NCBI GenBank assembly: GCA_965637545.1
Contig: OZ281500.1
Location: forward strand, 20,708,001-20,772,000
Length of the DNA: 64,000 nucleotides
Reading direction: 5' to 3'
DNA from: Phallusia mammillata
Lineage: Eukaryota
Part shown: piece after piece, positions 1 through 64,000 of the stretch
Layout: every line of letters begins with the position of its first letter
Position numbering within the stretch: the first letter of the stretch is position 1
Program-made: the position numbers and the translations under genes
Notes under the pieces: generated by a model
What the model was told of the DNA's origin: nothing
What the model saw: the letters and a program-made list of their open reading frames with translations, nothing else
The model's database searches: none

Positions 1-217
1 AGGAGAAAGCCACGTTTAAGTGCGAACAACAAACCAACATACAGGCACTGCCAAATCAAAATCATCATCAGAGACAGACCCACCCAAGGTATGACAGTTT
101 AAGCATGAAAATGGGGGAATAACACTCTTAAGGTATTTTTAGCCGGCGTGCTCGCGAACCGTTCCTCTCCACTCTCCAACCGGCTCGTTTGTCCGACGGA
201 TAGCGAAGTTTACTAGG
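1..217 (+). CDS. Possible 3' end of an unidentified gene entering from the left edge
   Basis: Open frames at 1-88 end in a donor-like AAG|GTATG at 89; an acceptor-like TTTTTAG ends at 142 (54-nt intron) and the compatible frames stop within about 75 nt. No recognisable homology. Confidence 0.25.
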
Positions 218-2564
218 AACGCCTGCACCGGTACCCATCTCCGGTGGAATTTTAACCCCTTAGGGGCCTGGGTGGGTGACGGCGACGAATTTCTAAACCT
301 AGGTTTAGAGGTAAAGTTATTTAGCCACGCGCCACGCCTAACTAGAACGATAACTTTTGGGGATAGTGGCACGCAAATCCCATGCTCCATTCTGTCTACT
401 CTACCCCTAGTTATCGGTGCTACAAGTATCTACACCATGGCGTAACCTAATTTGTAGCACCAAAAAAACAAAAACAACCGGACCTTCAATTCGCTGGACC
501 ATACAATGACGAATGAAGGCCGCAACGCAAGTTAACCTAAAGCTATTGCCTAGAAAAAAATGTCGCATTCATTGTTGACTATAACGCGACCGCGTCTCCT
601 ATAGTTAACATCACTTTGTTCTGAGGATATCCATGATTCGCATAATCTCGAAGTGTCGATGACTTTTGATTTGTTGGATCTGAAACGAAAAACAACTAGT
701 TGGTTATAGTTGCTGTTATTTTAGTTTAAAAATATCTACCCAGATTTTTTAATGTATGAACTGTTTCAAAATGATATTTCCTAACACGTGTTTAAAAACT
801 ATTAGTTTCCGAAGTGCAGAGTTCTGTTTTTCGCTCACCACAAACTCTGTAGGAAAAAATCAAAATGCTGTCATATCTCAATCTTACACACATTACCTTG
901 AGTTTTTTAGAGTTGCCGGATAAACGTGTTTTTTAGAGTTGTCGGATAAACATCAGCCACTTCCAGAGCTTCTATGCATTTGAACTGAAAAAGGTAGTAA
1001 TATAATCCACAAGTTAACGATAACGAAAAACTTAGCATAAAAAACACATATGCCACATCGATTCGTGTCAGCTTATAAGCAACTATAGTTGTCGAAAGAT
1101 TTGGAAATTAAAAGGTTATACGCAAACTATAGTTAAAAGTCCGAATTAACCTACAACATTCATGACAAAAGCGCCATTCATAATTTACATGAAGTCTAAC
1201 CTTTGATGCTTGCCATTGTTTTCGTAACAATGTAATCAACAACATACTTCATAAAATCGAATGTTTTGCTTTTGTAGACTGCAAAACAAAGCTTTGTTAA
1301 ATAAACAGACTTCGCATAACTGGTATGCTTGTAAACCAGTTGTTTTCAATTTCTCCAAAAAAGCACAACGAATACATTTAACAAAGTTAAGTTTATTGGT
1401 GGGATATCTTATTTGGCAATTTACGGTCAAGCACCAGTTTACAGGAAAAATACTCAAGTTATATAAATTAGCTGCAACTAAATTGACCGACACACGGTGT
1501 GGCATGTAAAAAATGTAAAAAGCAACACACAGTATCCAAGTTTCATTTACTAATTTAACCATATCTTTAAACAGCATTGGGTTTAAGTTACTTACCAATT
1601 TCTGAATGTTATGCAACTTCAACCAATAGTCCTGGGATAATTCGGAGTTTTACTTTAGCAACAATTTTAACAACCACCACTTACTTAAACAAATCGAAGT
1701 GCGCTTTAGCAATTAACCCTGCCTCGCCTTGCTTCGGCCGTGTGTGACGTCATAAAAATCGCATTTTGGAACGCCAATCGACCAATCAGAGCGAAGAGCG
1801 TAATAAACGAAATGCGCTGAAACGCGGTTATGTGCGTCATTTTTGTTGAATAGGTCGTACCTTAGCTAGTTTCAAACATCTGAGCTTCAGTTTAGGTCCA
1901 ATTAGGTTCTCTGATGTAACTGATTGCACGCCTAATGTGCGTTTACTGTAAGTTTGCGTATGGAATGAATGCATCAACCACTTTTGTCCTGACTACAGTG
2001 ATCGTATAAGAACGCGCCCCGTAGCTGAAAAGTCACGTGACCAATGGCGCAGGTGTGTTATAGAGGCTAAATCAGAAATATTCCTAACATAACTATCCTC
2101 CTTTCAAGAATACTCCCTTATATTTATGTATGAAATGAAACGTACATTGACATTATTTTATGGGGCTGCTGTCTGATTGTGTATCTATTGTGGTTCAAGA
2201 AACAAATTTGTTAATCGCATAGTTTGTGTGTATAAACAGGCCCTTCGTCAGAGTGAAACAATTGTTGTTAATTAGCCTGCTGGAATTTATAATTGGCTTG
2301 ATAGAACTGATTTTAGGTGGTTAATAGGCTATATCTTTGCTACTTATTTCCATTTTGTTGGTTTAATTCTATGCTTTTCATTTCAGGTGGACCTTCATTA
2401 ATCAATTTCTAACCAGAAAATGACCCTATAAAAAGAAACTTGTGCTATTTTTTATGCAAGTTGGGACGTTGAAATTTGCTCTTCCGGCCGTTGTGACTTC
2501 TTCGTGTTAGCCCAAATTGGGCCGTGTCGGTCTGCGTATGTCTTCAACTGTCTGGTGACTGACA

Positions 2565-2925
2565 CAGTGGCGTAGGCAGCCAAAAATTTTGGGAGGGGCC
2601 AAATGATTTGTTGTCTAATACAACTTTTTGCTAACGCTCAGCGTGCTTTTACCAAACACGTGACTTGCCAAACTGTGGTTCGACGGAACAGCCAAACGCT
2701 TTATTGATTTATTCCATGTCTACATAAATAAAAAAAAGCATGGATTTCGGCTTACAACTTGGTGACAAAAGTCATTTTTGGTAATAAATATATTCCTTTG
2801 ATAGTTGAGAGACGAAACCACAATGATGAGGGACGAAACTACACTAAATTTAAGTTTATCAATGTAAAACTTTGAAAATTTGGGAGGGGCCATGGCCCTT
2901 TGGTCCCTCCCTGGCTACGCCTTTG
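2565..2925. mobile_element. hAT-type MITE, family A, copy 1
   Basis: TIRs CAGTGGCGTAG / CTACGCCTTTG; perfect 8-bp TSD GACTGACA (2557-2564, 2926-2933); near-identical inverted copy at 56225-56550. Confidence 0.9.
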
Positions 2926-4821
2926 GACTGACACAGTACTTTATTGAACTCTGTATTAACATATTATGCAAGAACTTGAGAAGAGTGAAAACAACTTGAA
3001 GAAAAGAGAACGACAGAAAGTAAAAACACCCCTAGCACCATCTGGCGCTAAACACACATAACAACGAGTTGATACGATTTTGATACAGATCTAAAACGAC
3101 GTTCAAAGACAAACGAAAGCAAACTTCCTGACACCCCTGCAACAGAAGGAAATTGCCACCACTTAATCCCGCAAACACGAACACCAAATAATCCCAAACA
3201 CAAAATGCTTGTTTGTCTCACGTCGTTTTAACGCTCATATTCGATCTTAGGCATCACTTTATTTTTGAGAAATACTCACAACAAACATGATGCTATGTCA
3301 TTTCAACCACTAAACGTCAACTGCTGAAGCAACGTAATACAACTGCAATGTGGCCATAGTCTTTACAACATGATGCTATGTCTTTACATCTCGTGCGTGC
3401 AGGACCTATATGTCCCGCGTGCGCGCGTGCACGGCCTAAAAATTGGCGTGCAAGACCAATTTCAACAGGCGCAAGGCAAGCGATAGAGTTTAAGACAGGA
3501 CAATTAACGCCTTTGGTGCAAAATCTCCGCGTGCAACGCCGAAAATTCGCCGTGCCAGAATTTTTTTGTTAAAACAAAATCGTGCGTGCAGCTGCCATAC
3601 TCTACAGACTGGGATGTGACTATGATACAAGTAAGGAAAAAAAATTGTAAAGCCCACACTCAACAGGGGAGTCCTTGAAACATACGTACGTTATTGTATC
3701 CTTTAGTAGGCATTGTAGGATACAGTGGTGTACATCTGTAGGTGCACGATGTTAATTTTGGTAATCGACTGCCGACAAACCGCACCGAACCACGGATGAT
3801 CTCACAAACTTCCACGTTTTCTCACGCACCAGTGCACATGTCGCTCATTAACCAGTAATGCTTGAGTGAGCACTGCAGGTTTTTTCTGAACTCTGAAGCC
3901 CCGGCCGTCATCGATTCTCGCTTGTTCTGATCGACAGCTAATTGGAACAAAATTATGTACCTATTGTATTGTTCACGTCACACTAACCCCACAGCTGTTT
4001 TGTAAATTCTTATGTGACAAACAACTTGGGTTGGCTTCCGACTAGTGCTGTTCGTGTTTTTTGCCTTGTCAAAAACGTATAAAATAAGATGGTTTCAATT
4101 TTCAACATAGTCTTTACATACTGTCACTGGTTAAATAAGCAAAGCCTTATTAGTCATCAACAGTCGGTCTGACTAAATTGTGACAAGGTTAAGTTTTTTA
4201 AAAAATAGGGCATGATTGATTCTGATCTAACTTCACATTCTGTTTTATTTGCTTCTTAAAATAAAGACTATGATTTCACATTTTTTCTACAAATTTCACT
4301 TTTCAAACATCAGTAGTAAGAAAAGTAGCAAAGTGAACGGTTCCGGCAGTGCAACAATTAAACTGAAATCAGTAGTACAGATTGTAAACATTTGATTTTT
4401 TTAGTTTTAAAATACCTATATGTTAAAAGTTATTTAATCTGTTGCTATACCATCAGTATTTTTTATTTGACTTAAAATGGTTTTAAATGAGCTTGCAAGC
4501 ATTGCATTGATACTTTGAAGCATATGTTGTGTTTGCCTTACATTTTACCCCGATGTTTCTTATCAGTTAAGCCAATATTGCTCTGAAGTAGGTCTAACAA
4601 CTATTTTGTTGACTACTGTGATAGTATAAGTAATATCAGTAAAACATTTATTCTTAAGGCATCAGATGAATACATCATCTGATGCCTTCAATAAACAACA
4701 AAACCATTTGTATGCATCTTTTTTAAAAGTTGTTCATATTCTATATCAAACTGATCATTGTTTTGTTTTTTCTAAGGTGCAAGAGTTTAAAAAAGGGTTT
4801 TTATATTTTTTTAACTGTAAG

Positions 4822-4879
4822 GTTTTTCTGTTAAACAATGGCATCATCCAGACAACCAGATGTTGGAGACCATGAATCG
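4822..4879 (+). other. Candidate alternative first coding exon of PAPSS (MASSRQPDVGDHES)
   Basis: AG ending at 4821, ATG at 4838 in an ACAATGG context, phase-0 donor TCG|GTAAAT at 4880 compatible with the phase-0 PAPSS exon at 7449. Confidence 0.35.
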
Positions 4880-7320
4880 GTAAATATATGTAAACTAACA
4901 TTTATTGTTTATTATAATAATGGCAGAAAATGTAATAATAAATCTTGTTAACTTTCGACTGTGAAACCTGAAACAGAACGAAATTTTACATGAATAAATT
5001 TTGTTGCAAAAATTTGTCACTTTGCCAATCCATGTTATGTGTAATCCTTTTTATTTGTCTAAATTTAATTTAAAGGTGTGTTTGTCACACCTATGTGTAA
5101 TCATTAACCTAAGATTTCTCGAAACTGGCAAGGTCATTGTGTGTAAACTATTTTTGTAAATGGAATGTTGCAATAATGAGTTGTAACTTTTATTGTCCTT
5201 ACTCATTTGATGGTAAAATGATTCATTGATGTACATAAAAGTACAATTTAAGAAATTCAACAAACCAGTTTATTATTAGTGTGTATTAAAACAGTTCAGA
5301 TTGGGAAAAACAATAACCCATAACAAAAGGTGACATTGTGTTGACTTTTTAAATCTATTCTGTGTAAGTGTGAAGCATCCAACTATCAAGTGAACTACAT
5401 GAAATGGGCTTCAATAGTACTAAGTGCTAAGGCATATGTTGTCATTGCATTGCATTGCCAGTCATGTTGCAATGCTTGGAGTTGTGACGTTTTGGGCAAA
5501 AAACCCTTTTCTGTAAGAGTGTAAGCGGTCAGTGGTAAGAAACTTTCCGCTTGTTTCATCACCATACAGCGCCGTTCTCCTTTTAAGGCAAAGTTGTTTA
5601 CCGAACCGGCGAATAAATAACGTATATATATATCGCCTACATTTTGCCAGATATCGAAATGTTTGCCTGGCGATTAGACCCAAACATTGAGACAGGCAAA
5701 GAACCGGCGTTTGTGAATAGTACAGCGGGTTTTCTTTCTCGATAATTTTGGCTTTTGACGATTGAAAAAAGGCAGAAGTGCCGGTATTTGCTTGAAAACC
5801 GGCGTATGCTGGCCAAGGCAGCCAAGCCTGTCAGGACAAAGTTTACAGAAAAAAGAACAGCACGATAGGTCGACCAAAGATTGAATTGCGCGAGTGAACA
5901 ACCTTGCTTTCCAGAAAACAGAGGCCAGCTAGTAAACAGCAAAGTTCGTTGACCCGGTAAAGTCTTTACGACCTGCAAGGTGCTGTAAATGTTGATAACT
6001 TACAAACAAACAGAATCGAACAAGCAGGTTTCTACTTTGCCCGAGGTCGTAGGCACGTCGGGTAGTAAATCTACCGCTGTACATGGCTACCAGTGCGTAA
6101 AACCTTTCTATGTAGCAACGTGGCTTGTCGGCAGTAAGATATGTTGCTGGGCAAGTTTAGTAGACATTGTTATAGAATTAGGATAACCGACGAGAAAAAA
6201 TAAGCAAGTGCTCGTACTTTGAAACATCTGATAAGTATCAGTCTTGGTTTTTGAGTTCGTCAGTTAACTGGTTTTGAATTGTTTTCCGCAGGTTGATTAG
6301 TTAAGTAAAAATAATTTGCGGTAACTTTTTTTCCTTGACGACGTAATTAAAAAGGTACGTTTTTGTTTTACTGTATTCGAATAGTTAGATGTATTGAGTG
6401 AAAACTATTATGTACTTTATGTAAGTGGGCTTGCCATTTTGCTCACGTTTTGAATAGTATATATATGCTACACAGCGTTTGAAAATCTTGCTTGACCAGT
6501 CGAACCATAACAGGCGCGTCACGAAAAGCGGCTCGTTAACAGTTCACGCTGTGAATATCATAACATGTGCATGTAAAACCGACTGACAAATGTTGTTTAT
6601 CGACATACGGTCACAACGTTGCACCTTGTGCTTCCCGTGGCACGAAACACATGTTGGCTTGACCGCATATCATAGTAAACATGCCTTCGAAACTTTTTCG
6701 GCCAAGGGTAAAACGTTGCAGCCAGCTTGCATTATTAGCTGATACATATAAAGCGAACGCAGCATTAAATATGGTCAGACTGACTGGTGGGAACGGGGTG
6801 TCTGTGGCGATGTAATTTGTTAATGTTTTTAGCTTTTCCGTTTGTCGTGATGCTAACGCAAACGAACAATTGACATATTATCGTGCGTATTGTCCCATTG
6901 TTCGATTTGCTGTACTGAATTACCTGTAGCCTCGTTGCAAATCCGGTGGACGTGGCAGAATTATACTAATCCATTGCATTGCGGTTAGAAGCTCTGCTTA
7001 CTAGACTAAGTGTCAGTTGTATCATGTGGTTGTGAACTTTTGCTGGCGTCCAGTAGCAGTGCAAAGTTCAGACTGTTAAAATCGGACGTATAAACCTATA
7101 AGTTCAGACTGTAAAATCGGATTAATAAACCAAGAGTGTAATCGGTATTGTGTGGAAGTAATAGAGTGTGTCGAATTTAATCTTTTCAGGGAAGTTTTTC
7201 TAATCCCTGACGTTTGTGTTACCAACGTTGCTCAGTTAGCCTGATTTGTTTGCACATTTAAGCTTCATCCTGACTGTTTATGCGAGCATCCCGTTGTTCG
7301 AAACGTTTATAACTTTCATT

Positions 7321-14919
<7,599 letters not shown>

Positions 14920-15369
14920 AATCCTACACCAACATGTTTACCCTATCGGTGCTTTCTGATGACACCAATCCCCTTAGCAGTGTAATGGTGACCACCAACA
15001 AACTGTAGTTAAATTTTAAATGACCAAGAACAGCAATTGTTTGCAGACAGCTTATATATATATAAGTATATGTACAACAGCAGTAATACAGTTGTTATCT
15101 TATGACATGCCCTTAAATGTATTTTAGAGTCGTACTATTTAGTTCTGTTTAAATGCACTGACTTGAACGTTGAGCTGGTTGTTGTGCCTTTTGCATGTCA
15201 AATGTTTATAAATGTAAAATAGTTCACCAGATACATATTATATCTGTGGCTGTGGGTATTTTTTGTTTACTTGTAATTGCCTTGTAGGTATTTATCTAGA
15301 ATTTGCTTATTCCATATAATTGCAACTTGTATTTGCTTGCATAATTCCAGAGTCATTAAAGTGCTGTCA

Positions 15370-15375
15370 AATAAA
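15370..15375 (+). promoter_or_regulatory. Probable PAPSS polyadenylation signal
   Basis: AATAAA about 450 nt after the PAPSS stop, following a T/GT-rich 3' UTR. Confidence 0.55.
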
Positions 15376-15412
15376 AACATTTTTCTCCACTTGGAGACAA
15401 TACGATGATATA

Positions 15413-17118
15413 CTAGTAGGAACAGTTTTCACAGTCAGGGGGAATAAAATCATAGTCTTTACATGGTGGCACAGTGCCCATAACAGTTACTCTATGTAGC
15501 ACCCTTAGCCCAGCATCTGCCACACTTGGAGGAATGGGCCCAGCCTGGTGACCAACTGCAAGATTATCAGATATAATGAAGTCACCTTCCTTCATCCATT
15601 TGTGGGAATATACCAAGGCATGATCAGTTATTGCAGTTTCAATCTCTTTGAGAATTGCAGCAGTTTCCTTAGAGATGCAAAAAGTAATGATACTGTTAGA
15701 AACAATTGTGCATGTCTAAACATAAAATGTTCAAGCACAAATAGCACTTAAATGCTACAAAAACTGTTATGTGAGGTGGTCATTTACATGTATTGATGAA
15801 AAAATTGCTAAATTATACCAGACCAGTGTTCTCAACCTTTAGGGTTTGCAGCATACTGAACAAATAACTTAAATTTGTTTCCTGTACCCTTTGAAAGCTG
15901 AAAAACATACAAAGCTATCTTTGGTAGCAAATGATTGAAATAAGTGTCAGACATTCTCATGCACGTCCACATTTCGTTAATAAACCCTTAAACATGAAAT
16001 GAGAGTAACAGAATTAAGAATCACTGCAATGGATACATAATCATTTTAAAAGCAGCACCATGGTGTGTTTAACAAAATTACATCGTCACCAACCTCTGGG
16101 CCGGTTGGTTCAAAATCTTTAATATCCTTGCTTCTGTCAAAGTCATAGACAAATGCTGTTGTCATACCAAGGTGCATACATAGAGTGGGTTTCCCAGTTT
16201 TAGGATGTTTGTAAATTAAAGGATGCACAATGTGTCCCCTACGATCGCTAACCATTGAAAGCCTTTCCCATTTACTTCTGGTTTCAGGTGAAAGTCTTCA
16301 AAAAAATACAAAACTAAAATACAAGCAGTGTACATTAACAAACTGAGCGTTTTCTGAAAGGTTCTTACTTTGAAATAATCTCTGTTAAAGGGATGAACAT
16401 TGTATCTCCACCTTGTTTTGGGACTTCCAACATGTGGTATATGGAATAGGCATATGGGCAAGATCTAAATGTCCCATCAATATGCCAACCTGACATCCCA
16501 ACTCCAGTACAACCTGCAAAAAAATACTGTCATAAAAAATTATCAAATAATCCCTAGTAAAATGCTGAAAGTCCATAAACAACAGTATATTGAGCTGAAA
16601 CAAGTCTCCGACTTAAAAATACAAAAAGATAGTAAGAAACAACTTTTGTACCCTTCTCTGGATCATTTGATACACAAAATATATCAACACATGGTGATGC
16701 TGGGTGCTTATAGAATGTAGTGTTGTCTATTTCACCAAAGTATTTGCTGATCTCAACATGCTTTGAACCACTGACTTTTCCCTGAAGAATAAGGCAGGTA
16801 CGTTATTTCCAAACACTACAATAACATTTTCTTTAAACATCATACTTTTTTTTCAGTTGTATTTATAATTTTTTTGTTTTTCTTGTTATGAATGGGTTTA
16901 AATAAGCTTTGCCAAATTACACATACATTTACTGCTACAATAAATCTAATAACTTCTTAACAAGGACTAACCTGATTACGAAAAACAACAAGCCTGTGTT
17001 TTGTTACATCCTTCTTTATTTGCTGAATAACTGCCTGCTCCAACGGTTGATTAAGGTTTAATCCAAAAACCTCTAAACCAATAGGCAGCACCTTTGATGT
17101 GTAAAATTTAGTGGCCAT
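15413..17118 (-). CDS. TauD/TfdA-family Fe(II)/2-oxoglutarate-dependent dioxygenase, ~292 aa
   Basis: Exons 17118-16972, 16781-16652, 16513-16369, 16295-16094, 15667-15413 join in frame. N-terminal PIGLEVFGLNL..HRLVVFRNQ, HxD motif GWHIDGTF, GGDTMF, HPLIYKHPKTGKPTL, KWMKEGDFIISDNLAVGH (distal His) and LHRVT (2OG-binding Arg). Confidence 0.9.
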
Positions 17119-18711
17119 CAGACACACACGTCTGATTTTTTACCACAAAAATACATATAGTTAAATATATATTAAACCAAATCATTTAAGCATACGGTCA
17201 AGTCAAGTCACAATTTTATTAGCATTTTCACTTTATCCAATTGTCATTGATGAATATAGTTGGCTAAATGATGATCAATCAAAAGTACACGGAAATTATG
17301 TGAAAAGTTTGGTGTCGTGTCGTGCAACAACCGACCCAATCAAAAAGGGAGTATCCCCTGTTTGGTTTGTCCGAAATAAAAACAATACACATGTATAAAT
17401 TTTTTATTATTTATTTAGTAAAACCGTTTGTAAGTTCTGAAATACAAAGTTCTAATTTACTATATAATTTTGCACAACAATTCATCTCATTTAGGACTTT
17501 TTTCGGCGATCAAGATTACGAAAAACGGAACACTGCCTGACGTCCTGGTTGGACAAACGGACATGGCTTATGCGTCGAACCAACCATACTGTTTACCTAC
17601 CGACTTCTTCTGTGAACGCTGGTTCAATCTATTGAAATCTTAATACAGTAATTCGTATTTCAATATCTCCCCGTATATCCGATACTGCTAGATATCTTCT
17701 CGATACCATTAGACATGCACCCCCTTTTATAAGCATAGCCACAAACGTCTTTTCATTTTTCTTTTTTTTTGAAAAACTTGAAAATTGGTCTATAAACTGT
17801 AAATACATACACTCAATGGCTGCAAGTTTGTTGCACTTTATTCTGCCTTTACCGTGGGCGTTTTCTTAAATGTAAATTGCAAGCCTGATTTGTGCATTCT
17901 GTAGTTATTCGTGAAACCGTAAACGAAATTTTTATTGTAAACTCAATGCCACACAAAAACCAGGGCAATAGCAAAAAAAGCTTTCTGGGTTTCCCGCAGT
18001 CGACGAAACAAGGCTTGGCACAAAACAAGACAGGTGACAGTGCTTAAAGGTTTGAGATACTACATTAAAGTGACGGTTATTTGGTGGTGCCAAAACTTTG
18101 GTTCTTCATGAAAGGCACTCGACAGGTCTAAGACCAGCGTTTGTTTTTGCGGAACAAGTTACGTTTCAACACAAAAACTAAACAAACTCAACACCAATTC
18201 AACACATCTACAGAAAACTAACAAACACAAGAATGCTTACGTTAAGGGATTTGAAGGTATTAGGGGCGGCCAACAATCAAACATAGCATAGCTTCATGTT
18301 TAGGAAGAAATCAAATCATTACGGGTGCATCTGTGTGCAACCAGCATGTTGCGTTGCATAGCATTGCATCAACTCATAATCTCTGCTCTAGCCCATTCCA
18401 AATTCCGACACACAACCACTGTGGCCAAAAAGGGGTACAGAAGTATCAGGCATACACACAGGCACATACATATAGGATTTGTGCCACTGCCCAGTTGATG
18501 CAAGCGACCGTTACATTAAAAATACAAATGTTTTAATATCCGGTAACAAACAGAACACCAAGCAAAAACGGGTCTATATATCCCGTCAGACACGCAATGG
18601 TTCGGACAAGAAAGCTAAAGAACTGTTAGACCATGTCCAAAGTGTCCAATTAAAGAAGGTTGTAGTTTTTTTGTTTGTTTTTTTGATAGTGCACAAAGCT
18701 GAAATACGGAT

Positions 18712-20893
18712 TCAAATTTCCATGTCGAACTGGTCCTCCTCTTTGTGGGAATCTGCATCGAGAAAAAAACAGGACATTGATATGAATTTTCAAGAGAAAT
18801 GAGGTGAATGGAACATATGCGAACGCCGACACGTATCAGAAGAAGCAAGGCACAGAGAATGTTATAAGGAACAGAAGTCAACACATGCAGAATACATAAG
18901 CCAAGCCATGCAAATTTAGAACTCCAAAGCAGCACACTAACAATGCACGGTAAAATATATATTTTCTAAATGCTCAACTGTGCTTAACCAAACCACGCCA
19001 TGTGCACTTAAACTGACACTGTACTGGTGCTGTGTAAGTAGTGAAGTTGTTGTGCTTGTGCTTTATCTTACTATATGACATTCGAATTTTCATCAACAGC
19101 CTTTAGTTGGTGGTTGTCATGGTGCAGTTGGCCATACATTGGCATGTCAGATGGCTCAACGCAGTCACTGAATTGTCCAGTATGTTGGGCATTATTTCCT
19201 TGCTTGGACATGAACAACTTCTGCATTGGCTTACAAAGGTTCCCAGGTATATTTGACTGGGACATTCCTCTGCCTCTGCCTCTATATGCTTGTGTATTGT
19301 GCACATTCCTGGTAGCTGTTGGAACGAGGTGTGGGGCATTGACAATGGTCTGCGATACAGCTTGTGAAATGACTTGATTAAACTTTGCCTGGCGCCATGC
19401 ATTTAACTGACTGGTAGGGTATGTTGGATTGGGTGTTTGAATAGACCCTGGTTGAGCCAATTGCCATAATCCATCACCAGAACATTGATTGTTATTTGCA
19501 TCATAGTGGTCTGGCATGGGAGGTAGTGGCGGTGGCATGTGCATGGCATTTATAACTGAATTCGCCACATTAAGACAAGTCTTCTCAACAATTGCACTAT
19601 TTTGCTGCATGAAGTTTCGCTGTCTGTATTGTTGCAAAGGACCTTTTGCCACTGGAAAAGCATCAAATCCTGCAGCTAGCGGAGAGAGGATAGGTGGGGG
19701 TGGCAAAGGAGGTGGTGGTGATCGGAGTTGCCAAAAATAACCTGCACACTAACTGGGTTGACTATCTCTCAGCGTAAACTATGATATAATTTCATGCAGC
19801 AGGATACTAAATAGGTATAAATATATAATTAGTAACATACAAAATCAAACAAGCATGCTTGCATGTTAACAAACTGCTAGCATGAAACAACAACTTGGTC
19901 AATATTGGATTAGAGTATGTGATGCAATGATTACATCATACATAGTGAGTCAGTATGCTTTTTGATAAATACCATGCAAATTAAATTTTAAACTAATTTA
20001 TGCTTCAACTTATTTTGTGAAGAGCAATATTTTATGCATATATAGATCCCATCAAATTTAATATTTGATAGTTACGAAAAACACACAACACAGAGCCCAA
20101 TGCCCCTTGACAATTTTTAGATATGATTGACATCTCAATAATGATAACCCAAGAAGTGCTTGTAAAACATGACTCTTATTGGTTTTGCAGGTGCTTTTTT
20201 AGAGATATAAATCACAGTAAATCATATTTCAGAACCTTTCAAAAAGTTTCTGAGTGTGCAATTACTTTTTACAGGTCTGTTTTGCAATGGGTTGAGCACC
20301 CTGATCAGTACTGTTTTAATGTTTTGTGACAAGCATATCTTTTAAACCCTGCACATTTCACAAAACTAATTTGTGCATTTTTACAAAACCCTTGCTTACA
20401 TTAAAAATTGATCAATGTATTTTCAAAAAAGCAAATTTTCTCCCAATTGTATGCAAAATCACCCACCTCCGTTCTCCTTGGGTATTTCTTTTTCCTCTTC
20501 AATTCTGCCAATAACCTTTGATGGTGATTTGTCTGGGCTGGTTACGCCGGGAATATCAGGTAGATTGCTTGGTGGAGTATTGGACATTGGTGATGCTCGG
20601 CACTTCAGCAGAAATGACCGGTCGTAAATAATTCTTGTGCCTATAACAAAAGATATGCATGAAACAATGTTAAGTTTTAGCAGTATTATAACAGTCATAT
20701 TTGTCTACCTCCAGGAGTAGTTGAAAACAAAGTGCCACCTGGAGTTGTTCCATAGTCGTGGGGCAGCTCAGACATATGGTTCAACTGCACATAATTGAAG
20801 TTGTGTTAGAAAATGCATAAATGAATACACACATTGTTAAGGTACCTTGATTCGTCGAATGGGAATCGATTGGGGTATGGTACCAGTACTCAT
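18712..20893 (-). CDS. EIF4EBP: Eukaryotic translation initiation factor 4E-binding protein, 112 aa
   Basis: Exons 20893-20846, 20784-20709, 20640-20467, 18752-18712. [81 protein letters not shown]: both TP priming sites, YxxxxL-phi eIF4E-binding motif, C-terminal TOS motif FDMEI. Confidence 0.96.
19072..19741 (-). CDS. Candidate alternative exon of 4E-BP encoding a ~223-aa Pro/Gln/Asn-rich tail
   Basis: The long open frame begins just after a stop, right at a GCAG acceptor in the phase (1) left by exon 20640-20467, and ends TA|GTAAGA at a donor-like site; read-on (TAG) and splicing to 18752 (TA+A) both terminate there. Confidence 0.6.
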
Positions 20894-22188
20894 TTTGATA
20901 CAGTGCTAAGTGTTTTACCTAGTGAGAATTAGTTGGAACTAAACATAAAACAGAAAACATTGCAAGATCTTTCACATCATTTTTGTGCATTGTCCAATTG
21001 TCATTTTTTTAAACATTTTTTTTTAACTTTTCATGCTACAAATACAAAGCAATTTACACACTTTAGTGTATGTATAAAAGACAGATATTGTTGTTAAGTA
21101 GCATTGATCTAAAAAACCAACAAAACTTTCACATTCCTGGTAAAAAACTAACAATATATGTTCCAAAATTTAAGGGTCATATACAAGTTAGCCGACATCA
21201 AGAATTTGAATAATAGCAATGGCATTACACTTTTGTAATGTAGTTTGTCTATATTAAAGCCTGCAAGATTCCTGTTATTCTTCAAATGTGCTACGAGCAT
21301 GTCTTTATTTAATTTAACCATTAAGCTGACTCAATCACAAAAATGTAAATTTGCCAGGGTTTATTTATGTTTTAGTTATTAGTGGTTTTGGTATAGAAAT
21401 TAATTTTGTATCAATATTAACAGATACAGCTTAACATAAATATGCATAAATTATTGTCATACTCAATGCAAATGTAGTCTTTTTTTTCTTTAGTGCAATT
21501 ACTACATAAGATAAAAAACTATTCAAACAAACAAAAACCGCAAAAATGTTACACACTAAAACATCAGTCACCATTGCAAGTGCATTATCGAAACAGATTG
21601 TAAAGTAAACGCGCCTAAAGAAAAAAACTTTTTGTCGCAATCACCATCATGGCGCAACCTTGCTGTGCAAATCTATTTACGTTCCGCTTCACTTGCTATA
21701 CGGGCCAGACATTGTTAACCACGTGATGTTAGCTTTAACAGCAAGATTGGAAACAACAAACTTTAGCGAGTCAGCAAACTTTGCGAAGGTGGCACAAACG
21801 CCACTTCACCAAAAATTTGCCTCCTAAATACACGAATAAATAAAAAATATTGTAAATCAACTCAACTGAACTGCGCCACTTAAACAGTTTTTATGTGGTA
21901 GGCTATGTTCCGAAACTATTTTATCTAGGGATGGACTGCTTGCACTTTGAACATCTTGAAACTGTTCAAAACGTTTTTTTGCAGTCGCTACTTAAAGAGC
22001 TGGACCATAAACTTCAACTTGTACTGGCGACTTTTTTCTCCATGACCTGACATCTGAGTAATGAGTTCAATCTTATGGTTGCGGCAAAAGTTAAAGACAG
22101 CCTGTAGCCATCCTGCCATCCTGCCATCCTGCAGACAAGATGTTTTACTGCTTTATAAGTCATAACTGTTTGTAGCCTAGCTGCGCAG

Positions 22189-22273
22189 TTACGCAATCAA
22201 TTGATTTACTTTCGAAAGAGGGGCACATTTCCGTTATGACGCAATTTTATTCAAAGCCCTATTTATACGCAAT
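22189..22273 (-). promoter_or_regulatory. Candidate 4E-BP promoter: TATA box with clustered C/EBP-ATF-like sites
   Basis: TATAAATA on - at 22260-22267; TTACGCAAT 22189-22197, ATGACGCAAT 22236-22245, TACGCAAT 22266-22273 (read on +). Confidence 0.5.
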
Positions 22274-22420
22274 CGAGGTGAAATCGTACTGGCGAATTCT
22301 AACAGCTTTATGACTTTCGTAATGTTTTATTTAATGATCTTTATGAAACGTCGTCAGCGGTGAGCCCATCAAGTTTAATAGGGACGAGTACGAACCCGAA
22401 TATTGTAAACTCAGTTGGCC

Positions 22421-22749
22421 TAGAGTTGTAATAGTCGGGTTGGGGCCGGGTTCGGGCTTATGTTTCATAAAAAACGGGCCTGTGTCAGTATTTTTTTTGA
22501 ATGAATTGCTGGACCTAACCTAATGTCAAACAGCCCCAAAAACGCCTTGTTGAAGGCTAATTGTATATTGTGTTTGTTGTCTTGGTCTTTCCTGGGGCTT
22601 TAATGTCTAGGCCTATCAATCAAACTTGCAGCTAAAACAGGCTTCACAAAAACGACTGGGTTCGGGTCGGGTTTCGGGCTTGTACTTTCGGGTTCGGGCC
22701 GCATTCGGGCCGGGTTCGGGATCCAATTTCAGACCCGTTAAAAACTCTG
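22421..22749. mobile_element. hAT-type MITE, family C (TTCGGGC-rich)
   Basis: Ends TAGAGTTGTA / AAAACTCTG; flanks AGTTGGCC / AGTTGGCT; internal GGGTTCGGG repeats shared with 33267-33481 and 38867-39234. Confidence 0.8.
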
Positions 22750-23057
22750 AGTTGGCTTATGGCCCACACAGTTTTAGCCTACATAGTTAACTTGGGTTTA
22801 ATAAACTGTTCTTGCTACGAACGCAAATTTGCTGTACGCATGCAAATAATTGTATTCGGCAAAATAACACATCAAGAAAGGTACACAGTTTTTTCTGACT
22901 TGTAGAAACACGAAATTGAGAACAAATATACCGGGGTAATGTTTGGCACAGCAAATATTGAGGTGTAATTGGCTGTAATAGGTTATTCGTATGTTTACTT
23001 TTAACCTCACGATAAATATGGTATTCGGTCAACGCACTAAAGTTGTATCTGTAATGG

Positions 23058-26292
<3,235 letters not shown>

Positions 26293-28267
26293 GTTGCTAA
26301 CTGACCTCCCTCGTGTACGAGTCTCGACTTTTGAGGGAATACGCGACCGATACAGCAGACGCGTCACGTAAAAACAACAATCACCTTGCGTAATAAGCTT
26401 GCATCACAAGCCCGGGTGTGCAGTGCCCGGAGAAAAAAGTGCGGCCGGCGCTTCCTAGAAGGACCATCCAGGTCGCGACTTCGCTCACGGCGCAACTTGC
26501 AGAGGTGTCGCGCGAGAGAAATCGTGAAAGTGAACTCACGGGTTACCGCGCAATTCGTGCACTTTTCGCAGAACCTATACGTGTACCGGCGTTGCGGCGA
26601 CACTTTCCCGGAAGGAGATCGCGCAATTTGCAAAGCTCCCGTAGCTGCATGTTTGGCAAACATTTCGCCTTTACTTGCAACCCTTCAGAGATCTAAGAAA
26701 CGTTTATTAGCTGCACCTCGTGAGACAGCAGTTAACCTCTGGACACGTTTAGAACGCCATTGAACGTGGCCTTCGCTCCGAGCTGCCGACGAAATATCTC
26801 ACCGCCATATTGATATTTGTGGCTTCTCGCACGTTTCGTAGAAGCAGCGGAGCAGCAGATAAGAGCTTCTTGGTTCGTGTCGGTGTAATCAAACCTAAAT
26901 CTGCGACCGCGGAGCCAAAGCGCCTCTCGCAACCCAAACAAACTTTTCGGATGCGATTCGCCCACTGCAGTGGCCAAAACGAATACATGCGCAGTGACGT
27001 TATGCTATTGGATTAACCCCTTTCGGCCACGGCGGTTTGACACGTAACATAATTCACCCAGCTATACGAAGTCAATTGTCATCACTTTCTGACACCCGAG
27101 GTGAAATCCTTACATGGGTTCGTGACAATGTTAGGGTTTTTGCTGCATTGATGGGAAATGTTTGTTGCGGCATAAGAGTTGTTTGCTAGCCACAATTGCT
27201 TTGGACAAACAGCGCTAACTATGCCAAACAACACCGGTATAAGGGCGGCAGCGAACACGTTCATGTTTACAGTTCATAACACCAGGGAACTGATGGATTG
27301 TCAGTCGTACCTCGCAATACACGTTGTCTGGTTGCAGCAAAATCTCACACACACAAGCTGCATGGCAAAAACCGCCGTTCGTTTTTGGTTAGTAATTTTC
27401 GTCGTGTCTTACATGATGCAAATTCGCAATTTGCGATTTCGGCCAGGCGCTGAGAGTGTGTAATTTCGCAGTACACGTGGAGTAATCGGCTTTGCTTGTC
27501 GCTTTCGTCTCATTTCGATCCCCGCCGCTCAATTAAATTGCAATTTCTCGCCGTATAAACCGGAAGATACGGCTTGTGTGTGCATTACGTCCTGTGCGTT
27601 GCACATAATAATCATCCGCCCATTGCGCCCGTTGTGCCTTTGGCAAATTATTTAAAGGGTTTATTTGTTGCAGATGATTATAATATGCAGAAAAATGATT
27701 TCTCAAGACTCTTGCTTCAAATTTTGCTGAGGTAATATGTATGCTTTTTACGTAGCAAATAATGGCCACACTGTAATTTGCAAACGTCCTATTAACCATT
27801 GGGTTGTCAGTAGAACTTAACAGATGTCGCAGAGGTCAAGTCGTCCAAGACGTAGCATTTGCAATTATTTTTTACGACCGGGCCAATCTTCTGATTGCTG
27901 TGTCGTACATCGGGTGTCAGGTTTGGTAACGGCGGCAGGCGCCTTCTAAACCGACCAGAGCCTTCCCAGAAAAGTGGATGGCCAATTAAGCGCGTGTAAA
28001 CAATTGGAGTTCTGCGAAAACTTGTGCAGTTGCGTTCGGCCATTCTAGGGAGTGAGAAAAGTGAACTGACATCGGCGCCTGCTATGCTTTGTGTCCTTTG
28101 GAATGATTGAACCCCCGATTAATGGCGTATTTTCTGTGATTATCGCGCGCATTGTTCACCTAAGCATTGTTCAAACAAAAACAAACGTGATTGCGGGGGA
28201 GGAACGCCTGGCCCATTGTCATGTGTCGTGTTTTGATTTGCGGATTTTCGGCAAATTGAGATTTAAT

Positions 28268-28420
28268 TGTCAAAGATGGCCGAGTGGTTAGCGCAAAGTG
28301 TTCATACGGTTGTGGGTTCTAATCCTATATCGGTCAATTGTGATATCTTGGACAAGGAGCTTGAGCGGTATTGATCTAACTCCCGATGGGTTGAACTACA
28401 TTGAAGTCACCAAAATCAGC
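28268..28420 (+). mobile_element. tRNA-derived SINE remnant
   Basis: Pol III A box TGGCCGAGTGG (28277-28287) and B box GGGTTCTAATCC (28314-28325) followed by a TTGGACAAGGAGCTTGA tract reminiscent of SINE central domains; no tRNA cloverleaf. Confidence 0.6.
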
Positions 28421-28697
28421 AAAAATGATCCAACAGTCTTGCAATAAACAGGCAGCTCGACGGAGGACCCATTGTGAGCATAACGCATTTAGGCGTCACC
28501 CGCCCACCGAGGATTAAAATCAAACAATAAAATTCCAGTTTTGAGAACCCAATTCGACAAATTACATGAAGAATCTGCAAACAGGATAGCTACGTTTTTT
28601 GCTGTCAATGGCTTAATGCCTTTTTTACAGCTAAATATTTTGGCAAGTCAAAAAAAATTGCCGTAGCGTTATCATTGACAAAACTAAAACCATAGAC

Positions 28698-28920
28698 CAG
28701 TGGTTCCCAATCAGGGAGGAATTTTAAATCTTTAGGGTAGGAATTAAATTTAATTTTTACACACATAAGCCCTGGGAATGTGACCCGTAAAGTTGTTAAA
28801 ATACCCAATTTTAAATGATCTTTGTATGGTTTGGCATCTACTATGCAGTATTTTAGGGAGGAATGAAAATGTTTTGAATTGTTAAGAGAGAAATTCGTCG
28901 AAAAAAGTTGGAAACAGCTG
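28698..28920. mobile_element. hAT (Charlie-like) MITE, family D
   Basis: Ends CAGTGGTTCCCAA / TTGGAAACAGCTG; perfect 8-bp TSD CCATAGAC (28690-28697, 28921-28928). Confidence 0.85.
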
Positions 28921-31001
28921 CCATAGACGAAATTTTTAGGGAAATTGACATAACCATTTTTAGCGTTACATCCAAACGACAAGATCTTTTTACTATATCG
29001 TGTATTGTTAATAGCCGGTCCGAAAAAAAACGGAGTTCGAAACATACCCAAGCAACAATAAAAGTAATAACGGCAATAATAATACAGTAATAATAAAATT
29101 CCTGTGCAAAGGCGGAATAAGGGAAGGACTGCATTTCACTCGGTAAACGTTAAAACGAGAAGGTTACGCCAGGATCAGTTTTGAGAACGATGTGCAAGGG
29201 AAATCCCCGAATTTGGATACACGTGACCCCCTAGTTGGCGCGTCGCAGTCCGAAGACAGGTTTGAATTTCGTGTGCGTCCCTGCGGCCAACCGTGTGATT
29301 TGTGGGTGATCAAGAGAATTGATTATATATTTTGCCCCGAAATAGTCGGCGTGATAAGTTAAGTTTCGAAATGTGACGAAAGATCATGTGATGAATTCGT
29401 GAATGAGTAAACGCACTCAGTAAACTCCAGAATTCCAGCATTGTCCAAAGGTCGACCACAACTTTAAAATGACAAGGCAAATCGGCCTTTGCAAAAAGTT
29501 ACAACGGCGGTTGACAGTTATAAAATTCAATTCACCCTTTACGGCGGTTTCACCAACCTATACCGCAAAATTACCACAAATACTTGCGTGAAATGCGGCG
29601 TAAGGTGTTCTGCCTAACCCCAGGTGGATAATTTGCATACAGCGGCGCGGTAGGGGGGCGGCTAGACACGACCAGTGCGTTCTGCGCGAAACAAAAGTGC
29701 ACCCGTGAAAAACAGTGGCTCAGATTGGCCTTAAAACACCTGCGACAAGCCGTGGAAGGTTCGGCGCGAATGCAAAGCAGCACCGAGAAAAGGGATTCCT
29801 CTTTCTACCGCGACTATTGCAGCTTGTCACGAGCCGTGGTCCCGCTTTGTGTGCATGGCGACCTTTAATGCTAACGCTGGATCCCAGGAGACCGGCATAT
29901 ACACTTCCCGGTACGTTTAAGGCGTCGCCCCTTTTTGCTTCTGGGTGCAGAACTTTCGATTTAGTGTGGCATTTCGGCATCCAGCATAAAAGTGTTTGCT
30001 TCGGTTCGTATATCCAAGCGATACAATTGCACTTTTTTACGCATAAAACACATTTTTGTTTCAAAATCGATTCCCAGACAGACCGAAAGTTATTGGCAGC
30101 ATCGGCGGAACAAAAGAATCCACTTAATACACGAACATAGGAGATATACAGTGGGTTCTGATGGTGGAGCGGTGAAGGCCAAAGTGGCGAATGGAAATCA
30201 TATGCGAGGTGAAATTTGCATCATAAAGGGTGAAGGGTTATGAGGTCAAACAACAAAATGCGTGTTTCAAGCCACAGGGGACATGGGGTTGTCAAAAGAT
30301 GATATAACTTCAATTATAATTGTCAGTTTATAGTCTTACGGCCACGTGTGTTGTAATCAAATACAAACGCCTCTTAAAGCATTGGATGAAGAAATGTGAT
30401 GTATGGGAGAAGGCAATAATAATATGCGAGTATGGCTCAAGCGCAAGTATAATTGATCTATAGCGGCTATAAGAAAGTATATAAAAGTGAGACGTATCAG
30501 GCAATCGCGTACGTTTTTGGGGGCACGGGTTGACAGGTGAACGGCTGTTGCGCCTATGGGATGGTGACAGCATCACATAATGCATACTCGTCCTATAGCG
30601 GGGCGCCATATATTTATCTGCACAATATACTTGCAATACAAAAGCTTACATCATGTATCACTTGAAGATATAGAAGATTTTGAGCCAGGTTTTATCAATA
30701 TTGCGAAAAGGAAAACCGGTATATAGCTGTATAGCTGAGTGAGAGTCTCGCAACGTATTCCTTTGAATCAGTCATTACTCCAAAGGTTTGACAAATTTTT
30801 TCGCAGACTTTGGACTCGGCACAGACGGTACATGTAAATCAGGACAAAAATATGCGAGAAACCTTTTAAAAAGCGCTCACGATTCGTACAGAGTACATAG
30901 TACAGCAATACATCAAATGTTGCACAAAAAGGGCGAAAATAAACTTGAAGAAGCACGAGAATGGCAACAGGAGGGACTTGGAACACGTGGAAAGTGCGAA
31001 T

Positions 31002-34000
31002 TCAGGAGTGCGACAAACGCGATCGAGCTGACTTTACAAAGTCCAGCAACGGCGTCGACTTAGAACGAGTCAATTTGCAACGGGCAGCCGAGGAACGGAC
31101 GAAGGCACGCCGCGGCGTTGAAGTTGGAAGCGACGAGCTACGGTGGACAGCTGCGCTGCTTTTGTTGGTCTCAATTTCGCGTATAAGTTCGCGCACAGGC
31201 CGCGGAGAATCTGTTTGCTCTGGGTCTGTAAGCTCAGGCTGTGAAGTTGTAGCCGAGAGACGCCTGTGCGGGCCCCATATAGAGCGGTACGTCGACCTGA
31301 ATATCGAACCTCCGCTACGCTCAGACTGTGTACGCCTTACACGACCTGAGCGTGAACTTGTGGAGCTTGGCGGTGAACCCGACACATCCCGACAAGTCCT
31401 GGGAGCCCGATAAGGAGTTGCGCTTACTAAAGCAGCTAAGTCCTTTGATCCAGTCCTGGGCGATGACGTCACTGGAGTTATTACGTCATGAGGGGTCTTT
31501 TTAGATGACGTTGCAGGGGAACTAAACTTCCCCACGAGATCACGCACCCTAACGTCATGATCATCTGTGACGTCACAACCACTGTCGAATACGTCACCGT
31601 CGCCTCGCTCCTTGGACGGAGACAAACTTCCCATAAGCAGTTTGTTGATTACCGTGGTTGGCGTGGATTGACGTTTTTCGAAGTTCGAGTTGTTAATAGA
31701 AGAATCGGTATTTGGGGAATCACTGGCTTGGTGGGATTTACTGTCACTTTTACGGCCTGTCAATTTTCTCACGCGTTTCTCGATCTCTCGTGCCATCTGC
31801 CGAACAAGACCGCGCCGTTTTGCTGGCTGCGTTGGTGTGCGTGAAGGCTCGTATGACGCTATTGGCTCCGGTTGATTCGGCGTCGAGAAGGATGAGGAAC
31901 GACTGCTTTCGTCTGAGTCACTCATAAGTTGCATTCCAACCTAAAATACCAAGAAAATCGTGAAAATCAAACACTTGTCCTATCACAGTGGTTCCCAACC
32001 AGGGGGTGGTGGAATTTTGTAATTTGTAGGCGGGAATTTTGTAATTTGTAGGGAGAATTTGTGTCACAATATTATTCTCTTACTGGTAGTCTGTGCTATT
32101 TGTTATTGCTGCATTTGCCATATATGAGCTGAAAAAGAAAGTTCTCGTATAATCGATTTAAGGCAGCAATGCAGAAAGTCTATAAGAGCCACTGGCCTAT
32201 CAAGTCCTCAGTTTTCAACACTTACCTCTCTTATAACTTGCAATATTTCGGGAGACAACGGGCCACTCCGCCTTATAGCCTCCTCGCCTTCTTCTGCTTT
32301 AGTCATATCCAGCTTGGGGGCAATTGGCTTGGCAGGACTGCTTGTCAAACTGAATGGTGGCGAAATTACAAAACTCTCTGGCGCCATCTCGCTAGCGGGC
32401 GAATTGTTATTATTATTGGAATTCGGATTCGGTTTAGGGGATGCCTGGCGGTCGCCGATGTAAAACTGGGAGTCGCCTTTTGCCGCGTTTTCCGCGTCAT
32501 CGGTTTCCATGGGAACCTCAGCCACTGGCACGAAAGCACATGACGAGCCGGACGGGGTTAAAGGTGAGGTCTGATGACGTCGCGATGACGGCATCGACAT
32601 GGTTCGCTGAATTCCTTCCCCTTCGGGCCGAACTCGAATTTCACCAGTTGAAGGGTCTTGGCGGCTTTCAATGGCAGTAACGATTTTTCGCACAGAAAAC
32701 GCTTGGGTTTCGGAAAATGACCGACTGCGCGGGCCCATAAGGCTTTCGTCTGTATTTGGAGGGTCTACAGCTTTGGGGACGTCAATATCCATACTGGTGG
32801 GTGGTAGAGATGCAGTCTTGTGGTGGCCTTTGACGAATACAGGCTTTTGGCTGTCCTCGTCTACTTGCATAATCGGTACTGTATCATCACAAGGCGATTC
32901 TATGACAGCTACAATCGCGCGGACCGGTACTGGCGCCTTCAAAGTCGGTGATTCGGGAGCAACGTCATCTGCGCTTTCAGGTTCGGCTGGCTTTTCCCCG
33001 GTAAAGCGAGACTTTAGTAAATCAAAGTCCACACCTTTGGCGTTTTTGTATGAGGGGCTGTTCATAGGAGAAACCATAGACGGGTGCTGCTCTTCTGCTA
33101 TGCTGACGTCGAGGTCTCCGGGTCGTTTCATTGGTTCGCACATTAGCGCCGCTGGTGACGAGCTACGCGTTTTTTTCTTTTCCTTCTTGGTCCTGATCTG
33201 ACGGCTTGGTGGTGGTTGTGTTTCACTAAAAATAGATTTGTGTTGAAGGTTGCTTAAAATCGACATCAGAGTAAGTCGGGACGGGCTTTTCGTGCCGGGT
33301 TCGTGCCGGGTTCGGACTGGGGTTTCTTAAAGAAAACGGGCTCGATTCGGGCCTGACTTTACACTTTGTCAGCATTTTTTAAATAAATTTAGCCAGCTAA
33401 GTAGCCAGTTACTGGCCCTAAACGGGCTTCCCAAAAACGATTCTGGTTCGGGCTCCAGTTTCAGGCGAGTTTACAACTCTGAGCGACATAGGAAACAGTA
33501 AAGATATATTTCACCATGGATGGATACAGGTAAAAAAGAACGCACTAGAAATAGCAATGTAAGGCATTCAGATTCTCACGGAGGAATGTTTAAAAATATA
33601 ATAGTGTTTGCCAAGTGGCCGTCAAGCGAGCAGTCGGTTTCTTGACTTACTTCCCGAACAAGATATTTTACGATTGCAAACAACCAAAGTCAATAAGAGC
33701 ATTTCCGTCCAAACCATTAAACGAAATACATCGTATGTATTTCTGTGACTAGGCAGCTTTTTTCATTAAATTTAGCCACAAAAAATCCAAATGGTCGGTT
33801 GCAAAAAGAAACTCTAATAAACAAACGTAGAAAATGTTACCAAATTAATGAAATTTCCTGGTAAGTAAAGCAAAGGACTGAGACGATTCAGGGTCATTAT
33901 TTCATGACTGCAGGATATTTCAAAATTAAACCACTAAATCAGTCGCTGTATTTTTGTTGTTTCACTGTATTTGAAGTCACGTCAGGCGAAGGAGTTTTTG

Positions 34001-37000
34001 TAGTTCGTTAGTGCGTGGGTGTACTTTTTCTATTACTGGTTTTATCACGTTACTACTTGTTTTTCAGACACTGATGATGCTTGTGAAAGCGAAATACATT
34101 TGTTTTGTAAAACAATAAAAATACAGCAACTGATTTAGTGGTTTTACTTAAAAATTCCTAATAAACAAAGCGCTTAAATTTAAACATTTCAATGCCATGT
34201 ATAGTTGATCACTGCTACAATACAAGGCACTGACATGAATATACTACGAAAAAGTTAAACAACACTAAAGTGAATCCAAAATGCATTCACATAATCTAAA
34301 ATGGCTACACATTTAACCAGCATTAAACTTACCCGACATGTACAAAAACGCTGTCCTCGCTTACTGCCAAGTCGTCAGGGTCTTGGGGTTTTCGTCTCAT
34401 TTGTCTCCGTTTTGATGTAAAGGATTTTCTTTTTTCTTCTGCCATCTGCATTCTGTCCAAGTCGGTCCCACTGGGAAGTAGAAGCTCTCCAGGCTCGGAA
34501 GATGGAAGGCCAATGCCTGTAATGGAAATGTAATCTAAGTTATGCTGATCGGATTTTACCATAAATCCAGTTTAAACGGGCGTTTCGTTAAATATGGACT
34601 AGGGTGGAATAGAAAAAAAATCACTGAATATCAATATATGCAGTAAACCTCGGTGAAAATGGATTAGGTGAATCCTGATCTAAATCCTGAAGGTACAAAT
34701 GATTTGTAATGTATTAAAGGCTTTAACTAATTGACATCAGTTAATCCGGATCTTTGCCTAATCCGGACATTTTTTGGTCCCAACAGGCCTGGATTAACCG
34801 AGGTTTACTGGGTAATAAATGTTTGTAAGGCTCGGACTTTAACAAGGCAAGAAACTTAACAAACGTAATATATTTTAGTTAGTAGTTAAACCAACTGATC
34901 CCCAAGGTAGACAATTTAGAGTAGTAATTGTCCTTAACAGAGTATCGAGCCACTATAACAACACAAGTCGGTAGGGCCAATGTCTTGTCAACATCTGCAC
35001 TGATGAGACCTCATAGGTCGAATCTGTGTGCACTGTCTGCAGTTTAATTAATATTAACACTTGATACAATCAATCAAAAATAACAAAAACGTTAGACTGT
35101 TAGCAGTAATATATACATCACTTGAAACGTATAATAACATCAAAAAACAGTTACGGATTAGGTCTGGTTCATTGATGATACGCCTCAAAGGCCAACAGTG
35201 TGCACCGCAGTCAATACACAAGCATTGATTTGTATTGTTAATCCGTCTTACCGTTTCTGAATGAATCGGTAGGCGTGTCCATAGGTAAATGACCGTGTTC
35301 AAACGAGTTTTGGTTGGCATTGTAAGGGCGTCGACCTTCGTCGGGCGACCAAGACTTGGGCCTAGATACCTGAAAAGTAATAGTCAAGTTTTAAATTGTA
35401 GATATTTAATTATTTTTAGGAACTGTGCACATAACGTAACAGACAGGTAATGGATATAATTATATACACACGCATTCTGGTAGCTATGTCTTTGTTTAAT
35501 AAACCTGCTTTAAACTGATGACACAACATCGCAATTTAGTGGAACATTATAGATGAATAGCGATAGGTAAACAATATTAGTTAATCAAGCTGTCCCGCAG
35601 AGGAAATCAATAAATTTACACCGACTCCTTAAAACGCAGCACAGACAAATATGCTGCGCGAAAAAAACGCACACCAGAGTTTACTAACATTAACTGACAA
35701 AAATAGTTACACATAATACATTTAGAGTGGTTATTACGGGGGTAATAACATTATCATGTTTTATCTTCGTGACGTCATAGTTGGCAATCTCAATTTTTTG
35801 ATAAAACGGTAAAAACATCGTCTAGTTGTTCCCAGGGATAACGGTAACATAAAAAGTTAATAGCTACTGCTGCTACTGTATTACATAACTCATACACGAG
35901 ATACCACGTCACAAGCGTGACCATAACGCACCTTAGGTGTCGCTAAAGAGGCGATATCGAGCAGTCGTCGGTTGAGGTCGAAATCGTGGCTGTCCTCTAA
36001 CAAGTTGTCTTGGTTCTCATCCGTTATTTGGATGATCGGTGCGCCGCATCTTGGCGAGACAACAGCAACTGGATGGTCATCTGCGATGCTCGGCTCCGAT
36101 AGACTGGACTCCGAACGAGAGCGAAACAATTTGTTGTGTCTTTGGGAGCTAGAGCGAAAGATATTAAATTTAGGCAATGTTGGAATAAATTACACACACC
36201 TCTCTGTAGTATAAACACTGTGCTTATACAAAAAAATAGTCCTGAAGAAATGCGCGCCCATTACAGACGATTCGGACTGATTTAAGTGTACTGAAAACTT
36301 CGGTTTGGTATGTTATATTATATGGTTTACGCGTTTTAGGAACGCAACGAAAATGTGTTTTAAAGATTCGAGTACAATTTAGGTTTGTTTCGCGTAGGAA
36401 TTAGACATAAATATATAAATTGGTATATTTAATGAAGCAACTTTAAATACTACGAGAACACACCAAAATTATCAACTTCGTAACGCCCTTGGCTTTCAGT
36501 TCTGAAATAGGGTTCAATCCGATATTTACAGCAGCTTTTACTGTTTTTCTATATTTGTCACTGGTGTGTAAAAAAAGTGTAGGGGTCAATTCGCCCACAG
36601 CCAAGCAACCATGTTTGGATGAAACTGCCACTAATTTTGCATGCTTGGTTGAATTGAGCGGTCCACTTATCACTGCAAGTCTAGCGTTCCTTATAAGACG
36701 AAACAGTGTGCATCAACGGCAGAATATTATTTATACTGTATCAAACAAATTGACTGAAAATACACCAACCTAGCCGCCAAAATCCCTTCATATTCGTCCA
36801 GCTGTTTCAAGAACGACGGGTTTGGGTTAACAATTGACCTGCACTTCTGTACAAACTGCAGGGCGGCGGTTTTTGTCCATTGCTTTTCCTTCATCAAGTA
36901 AGCAGCAACGGTGGCTCCAGAACGGCTTATTCCCATCTTACAATGCACTAGGCATTTTCCACCAGCCCTTCTGGCCTCGTTCACGAATTTCCATGTAATA

Positions 37001-40000
37001 TTCCAGTGTGGTAGAAGGTCAGATTCTTCTATGTCGTATAGGCGGATATTTTTGTAAGTGAAGTCGTCTGGGAAGAAGTTATCCACTTCGAGTGTAACAT
37101 TGAGAATGTGCGTGATGCTGGAAAAAGTTACATTTTTGAGCTAACCAAAATTACGTGTTTTAACTGGTCCGCTAAACAGCTAAAGTCCTCATAAGGTATA
37201 CCATACACGCTGAAGTCCTTGTACAGGCATACCATACATTTTTTCAAGGACTGTCCTCGTTTTTAACAAAAACCAAGTTGTCCCCCGTTGACAGTAAAAA
37301 AATGCCCAAAGCCCTACATTATAATTTCCAGTTTTTACTTAATATGTATATATGTCACAAGTGTGCCTTAAAAACAAATTCGATTGAAGTTAACAATTTA
37401 GAAGTTGGCTAAACTTCATCCCAACTACGTTATGTTGATTAACTGCTTTGTCGAATATCTGGGGCTTTTATTTTCTTTGGGTCCCAAAAGTAGCTTAAAA
37501 TCTGCTTTATGTATCCTTTAAGTCGTGATAAAAATATGGTAGGCTTCTAAACCACCAATTTCGCAAACAAAAGAGTTTTGCAAGGTGCGACCTACGAGAG
37601 TTTGTTTGGTAAACAAACTGAGAAATAAAAGATCTTACAAAGATTGTTTTAATTTAAAAAAAATACTATTTACGGATTTGTTCACGACTTAGTTTCTTTC
37701 GTGAAAATAACGGCTCAAATAGACGTAAAAAGCGACATGCTTTATATTTCAAACGTTTAGGCAAATGCTCATGCCATCATCAGTGATATTGATATCACTA
37801 TTTTGGCCGTTATTTTCACCATTAAACAAAAATCGAAAGAAACGAAGTCGTTTAACCCTAAAAAGCGTTGGCTTCATGACAAAGAATATTCACAACTTTT
37901 ACCCGAGCTCCTCTAATTCATCAAAGTTTGAAGCGTTCCACTCTGATCCGAGATAAAGATAGTCAAGAATCTTAGATGAACAATCCATTTGTCCGAGAAT
38001 AGTCAGCATCTCAGTATCAATATATTCCTTGTAATTACTCAGGTCCATGTCAATCTACGACGAAAAAGATTTATCACATATGGGCTAGAAGTAGTAGACA
38101 TTTATCATGTTATAATATTGAAGTTTGCATAAAACAACCCATTTTGTGCCGCAATTTTACCAACTTGGGGCCTCATTCGTGCTTTTTTGTAGACATTTCG
38201 GGCTTGTACTTTCGGGTTCGAGACGTGTTTGGGCCCCACTTTCAAGCCCGATTGCAAAACTTAAGCCTGTGTGTAGCTATTGTCGTGCACTTATTGCAAG
38301 GTAAACTTACAACGCCGTTGTGCACTAATCTTCGCACGAAACGGTTGTAAGCCGACTGTAATTTTTTGAGCTCACTTTCAGACCTGAGAATTTGAGATAG
38401 TACAATTTAACTTATAAATGGCACAAGATGGGTCGTAAAATAAAAATCGCTATTGTAAAAGCATATTTTTTCACTTCTCAAAAGCTAGATATTTCAAGCC
38501 TATGCCTTTCTCTGTAGGAATGCTTGTTAGACCAGGTTGATTCCATAAAACGCCTTCAATTGGCCTGGCGTACTATGACACTATAGAAAAATGACCAAAC
38601 ACAAAACTTTCAGCACCCATATGTACACAACCCAGCAAAACATACAAGCTTCAAGACTTACCGCTTTTTCGAGCGCCCTTCGTATTTCCCTGCATGTGCA
38701 GTTATCCAAATCCATCGTCATCATAACCTGCTTTAACTTGCTGCGGATCAATGTCTCCACTGGGGCGCGCTCCGGGTCCCTGTAATCACAAGCAGTGTGA
38801 AAATAATCTTACAGCATACTCATTATATGATAAGATATAAGCAACAAAGTGGGAAGTAGTGTGGCTCAGAGTTGCAAGCGGGCCCGAAATCTGAGCCCGA
38901 ACCCGGCCCGAACCCGAAAGTATAAGCCCGAAGCCCGGCCCGAACCCGAAACGTTCTTGAGAAGCCCGTTTAGGCCCGAAATGTTGATTGACAGGCCTAC
39001 ACACAAAAGCCTTGCAACAAAGTATGAGAAAGAAAATAAGACAAAAGACAACAAACACAATGAACGATAGTAGACAATGGGGCAAACAATACGTTTTAGA
39101 GTAGGGTGGGCGTTAGGTCCAAGCCAAAGAATTGTTACTAAAAACTGGCGGAAACGGAACGAGAAGTCAGGCCCGTTTCGAGCCCGTTTTCTGACAAATT
39201 CCTAAGCCCGAACCCGGCCCGACTTGCAACTCTGGTGTGGCTGCAATTGCTTATACGCTCAATGTCTTATTACTATAGCTGCACTGATGAGACCTTTTAG
39301 GTCAAAACAGTGTGTACTGTGCAGCTTGTATTTATCACGTAAAACAAGTGTTTGACAGTTTTGACAAAAAAACTATTTTTTGAGAGCATATAAACGCGCT
39401 GGTTTGCTTATGCACTATTTCAATGATAATGTTGTCGACGAAACTTTCCTCTGTGGTTGAGTAATTAAAATGTCTAGGTTTCATGTGACACTAGTGGCAA
39501 TTTGGTTTTTAGCTATTTCGTAGAACATCGAATAATTGAAGACCTTGTTTCGGTGGTTCAAACTCAGAGCAGTAAATCATGCCTTAGTATAAACAAAACG
39601 AGCTTGATTAGCACACAAAGCCACATTTGTCAATTTCACCTTGGTTAGTCCAACATTGGGGCCTAATTCGGGTAATATTTTTTGTAATTCGGGTTCGGGG
39701 TAGCTTACATCTCTGTTTCTACTACATAAATATGCACAAAAAGGATGGAAATCGAAATTCTTTGTCCTATAGTCCTGGTGAATTTACAAAAATAGAGCTA
39801 TTAATAACAACAAGATCGAGTGCCCTAATGTATCTACTATCTACACCACACTCGTTAACCGGGCGTTGAACTTGCGCGAGTGGCAGCTTAATGTCAACAG
39901 ATAAGATGAGCGGGTTGTTAATTGTCCGGATGTCACACGGCATTTCACGCTTATAATGTTTGCGAAAAAATGTCAACCCTATCTGCCTCTAAAACGCGTT

Positions 40001-43000
40001 CGCCTAAAGCCAAATATGGATTGCTAGCTGATACACATAAATTTCAACTAGAATGAGTTACAGGGAAACACACAATGGTTTATAACTTGGGTCACTAAAG
40101 AACTCAGACCTCAACGGCAGTGAAAAATATTTAATAAATCGTATGGAACATATTGTCAAACACGGTGTATTTATAGTATTTTTAATATTGAATATTCACG
40201 CTTACAGGCAATTTCTCACAGGTATGTGCTTGATTAGTTAGGAATCCACCTATATAAGTTCAAATATGGTTGTTTTCGTCTTTTTCGAAACTTATGTACG
40301 GATTTGTATAGGTTACGTGGCCCACGCTGCATAAAAGTTAGTTTGGTAACTTTTAATTTATATGGACTAAAGCGGCAAAAGACCAACAATTACCTTACAC
40401 GCAAAGGTGAAAAACCACAGTCAACCAATTAAACATTTGTCGTAATGTTTCACCACAGCATCAAGTTTCACTTTTAGCGACAGCTTCCTATTCTATGTAC
40501 CTTGCTTGCAAATGAGTCCCTTTCATTACGAATACTGTGTACAATGGTAGGGAAAAATCACAGACAGTAAATGCGACGGGACGAATAAAAATGAGACTAG
40601 TCAAGTGGCTTTCAACCACAACATTGAAAAGGTAGCAGTTTTTGCGTCTTATTTTCAAACCGCAAGCCGCTTAGTGTGTATTTTGGACATGGAAAAGTTG
40701 CGCAATATAAAAAGAATTTTTGCGTCAGGTATGTCCTAATTATAAAGGAGAATTGCGTCTCAAAAGTTTTTAAGAAATCTTACTCAAATAGAATCTTTAA
40801 AAAGCAATTGTCGGCTTAAAATGCCTACTATCAGAGGATTGATCTAGTGGAAATCATTATTATTTTGGGTTATAGCACACATATACTTAATGATGAAAAT
40901 AACGGCACAAATAGACTTAAAAACGACATGCATTACTGTTCAAACGTTTCGTTAAATGCTCATGCTATTATCAGTGATATGAAGGGCCACATCAGTTACA
41001 CCCGTTCATATCCACTTGAGTCACGTAAAAGTTGTTTCTTAATAACTTTTACCAAATATTTTATATAGTTTCTTAAATTATTTGTAGGTCACAAAAGTTA
41101 CGACTCACTTTTCAGCAAAATAGTTAGGTCTGGCCGCCCATAGGTCTTCATTATATTCCCATTCGTTGATGTAAAGTCTTTCAGATGTTATACGACTGTG
41201 GTAAAATCCTGTCCATGTAAGATAGAGGCTACCTTCGAAATAGTTGTGTCTTTGGGCGACGTCCACTGCTCGGTGCAAAGTCTGAAGCGCCGACCTGCAG
41301 TAAGGAATAATTCTATTTATTTTGTTAAAATGAACAAAATTAGTAATTAGGATCAGCTCTGAAACGTTCACGCAGACCAGCGATCACGGCACATTCACAG
41401 TACGCCAGGTCTATTGAAGGCGTTCGACCGAAGCACTGTATATAATGCTGTATAATGCTGGCGCACTTTGATCTATCTGTTTAGGTTAATATGTGCTTTG
41501 GAAAGGCCTTATTTATGCGGACGTACTTCGATAAGTATAACAAACAAGATACGGTCATTATATTCTAAAACTGACGCAGTTGATATTTTATGCCAGACAT
41601 TGTTTTCTAAAGATCGTAACGTTTAAAGGCCTTGGGTCCAATGGGTATACACTACCAAAACATATAAAAAGGCAAAACCAAAATAGGCTGGTTTAAATTA
41701 CGCGCCACTTTTTGGTTGGGGTTCAGTGCAATTGCGTTAATCGAGGTTACAAACTGGAACCGTATTGTTTTCACTTTAAACAGCAAGTGTATAGAAGTCT
41801 AGACTTGGCACCACAGCCTGCAGGACCACCTATCTATCAACAATGGCCTCTTGGCTTTTGCTATTGTTTGTCCGTATATGGTTAATGTGCTGCAAGAGGG
41901 AAGTAACGGAGAACTTAAAACGCAATTTAGAAACCTACACACCTACTGACTTTCCTTAAAGCGGCCGTACACCAAAACAGACATTCATCACATACGAGGT
42001 ATTATATGTTAAGACATGGAAATTATTGTGCAATCATGGGCGCAACTAGGGGGGCAGTTTCGTCGGCATGCCAGGTGCCTTTTCTATCGGCGTTATTGCG
42101 CATAACGGCTCTCGTACAGCGCCGAAAACACAGGTTCGTTCGCATCAAAGCTAAAAATAACTTTCAAATGACAGGACAAGGCGCCGGTACAGCAGTAAAT
42201 CGCTTCATCGTGTATTGCGATGGTAAAAACGGAGTTTCTGCGATGTATTTATACAACAACCTGTAGCGGCCTCTCTCACTACCGTTATCGTGTGCTTTCA
42301 TACTACAGCAAACCGGACAGATTGCCTTCTTTCTCTGACACTCGTCTTATGCGGCGTATTCGCTCATTGTGTTATTCTATTACGATGTACCTCGAATAAA
42401 CACCTCGCTACAAACCTAAATAACCGCAACAACGATCTTTGTTCGAACTTGAAAACGTATTTACAAGTAAACACAGAAAAATAAAATGTTTATCGGCGTG
42501 GAACTTCAGCCAAAAATCTTTCAGCAACTTGTTTGTAATTTACGTCCACGTCTCTATGTAAAGCCATCATTGCAATTCCGCTAAGTCTTTTAGCACCACA
42601 ACTATTTCGAAGGTAAGTCTTTAACCTTTTAAGGTCTGAAAAGGTTCTCTCCACTGAAGCAGTAGTGCAAGGTACTGTGAGGAAAATTTGTGAAAAGCAA
42701 TGAATATTCGGGTAGGCTTCTTCCTTAGCATGGGGTAGAGTTTCATCAATCGATGTAGGCAAAGAAAAGAAGTTGGTGTTTTTCCATTTTAAAGCCCATC
42801 GGAAAATCTCTTGCGCTACAACGTCTGCTGAATGCAACAAATCTCTCTCGTACATGTCTATAATATCGCTAAAGTGACTCTTCGCGTCTCCTGGGCAAGT
42901 GATGTTAGATTTGTTAATATTAACAGGAATAAGATCTGATATTTTGGCCACTTTTTGAAAATGTAAATTGAATCTCCTGGATAATTCAGAAATGACAGAT

Positions 43001-46000
43001 CCTATAAAAGGCTGGAATACATTTTCATAATAAAAACTCTCGACTTCTTCATCAGTGGGATTTGAACGGAGGTTTCTACACGATCGCAATATAAAATTTT
43101 CGTCAGCGATTTTACAAGCTTGTTTGTAAACGTCAAGGAACGTTTTTCTTGCATCTGTCAAAACATGTTCAAACATTCGTTTGATATCATGGACCATTTC
43201 ACAAACAGAGAGAAGATCGTTGGTTGTCTTTTGTAGTTTTTGTGAAAGCATTAGCATAGCTTCTGACACAAATTTAATAATCACTGCAGATACAATGAAG
43301 TCAAAAGATTTTACCCTGTAGCTTAATAGTGCGGCTTTATCAGAGGTGTTAGTGTCACGGTCGTCCTCCAACAAGTGCAAACACTGTAAAATTGCAGGAA
43401 AAAGCTCTACAAAACGAACCACAGCGTCATGTCTTTCAACCCATCTGACCGTGCAAAGAGCAACTAGAGTGGTCTTGTTGTAATTGGGAAAAATTATACT
43501 ATCACAATGGACTTTGTGACTTACAAGTGTTACTTTTTCACGGCATTCGAAGCAGTACAATCCAAGGGCGAATCCCAGTTTTTTTAGATTATTAGTGAAA
43601 AAGCGCGTCGGACCATTCGACCAATCTATGATACGCACTTAGCAATACAATCGTTTTTGGGAAAGTCGTATTGGTAGTTTGTTGCCTGCCCCCTCAATTT
43701 TCCGCTAGTTGCGCCACTGTGTGCAATGTTACAGTTTGAAAAGAGTTATGTGCATAAACAAAGGCTGGCATATGCCACGTCGCAAATTTATGCACATTAG
43801 ACAATAGACGAGATTTGAATACGACAGAACGTATATGTTAAGATATTGACATAAACACCATTGAATGTCTGGCCACCTTTCCTTAAGGCTAGATATTCAC
43901 AACTTGCATGTTTTGCATTGTATATTATAGCAGAAAATTTTAAGGCTTGATACTCAAAAACTACTTGCGTGTCTTGTAATGCATATTATAGCAGACCGGT
44001 ACAATGTAGTGTAGCATTCGTGATACATTGTTGACAGTCTCAACAAGATTTACCCAATAACCGAGCGTTCAACTTTCTAGATCTGCAGATTATATGCCCG
44101 CCAAACACACGTTATTACGTAAAGTCGGCACCGTCAATCTACATTCTAAGCCAAGCATTTCCCTGTTGAACGCTAGGCTTAACGAATATGCTTATTAGGG
44201 ATGCCATTCATACAGCCTGAACGCAAAAGTATAGCTTATAAAAGGACCACTAAAGCTAGCTATTAAGTTTGTAATGATGGTATATTGTAATCTACATTAT
44301 AATTTTGATTTATTCAATAGAAATTGGCCCCATATATAATCATACACTGCCCATGTTGGCTATTAAAGTTATGTAATGACGGTATATAGCATATTGTAAT
44401 CTGCATTATAATTTTGATTTATTGATCAAAAATTTGCCTCACATATCATCATACTGGCTGTGCTGTTATTATAGTCTTGATGAGTTACCTCTATAACCCT
44501 AGATGATTAAATAAATTTCGACATGGGCCGAGAAGCATGGTGTAAAGAATATTTGGAAGTCATTTCCTCAACACATAATGTATACAGTAATGCGATATAG
44601 CTAATGATTACACAGCCGTATTTTCGCACGGGAAAAGGTGTGTCTGATATGATCGCTGTACTTACCACATGGCTTGCACCGAGACGGGTTTAAAGATATG
44701 CTTGCGTTCGTGACAAATCACCTTGAATCCTCTGTAACAAAACAGAACGGGTGTTTAGATTGAAGCTTAGGGATTTTGAGGTCTGGCATTTAACAGTTCA
44801 TTTTCTTGGAAGCTTAGTCCTGCTTCTAGGTATAGTAGGGGCTAAAATCGTTAATCAGCTGTCTGGACATGTGTTGACTGGTTTGTGACGTAAACATATA
44901 GGGGCTGTTGCATTTTGAAACTTTGTGTTGTGATGACATATTCATTGGCAATAATAACTGTGCAAAATATCGTATTATAATATTTTTTTAATACCGCGTA
45001 CCAGTGGCAAAAGTTTGAAAAAGGGGCATTGTGTTTGAAATGGAAAACATAGTCCATTAACCCTCCTAAAAATATCGTAACTATTAGTTTAAAACGCTGA
45101 TTTGTGGTTCAAAAAGTGTGCATTTAAACTGTTATTTTAAGGGAAAAACATAGACCCTTGTGTCTGCTAAAAAAGTTATCACTATAAACAAGTGGGTTTA
45201 AAACATTTAAACGCCATATCGCACCAAAACTGTGCGTTTTAATCTTTCAATTGGGGGAAGGGCATGGCCCCTTGGCCTTAGCTACAGCAATGTCGTGTAC
45301 TTTAATTGTAGCACTTTATACAATTCCGCCACAAAGCATATAGTGTTAAAAGTTTCAACGTTTTGCTCCTAAAAAGTATTTTACCTATCCTTCTAATTCG
45401 CTTTAAGCAACAAAACACACAAACGTAGTATGCTCATGTAGCGGTAAATATAAAACAAATTCTCAACTGACCCGTCGCCATCTAGTCGTATGCTTGTGTC
45501 GCACCATATGGGCAGTACAAGTCCAATCGTACATGTAGTGCTTTCACGTGTGGCAAAATCGCACCCCACAATGATGCTCTCGTCCGTGTCTTGCCGTCCT
45601 GGATTACTTATGATAACCAGGTAACGTCTGTGGTTCTCTTTCCAACTCTCCAAGCGCACAGCCTTAAAACATATGTAAAGTTTATAGCTAGTGTTAAAGC
45701 ATAGTTTCATTGAGCAAAAACGGTATGTGTGACAAAAAAAAAACAGTCGAGTTCGGAAGGACCAAAGAAAAATAGAAATATGAATAAGCATACCAACTTG
45801 AAAAGAGCAAAAAAACTAAAAACGTAGACTATATGCAATTAAACAGTCGGCGATATCTGCAAAAAACGGTGTTCACTTCAAAGCAAAACGAAATATAGAC
45901 CAGTTTACCAACTTTAAACAGAACAAAAACTTAGAAAATTATAGTTTTATGCAACACAAACAGTTTACTTTGGTGATTTGACAAAGACTAAGACTAGAGT

Positions 46001-49000
46001 TCAGGAAATACAAAATAGGGTCAGCTCACCAACTTAATGTTATCATGGGGCCGGAGATGATGAAAAATAGCTCGCAGATGAATTTGAAGTTCACCTGCAA
46101 GAAAAAGAATTTCGGAATAAATTTCAAAACATGATATGTTCCAATCAACAACCAGGCAATTTAAGTCGGTCGCATAGCTTATTGAACATGTACTGATTTA
46201 TGATGCTATATGCCGTTCATAGTGGTAAAAAGCACTTTAGACTACAAAGATGTAAATATTTAAGTTTGCAGCATGTACTAAGCAACGAACCAACTTTGGT
46301 CAATTTTTAAAGTAATTTTTAAAAAATATTTTGAAAAATCACAGCTTTGGACATAATGTTTTAAATTAAACTACATAAACTTAAGTTATTGGGTAGGTAT
46401 AACCGTGAAATAGTAACGCCTAAAAACACATCGTTCAGTTAAAAAATATCCTTGTCAGTGATCGAGCACCAATATATGCGACAGGAATCGAAAGGTATAC
46501 ACCGCTTTTAATCCCTGGTCAAGCATGCGTCCTAAATCCTATAACACCAAAGATAATCCAGAGCATCCGATAAACAAACATGTCCAGTCTTGTCCTGGAT
46601 TACTTGCGCGAAGGCAAAAATTGGGCAAAGGTATCCCAAAAATGCTCGGCCTTTTGCCTCGGGTCAGCCAGCAGGTCACGGTCTATCGATGGCCTAACCG
46701 CGACGTGTTTATGGCATTACGCCGCCGACGCCAGTTTTTACAGCTCAGAGGGACCTAAATTTTTAAAAATGCCTGGTTAAACGGCCTACAGGAAACTGAG
46801 AACCAAATGCCTGGGATTTTTGACCAGTTCGGTGATGGAAATTTACAGCTATTTAGTTGACACGGTCTAGTTCTCAAAAGCAATTTGGGCTTTTTGTGCC
46901 ACAATTTCCTATTGTATCCCACATCAAATAGTTTTTGGAGTTCAGGATTGTTCGAAAACAAAAACAAAAGCGCTTTACTCCATGGTTTCCAAAATACGGG
47001 TTTGTTTAGAAACCCAAACAATATGCAACAAAGCATTTGAACCATAAACAACCTTTAAGCCATTTAACTATCAAGCAAAATACACCCAAAGACGTCATAT
47101 TTTGCTGGTAAATATTTGCATACGAGTCCACTCTCCACGCAGGGTCACAAAACGTCTAAAAGCGTTATGCCGCTGTTTACCAAGTGCAGTCAATCTTATG
47201 TTTGCTATAGTCTCATCTACGAGTCTTTATACGCAGATCGGGCTAGCTTATGTCAAATAGAGACGGGCGTCGTCTTTAAGCATCACAAAAGCTATGACCA
47301 GTTTGTGGAATTCTATGGAAGTGGAAAAAATCAACCGAGCAACCGCTAAGAAAGATGAAGGGTTGGTAAATACACTGCTGACGCACGCACCACGCTAAAC
47401 AGCTTAGAAGTAAACTTGTATATATCAATGTGGTTACATAACAATGGCTCCATATATCAAGTTTAAAACACATAAACTGCTGTAGAAGTGCGAAATTTCT
47501 TGTATAGGAAGCAAAAATACTTGTATAGGTCTTTTTGTATAGGAATGTTTTAACCAAACAGTCACAAATCTAACTTTTTACAGTTTAAAAGACAAAGTAA
47601 ACTGGGTTGTCAACAAAAAGTTGCAGATAAACAAACGAATTTGAAAAATGGCTCACATCGCATAGACATCACAATGCCCTTTGTTCTCAAGAACTAATTT
47701 ATTGTTTATTGTTACTTCACAGGTTATTGTTATCTAAAACCAGGCGAAAGTAGCCTTATTTTGTGTGCTATCAATCTTTCAAAGTTGTTTACACACAACA
47801 AAGCAGTTTTTGATAGTTGATTAGCAAGCCTTCCTGTGGCGAAGCTTAAGAAACCAACGTCGCAAAGACCACAATAACACTGTAGTAACGACGCAAAGGA
47901 CAACAAAACACACCCCTTGCCAGTAAACATCAAAAACGTTGTCAGGAAATGCACGTTTGTCGGACAAACTGCCAGTCAAATAGTAACGTAAATCAACGTA
48001 CGGCCGCCAAGCACAACGTATTGTACCTCACATGTCATTATATGTGTGTCAATAGTTATTTCATGTCTTGTGTTGCTAGGTTAGCTTTTCCTATGTTTGA
48101 CAAAGCAACCATTGCTTATAAGCAGGGTTGCTATGGGCTAAACCCTAAAATAAGGACAGCATAAAAATTGAATTTCATGCGAAACAAAACAAACTTTTTT
48201 GAACAAATCTTTGCATTTACGAGCCATAACATATCACATGCCAGATTTTGACGTGAACCACCCCTGACCTTTCTTTTATGATGTCACAAATTCATGTCTT
48301 GATATACGCAAGACGCCAAAGGAAAAAGATGGAAGTTTTATAATTGTCAAAAATAAGACTATGAGGACTCAGTCAAAAACAAGGACATTTCTTAGAAATA
48401 AAGACAGTAATTTTTCCAAGACATTTTGCCCTTAAAAATAAGGAGGAAATCTTAGAAACAAGGATGGTATGGCAACCCATGCTTATAAGAATTGCAGGAG
48501 CGAGTGTAGCATAGATATATTACTGAAAACACGGTGCAGTAACCTCAGTCGGTAAGGTTCAAAATTAGAAAGACCGCAAAATTACATGAATTATTAACAA
48601 TTTCGGGTGCCGTTGCCACACACGTGATCAGACGGTCACGCACGAATGGGCACATTGCAAATCATTGCTAACCCTTATTTGGGCATACAGAACGTCTTTT
48701 GTTTACAGGTAGCGGCAACAACGAAGCCCTGATTGATAATAAACAACGACAGAAGTGGACAATGCACTGCGGCTTGAAGTATGTCAAGCAGCGGCTACCG
48801 AAGGCATTTCGATGGCATGATTAACCTATTAAGAATGAATCGGATTGCATGCGTGACTCACAATACAGCGAGGCTGCCAACGCATGCAAATAGGAATTTG
48901 AAGTGATAGGATCGGACAAAATTGAATGGACTTCGATTGCGGTTCAGTTATAGTATTGGTAAGGGTGGTCACTATGTTAATATGTTTTGATATGAGAAAA

Positions 49001-52000
49001 AGGGTAATGCATTGGACAATGCTAATAGAATGCAAATACAAATTGTAGATAGGCCAATATGTGATATGTGTTTACAAGAACATGCAAAGTAATAAATCTA
49101 TCGCTATAAACTCTTAACTCCGATACGATAGAAAACCAGCATAATATGATAGAAACAGTTGAACAAACAACACCCTACAGGCTACGTTAAAATTGAATAC
49201 ACAATACAATTAAAAAATCACCTTCATCAGAAAACGATATGCAAACGCCATTAAAAGGGGCGATAATTAACAAAGTGACCCGTGTGTATATGGAAGCGGC
49301 ACCCATCAACAAACGTTAAACCGTGCAAAAAGCTTGCACCGTTTATGGCGTGAAAGCAGTAAATCGGATTTACAGCAGTCAAGCTTCGCAAGGTCGCCGA
49401 AGTGGTTTAATAGCTTTACGAGCGCTTAGCAGTTCAGCTTGTAAATGCAGGTGTTCGATCGAACTGGAAGAAAGGGATTACCTTTGTGACGTCATAAACT
49501 CCACTGCTTACGTCACAAGCGTAAATGGACGTGAAACCTATGGTGGTTAATTATTGAAAAGCAGATTGCCCGTTGTTCAACTATTCGCTCAGCACGCTAT
49601 TAGCAGGTTTAGCCAATTTATTTTTACACCGTTTGGGCCAAATACCAATTCCAAAAGGTCATTCAAACGCACAAATGCCAACAATAAACAAAAAACTACC
49701 AGCAACTATTAAAAAAACTACTTTTTCAACTGAAAAAACTTACCCTATGGTCACGTAATGTACATTTCTACAACATACACCATTACAACATAAACAGATT
49801 GGCTCATTTTTGTTGCAGTGCTTTAAAATACCTTGAGGTAATTTGAACTGACTGTCGTGTTTCCGTAACATCGTGCGTTGGGCCAGATCGTGCCTGCTAG
49901 CACGCTGAGCCCATGATGATGCAGAAGACAGAGTGGAGACCGTGGTTCCTGTGGACAAGGCGTCCAAATGCCGAGATACAGTGACCGGCTGGCGGATATA
50001 TGAGCCTGATGATGGTACATTGGGCATGGTGGCAACCACACATGAACACATTTGTGCCTGCTGGGCTCAGTGCCCTAGTATCTCCAATGGGTTTCAGATA
50101 CAGCTAGCTTTTGACTGCACAGAGCGATATCACTTGCGCTGAACGTTTACCTATAGCCTTACATGCTTTTGTAACGGTGATACTGCGCCTGTGTGGAAAA
50201 AGTAAACGGTCAACACGGTGGTTTTGCGTGTGGGAAACTCAAAAGAGAAAAGCGCACGACAAAAAGCACTGGCCGGCCTCAGCTGTTCCGGAAATAGTTT
50301 CTTGCACAAATGGTTGGTAAATTCCAACGACTGCATCAGTTTCAATGAGCTTATTAAGCACAAACGCACGTCCGTGCCAATTATATCCAAATCACTGAGT
50401 AATTTATGCAACAGATTTCTTTCAGTAAACTCTTAATGGGTAAAGGCTTTTTCGTCAAACGGAAGTAGGATAGAGCCTTAATGGAAGAATCAATGATTAC
50501 GAAAGTTGATTACGTGTGCATGACTCATCTGCTGCGCAACAATAGAATTGATGCATCGAGCTTAGTGACGAAACAAAAACAACAAAATCTCAATGAATAC
50601 AATGTCACACATGTGCAAATTTCAGGGACACATCGCATCGACTGTTATAACACACTTATATGAACAGAAGCATGTTTTCTATTACAATCTTTACTCAAGG
50701 TCAACTCGTCACTAGCTGCAATGATGATACCTTATAGGTCGAAACAATGTACACTGCCTGCAGCTTACAAATCTTTCCTCATACTTTTGAGCTTATAACC
50801 CCATAAAAACAGGACAGGCATGTTTTCCATAACAATCTTTCCTTACGGCCAATGTCTTGATACCAGCTGCACTGATGAGACCTTATATACATAAGCTTAC
50901 AAATCTTTCCTTGTTTTCGAGTTTAATCCATAACATTTAAAAGCCTGTTTTCTTAATTGGTACGGAGCTACGCTGGCATTATAAACCATCTGATAAAGGG
51001 CCTAATCCAAACGCATGTGTACCTAACCAATCCTTGTGTGTTAGCCTTACATCTGTCAGCTCAGAACTGTCAAACCTTCCAGCGTGCGCGGTGGCCTATA
51101 CTGGCACGCACGGGCCTTCTCAGAAGAGTCTCACACACTGTAGCCTGCGCATATCGATTGGCCTCGCACACAAATCGGTCAGCGCGAATCTCTGCCAAAT
51201 AAGGAGTGCGCTATTCACTGTTAGATACGTTGGTTGCAGTAGCACGCAGGCGGACAATAAGCACGTTGCGCTAATTGAGAGGCTAACGTTAGAACGGCTT
51301 GCTATGAGCTACGTAACGCGCCATAAGAAGAAGCAGAACCTGTTGACGCGTTACGCAATAAAAACCATTTGCACGTACCACGCATTTGCAAGAGGCACAT
51401 GTGTTGTTAAAATCCACATTGAACCTGTCATCAGGGTTGTATTCTTGTCTGACAGAACAGTGGGACCAGCCGGTGCTTTTTTGCTCGGTCAGGCCATAAA
51501 AAGATTACGCCACACGTACGGTATTGTAAATAAAGAAACGATATTGGTTTTATTTTATCTTTTCCAAAAAACAGTGTTAGACAAAACGCAGTTGAAAGAA
51601 ATGACCCATTATAATATCATCATTCATGAAGCTTTCAGAATTTGTGAATCACACCTATCAACACGTGGCTAAAAAGTAACTGAACCCGTAAAGAGGTCAA
51701 ACGAAAACATGCGAGTTCTTTTAAGGTGAAAAACAACGCGTTTATAAGGTAAACGAGTCAGCATTGCGAATGGGCAACCTGTAAGCGCCTTTAAACCTAA
51801 CTTGGGCACAGTGAATTGCCAGATCACCGCACACCGCAAAACGGCTGGGGGCAACGAAGACGTGACGTGCTTCACAAATTTGCACGATTTTTGTCTAACA
51901 GTCACGTGTGGGAACCAATGACAACGGAACTTACAACTAAGTCATTACGAATGACCACTTCCGGCTTGAGGGGAAAAGGTTACTTCGTTGACTAACTGCA

Positions 52001-55000
52001 AAATAAACGCCTTAAGGATCTGAATAAAGCTGTCTTGCGCCCTTATAATACATTCTCATCGAATTTCACAATCTGTAGCCTTTCATATCACCCCATTGGC
52101 GACAGGTTTATTAAGCCCGTTATCGAACCCCAATATTCGCTATCTCTTTGCGGGGATATAGGTAAATATCAGGCGCCCACTAAAATCTAACAATCTAGCG
52201 CTTTGTCATATACTGGAACGGGACAGTGAGAAAAGTATACGGCAGGCGCGCCCTGTTTCAAAGTCGAAAACCTGTCTTTAACGTGTCTGTGTGAAGTGGT
52301 GTGCAACCAGGCAAGGCTGTGTTGCAGTGAAACTTTAGCGAACACGATTTGACTGCAAGCTAAAGTATGCAGGACAATTCAAACAGTTGGCTTGGCAGAG
52401 CGATCCTAGGTGTTTTAAAGCGCAAACCATTAATATTGTTCGGTCAAAATTTTACTTTAAAAACCATGTAACTGCAATAATTAACATATTTTGGACAGTT
52501 TTACCTGAGGCTTGTACTAATTTGGTGACTGGTTCAACATTTAGATAACAACATAATATTGGATAAACCGTTACTCAAAGATATCTCTAAATGCTTCATG
52601 CTAAATTTCAGTTTGAAAATCATGTAAGAAACATAATTGCCATGTTCACATAGGTACATGTAACGCCAATACCCATTTGAAACCAGGTTCTACTTTTTTC
52701 CCTTAGATATACTGTTAGTAATTGTATCTCTCGATGCTAATGAACTAATTTCAGAAAAAACTGCACCAGAACGATAAACCATCTTACATTGGCTGTTAGC
52801 TTTCACTGTGCCTGCCTTAACGCACCTCACGCTAAACAACATATAACGTCCTTCAGATAATACTAATCCCACCCAACTAGTCTCTTTCGCCATTACGAGC
52901 ACCCCTGTACTGAAACAACAGCATCCGCAACGAATTAAAAGCCCCGTTGAGTGCAGTAACAGTTCATTAGCAGTGGTGTACAGGGCTGAGACAAAGCAAA
53001 CTGGCACATGCGGGCTCTCGACAAGCGCTGACGGGCTACTGAGCCGATTTAAACCGTCGACAGTGAAGTACCATCGCTACTGCACTTGGCTTGCGCTCCA
53101 GGGCGAAAGAGAAAGCGTGTTACGTCACACGCGTGTCGGGTGATTGCGATTGTTGATCTCATGGCTGCCACTGTGTTTGTCAAACAAAGCAACAGTGAAG
53201 AGGGTGCATTGCTCTGTTGGAAAACCTACTAGCGGACATGCAGATAGAACAGTGGCGGAATATTGACTGATCAGATTAAACGTGCATTTATTTGGGGATT
53301 CTATAAATAATAGGTATAAAAAATGCCTAAAATGCCGTCAGCATTTTTACGCGTTTAAATAGTAGATTGCGTATTTTCGAATTTTTAAGAAGCCTTTTAT
53401 ATGTGCGGCATCGATGACCGAATAAAGATTACGTATATACTCTGTTGCTTTGGCGACAACGGTTTGATATTATAAGGCGTTGTGATAAAGATATTTATAC
53501 TCTCGCATATGTGTCATTCATTTTGTCGTATTTAGAACTCTTCAGGCCTTAAAACCGCCTGAAACAACCCCATGAACAACCCATATGCATAACTTAGTCG
53601 AAAGTTCAAATGCTTTCAAAATTCATTGTAACCAGACTTTTAACATCCTTATCCAAACTAAATTGGGTAATACAGTATAAACCAAAACAAACAAGTTCTC
53701 GCCAATAAATACGTGTCTACGTACACAATCAACCAATAATCCCGATTCAATACAAAGGATCTACCATATAGGGAGGACAATCATAGCCAACGAGGCAATG
53801 TCGTTATCTGTAAGACGTCTTATTGACACACCAAGTGTGCTGAGAGTGAATCGAAAACGCTCGTCTGGCTGAGTAGAGCGGGAAGGGTTGCGCGGGTTTA
53901 TACAAGACTTCGGTTGTTTTTGTTCCGAAGCGATTAAGTGCAAAACGGGATAGTCGGAAAAGGGTAGGAGTGTTTTATTGACCCTGAGAAGAAGCTACAT
54001 TGGCAAGGCTGTAGCTGAAGGCCGGTTCATCAAACAGCCATGTTCACTTTTATGTTGGGTATAGTCAAGCACTTAATAGGCTACAACGCTAAGACCAAGT
54101 GCTCATATCAAGCCGATGCTTACAGCCCGTTGTTTTCCCACCGGATTTAAGCAGCGTTTAGGCTTTATCCTTAGCCGTCATACTTTGAAAATGCCATAAG
54201 TCAACGTAATATCAAACTCAGCCCGTGCCTTCGACCTCTGACGTCAGGATACGCGTCAGTGCGCACCGCACCACGCAGTGATTCAGGCTGGCGCTAAATA
54301 TACGCGCCTCACATGGCTGCATGCGTGGGAAGGATAATACACAAAGACCTACTTGCAAAACACGCGTGCTGCAAAATCCAATGCAGTTGCGCCATTGATA
54401 AAATATAACGCCTCGTAAAATATATTGTGCAACGTCACGCATCATTGGCGCAACGTCACGAGTTATGACGGGGAAAACCCTTAAAGTTTTGTTTCCTGTG
54501 CGACCAACGACGTATTTTACCCCGAAAAGGCAATCAGGGGCATCGAATTGCATTTGGTAACCCCGGAATGACGCGTTTAATATCAAATGATGACGCGCGT
54601 CGTTCCACGAAAGGCCAACTCTCTAGAAACCTTACACAAGATTCGCACTCCATTGACTTCTTAGATGCTTCATTTACCCTACTGCTAAAACCAAATCTAT
54701 ACACTATTCAATGTATATATGGAAAGGTGCTGTTTTAACGTAAGTCGACTATTTAAGGTTTGGGTAGGCCAATTTTTTTTAGTCGACACAATCATAAATT
54801 TGAAGTCATGCAACCCTTCGTGTAAAAAATAAACTCATAACTGGGATGGGCCCTGAATCGTTGATGCAGACCAGCGATCACGACACACTCATATACATAA
54901 CATAGTACACCAGGCCCATTAAAGGCGTTATACCGAATCAGCTGGTCACCAAGCATTCGCATTCTTCTACTTCTTTAAAACAAAGTCTACACCGTTACCA

Positions 55001-58000
55001 ACAGTACGTGTGCTATTTGTACACATTACTTTTAAACTTTTAAGGTCTAGATTCAGTAACACCTTGAACATATTTGGCTCAAATGAAGCAAGACCGTAAA
55101 ATTACACCTTAGTGACCAGTTATTACTAGAAAAGCAACCTACCATACCACGAACTACGAACCACAAAGGTATGCTAAGCAACTGCGCGGTTCTATGCTAT
55201 TCCCCAGGGCTTAGGCTTCGCGACAACGTTGGAAACAACGAACCAAACAGATGGAACGTGGTTCCCGTATATGGCTCTGAAAACAAGGGTTCGATTTCGC
55301 AAGATACCAATAGTTACTGAAGTAGAGATCATAGCAAAATTGATCTGCATTACCGATTGGGCTTAAACTCAATAAAAAGTGCAAAAAACAATGGTTGGCT
55401 GTTCGCCGACCAGAATAGGTACACCAAAAACTCAACGCATGTTCACACCATGTTTCATAACAAACGCATTGTATAAGTTTCGCTTAAACCGCCCTATTAG
55501 TCTAAATTTAAAACATGTTGTAAAGGGTAAAACACGAGACAGGGTCATTATTTTTTAGTAGCACGTAGCATTTTACTTAAACAAGCGAGATTAGCAATTC
55601 TAAATAAATTTCCAAAAAACACAAGTTTTGCCCAAAGCCAGAGCTATTCAGTTGGGTCGGTTAAATTGCAATTCATGATCTGACTTAAATTTAGTACAGC
55701 AAAAAAACAAGTCGCGCACCACCGTAAAAGTTCCGGCGAACCACAGGTTGTGAACCACTGGTCTAATAGCGATACTTCAAAAAAAAACGGTTGACTGAAA
55801 ACCGAACCTGTTGATCAACAGACTTGGGCCACTTTCTTGCTACAGTTACACAAGCACAAATGGTAATATTATATTCAGTCATAACGACGGGTGCTAGAGT
55901 CACGAAATGAGACATGAACGTCGAGACGTTGCCACGCAACCAGTAATTAGCCTTCCATCAACATTTGCGTGACTTATATTTATTTAATTAAACTGCATAC
56001 CGCCTGGACAACGAAACTGAAAATTAAGGCTACAGAAAGTCAAGGCAACTGTTGGTATGATCGCCAAGGCCCTACGCAACAGCAACATGGCAAAGTAAAG
56101 AACTGAAACGTATAGTTTAATGCGAAACATAACGGCCCAAATAGGCGTAAAAAAGCGAAATGATTTATTATTATATCACTGATAATGGCATGAGCATTTG
56201 CCAAAACGTTTGATTAATAAAGCACAGTGGCGTAGCCAGGGAGGGGCCAAAGCTCCCAAATTTTCAAAGTTGTACATTGATAAACTTAAATTTAGTGTAG
56301 TTTCGTCTCTCAACTGTCAAAGGAATATATAAATTACCAAAAATGATTTTTGTCACCAAGTTGTATGCCGAAATCCATGCTATTTATGCAGACATGGAAT
56401 AAATCAATAAAGCGTTTGGCTGTCCCGTCGAACCACGTACAGTTTGTCAAGTCACGTTTTTGGTAAAAGCATGCCGAGCGTTAGCAAAAAGTTGTATTAG
56501 ACATCAAATTATTTGGCCCCTCTCAAACTTTTTGGCTGCCTACGCCATTGATAAAGCATGTCGCTTTTTACGGCTGTTTGGGCCGTCATTTTCTCATTAA
56601 ACTTATGAACAGATCCGTGTACTGTTTCAGAAACATATTGAATTTAAAATTTATATTTTTTTTTTCTAAACATTTCTTCACAGTTTCCTATTTACAATAG
56701 GTTCTGTCCATAACGCATTAAATTGACATTAAACTTTTTGGCAAACATTTATACTGTGTGCTTTGTCCCTAAGACGTCGTTGAAAGTTAGTTTAATTTTA
56801 GAGCCAGACACCTGAGTATTGACACTGTCGATTTTGAGACGAACGCAGTCTAACTCTAAACAATACAACAGGTAACCTGTCAAGAAGCAGGGATAGTTCA
56901 GGAAAACCACAACCACAAACGGTTTGCCTTTCGTCTCGCCAAAACGCCTAACGAATATATAACTAGACATATATGCAACCTACTAAGGCAGGATTCCCAA
57001 CCTTTTTCGACGAATTTCTTCCTTAACAAAATACTATATAGTCGATCCTAAGGCATACAAAGATCATTTACAATTGGGTATTTTATCAACTTCACAGGTT
57101 ATATTTCCAGAGCTTAAGTGTCTATTTTCAAACCACCTGTAAAAATTAAAGTAAATTCCTCCCCTTAAGTTTCAAAATTCCTCCCCGGTTGGGAACTACT
57201 GTACTAATGCCAAAGACTAAACAAAAAAGCGCCTGTTTTGTTTTCAAAAAATATCTGAAAATTGCAATCAAGCACTGATTTAACGTCTAAAACTTTTTAG
57301 TGTTGATTCAAAGGCAACCAAAACATATTGAAAGAACAACAAAACCCGTTGGTGCAAATTGAGTTGTATTCGGTCTGTCGCTTGTCAATAGCGTAAGCCG
57401 CGTTCAAACAAAATGTGAACAGAAACAATAGCATCCGTTTCCTGTGGTCCGTTGGATTACTCGCAGTATGTGTATAAATAACACATGAACTTGATGACCC
57501 TGTACATTTAAGAAAAAAATCGCCGGTACTCTGAGCCTGGCAACAGGTACTTAAGTGACATGCTTTCTTTTTTCAATACAGTCAACGAGACAAAAAGAAC
57601 GGAAATTTTCGACCAAAATTGCCTCATCTTGGCATAAAACCATATGCAGTGTGGGAAACTGTCATTTTGGGGCACAAAGGCAGCCAGAAAAAACTGAAAG
57701 TGTCTTTTGATACGGGTGTTGGTATTTGTTGGAAATACAAATTCAAACTTAGTAGTAGCATTTGTGGAAACATTAACGATGAAACGCATGCAATTTTGGC
57801 TACCTCGTGAATTTTTAATACAGCCTTCCACTTTGCTTTGGTCCATTAGAGTCAAGCGAGCATGAAGATACAGGCGAAAGTGCAGGGGCCAAAGCATTAG
57901 TTGACATGCATTTTTTTAACGATGATCTAAATTTTAACGAAAAACTATACGTCGCCTGTAACATCATTGTTAACTGATTAAGCCTATCGGTTAGTGTTTA

Positions 58001-60290
58001 TGTGAAAAAAATTCGACCATTTTAATACACCGCCTTTAAAATATGATTGAATGCCTTTCAAATCCGTTTAGGAGCTAAAAGTGTTTTTTTGAAAAAAAAA
58101 ATTTATTCTTTAAATTTTGTTTAATTAACAACCGAAAACTTTGCATTAGTAAAGAACAGCCTTCCCAAACAAACAGTCAAGGTTGTTAACCTAGTTCAAA
58201 CCTCAGAAAGTGTCACTTTTTTTGCCGAACACAAGCCTTTAGTTGTTAAGCCTCAAATATCATGACACGAAGTCCATAAATTTGACCCCTCTGCCTGCGT
58301 CTGAGCTTTTTCCAATCACAATAGCAAAATACAAACGAACACTGACCTCCAAACTTCTTGACAATCTGCAGGTTGTCAGTAGCGAGACTTGTCTGTCTGG
58401 GGAGGATCAACGCAGCTCCTTTTACCGCAAAGAAATTCTCACTTACACTCCTGCAAATGTATTTGCAAAAGGAGCATTGTCGAAAAATGTTACTGTTGGT
58501 TATGGAAAAAAGGCTAAAAGCATAGGTCAGTGGTGGCATTCAGTCGATAATGTTTTGAAAATAACTTAAGTTTTTGCGTTTTAGCATCTTAAGTTTCTGT
58601 AAAAGACTTGATGATCACTTTTCCAAGTTGCTAGAAGTTTCAAACTATGAATGCTTATAAATGGAACCATCATGGCATGGGTACAATTAACATGCAGTGA
58701 TGATTAAATTTGCACAAAAAGTACACAAAAACACACGTGAAACACTCAAAAACTACGTGTCTAAAGAGAAGTTACGTTGTCCATAACGAAATACAGTTAA
58801 CCTCAGTTAATGCCGACCGGTTCGGACCAAAAAAAGGTCCGGATGAGGCAAAGATCCGAATTAACCGATTTTGATTGTTTAAAGCCTCACCACATAACAA
58901 ATCAAGCCTTACCACATACCGAGATTTACTGTATTTCGAAAGTAAATGGCACACGCGCACCACCTAGCGGTAAATTGATGTTGCGCGCGATTGGTGACGA
59001 TTCGGCGACACAGAAAAGTAAACAACAAAACAAGGCGCTGCAAACGAGGCACTGGACGTAGCAGGAAGTAAGGGCGGTAAAAACTGCGCTGCTTGCGTTG
59101 TGACATGAGCCATCCCTAACCTGACGTTTATAACCATACAATGCATTGTGTCCCTTTCTTACCAGAAATTACTGAAAGACTAAAACCTTAACGGTTACAT
59201 GTAGCTATGAATTAAATATTAATGTAGAGGCATTTGGTTGGAATGAAATCTTGTAAAAATGAATTAAAATTGACATGTGTTTCCTTTTTTCAATAGTGGT
59301 GCCACTGACAGCACAGTTGACATTACAGTGCCCCAATTTGATGTGTATTATTAACTCTTGGCTGTTTAGTAAACTGCATTGTATGATATGACACATAAGG
59401 CCTCGGTAATTTTTGTCTTACCCCTGTCTGACTAATCTCTTGGACTTAGCTGGGGAGTCTATGCAAGGCACAACATCACCCTTTTCCGCTTTTTCATCAT
59501 CTTCAAGTTCATCCTGCAAGTTAAAACATTTTTAAAGTCTTCACAATGATCAACAGTTCAAATGCAAATATGTTTTGTATAAATGATAAATACAATTTTT
59601 ATTGTTCACGTCAATAGTTTCAAAACAAGTTATATATGCTATACACAGCTATTTTGGGCACAAAAATGTGGTTTCAAAACACTGTAAAGGGTTGTTTGTG
59701 TGTGTGTTAGCTCTATCACACACATCAATTCATCATGAGTACTTTGCTCATGTGAATACACGGAAGAAAAAGTGAACCACCTCTTCCTGTTTGATGCCAT
59801 GCATTGAATTTCTAGTAAAAGTGAGCTAAGCAGCTTTTAATAAATTGCAGGGTGAAATCTCCAAACATCGATACACAATAGGTACACAAGACAGTGACTT
59901 AAATTGTAGCTTTAGTAAAAACCAAATTGCCAGCGATGTAGAATAAAACGTATTCATTTTATTAAACAGACAAAACCAATTGTCATCATGAGTGAAAATA
60001 TATTTTGGTTTTAATACACAATAGTTACGTACTATAGTTAAAAATAGGTAATTTTTTATTGCTACCATAAAAGGGTAATATTGTTGTCATAAGGGTTATA
60101 CAAAATCTGTCAACAGCTGTAAATTTCCCAACCGAAATTGAATTACATCAAATGATTTTGGATGGCCAAGCCTTTAATCTAGTAGCTACATCCAACTAAC
60201 ACACTTAAACAAAATGACATAGCTTACAGTAATAGATGAAGAATCTGATTCAGACACTGAGGGGCTTCGTTGAACTGTTACCAATGCCAT
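31002..60290 (-). CDS. SSH: Slingshot-family dual-specificity (cofilin) phosphatase, ~1289 aa
   Basis: Exons 60290-60228, 59513-59422, 58450-58347, 46094-46030, 45662-45472, 44731-44666, 41294-41109, 38779-38662, 38054-37903, 37117-36770, 36148-35932, 35369-35252, 34516-34333, 33252-32226, 31940-31002 join in frame. N-terminus MALVTVQRSP, FAVKGAALILP, AVRLES..GRQDTDES, KPVSVQAMWSAL, DEK-C-like helix, LYLGSEWNA, catalytic VHCKMGISRSG, long Ser/Pro-rich tail. Confidence 0.97.
31986..32195. mobile_element. hAT (Charlie-like) MITE, family D, filling most of the last SSH intron
   Basis: Ends CAGTGGTTCCCAA / AAGAGCCACTG; flanks TCCTATCA / GCCTATCA (7/8). Confidence 0.75.
33267..33481. mobile_element. 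hAT-type MITE, family C, 14 nt from an SSH splice acceptor
   Basis: Ends CAGAGTAAG / TTACAACTCTG; flanks ATCGACAT / AGCGACAT (7/8). Confidence 0.8.
34641..34810. mobile_element. Pogo/Tigger-like MITE, copy 1
   Basis: TIR CAGTAAACCTCGGT / ACCGAGGTTTACTG; homologous copy at 63385-63543. TA target site is not intact here. Confidence 0.75.
34995..35042 (+). ncRNA. Type I hammerhead ribozyme motif, copy 1 (GAAA core mutated to GAAT)
   Basis: CTGCA-CTGATGA-GACC tcata GGTC-GAAT-CTGTG tg CACTG-TC-TGCAG: stem I, core, stem II, stem III and a GUC cleavage triplet ending at 35037. Confidence 0.8.
38195..38275. mobile_element. MITE family C fragment
   Basis: TTTCGGGCTTGTACTTTCGGGTTCG is identical to sequence inside 22421-22749. 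Confidence 0.65.
38867..39234. mobile_element. hAT-type MITE, family C, intact copy
   Basis: Perfect TIR CAGAGTTGCAAG / CTTGCAACTCTG and perfect 8-bp TSD GTGTGGCT. Confidence 0.92.
39277..39326 (+). ncRNA. Type I hammerhead ribozyme motif, copy 2 (degenerate)
   Basis: AGCTGCA-CTGATGA-GACC tttta GGTC-AAAA-CAGTG tg TACTG-T-GCAGCT; GAAA changed to AAAA and the cleavage-site C is deleted. Confidence 0.75.
41372..41436. repeat. Unclassified dispersed repeat, second copy at 54867-54945
   Basis: GCAGACCAGCGATCACG(G/A)CACA..AGTAC(G/A)CCAGG..ATT(G/A)AAGGCGTT..ACCGAA shared between the two SSH intronic sites. Confidence 0.7.
42035..43719 (-). mobile_element. Internally deleted hAT DNA transposon retaining the C-terminal part of the transposase
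   Basis: TIRs CATGGGCGCAACTAG / CTAGTTGCGCCACTG, perfect 8-bp TSD TGTGCAAT; ORF 42490-43638 has RWVERHDAV and the hAT dimerisation motif VPCTTASVERTFSDLKRLKTYLR. Confidence 0.92.
44265..44460. repeat. Imperfect tandem duplication, period about 110 nt
   Basis: ATATTGTAATCT(A/G)CATTATAATTTTGATTTATT occurs at about 44282 and 44392 with homologous flanks. Confidence 0.7.
48123..48481. mobile_element. hAT-type MITE, family E
   Basis: Ends CAGGGTTGCTAT / ATGGCAACCCATG; perfect 8-bp TSD CTTATAAG. Confidence 0.85.
49832..50051 (-). CDS. Candidate alternative first coding exon of SSH
   Basis: ATG at 50051 (second ATG 50027) opens 73 codons, MCSCVVATMPNVPSSGSY..RKHDSQFKLPQ, ending at a phase-1 donor CAAG|GTATTT that fits the exon at 46094. 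Confidence 0.55.
50670..50960 (+). ncRNA. Tandem dimer (~148-nt unit) carrying hammerhead motifs, retrozyme-like
   Basis: Unit start GCATGTTTTC at 50670 and 50818; hammerhead copy 3 at 50714-50765 (AGCTGCA-ATGATGA-TACC ttata GGTC-GAAAC..ACACTG-CC-TGCAGCT) and truncated copy 4 at 50865-50887 (AGCTGCA-CTGATGA-GACC ttata); both followed by GCTTACAAATCTTTCC. Confidence 0.75.
56225..56550. mobile_element. hAT-type MITE, family A, copy 2
   Basis: Ends CAGTGGCGTAG / CTACGCCATTG, perfect TSD ATAAAGCA; reverse complement of 2565-2925. Confidence 0.9.
56989..57201. mobile_element. hAT (Charlie-like) MITE, family D
   Basis: Ends CAGGATTCCCAACC / GGTTGGGAACTACTG; flanks TACTAAGG / TACTAATG (7/8). Confidence 0.75.
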
Positions 60291-61079
60291 TGTTGTTACA
60301 GCAATTGTAGGCTGACCACAGCAAAATAAAGTTGACTCACTGCACAAGGGCAGGATTCAAAATGCTAGCAGCATACAAATAAAATTTCTACCAATTATAT
60401 AAACCTGGAAGTTAAAATTTTTGTTATCAAAAGTTGTAAACTCTAGGCATAATTTGTCAACAAAAAAGGTATATATAAGACATTTTTTTGCAATCCTACA
60501 AAGTGTGGACTAATGCTTTTGTGTTCCTTATTTCTTTGTAAACGTTTGCTATAATGCAAAGATGTGATTTTTTTCAGTTTGCAAATAACAACCAAATTCG
60601 TTTTAACAAACATTTAAGCCACTGTTAAGAATTAAACTTCAAAAACTAAATGAAAAGTTGTAGTGAAAAATCAGTTCAAAACCGAACTGATATTTTTACA
60701 CATGAAATTTAAATAAAGTTTGACAGTGACTTTTACCAGAAATATAATCTTTGCAGAGTATGTTTTGTATTTGGTCTACTAGTAGATACCTAAACACCAT
60801 TACAGCTTATCGCATTTGTACTACCTTTGAAAATCGAGAACACAACGTTAACAAACGAAACAATACAAAAAATATCAAAGCAGTTTCCTAAAATGCAAAT
60901 TCGTAAATCAGGACAAAAAACAAATAGCCACCTATTAAATGTCGATTATCGCAGCACAATTTAGACCTCTAAACTAAATTAGTATCAAAATTGAAACTGA
61001 ACAACAACCTTAATCTGCAGCTTGTACGAAAAAATGCCCAAAACGTGCAGACACGCAACATCACAACATTTTGTTCAAC

Positions 61080-61410
61080 CAAAACATAATTTTTCTTTTA
61101 CCAGTCCATGTTCTGCTAATTTACGGTCCCATAGCGGCCCTTAGCGGTTAAATGCATTTATGTTGTGAGTTTTTTTAATTAATCAATACGTTTTCTATAA
61201 ATAATAAATATTTTACTCAAAACTGTTAAATTAGCTGTATATTTTGCCAAAAGAATTTTATGTTTGATCTAATAAAGTTTAAACAAATAATGGTTGAAAA
61301 TAAACTTTCGGTAAATGAAAAATATTTACCCAAGAATAAAAATATCCTTGATCCCAAAACTCATGTCTCTGCATTTGCGAAATGGGATCCAGATAATGTC
61401 CTTTTTGTGA
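61080..61410. promoter_or_regulatory. Shared divergent promoter region for SSH and RPS6; TOP-like pyrimidine tract near 61399-61406
   Basis: SSH 5' UTR acceptor at 60404 and a candidate non-coding exon near 61009-61080 on -; TCCTTTTT lies about 40 nt before the RPS6 ATG on +. Confidence 0.5.
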
Positions 61411-61443
61411 GTACGCCGAAGTGGGTGTACGAGTTTTGCGAAA

Positions 61444-63967
<2,524 letters not shown>

Positions 63968-64000
63968 TCGCAATGCTGCTATTGATTAATACAGATATCA

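What the first reader, a model, noticed from the sequence alone, without database searches (positions are those of the whole stretch)
15413..17118. Intron-containing, bacterial-style TauD dioxygenase in an animal genome
Seen: a compact ~292-aa protein with a complete HxD..H iron triad and the C-terminal HR motif, starting directly with the TauD-like N-terminal strand, split by four coding introns. Established: the familiar animal members (BBOX1, TMLHE) are longer and have an extra N-terminal domain, and tunicates have a known bacterial gene acquisition (cellulose synthase). Inference: a domesticated horizontal transfer or a patchily retained ancient gene of unknown substrate (taurine, alkyl sulfate or a secondary metabolite).
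Basis: partly seen in the sequence, partly recalled or inferred. Interest (0 to 1): 0.7.

Follow-up and report, generated by a model that had tools for sequence, protein, structure and literature searches.

The report
Sea-squirt copy of widespread animal dioxygenase
The gene is real, spliced and expressed, but it is the sea-squirt copy of a small iron/2-oxoglutarate dioxygenase found in animals from sponges to lampreys and in green algae, not a bacterial gene newly captured by tunicates, and its substrate is still unknown.

Summary
Observation confirmed. A minus-strand gene at 15413-17118 has five exons and four GT-AG introns. It encodes a 292-aa single-domain TauD/TfdA-type Fe(II)/2-oxoglutarate dioxygenase with H103-x-D105, H248, R263 and H266-R267. 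Transcript-like contigs from four studies carry all four splice joints.

The tunicate-specific horizontal-transfer reading is not supported. The closest full-length relatives (50-63% identity) are Ciona and Clavelina orthologs, then proteins of amphioxus, echinoderms, hemichordates, lamprey, hagfish, molluscs, arthropods, a nemertean, a priapulid, a sponge and green algae. Solved bacterial enzymes are only 21-26% identical. Curated bacterial models score far below their cut-offs. Two scans of 185,579 prokaryote genomes found no close relative.

Three intron positions are shared by sponge, nemertean, brittle star, acorn worm, amphioxus and lamprey, and two of them by Chlorella. The family is therefore old and intron-bearing in eukaryotes.

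A Ciona "taurine dioxygenase" present in many animal groups was published in 2012 (PMC3494510), so the core finding is already known.

Two points seem new. Three ascidians share four introns, none at an ancestral position. The tunicate clade replaces three near-invariant residues next to the iron ligands: R99, E249 and Q255.

No other finding of this scan covers this gene.

The parts
16972..17131 (-). Exon 1. ATG at 17118-17116; coding part 17118-16972 (49 codons, phase 0 at its end). A probable 13-nt 5'UTR runs from a spliced-leader acceptor AG at 17133-17132.
   Evidence: Sequence and model. Joint 16971/16780 is present in RNA-like contigs of four runs. One contig (run X6) continues past 17137 with TTCTATTTG in mRNA sense, which is part of the Ciona spliced leader (tables 7-8; leader sequence in PMC1488885).
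16782..16971 (-). Intron 1, 190 nt, GT..AG, phase 0, 26% GC.
   Evidence: Ciona and Clavelina have an intron at the same position.
16652..16781 (-). Exon 2, 130 nt. It carries the family-invariant H75 (YKHP).
16514..16651 (-). Intron 2, 138 nt, GT..AG, phase 1.
16369..16513 (-). Exon 3, 145 nt. It carries M99 (16496-16494, where the wider clade has Arg), the iron ligands H103 (16484-16482) and D105 (16478-16476), and T130.
   Evidence: Pfam TauD 28.0 bits against a cut-off of 27, profile positions 97-131. Alignment of the WHxD motif with solved RdpA-type enzymes. Column counts.
16296..16368 (-). Intron 3, 73 nt, GT..AG, phase 2.
16094..16295 (-). Exon 4, 202 nt. This is the variable middle region of the protein.
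   Evidence: The donor at 16093 is used in all four laid runs. The in-frame GT at 16081 is not used.
15668..16093 (-). Intron 4, 426 nt, GT..AG, phase 0.
   Evidence: Ciona, Clavelina and the related ascidian contig L010 have an intron at the same position.
15413..15667 (-). Exon 5 coding part, with stop TAG at 15415-15413. It carries the iron ligand H248 (15550-15548), Q249, R263 (15505-15503, the likely 2OG-binding Arg), H266-R267 (15496-15491) and the tunicate-specific C-terminal ...NCSY.
   Evidence: Pfam TauD profile positions 214-267. Alignment with solved TauD/TfdA-type enzymes over DN..H...R..HR. dN/dS of 0.085 against the related ascidian contig L010 over exons 4-5.

Best explanation
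This is an ordinary, expressed host gene of the ascidian. Earlier notes of this scan name the genome Phallusia mammillata. The gene encodes a 292-aa, single-domain, probably cytosolic Fe(II)/2-oxoglutarate-dependent dioxygenase of the TauD/TfdA superfamily.

It is the ortholog of Ciona 'alpha-ketoglutarate-dependent sulfate ester dioxygenase-like' and of a Clavelina gene. It belongs to a conserved eukaryotic subfamily found in animals from sponges to jawless vertebrates and in green algae. Within animals the subfamily is inherited vertically. Tunicates evolved it faster and exchanged all ancestral introns for four new ones.

Mechanism, inferred from the family and not assayed: H103, D105 and H248 hold Fe(II). 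2-Oxoglutarate chelates the iron and is anchored by R263. Its oxidative decarboxylation gives an Fe(IV)=O species that hydroxylates a C-H bond of a small substrate. The substrate's anionic group (sulfonate, sulfate ester or carboxylate) would be held by R267, which corresponds to TauD Arg270, and probably by H75. If the substrate is a sulfonate or sulfate ester, the hydroxylated product collapses to an aldehyde plus sulfite or sulfate.

The substrate is unknown. The residue that positions the amine of taurine in E. coli TauD (Asn95, four residues before the first iron His) is Arg in the wider clade and Met/Ile/Thr in tunicates. Taurine is therefore only one candidate, and the tunicate enzyme may differ in substrate from other animals' orthologs.
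For: Gene model and splice sites. Spliced contigs from four runs of four studies carry all four joints.

Family: colinear Pfam TauD matches in exons 1, 3 and 5. The full-length Clavelina and Ciona orthologs score 110 and 91 bits against a cut-off of 27.

Relatives: 50-55% identity over the full length to proteins of Amphiura, Branchiostoma, Darwinula, Lineus, Lytechinus, Petromyzon, Ptychodera, molluscs, insects, crustaceans, Priapulus, the sponge Dysidea, and the green algae Trebouxia, Myrmecia and Chlorella. Identity is 58% to Ciona and 63% to Clavelina.

Tree: the careful ML tree gives the tunicate clade 100/100 support, nested in the core of animal and green-algal sequences.

Introns: three positions are identical in sponge, nemertean, brittle star, acorn worm, amphioxus and lamprey. 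Two of them are also in Chlorella.

Conservation: 48 of 62 columns that are at least 95% conserved in the clade are kept in all five tunicate-clade sequences, including H103, D105, H248, R263, H266 and R267. dN/dS is 0.085 against a related ascidian.

Fold: the AlphaFold model of the Clavelina ortholog has pLDDT 93.4 and matches TauD, AtsK, RdpA/AAD-1 and PlaO1 at TM 0.71-0.76.

Context: the gene lies between a PAPS synthase terminal exon and other animal genes. It is a single copy in the window.

Prior publication: PMC3494510 lists one Ciona taurine dioxygenase that is also present in hemichordates, sea urchins, hydrozoans, lancelets, nematodes, placozoans, aphids and annelids.
Against: No enzyme of this eukaryotic subfamily has been assayed, so the substrate and even catalytic competence are inferred.

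The backbone of the protein tree is unresolved. AU tests reject neither tunicates+cyclostomes (p 0.187) nor tunicates+green algae (p 0.358). Vertical descent of the tunicate copy in particular therefore rests on parsimony and distribution, not on a resolved tree.

Tunicates share none of the ancestral intron positions. They change three clade-conserved residues, R99, E249 and Q255.

The runs laid are labelled RNA only by a guess. The spliced contigs are the evidence for transcription.

The spliced Phallusia protein itself could not be handed to the family and structure tools, because it has no reference. Those tests used its exon pieces or its orthologs.
Confidence: 0.85

Rival explanations
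1. The tunicate copy replaced the ancestral gene in the tunicate stem lineage. It would be either a retroposed, intronless copy of the animal gene or an intron-poor copy taken from another eukaryote such as a green alga. It then gained four new introns and changed its substrate pocket.
For: Phallusia, Ciona and Clavelina share four intron positions, and none coincides with the three positions conserved from sponge to lamprey. The stem of the tunicate clade is long, at 0.59. The near-invariant R99, E249 and Q255 are replaced, and there are three one-residue insertions. The AU test does not reject tunicates+chlorophytes (p 0.358, delta lnL 2.4). Picoeukaryote algal copies are intronless. The Glyco_transf_21 neighbour seen in sponge and amphioxus is not seen next to the tunicate genes.
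Against: Fast protein evolution, intron turnover and scrambled gene order are general features of tunicate genomes (my own knowledge). They could give the same picture without any replacement. Tunicates+cyclostomes is not rejected either (p 0.187). Of three columns that separate animals from green algae, tunicates side with animals in two. In the ML tree the tunicates have no specific affinity to the intronless picoeukaryote group.
Confidence: 0.12
2. Recent or tunicate-specific horizontal transfer of a bacterial TauD/AtsK-type gene, later domesticated by intron gain.
For: The protein has a compact single-domain architecture like the bacterial enzymes and lacks the BBOX-type N-terminal domain. 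Tunicates do hold one accepted bacterial acquisition, cellulose synthase (PMC6523144, listed).
Against: The nearest relatives are eukaryotic at 50-63% identity. Solved bacterial enzymes are 21-26% identical. The bacterial taurine dioxygenase, ScoE and PtlD equivalog models score 48-80 bits against cut-offs of 313-550. Two scans of one genome per 185,579 prokaryote species found no relative with the clade's motifs. None of the 129 significant hits to exon 5 among 1.84 billion representative proteins could be traced to a bacterium: every one that I looked up was eukaryotic or an unnamed transcript-length contig. Orthologs exist in at least ten animal phyla.
Confidence: 0.02
3. Assembly contamination, or a decaying non-functional relic.
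For: None specific.
Against: The gene has canonical spliceosomal introns and a base composition like its surroundings. It is flanked by animal genes on the same contig. The same convergent PAPSS-TauD pair occurs in a related ascidian contig. The reading frame is intact, dN/dS is 0.085, and spliced transcripts are present.
Confidence: 0.01

Closest known systems
Ciona intestinalis 'alpha-ketoglutarate-dependent sulfate ester dioxygenase-like' (P0284). This is probably, though I did not check it, the 'Taurine dioxygenase' of Ni et al. 2012 (PMC3494510), which that paper places on chr 2q as the single Ciona copy. Also the Clavelina lepadiformis ortholog (P0272).
   Same: 58% and 63% identity. The four intron positions and phases are identical. 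Both share the tunicate signature residues and the C-terminal C-x-Y.
   Different: Different species. The neighbouring genes differ between the three ascidians.
Animal and green-algal TauD-like subfamily. NCBI names its members variously 'taurine dioxygenase-like', 'alkylsulfatase-like', 'ScoE-like' and 'RDPA-like'. Examples: Branchiostoma P0156, Amphiura P0141, Petromyzon P0198, Dysidea P0274, Chlorella P0287.
   Same: 50-55% identity over the full length. Same length and single-domain plan. 48 of 62 clade-conserved residues are kept, including all catalytic ones.
   Different: None of the three ancestral introns is kept. R99, E249 and Q255 are replaced. There are three single-residue insertions and a different C-terminus.
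Cnidarian aboral/apical-organ TauD genes (Clytia, corals, Nematostella; Sci Adv 2025, PMC12225738).
   Same: Non-BBOX, non-TMLHE TauD-domain genes of animals with no demonstrated substrate. Taurine catabolism is hypothesised for them.
   Different: I did not test orthology to the gene here. Expression in sensory or apical larval cells is known only for the cnidarians.
E. coli TauD (taurine/2OG dioxygenase; PDB 1OS7, 1GY9).
   Same: Same fold (TM about 0.75). Same H-x-D...H triad and the R-x-x-x-R pair matching Arg266/Arg270 (residue roles from PMC9304159).
   Different: 21-22% identity. The NCBIfam taurine dioxygenase model scores 57 bits against a cut-off of 313. The position of Asn95, which places the amine of taurine, is Met here and Arg in the wider clade.
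Pseudomonas AtsK (alkyl sulfate ester dioxygenase) and RdpA/SdpA/AAD-1/TfdA (phenoxyalkanoate dioxygenases).
   Same: Equally good sequence-profile and fold matches: E 1e-15 to 1e-18 and TM 0.71-0.75. Each uses an Arg to bind an anionic substrate group.
   Different: 21-25% identity. There is no evidence of a shared substrate.
BBOX1 and TMLHE, the TauD-domain enzymes familiar from vertebrates.
   Same: Same Pfam superfamily.
   Different: They carry an extra GBBH-like N-terminal domain, seen in the amphioxus neighbour gene. That domain is absent here, and they form a different subfamily.

Membership tests
TauD/TfdA superfamily of Fe(II)/2OG dioxygenases (Pfam PF02668) | Profile match above the Pfam gathering score | tested here: met
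   The exon 3 piece alone scores 28.0 bits against 27. Exons 1 and 5 match colinearly. The Clavelina and Ciona orthologs score 110 and 91 bits. The spliced protein itself could not be submitted, because it has no reference.
TauD/TfdA superfamily of Fe(II)/2OG dioxygenases (Pfam PF02668) | H-x-D...H facial triad for iron | tested here: met
   H103, D105 and H248 are present. They are invariant in a 54-sequence alignment and align with the WHxD and DN..H motifs of solved enzymes.
TauD/TfdA superfamily of Fe(II)/2OG dioxygenases (Pfam PF02668) | C-terminal Arg that binds 2OG, with a second Arg four residues later | tested here: met
   R263 and R267 in GLRVLHRV align with R..HR of a solved TauD (3SWT). 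Both are invariant.
TauD/TfdA superfamily of Fe(II)/2OG dioxygenases (Pfam PF02668) | Double-stranded beta-helix fold of the TauD type | tested here: met
   Tested on the Clavelina ortholog (63% identical). pLDDT is 93.4, and TM is 0.71-0.76 to TauD, AtsK, RdpA and PlaO1.
TauD/TfdA superfamily of Fe(II)/2OG dioxygenases (Pfam PF02668) | 2OG-dependent oxygenase activity | not testable with these tools
   Needs purified protein.
Taurine dioxygenase proper (bacterial TauD, NCBIfam NF007104 equivalog) | Score above the equivalog cut-off | tested here: not met
   56-57 bits against a cut-off of 313, for the tunicate and amphioxus orthologs.
Taurine dioxygenase proper (bacterial TauD, NCBIfam NF007104 equivalog) | Taurine-amine binding Asn, four residues before the first iron His (Asn95) | tested here: not met
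   Met99 in Phallusia, Met/Ile/Thr in other tunicate-clade sequences, and Arg in 52 of 55 other clade members. The role of Asn95 is taken from PMC9304159. The correspondence rests on ungapped spacing in the motif.
Conserved animal and green-algal TauD-like subfamily | High full-length identity to members from many phyla, and placement inside the clade in an ML tree | tested here: met
   50-55% identity to members of at least ten phyla. Nested in the 60-row core clade.
Conserved animal and green-algal TauD-like subfamily | Ancestral intron positions (alignment columns 166 phase 1, 213 phase 0, 275 phase 0) | tested here: not met
   Phallusia, Ciona and Clavelina have introns at columns 85, 128, 176 and 250 instead.
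Conserved animal and green-algal TauD-like subfamily | Near-invariant residues of the clade | tested here: inconclusive
   48 of 62 are kept in all tunicate-clade rows. R99, E249 and Q255 are replaced in all of them.
BBOX1/TMLHE subfamily | GBBH-like N-terminal domain ahead of the TauD domain | tested here: not met
   The Pfam match starts at residue 12 of 292. No other domain is found.
Tunicate genes acquired from bacteria (the CesA type) | Nearest relatives are prokaryotic and the gene is absent from other animals | tested here: not met
   The nearest relatives are animals and green algae. No close prokaryote relative was found.

The most novel reading that the evidence does not exclude
In the tunicate stem the ancestral, intron-bearing gene was replaced by an intronless copy, either a retrocopy or a copy from an intron-poor eukaryote. 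That copy then gained four new introns, and its substrate pocket was re-tuned: R99 to Met/Ile/Thr at the position of TauD Asn95, E249 to Gln/Met/Arg next to the second iron His, and Q255 lost. Tunicates would then use this old animal enzyme on a different substrate from other animals.
Probability: 0.15. Interest if true: 0.5.

Novelty: already known. Interest (0 to 1): 0.27.

Why it matters
As a case of horizontal transfer into tunicates it does not hold, and the presence of this gene in Ciona and many other animals was published in 2012.

What remains of interest is modest. The family is strongly conserved, at 55-67% identity between phyla, and reaches from sponges to lampreys and hagfish, yet humans lack it and no member has been assayed. 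A biochemical assignment would fill a gap in animal sulfonate, sulfate-ester or related metabolism.

The ascidian copies give a natural contrast, because three pocket-adjacent residues are changed. They are also a clean small example of complete intron-position turnover against a deeply conserved background.

Tried and rejected
1. My first gene model used the in-frame donor at 16081 and gave 296 aa. I rejected it because all spliced contigs use the donor at 16093, giving 292 aa.

2. The spliced protein has no reference, so I did not paste it into any tool. Pfam, PDB and the large HMMER search used exon pieces. NCBIfam, full-length Pfam and structure prediction used the Clavelina, Ciona and amphioxus orthologs. 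In scripts I used the spliced protein built from the window.

3. A scan of prokaryote genomes with a clade alignment, and a second scan with the divergent environmental protein P0095, both found nothing. The nearest bacterial relative therefore remains unidentified. This is a limited negative, because the method needs shared peptide motifs.

4. AU tests for tunicates+cyclostomes and for tunicates+chlorophytes were both non-significant. The protein tree cannot place the tunicate clade within the core.

5. Cluster look-ups of the distant hits returned unnamed transcript-length contigs, so the outgroup rows are of unknown taxon.

6. The PDB alignment meant to test whether H75 corresponds to TauD His70 did not print the TauD row. 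That correspondence stays an inference from spacing.

7. The adjacency to PAPS synthase is tempting, since both touch sulfur metabolism. It is not conserved in Ciona or Clavelina, so I do not use it as functional evidence.

Full report
**1. What is there**

On the minus strand between 17118 and 15413 lies a five-exon gene. The exons are 17118-16972, 16781-16652, 16513-16369, 16295-16094 and 15667-15413. The four introns are 190, 138, 73 and 426 nt long and all are GT..AG. They are much more AT-rich than the CDS: 26-32% GC against 41%.

My first model used an in-frame GT at 16081. Contigs of four public runs from four different studies all carry the same four joints, and in every one the fourth intron starts at 16093.

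The runs are labelled RNA only by a guess. Even so, intron-less contigs that join the exons exactly at canonical splice sites are what spliced mRNA gives. The two best DNA holders keep 78-88% of the stretch's words, introns included. The spliced holders keep about 40%, which is the exon share.

One contig (run X6) runs past 17137 with nine letters that read TTCTATTTG in mRNA sense, and it has one mismatch in its last aligned piece. Together with AATAAG this gives the Ciona spliced leader ATTCTATTTGAATAAG (PMC1488885) minus its first base. The genome reads AATCAG there. The mRNA is therefore probably trans-spliced at the AG at 17133-17132, 13 nt upstream of the ATG. I noticed this in passing and could not lay reads a second time.

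**2. What it encodes**

Pfam TauD (PF02668) matches exon 1 (profile positions 7-45), exon 3 (97-131; 28.0 bits against a cut-off of 27) and exon 5 (214-267), in colinear order.

The protein has:
- H103-I-D105 within GWHIDG;
- H248 within DNLAVGHQA;
- R263 and H266-R267 within GLRVLHRVTV.

These align with the WHxD, DN..H and R..HR motifs of solved TauD/TfdA-type enzymes. There is no N-terminal extension and no second domain.

The spliced protein has no reference, so the full-length tests used orthologs:
- Clavelina and Ciona orthologs score 110 and 91 bits on Pfam TauD.
- An AlphaFold model of the Clavelina ortholog (63% identical) has pLDDT 93.4 and pTM 0.91.
- That model matches a Burkholderia putative TauD, AAD-1/RdpA, PlaO1, E. 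coli TauD and AtsK about equally well, at TM 0.71-0.76 and 21-26% identity.
- A profile of the clade finds the same enzymes in the PDB at E 1e-18 to 1e-10.
- The curated bacterial equivalog models for taurine dioxygenase, ScoE and PtlD score 48-80 bits against cut-offs of 313-550.

The protein is thus a member of the superfamily but not of any characterised bacterial family.

**3. Where it belongs**

An exhaustive HMMER search with exon 5 against 1.84 billion representative proteins gave 129 hits. The full-length ones I could name were Saccoglossus, Solemya, Lingula, Acartia and Priapulus, plus protist transcripts.

Word searches started from the Saccoglossus protein, and then from an alignment of the window's exon pieces with the amphioxus protein. 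They returned hundreds of proteins of 265-350 aa from these groups:
- hemichordates, echinoderms, amphioxus, lamprey and hagfish;
- many insects, crustaceans and a scorpion;
- gastropods, bivalves and cephalopods;
- a nemertean, a priapulid and the sponge Dysidea;
- the green algae Trebouxia, Myrmecia, Chlorella and Micractinium;
- the tunicates Ciona and Clavelina.

The spliced Phallusia protein is 50-55% identical over its full length to the non-tunicate proteins. It is 58% identical to Ciona and 63% to Clavelina. Unnamed marine contigs that carry close relatives lie next to MCM8, importin and RING-finger genes, so they are picoeukaryote genomes.

Two scans of one genome per 185,579 prokaryote species found no relative.

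In a careful ML tree (LG+C20 PMSF, 67 rows) the three ascidians and two marine transcript sequences form a clade with 100/100 support and a long stem of 0.59. That clade lies inside an unresolved core of animal and green-algal sequences.

AU tests reject neither tunicates+cyclostomes (p 0.187) nor tunicates+chlorophytes (p 0.358). The tree places the gene in the eukaryotic clade but cannot say where in it.

**4. Introns**

I mapped exact exon structures from the genomic loci of nine orthologs.

Three positions (alignment columns 166 phase 1, 213 phase 0 and 275 phase 0) are identical in the sponge Dysidea, the nemertean Lineus, the brittle star Amphiura, the acorn worm Ptychodera, amphioxus and lamprey. 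Chlorella shares two of them (166 and 275). The gene was therefore intron-bearing in the animal ancestor. Its link with green algae involves an intron-containing eukaryotic gene, whichever way that link arose.

Phallusia, Ciona and Clavelina share four other positions (columns 85 phase 0, 128 phase 1, 176 phase 2 and 250 phase 0) and none of the ancestral ones. A contig of a related ascidian (L010) keeps the fourth intron position and the convergent PAPS synthase neighbour. Over exons 4-5 its dN/dS against Phallusia is 0.085, which shows strong purifying selection.

**5. Tunicate-specific changes**

Sixty-two columns are at least 95% conserved in the 48 named animal and green-algal core sequences. 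Of these, 48 are unchanged in all five tunicate-clade sequences, including every catalytic residue.

All five nevertheless replace three residues (counted over all 55 non-tunicate core rows):
- R99, which is Arg in 52 of 55 other sequences and Met/Ile/Thr in tunicates;
- E249, which is Glu in 49 of 55 and Gln/Met/Arg in tunicates;
- Q255, which is Gln in 55 of 55 and Pro/Ser/Lys in tunicates.

They also carry three one-residue insertions and a C-terminal Tyr.

R99 lies four residues before the first iron His. That is the place of Asn95 in E. coli TauD, which positions the amine of taurine (PMC9304159). E249 directly follows the second iron His. This suggests, but does not show, a change of substrate pocket in tunicates.

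**6. Prior knowledge**

Ni et al. 2012 (PMC3494510) list one Ciona 'taurine dioxygenase' (chr 2q) among 'algae-related' genes. Their supplement records it in hemichordates, sea urchins, hydrozoans, lancelets, nematodes, placozoans, aphids and annelids. They proposed an ancient transfer between algae and the ancestral animal.

A 2025 paper (PMC12225738) describes non-BBOX TauD genes in the aboral cells of cnidarian larvae. It states that the substrate is undetermined and that humans have only BBOX1 and TMLHE.

A 2026 survey of horizontally transferred tunicate genes (PMC13390645) mentions no taurine or TauD-type dioxygenase. I found no paper on the tunicate gene's function.

**7. Verdict**

The most likely mechanism is the family's standard one. 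Fe(II) is held by H103, D105 and H248. 2OG is anchored by R263. A ferryl intermediate hydroxylates a carbon next to an anionic group that is held by R267 and probably H75. A sulfonate or sulfate ester substrate is plausible but unproven.

The complete exchange of introns and the three pocket-adjacent substitutions in tunicates are the only new points. They leave room for a replacement-and-retuning scenario, to which I give about 15%.

The gene's neighbours here are a convergent PAPS synthase (last exon ending at 14919) and 4E-BP. They are not conserved in Ciona or Clavelina, so I do not read a sulfur-metabolism cluster into them.

Noticed in passing
window 17131-17137 (minus strand): Probable spliced-leader trans-splicing. 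One transcript contig continues upstream of 17137 with TTCTATTTG, part of the Ciona spliced leader ATTCTATTTGAATAAG, and has one mismatch where the genome reads AATCAG. The acceptor AG would be at 17133-17132, leaving a 13-nt 5'UTR.
   Followed up: partly
window 14773-15415: The last exon of PAPS synthase (C-terminal end of the ATP-sulfurylase domain, + strand, stop at 14917-14919) converges on the dioxygenase gene (stop at 15413-15415). Transcript contigs bridge the 493-nt gap, so the 3'UTRs abut or overlap. The same convergent pair is present in a related ascidian contig (L010).
   Followed up: partly
window 16081-16093: A second in-frame GT donor lies 12 nt downstream of the one used. Using it would add VGDD to the protein. 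None of the four laid runs uses it.
   Followed up: yes
L013:1-1799 (sponge Dysidea) and L001:30734-35326 (amphioxus): In both the sponge and amphioxus, the gene next to the TauD-like gene encodes a Glyco_transf_21 protein (PF13506, ceramide glucosyltransferase-like). This may be very old microsynteny. It is not seen next to the tunicate genes.
   Followed up: no
L014 (Chlorella sorokiniana), alignment columns 166 and 275: The green alga shares two exact intron positions and phases with animals, from sponge to lamprey. This bears on the 2012 claim of gene transfer between algae and the ancestral animal: whatever happened involved an intron-containing eukaryotic gene.
   Followed up: partly
L001/L002 (Branchiostoma lanceolatum) and the Saccoglossus contig of 640,732 bases: The family is tandemly expanded in amphioxus, where further 303-aa copies lie beside an 826-aa GBBH_N+TauD gene. 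In Saccoglossus at least five paralogs sit on one contig. The ascidians show a single copy.
   Followed up: no
C-termini of orthologs (alignment): The amphioxus, acorn worm and nemertean proteins end in ...QEL...KDEL-like DEL, and ...EEL. All tunicate-clade proteins end in [ND]C[SAC]Y. The meaning is unknown.
   Followed up: no
window 16710, 15361, 15168: Transcript contigs differ from the window at three sites. The A>G at 16710 changes codon Y73 from TAT to TAC and is synonymous. The other two lie in the 3'UTR. These are probably allelic.
   Followed up: partly
P0125 (Acartia fossae transcriptome): This 'copepod' sequence groups with marine picoeukaryote sequences (the P0199 group) on a long branch. 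It may be algal contamination of the transcriptome.
   Followed up: no
L015-L017 (JGI sample 3300018840): Marine environmental contigs of about 2.2 kb carry an uninterrupted 290-aa ORF with every tunicate signature, including a C-terminal DNCAY. They are probably mRNA of a planktonic or larval tunicate.
   Followed up: partly

Follow-up and report, generated by a model that had tools for sequence, protein, structure and literature searches.

A conserved cassette exon in the ascidian 4E-BP gene encodes a predicted long isoform without the TOS motif

Introduction

4E-BP, the textbook case of a brake on cap-dependent translation gated by mTORC1, is usually regarded as a small protein of approximately 115 residues, coupled to raptor by a TOS motif at its C terminus. 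In the initial annotation of the DNA studied here, a 64,000-nt stretch of the Phallusia mammillata genome to which we refer as the window, a long stop-free frame was noted inside the last intron of a 4E-BP gene, and it was proposed that inclusion of this frame in the mRNA would exchange the TOS motif for a long low-complexity tail and yield an mTORC1-resistant repressor. The locus raises the question of whether the frame is an exon of the 4E-BP gene at all, and, if it is, what a 4E-BP deprived of its raptor handle might be doing in an ascidian.

Results

The 4E-BP gene of the window lies on the minus strand, appears to be single-copy, and consists of four constitutive exons, with the start codon (ATG, 20893-20891) in the first of them.

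20846 to 20938, minus strand: exon 1 (from the sequence; joint 20846>20784 in three runs)
20709 to 20784, minus strand: exon 2, with two TTPGG priming-site repeats (joints 20784/20846 and 20640/20709)
20467 to 20640, minus strand: exon 3, with YDRSFLL, the SP/TP sites and IPGVTSP, ending in phase 1 (..KENG + G)
17996 to 18752, minus strand: last exon (from the sequence and the contigs; contigs end near 17996)

Joined to one another, these exons encode a protein of about 113 aa that carries two TTPGG repeats, YDRSFLL, RASP/NTPP, IPGVTSP and a C-terminal FDMEI. The latter is the TOS motif (18729-18715) and is followed by the stop codon of the short isoform (18714-18712), both within the last exon. 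Exon 3 alone matches the Pfam family PF05456 (eIF_4EBP) with an E value of 1.6e-16 (60.6 bits versus a cutoff of 24). The canonical YDRSFLL and the non-canonical IPGVT element (as DIPGVTSP) are both predicted from this exon, which at the level of sequence places the product in the 4E-BP family, and putative equivalents of the mTORC1 phospho-sites T37, T46, S65 and T70 can be recognized as GTTPGGT, STTPGGT, RASP and NTPP, respectively.

Two further observations concern the 5' side of the gene. The contig of run X4 has a loose 5' end of 22 nt at 20940, the reverse complement of which ends ..GATTCTATTTGAATA (window 20938-20962, minus strand); it resembles the 16-nt spliced leader of ascidians (..ATTCTATTTGAATA..), and the 4E-BP mRNA thus appears, probably, to be trans-spliced to the spliced leader at the acceptor ..tttatgtttag/ttccaact near 20939/20938. 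Just upstream of 4E-BP, the minus strand between 23058 and 26130 holds long open reading frames with C2H2 zinc-finger signatures (HTGEKPY linkers, e.g. 24235-24516), which probably belong to a separate zinc-finger gene.

The frame under study occupies part of the 1714-nt last intron, and its borders are as follows.

19072 to 19741, minus strand: cassette exon of 670 nt encoding a 223-residue tail (joints 20467>19741 and 19072>18752 in four runs; match to the protein record CAB3263062.1; dN/dS 0.074)
19066 to 19073, minus strand: TA/GTAAGA at the cassette end, a stop codon overlapping the 5' splice site (from the sequence)

The open frame begins directly past a CAG acceptor (19744-19742), 19741 being the first exon base, and an in-frame TAG is found three codons upstream of it. 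In the phase set by exon 3 it continues for 223 codons and ends ...ATA TA/GTAAGA at 19072; in the unspliced RNA the stop would be the TAG at 19073-19071, and a further in-frame TAA is contained within the donor. With a cassette length of 1 mod 3, the joint to 18752 brings TA and A together as TAA and leaves the TOS codons untranslated, the last exon becoming wholly 3' UTR after its first base. The predicted long product is of 99 + 223 = 322 aa, keeps YDRSFLL together with the TP/SP sites, loses FDMEI, and would also keep an N-terminal ..SIPI.. motif. Each of the elements on which the initial annotation was built, namely the 670-nt stop-free frame, its phase-compatible acceptor, the GTAAGA donor, the TAA made on splicing, and a product of ~322 aa that retains YDRSFLL and the TP sites while the TOS exon goes untranslated, is found in the sequence at the coordinates that it gave, as is the weak polypyrimidine tract that it had reported at the acceptor (TCAACCCAGTTAGTGTGCAG/G). 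With its stop codon split across the last exon junction, the mRNA should by the usual rule escape nonsense-mediated decay, as had also been anticipated. Folding of the RNA around the cassette donor revealed no structure (z-score 0.01).

The GC content of the cassette is 0.45-0.47 versus approximately 0.31 in the intron, and the longest stop-free run observed is 225 codons, versus a mean of 78 and a maximum of 191 among 2000 shuffles of the intron. The conservation and purifying selection described below are stronger evidence than the length of the open frame that the cassette exceeds chance.

Evidence for splicing was taken from the spliced contigs of four runs, belonging to four separate studies, aligned to positions 17400-22400; such contigs report the presence of an isoform and do not allow isoforms to be ranked. 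The RNA label of the runs is itself only guessed, and it is the precise removal of five introns, together with the spliced-leader-like 5' end in X4, that identifies the contigs as mRNA assemblies. The joints 20467>19741 and 19072>18752, all GT..AG, are present in the contigs of all four runs, and in X1 a single contig of 1737 nt runs through exons 1, 2 and 3, the cassette and the TOS exon into the 3' UTR as far as 17996. The skipping joint 20467>18752, likewise GT..AG, is present in one run (X13), and the inclusion form is the one assembled in three of the four, a count of contigs which carries no measure of abundance. Across the four runs there are no contigs that cover the flanking intron and none that start inside it. 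The 670-nt frame is a true cassette exon of the 4E-BP gene, and both mRNAs exist. The splicing of the cassette on both sides into 4E-BP mRNA, as the initial annotation had supposed, is therefore borne out at both of the junctions that it named and in four studies; of the outcomes that it held to be fatal, an absence of inclusion reads is contradicted by these joints, and a separate nested transcript by the 1737-nt contig, which links the cassette with exons 1-3 on one side and with the TOS exon on the other.

The same arrangement is found well beyond this genome. At six genomic loci, the window included (the others being L001, L005, L006, L008 and L009), the tail frame ends in a stop at a GTAAG donor, which the stop either overlaps or directly precedes, and all of them have the frame on the downstream side of the YDRSFLL exon apart from L005, a 1.1-kb contig that stops short of that exon. 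Identity to the tail is approximately 80% for L005 and 45% for L001-L004; L006 and L007 are from Clavelina, and L008 and L009 from other sources. The frame opens at an acceptor in all four loci inspected (the window, L005, L001 and L006). A stop precedes it by three codons in L001, L005 and the window and by eight codons in Clavelina, and the exon has a length of 1 mod 3 in every case with two definable borders, namely these same four. Splicing would add four residues before the stop in L001 and two in Clavelina. In all five sequences in which a downstream TOS exon was found (the window, L001, L006, L010 and, by read-through, P0017) that exon is out of frame. L010 is an environmental contig of 1.5 kb in which 4E-BP and the tail are present without introns and an out-of-frame ..SQFEMEM followed by a stop is situated 46 nt past the stop of the tail; intronless and with an out-of-frame FEMEM exon, it is a spliced inclusion mRNA from a more distant organism. 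P0017, also environmental and a Gln-rich pelagic variant, lacks a stop where the cassette ends and continues in the TOS exon, in its +1 frame (..ESKVSTKTT..), which indicates that closure of the frame varies between lineages while loss of the TOS is constant. The NCBI model of the Clavelina gene ends ..NFVL, an unspliced reading of the donor, and in some species the cassette may accordingly serve as a terminal exon. Conservation of the frame in related species, which the initial annotation had proposed as a check, thus holds at six genomic loci and in one spliced environmental mRNA.

Between the cassette of the window and that of the congener-like L005, dN/dS is 0.074, with 30, 24 and 111 differences at codon positions 1, 2 and 3, whereas the upstream intron reaches an aligned identity of only 56% in the same comparison. 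The motifs of the tail are kept down to 33% identity across suborders. From these comparisons we conclude that strong purifying selection acts on the tail, which is common to distant ascidians.

The long isoform is already present in public protein databases. A word-index search returned Phallusia mammillata CAB3263062.1 (UniRef100_A0A6F9DI14), a protein of 325 aa, named 'uncharacterized protein LOC100187288', which is 98% identical to the tail and carries PF05456. It reads ..KENG and then the tail, ends ..DENSNVI, and is the predicted isoform: its residues 100-325 match the cassette tail except for an indel of 3 aa (VSC) and one substitution. The indel corresponds to 9 nt, in frame, at 19526, where the window has PPP-LPP, and both the X4 contig and CAB3263062.1 have PPPVSCLPP; the presence of the insertion in X4 as well makes this an in-frame allelic polymorphism, and the close relative L005 has a longer version at this site (PPMVNCLPP). 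A profile search returned Clavelina lepadiformis XP_076803001.1 (CAK8684543.1), a protein of 319 aa with PF05456 and the tail, whose overall identity with the Phallusia protein is 51%. The Phallusia record is the same protein as the long isoform and the Clavelina record its ortholog, yet both are labelled only 'uncharacterized protein' and neither, as seen, mentions a 4E-BP splice form without the TOS. Our search of the literature returned nothing that describes a long TOS-less 4E-BP splice form, whether for an ascidian, Phallusia or Ciona or for any 4E-BP; a 4E-BP paper that mentions Ciona aligns the short protein only (PMC2659438). The sequence is, in short, already public but uncharacterized, and the isoform is so far restricted to tunicate-like sequences.

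The tail is richest in Pro (12%), Gln (10%) and Asn (9.5%) and contains RGRGRG. Its description in the initial annotation as a long low-complexity tail is only partly accurate, in that the Pro/Gln/Asn-rich composition and the RGRGRG are present, but low entropy is confined to the first ~30 residues, a proline-rich stretch that is not conserved outside Phallusia, and the rest carries six conserved blocks at a dN/dS of 0.07. These blocks, taken from an alignment of 10 sequences (A3, down to 22% identity), are conserved from Phallusia to Clavelina and beyond.

Block 1: PLQQYRxR[NS][FL]phi..Q...[YF]EK
Block 2: SGDGxW
Block 3: PTSQLxxWRQxKxNQ
Block 4: YRGRGR
Block 5: PxNLCxxxEKLF
Block 6: PxYGQ

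DENSN is a further motif of the cassette tail. AlphaFold2 predicts no globular fold, the mean pLDDT being 44 with 4 aligned sequences and 51 with 10 (pTM 0.17-0.18), values too low to allow a comparison of folds; with 10 sequences, helices are predicted at a pLDDT of ~70 on the two best-conserved blocks, 1 and 3 (residues 34-65 and 111-132), and the rest is predicted to be disordered. Fourteen relatives include block 1, and in 13 of them it fits a relaxed YxxxxL-phi pattern (YRQRNFM in Phallusia, YRQRSLV in Clavelina). Searches of Pfam and NCBIfam assigned the tail to no family, nor was there a transposon match; its profile gave only chance-level matches among PDB sequences (E of 0.25 or worse), a feature search of the ESM Atlas gave no usable match, and an exhaustive profile search of 1.84 billion representatives returned only the tail orthologs and one chance-like match to a proline-rich protein of 1053 aa, with no stand-alone donor gene. 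A reading of the blocks as PAM2, made by eye, was rejected on the grounds that the spacing does not fit, and a reading as TOS on the grounds that no TOS-like motif (F-x-phi-[DE]-phi) exists in any tail examined; other linear motifs, likewise considered by eye, were also rejected. The long isoform is a product of the 4E-BP gene that is without this one feature of the family.

The introns that flank the cassette hold two kinds of short motif that may be of regulatory interest.

19920 to 19938, neither strand assigned: palindromic pair of TGATGYAAT (C/EBP-ATF, ATF4-type) in the intron, approximately 180 nt upstream of the cassette

TGATGYAAT occurs five times in the window, where 2.2 are expected, and three of these are in the 4E-BP gene, the third being at 18363-18371 in the 3' UTR. 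The same inverted pair is found in L005 (173-191), and two copies are found in the same intron of Clavelina (L006 4937-4945 and 5243-5251). Drosophila 4E-BP is induced by ATF4 via intronic sites (PMC5223598), and by analogy the pair may be a conserved stress enhancer; we regard it as a candidate transcriptional enhancer. Separately, the Rbfox-type motif GCATG occurs at 18888 and 18911 in the downstream intron and at 19797, 19858 and 19977 in the upstream intron, i.e. 5 in 1044 nt near the cassette versus 0.9 per kb across the window. L001 has 6 in 818 nt, L005 has 4 in 369 nt upstream, and TGCATG is found on both sides of the Clavelina exon. Compared singly with shuffled sequence, the L005 upstream intron (5/500 shuffles) and the L001 downstream intron (8/500) are significant; the window's own segments and the L001 upstream intron are not.

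Discussion

The explanation that we judge best, and consider reasonably probable, is that the conserved cassette yields an eIF4E-binding long form which is without a TOS, docks poorly on raptor, and acts through partners bound by its tail as a tethered or localized repressor. Skipping of the cassette would give the classical 4E-BP of ~113 aa that ends in the raptor-docking FDMEI. Inclusion would shift the frame by +1 and bring translation to a stop exactly on the last exon junction, and the resulting protein is expected still to bind eIF4E through YDRSFLL/IPGVT. Raptor recruits 4E-BPs via the TOS motif at their C terminus (PMC5974435). The long form may accordingly dock poorly on raptor, such that mTORC1 would release it less readily, while the predicted helices and the YRGRGR box of the tail could bind other partners; the outcome, by analogy, would be a repressor tethered or localized in the manner of Cup and 4E-T and not purely nutrient-gated. 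Phosphorylation at the equivalents of Thr37/46 depends less on the TOS than does that of the later sites, and for this reason to call the long form 'resistant' to mTORC1, as was initially done, may be too strong. Its partitioning into RNP granules and a role in oocytes or germ plasm, both raised in the initial annotation, are likewise hypotheses.

It is conceivable, although in our view unlikely, that mTORC1 controls the long form much as it does the short one, by way of the N-terminal RAIP-like motif or other docking, and that the tail changes only its localization, stability or partners. All four phospho-site equivalents and the N-terminal ..SIPI.. would indeed be retained. Against this, F-x-phi-[DE]-phi is absent from every tail examined, and the phase of the exon removes the TOS in each of the five sequences in which a TOS exon was found, which has the look of a selected feature.

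A second proposal, to which we give rather less credence, is that PLQQYRxR[NS][FL]phi is a second helix of the eIF4E-binding type, so that the long form would be bivalent, able to bring two proteins of the eIF4E family together by bridging or clustering them, or else to fold back upon itself. The block is the best-conserved part of A3 and is predicted to be helical (pLDDT ~70), the relaxed YxxxxL-phi fit extends to all but one of the 14 relatives with the block, and Clavelina, P0006 and P0013 have L at the key position. Most members, however, have F and not L there, the tyrosine is replaced by F in P0007 and P0014, and YxxxxL-phi patterns are common by chance. Similarly doubtful, to our minds, is the more elaborate idea that ascidians make a Cup/4E-T-like, raptor-independent and bivalent brake on maternal mRNAs, tethered to granules or to the cortex, in which the PLQQYRxRxF-phi helix would be the second eIF4E-family site and YRGRGR a methyl-arginine/Tudor or RNA handle. 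Were this bivalent reading true, one gene would supply both a nutrient-gated brake and a tethered brake for maternal mRNAs.

The remaining alternatives deny the tail any role in a 4E-BP protein. That the included form is only non-productive splicing noise, or else a 'poison' event that serves regulation, its tail having no function, would accord with the weak pyrimidine tract of the acceptor, but is strongly disfavored and very improbable in view of the dN/dS of 0.07, the motifs conserved to 33% identity across suborders, a stop at the last junction that should not trigger nonsense-mediated decay, and an inclusion form assembled in three of four runs. That the frame is what remains of a transposon, or a separate gene nested in the intron, as an internal Met and the stand-alone ORF of 182-240 aa given by the gene callers of related contigs might suggest, is scarcely credible when every contig links the ORF with the flanking 4E-BP exons and none begins within the intron, the frame opens at an acceptor only three codons (window, L005, L001) or eight codons (Clavelina) past a stop, no Pfam or transposon match is found, and the position is single and syntenic in every species examined. 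The contigs, the selection and the conservation together effectively exclude both.

Returning to the TOS-less long form with a partner-binding tail, this chordate gene would have a second protein in which the eIF4E clamp is kept, the raptor handle is dropped and a conserved, putatively partner-binding tail is gained. As such it offers a natural experiment on what a TOS-independent 4E-BP does, a candidate link between 4E-BP and the localized control of maternal mRNA in ascidian eggs, and six conserved motifs without explanation that are to be matched to partners.

Set beside the canonical metazoan 4E-BPs (human 4E-BP1-3, Drosophila Thor and sea-urchin 4E-BP, all PF05456), the first 99 residues of the Phallusia protein are those of a textbook 4E-BP, and the gene also gives rise to the normal short protein with FDMEI; in contrast to them, the long isoform is without the TOS and has a conserved tail of 223 aa with no known domain. 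Cup, 4E-T/EIF4ENIF1 and Mextli combine a YxxxxL-phi module with a long, mostly disordered region in which short motifs recruit mRNP factors, and they operate independently of TOS and raptor. We propose that the Phallusia long form may share this working logic with Drosophila Cup, 4E-T/EIF4ENIF1 and Mextli. Pfam, NCBIfam, PDB sequences, the Atlas and the exhaustive profile search gave no sequence or domain homology of the tail to repressors of the Cup/4E-T type, and the likeness would therefore be one of logic. Unlike Cup, 4E-T and Mextli, the proposed adaptor of Phallusia is an alternatively spliced product of the canonical 4E-BP gene.

What the first reader, a model, noticed from the sequence alone, without database searches (positions are those of the whole stretch)
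34995..50887. Dispersed repeat family whose consensus is a canonical type I hammerhead ribozyme
Seen: four related copies (34995-35042, 39277-39326, 50714-50765, 50865-50887) give the consensus AGCTGCA CTGATGA GACC-N5-GGTC GAAA CAGTG-tg-CACTG TC TGCAGCT, containing stems I-III, the CUGAUGA and GAAA core and a GUC cleavage site. Stem III has near-palindromic centres (GTGCAC, TGTACA). Each copy has a different core lesion and all lie antisense to the SSH pre-mRNA. Established: minimal type I hammerheads mark Penelope-like elements and metazoan retrozymes and can cleave as dimers. Inference: a self-cleaving retroelement family in this lineage, with sense-strand intronic insertions probably purged.
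Basis: partly seen in the sequence, partly recalled or inferred. Interest (0 to 1): 0.85.

Follow-up and report, generated by a model that had tools for sequence, protein, structure and literature searches.

The report
Decayed hammerhead retrozyme copies in introns
The repeats are real: they are old, broken copies of a small non-coding jumping element carrying a self-cutting hammerhead ribozyme, which is abundant and still intact elsewhere in this sea-squirt genome, but it is a kind already described in other animals (retrozymes that depend on Penelope-like elements).

Summary
Observation confirmed. Each has its own core lesion. I found two more decayed copies: 36689-36734 (+) and 13083-13166 (-).

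The genome (240 Mb) holds 442 exact matches to an intact core, helix II, helix III and GUC pattern, against 0 in the reversed control.

The family is a ~280-nt non-coding monomer with one type I hammerhead. Its insertions show:
- variable 5' truncation;
- partial tandems 269-282 nt apart;
- head-to-head inverted pairs (18 of 18 are -,+);
- a ~30-nt tail at one end only;
- 10-17-bp target-site duplications.

This is the published insertion signature of Penelope-like elements (PLEs). Coding PLEs are present (over 100 RT matches, open frames up to 945 aa) but carry different minimal hammerheads (2,119 hits). The family therefore fits a non-LTR retrozyme.

Not shown: self-cleavage, circular RNA or transcription.

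The antisense idea is only suggestive. Four insertions, or five if the 50.7-kb tandem lies in SSH, are all antisense to SSH or PAPSS.

Other agents in this scan already found this family on other DNA of the same genome. Verdict: new member of a known kind.

The parts
34961..35052 (+). Copy 1. A 5'-truncated solo insertion, 83% identical to monomer positions 204-280 plus the first 17 nt after the cleavage site. Its hammerhead lies at 34993-35044 and carries an A15.1-to-U lesion.
36689..36734 (+). It holds the 3' half of the hammerhead (helix II 3' strand, GAAA, helix III) plus the start of the next unit. It is truncated inside the ribozyme and abuts the SSH DSPc exon.
   Evidence: 78% identity over 46 nt, E 8e-6
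39238..39335 (+). Copy 2. A 5'-truncated solo insertion, 81% identical by local alignment (77% by BLAST). Its hammerhead lies at 39277-39326, with G12 changed to A and the UC of the cleavage site deleted.
50658..50950 (+). Decayed tandem of about two units with a ~145-151-nt period; the units are 82% identical to each other. It holds copy 3 (50714-50765; C3 to A, G10.1 to U, U16.1 to C) and copy 4 (50865-50887; internal deletions). The 99-nt spacer has no other match in the genome.
13083..13166 (-). It is 74% identical to the monomer, with the 5' strand of stem I deleted and A9 and G12 mutated. It lies in a PAPS synthase intron, antisense to that + strand gene.
36727..37086 (-). Host gene context: SSH (Slingshot) exon encoding the dual-specificity phosphatase domain.
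   Evidence: DSPc, E 1.7e-26
41105..41371 (-). Host gene context: SSH exon, PH-like domain (profile positions 89-149).
   Evidence: E 3.3e-14
45393..45791 (-). Host gene context: SSH exon, PH-like domain (profile positions 18-98).
   Evidence: E 1.1e-24
13200..13610 (+). Host gene context: open frame holding a PAPS synthase exon (start of the ATP-sulfurylase domain), just downstream of the fifth copy.
   Evidence: E 1.3e-15; PUA_2 exons at 10562-10843 and 11218-11469 (+)

Best explanation
The window copies are old, inactivated insertions of a ~280-nt non-coding retroelement with one canonical type I hammerhead per unit. It is a non-LTR retrozyme that is abundant and recently mobile in this ascidian genome.

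Proposed life cycle:
1. Tandem or partial-tandem copies are transcribed.
2. Each hammerhead cuts after GUC, as a monomer or as a double hammerhead formed through the self-complementary helix III.
3. This releases a 280-nt RNA, which a host RNA ligase probably circularises.
4. The RT/GIY-YIG machinery of the genome's autonomous Penelope-like elements copies that RNA into staggered nicks.
5. The result is 5'-truncated copies, partial tandems, head-to-head inverted pairs, a one-sided ~30-nt tail and 10-17-bp target-site duplications.

Shown: the motif, the copy number, the insertion anatomy, and the presence of coding PLEs.

Inferred: cleavage, circularisation, and which PLE supplies the enzymes.

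Integrated copies always run 6-8 nt or ~37 nt past the cleavage site. The template was therefore not the cut linear monomer, but an uncut multimer or a re-ligated circle.
For: - Intact copies: 442 exact matches to the core, helix II, helix III and GUC pattern, against 0 in the reversed control. A looser core pattern gives 870 against 2, almost all from this one family.
- Fold: the minimum-energy fold of a natural intact copy is exactly the three-way hammerhead junction. Rfam Hammerhead_1 aligns every core position at E 0.005.
- Monomer: 280 nt from cleavage site to cleavage site, no ORF (longest open stretch 60 aa in a trimer), strongly structured with z = -3.8.
- 5' ends vary from -8 to -412 relative to CUGAUGA. 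3' ends fall into two fixed classes.
- Target-site duplications of 10-17 bp flank most insertions.
- Among the first 100 places, 18 of 18 inverted pairs are (-,+), p = 8e-6, and there are 4 direct pairs 269-282 nt apart.
- These features match the published PLE insertion anatomy, including the tail at one end only (PMC8557442).
- Autonomous PLEs are present: over 100 RT matches in two lineages, open frames up to 845-945 aa, RT followed by GIY-YIG, themselves arranged in tandems and (-,+) pairs.
- Copies with an intact hammerhead are 89.5-99.7% identical to a reference monomer (median 96%). The window copies are 74-86% identical and have no recognisable duplications, so they are older.
- Published retrozymes have the same design (PMC7229834; bioRxiv 10.64898/2026.07.22.740005).
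Against: - No cleavage, circular RNA or transcription was demonstrated.
- The read data were contigs only, so they show no molecule ends. The three runs that hold the family are only guessed to be RNA.
- With a repeat of thousands of copies, about 1% DNA carry-over could produce those contigs even though the unique flanks have zero depth.
- Rfam's gathering score is not reached (22.8 against 34 bits).
- Monomer GC is 50%, at the upper edge of what is described for animal retrozymes.
- Arrays are short in the loci I held: mostly 1-2 units, the longest about 3.6 units.
- No sequence link between this family and a specific PLE pLTR was found.
Confidence: 0.85

Rival explanations
1. The copies are pseudo-LTR fragments of an autonomous Penelope-like element, not a separate non-autonomous family.
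For: - PLE hammerheads sit in pLTRs, and PLE insertions are heavily 5'-truncated, leaving mostly 3' ends.
- One family copy lies about 1 kb downstream of a PLE RT/EN remnant at C1:4.27 Mb.
Against: - Direct tandems are 269-282 nt apart with no ORF between them.
- On contigs C1 and C2, only one of the listed PLE RT places lies near a family hammerhead. That case is a separate inverted-pair insertion.
- Where I could read the 3' flank of a PLE ORF, it carried a different, helix-III-less minimal hammerhead. The same type brackets a lineage-B RT at C1:1.886 Mb.
Confidence: 0.06
2. A SINE-like, Pol III-driven hammerhead element mobilised by LINE machinery, like Schistosoma Sm-alpha.
For: Small size, dispersed copies, a hammerhead and target-site duplications.
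Against: - There is no A-rich or microsatellite 3' tail. Copies end at fixed internal positions.
- Partial tandems, obligate (-,+) inverted pairs and a one-sided tail are PLE hallmarks, not LINE ones.
- Pol III promoter boxes were not tested.
Confidence: 0.05
3. A satellite-type repeat spread by DNA-level duplication. The window tandem may simply be a local 151-bp duplication that happened to include a solo hammerhead fragment.
For: - The 99-nt spacer of the window tandem is unique in the genome.
- The two units are only 82% identical to each other.
Against: - For the family as a whole, dispersed copies with duplications and 5' truncation show insertion through RNA.
- For the window tandem alone, the first ~25 and last ~25-45 nt of the spacer still align with the 280-nt monomer, as expected of an internally deleted or diverged unit.
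Confidence: 0.03
4. Host-domesticated intronic ribozymes that regulate SSH or PAPS synthase transcripts.
For: Conserved intronic hammerheads do exist in amniotes (cited in PMC7229834).
Against: Every window copy has lost an essential core nucleotide or the cleavage site itself. All lie antisense to the host gene, so they are not even part of the pre-mRNA.
Confidence: 0.01

Closest known systems
Metazoan non-LTR retrozymes (Cervera & de la Pena, NAR 2020, PMC7229834; Li, Clavereau & Pollet, bioRxiv 2026, 10.64898/2026.07.22.740005)
   Same: A short non-coding unit of about 150-450 bp with one canonical type I hammerhead. Tandem organisation, no LTR, PBS or PPT, target-site duplications longer than 4 bp, and co-occurrence with Penelope-like elements.
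   Different: - Host: an ascidian. No tunicate appears in those papers or in my other literature searches.
- Arrays here are short, mostly partial dimers and inverted pairs rather than long multimers.
- GC is 50%.
- Helix III is longer (5 bp plus a 4-nt loop) than in the newt and axolotl ribozymes.
- Circular RNA was not shown here.
Minimal hammerheads in the pseudo-LTRs of Penelope-like elements (Cervera & de la Pena, MBE 2014, PMC4209133; Craig et al., MBE 2021, PMC8557442)
   Same: The insertion anatomy (5' truncation, partial tandem, adjacent inverted 5'-truncated copy, 30-40-bp tail at one end), and the idea that the ribozymes may act as dimers.
   Different: PLE minimal hammerheads have almost no helix III (GAAACGUC), an unpaired base before a long helix II, and lie downstream of an RT/GIY-YIG ORF. 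This genome has 2,119 of those. The family studied here has a full helix III and no ORF.
Newt satellite 2, Schistosoma Sm-alpha and cave-cricket pDo500 hammerhead repeats (from my own knowledge and as summarised in PMC7229834)
   Same: Type I hammerheads embedded in short repeated genomic units that are transcribed and self-processed.
   Different: Those were first described as satellites or SINE-like elements. Here the dispersed copies with PLE-type ends show how they insert.

Membership tests
Hammerhead ribozyme, type I (Rfam RF00163) | Conserved core: CUGANGA, GAAA, the A15.1-U16.1 pair, the G10.1-C11.1 pair, and cleavage after a UH site | tested here: met
   Met in 442 genomic copies by exact pattern, against 0 in the control. 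Not met in any of the six window copies; each has lost at least one of these positions.
Hammerhead ribozyme, type I (Rfam RF00163) | Three-helix junction with helices II and III closed and helix I open | tested here: met
   The minimum-energy fold of a natural intact copy (L041:2993-3046:-) is exactly this junction, with 7-bp helix I, 5-bp helix II and 5-bp helix III, at -17.9 kcal/mol.
Hammerhead ribozyme, type I (Rfam RF00163) | Score at or above Rfam's curated gathering threshold | tested here: not met
   22.8 bits, E 0.005, against a gathering score of 34 for an intact copy. There was no hit at gathering level in the window. The shortfall comes from the longer helix III insert, not from the core.
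Hammerhead ribozyme, type I (Rfam RF00163) | Site-specific self-cleavage | not testable with these tools
   Only contigs were available, so no read ends could be seen. This needs in vitro transcription.
Metazoan non-LTR retrozyme | Short non-coding monomer (~150-450 bp) with one type I hammerhead and no LTR, PBS, PPT or ORF | tested here: met
   280-nt unit. The longest open stretch in a trimer is 60 aa. PBS and PPT were not searched for explicitly.
Metazoan non-LTR retrozyme | Head-to-tail tandem organisation, from dimers to multimers | tested here: met
   Direct pairs 269-282 nt apart. Blocks reach 1,007 bp, about 3.6 units. Most insertions have fewer than 2 units.
Metazoan non-LTR retrozyme | Low GC content (below 45-50%) | tested here: inconclusive
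   The monomer is 50% GC, against 39.5% for the window.
Metazoan non-LTR retrozyme | Target-site duplications longer than 4 bp | tested here: met
   10-17 bp at most insertions.
Metazoan non-LTR retrozyme | Expressed as linear and circular monomer RNA | tested here: inconclusive
   The family is present in contigs of three runs guessed to be RNA, with zero depth on the unique flanks. DNA carry-over from a multi-thousand-copy repeat cannot be excluded, and no circle junction can be read from contigs.
Autonomous Penelope-like element | Single ORF with an RT and a GIY-YIG endonuclease between pseudo-LTRs | tested here: not met
   There is no ORF between tandem hammerheads. RT/GIY-YIG ORFs exist elsewhere in the genome, with other hammerheads.
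Autonomous Penelope-like element | Insertion signature: 5' truncation, partial tandem, inverted 5'-truncated copy at the 5' side, 30-40-bp tail at one end | tested here: met
   compared with the description in PMC8557442.

The most novel reading that the evidence does not exclude
Sense-oriented copies with a working hammerhead are selected against inside introns because they would cut the host pre-mRNA. If so, surviving intronic copies are antisense or decayed. This would make the family a natural genome-wide readout of in vivo ribozyme activity in a chordate with transparent, electroporatable embryos, where retrozyme circles and their PLE-driven mobilisation could be followed directly.
Probability: 0.2. 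Interest if true: 0.5.

Novelty: new member of a known kind. Interest (0 to 1): 0.3.

Why it matters
It adds tunicates, the sister group of vertebrates, to the animals that carry canonical type I hammerhead retrozymes alongside Penelope-like elements. The papers I could search covered cnidarians, molluscs, insects and vertebrates but no tunicate.

The family is young: median 96% identity, with intact target-site duplications. Its ends show that the reverse-transcribed template extends past the ribozyme cut. That fits the circular-RNA or multimer template model and could be tested in a tractable model ascidian.

For this window itself the copies are dead intronic debris with no likely effect on SSH or PAPS synthase.

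Tried and rejected
- Rfam at gathering level on the whole window found nothing. Weak sub-threshold hammerhead hits appear only at E-value level.
- A strict intact-core pattern in the window gave 0 matches, confirming that no window copy is intact.
- Tandem Repeats Finder did not report the 151-nt tandem because its units are too diverged.
- The GIY-YIG ORF near one family copy (L049) looked at first like an autonomous partner. It is a separate PLE remnant inside a large 99.9-100% identical duplication.
- ORFs flanking the tandem in L039 are a Ty3/gypsy pol into which the element inserted, not its own genes.
I therefore identified lineage-B PLE hammerheads only from pattern-match coordinates.
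- RNA evidence: the reads tool returned contigs only, so no cleavage ends or circle junctions could be read. The result is compatible with DNA carry-over.
- No target-site duplications could be recognised for the window copies.
- I did not locate the first SSH exon, so the status of the 50.7-kb tandem (intron or upstream) is open.
- A findings look-up for SSH returned nothing.
- A core-like match at 25667-25698 lacks the helix III / UH context and is within chance expectation.
Full report
**1. The observation**

The four copies are at 34993-35044, 39277-39326, 50714-50765 and 50865-50887, all on the + strand. An 18-mer covering stem I, CUGAUGA and the start of helix II finds exactly these four with up to 3 mismatches, against 0.04 expected from shuffles. 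The 3' half finds two against 0 expected.

Each copy carries a different lesion:
- Copy 1 has GAAU in place of GAAA.
- Copy 2 has G12 changed to A and has lost the UC of the cleavage site.
- Copy 3 has C3 to A, G10.1 to U and U16.1 to C.
- Copy 4 has lost most of its 3' half through internal deletions.

None reaches any Rfam gathering score.

- 36689-36734 (+), which holds only the 3' half of the ribozyme.
- 13083-13166 (-).

**2. The family in the genome**

The window is C7:20708001-20772000 of a 240-Mb assembly. Other agents' notes call it Phallusia mammillata; I did not test that.

- A pattern demanding the intact core, helix II, helix III and GUC has 442 exact matches (219 forward, 223 reverse), against 0 for the reversed control.
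- A looser core pattern has 870 matches against 2, almost all from this family.
- A natural intact copy folds, as its minimum-energy structure, into the three-way junction with the core unpaired.
- Rfam Hammerhead_1 aligns all core positions at 22.8 bits, E 0.005, below the gathering score of 34.
- The 12-nt helix III strand is self-complementary. Two copies are predicted to form a double hammerhead at -51.2 kcal/mol, against -35.8 kcal/mol for two monomers.

**3. Anatomy**

I studied about 55 insertions in 60 fetched loci.
- The unit is 280 nt from cleavage site to cleavage site. It has no ORF, is 50% GC, and is strongly structured with z = -3.8.
- Homology between copies starts at variable points, from -8 to -412 relative to CUGAUGA.
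- Homology stops at one of two fixed points: 6-8 nt past the cleavage site, or about 37 nt past it.
- In inverted pairs only one side has the longer end.
- Most insertions are flanked by perfect direct repeats of 10-17 bp.
- Among the first 100 places, 18 neighbouring pairs are inverted, and all 18 are (-,+). That means 5' ends face each other and ribozymes face outward (p = 8e-6). Four pairs are direct, 269-282 nt apart.
- One tandem sits inside the pol gene of a Ty3/gypsy element.

This is the insertion signature published for Penelope-like elements: strong 5' truncation, partial tandems, an adjacent inverted 5'-truncated copy, and a 30-40-bp tail at one end (PMC8557442).

Because copies always extend past the cut site, the template cannot have been the cut linear monomer. 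This is my inference, and it fits the circle or multimer model proposed in PMC4209133 and PMC7229834.

**4. The autonomous partners**

- The genome has over 100 matches to a PLE reverse transcriptase, in two lineages. One lineage is about 85-100% identical to the query and the other about 45%.
- Open frames reach 845-945 aa, and the elements are themselves arranged in 2.6-kb tandems and (-,+) pairs.
- RT is followed by a GIY-YIG endonuclease.
- Their 3' flanks carry a different ribozyme: the helix-III-less minimal hammerhead ending in GAAACGUC, with an unpaired base before helix II.
- That type has 2,119 matches against 35 in the control, in several sub-families. It brackets a lineage-B RT at C1:1.886 Mb.
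- On C1 and C2, only one of the listed RT places lies near a 280-nt-family hammerhead, and that one is a separate insertion.

So the family is a separate non-coding element with a canonical type I hammerhead, living beside PLEs with minimal hammerheads. This is the same split described for a coral (PMC7229834). It also matches the view that animal retrozymes are non-autonomous PLE derivatives (bioRxiv 10.64898/2026.07.22.740005).

**5. The window copies in that light**

- Copies 1 and 2 are ~90-100-bp solo 3' ends, covering monomer positions ~199-280 plus 17 nt. They are 81-83% identical to a living monomer.
- The 13.1-kb copy is 74% identical, and the 36.7-kb fragment is truncated inside the ribozyme.
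- No target-site duplications remain.
- Living copies are 89.5-99.7% identical to the reference (median 96%), so the window copies are much older.
- The 50.7-kb tandem has two units that are 82% identical to each other.
- Its 99-nt spacer matches nothing else in the genome, though the ends of the spacer still align with the 280-nt unit. It is either a relic of an extinct short variant or a local duplication; I cannot tell which.

**6. Orientation**

- SSH lies on the - strand, with exons at 45393-45791, 41105-41371 and 36727-37086.
- PAPS synthase lies on the + strand, with exons at 10562-10843, 11218-11469 and 13200-13610.
- The copies at 35.0, 36.7 and 39.3 kb (+) are antisense to SSH, though the 35.0-kb copy lies downstream of the last exon I identified.
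- The copy at 13.1 kb (-) is antisense to PAPS synthase.
- The 50.7-kb tandem (+) would also be antisense if it lies in SSH, but I did not locate the first SSH exon.

Four of four (or five of five) gives a one-sided p of 0.06 (0.03). That is suggestive, not significant. An antisense excess of transposons in introns is common in general (my own knowledge).

About a third of intact hammerheads sit in inverted pairs, which always place one ribozyme on the sense strand. Unchecked notes from other agents mention such copies in introns.

**7. Expression**

- Runs that hold the family include 14 small contig sets guessed to be RNA.
- In three of them, contigs cover the element while the unique flanks have zero depth.
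- In a DNA run the element's summed depth is about 2,500-7,000 times the unique depth.
- With that copy number, roughly 1% DNA carry-over would give the same picture.
- Contigs show no molecule ends. Transcription, cleavage and circles therefore remain unshown.

**8. Literature and novelty**

Retrozymes and PLE hammerheads are well described. No tunicate appears in those papers. The only tunicate mention I found is a count of 9 type I hammerhead loci in the Didemnum genome paper.

Other agents in this scan had already met this family on other DNA of the same genome and reached the same class.

Verdict: a real, correctly recognised repeat; a new member of a known kind; ordinary at this locus.

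All analyses used natural copies.

Noticed in passing
G000 genome-wide; e.g. L034:1977-2008 (+), L031 near 1283-1311 (-): PLE-type minimal hammerheads (CUGANGA ... GAAACGUC) occur 2,119 times against 35 in the control, in several sub-families. Variants of helix II look compensatory, for example GUCC/GGAC against GCCC/GGGC. They lie about 140 nt downstream of GIY-YIG ORFs.
   Followed up: partly
window 42490-43638 (-): A 382-aa open frame with a hAT C-terminal dimerisation domain (E 2.7e-8). It is a hAT transposase remnant inside an SSH intron.
   Followed up: no
L041:3428-3598: A different, very abundant ~170-bp repeat next to the retrozyme insertion. Its summed depth is in the millions in the DNA run, and it is far more enriched than the retrozyme in the three probable-RNA runs.
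   Followed up: no
L049, L051, L052 (G000 C1 near 4.27, 4.43, 4.45 Mb); also L050 near 4.03 Mb: Stretches of 4-6 kb that are 99.9-100% identical, some inverted. They are recent segmental duplications or assembly duplicates, and each carries the same retrozyme copy and PLE remnant.
   Followed up: no
L039:1-4069: A Ty3/gypsy element (protease, RNase H, integrase C-terminal domains) interrupted by a retrozyme partial tandem between RNase H and integrase.
   Followed up: partly
window 38883-38951, 22672-22711, 38196-38235: A GC-rich short repeat built on CCCGAA/GGGCTT-like units: a 32-nt tandem of 2.2 copies, plus dispersed 40-nt relatives.
   Followed up: no
L044:2992-4202: An inverted-pair insertion with intact hammerheads on both strands ends 27 nt before a 261-aa open frame with TPR repeats on the + strand. 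This is a possible case of an intact sense-strand ribozyme next to or inside a gene.
   Followed up: no
window 31002-31934 (-) and 32208-33266 (-): Two long open frames (310 and 352 aa) without Pfam hits, downstream of the SSH phosphatase exon. They may encode the poorly conserved C-terminal tail of SSH.
   Followed up: no
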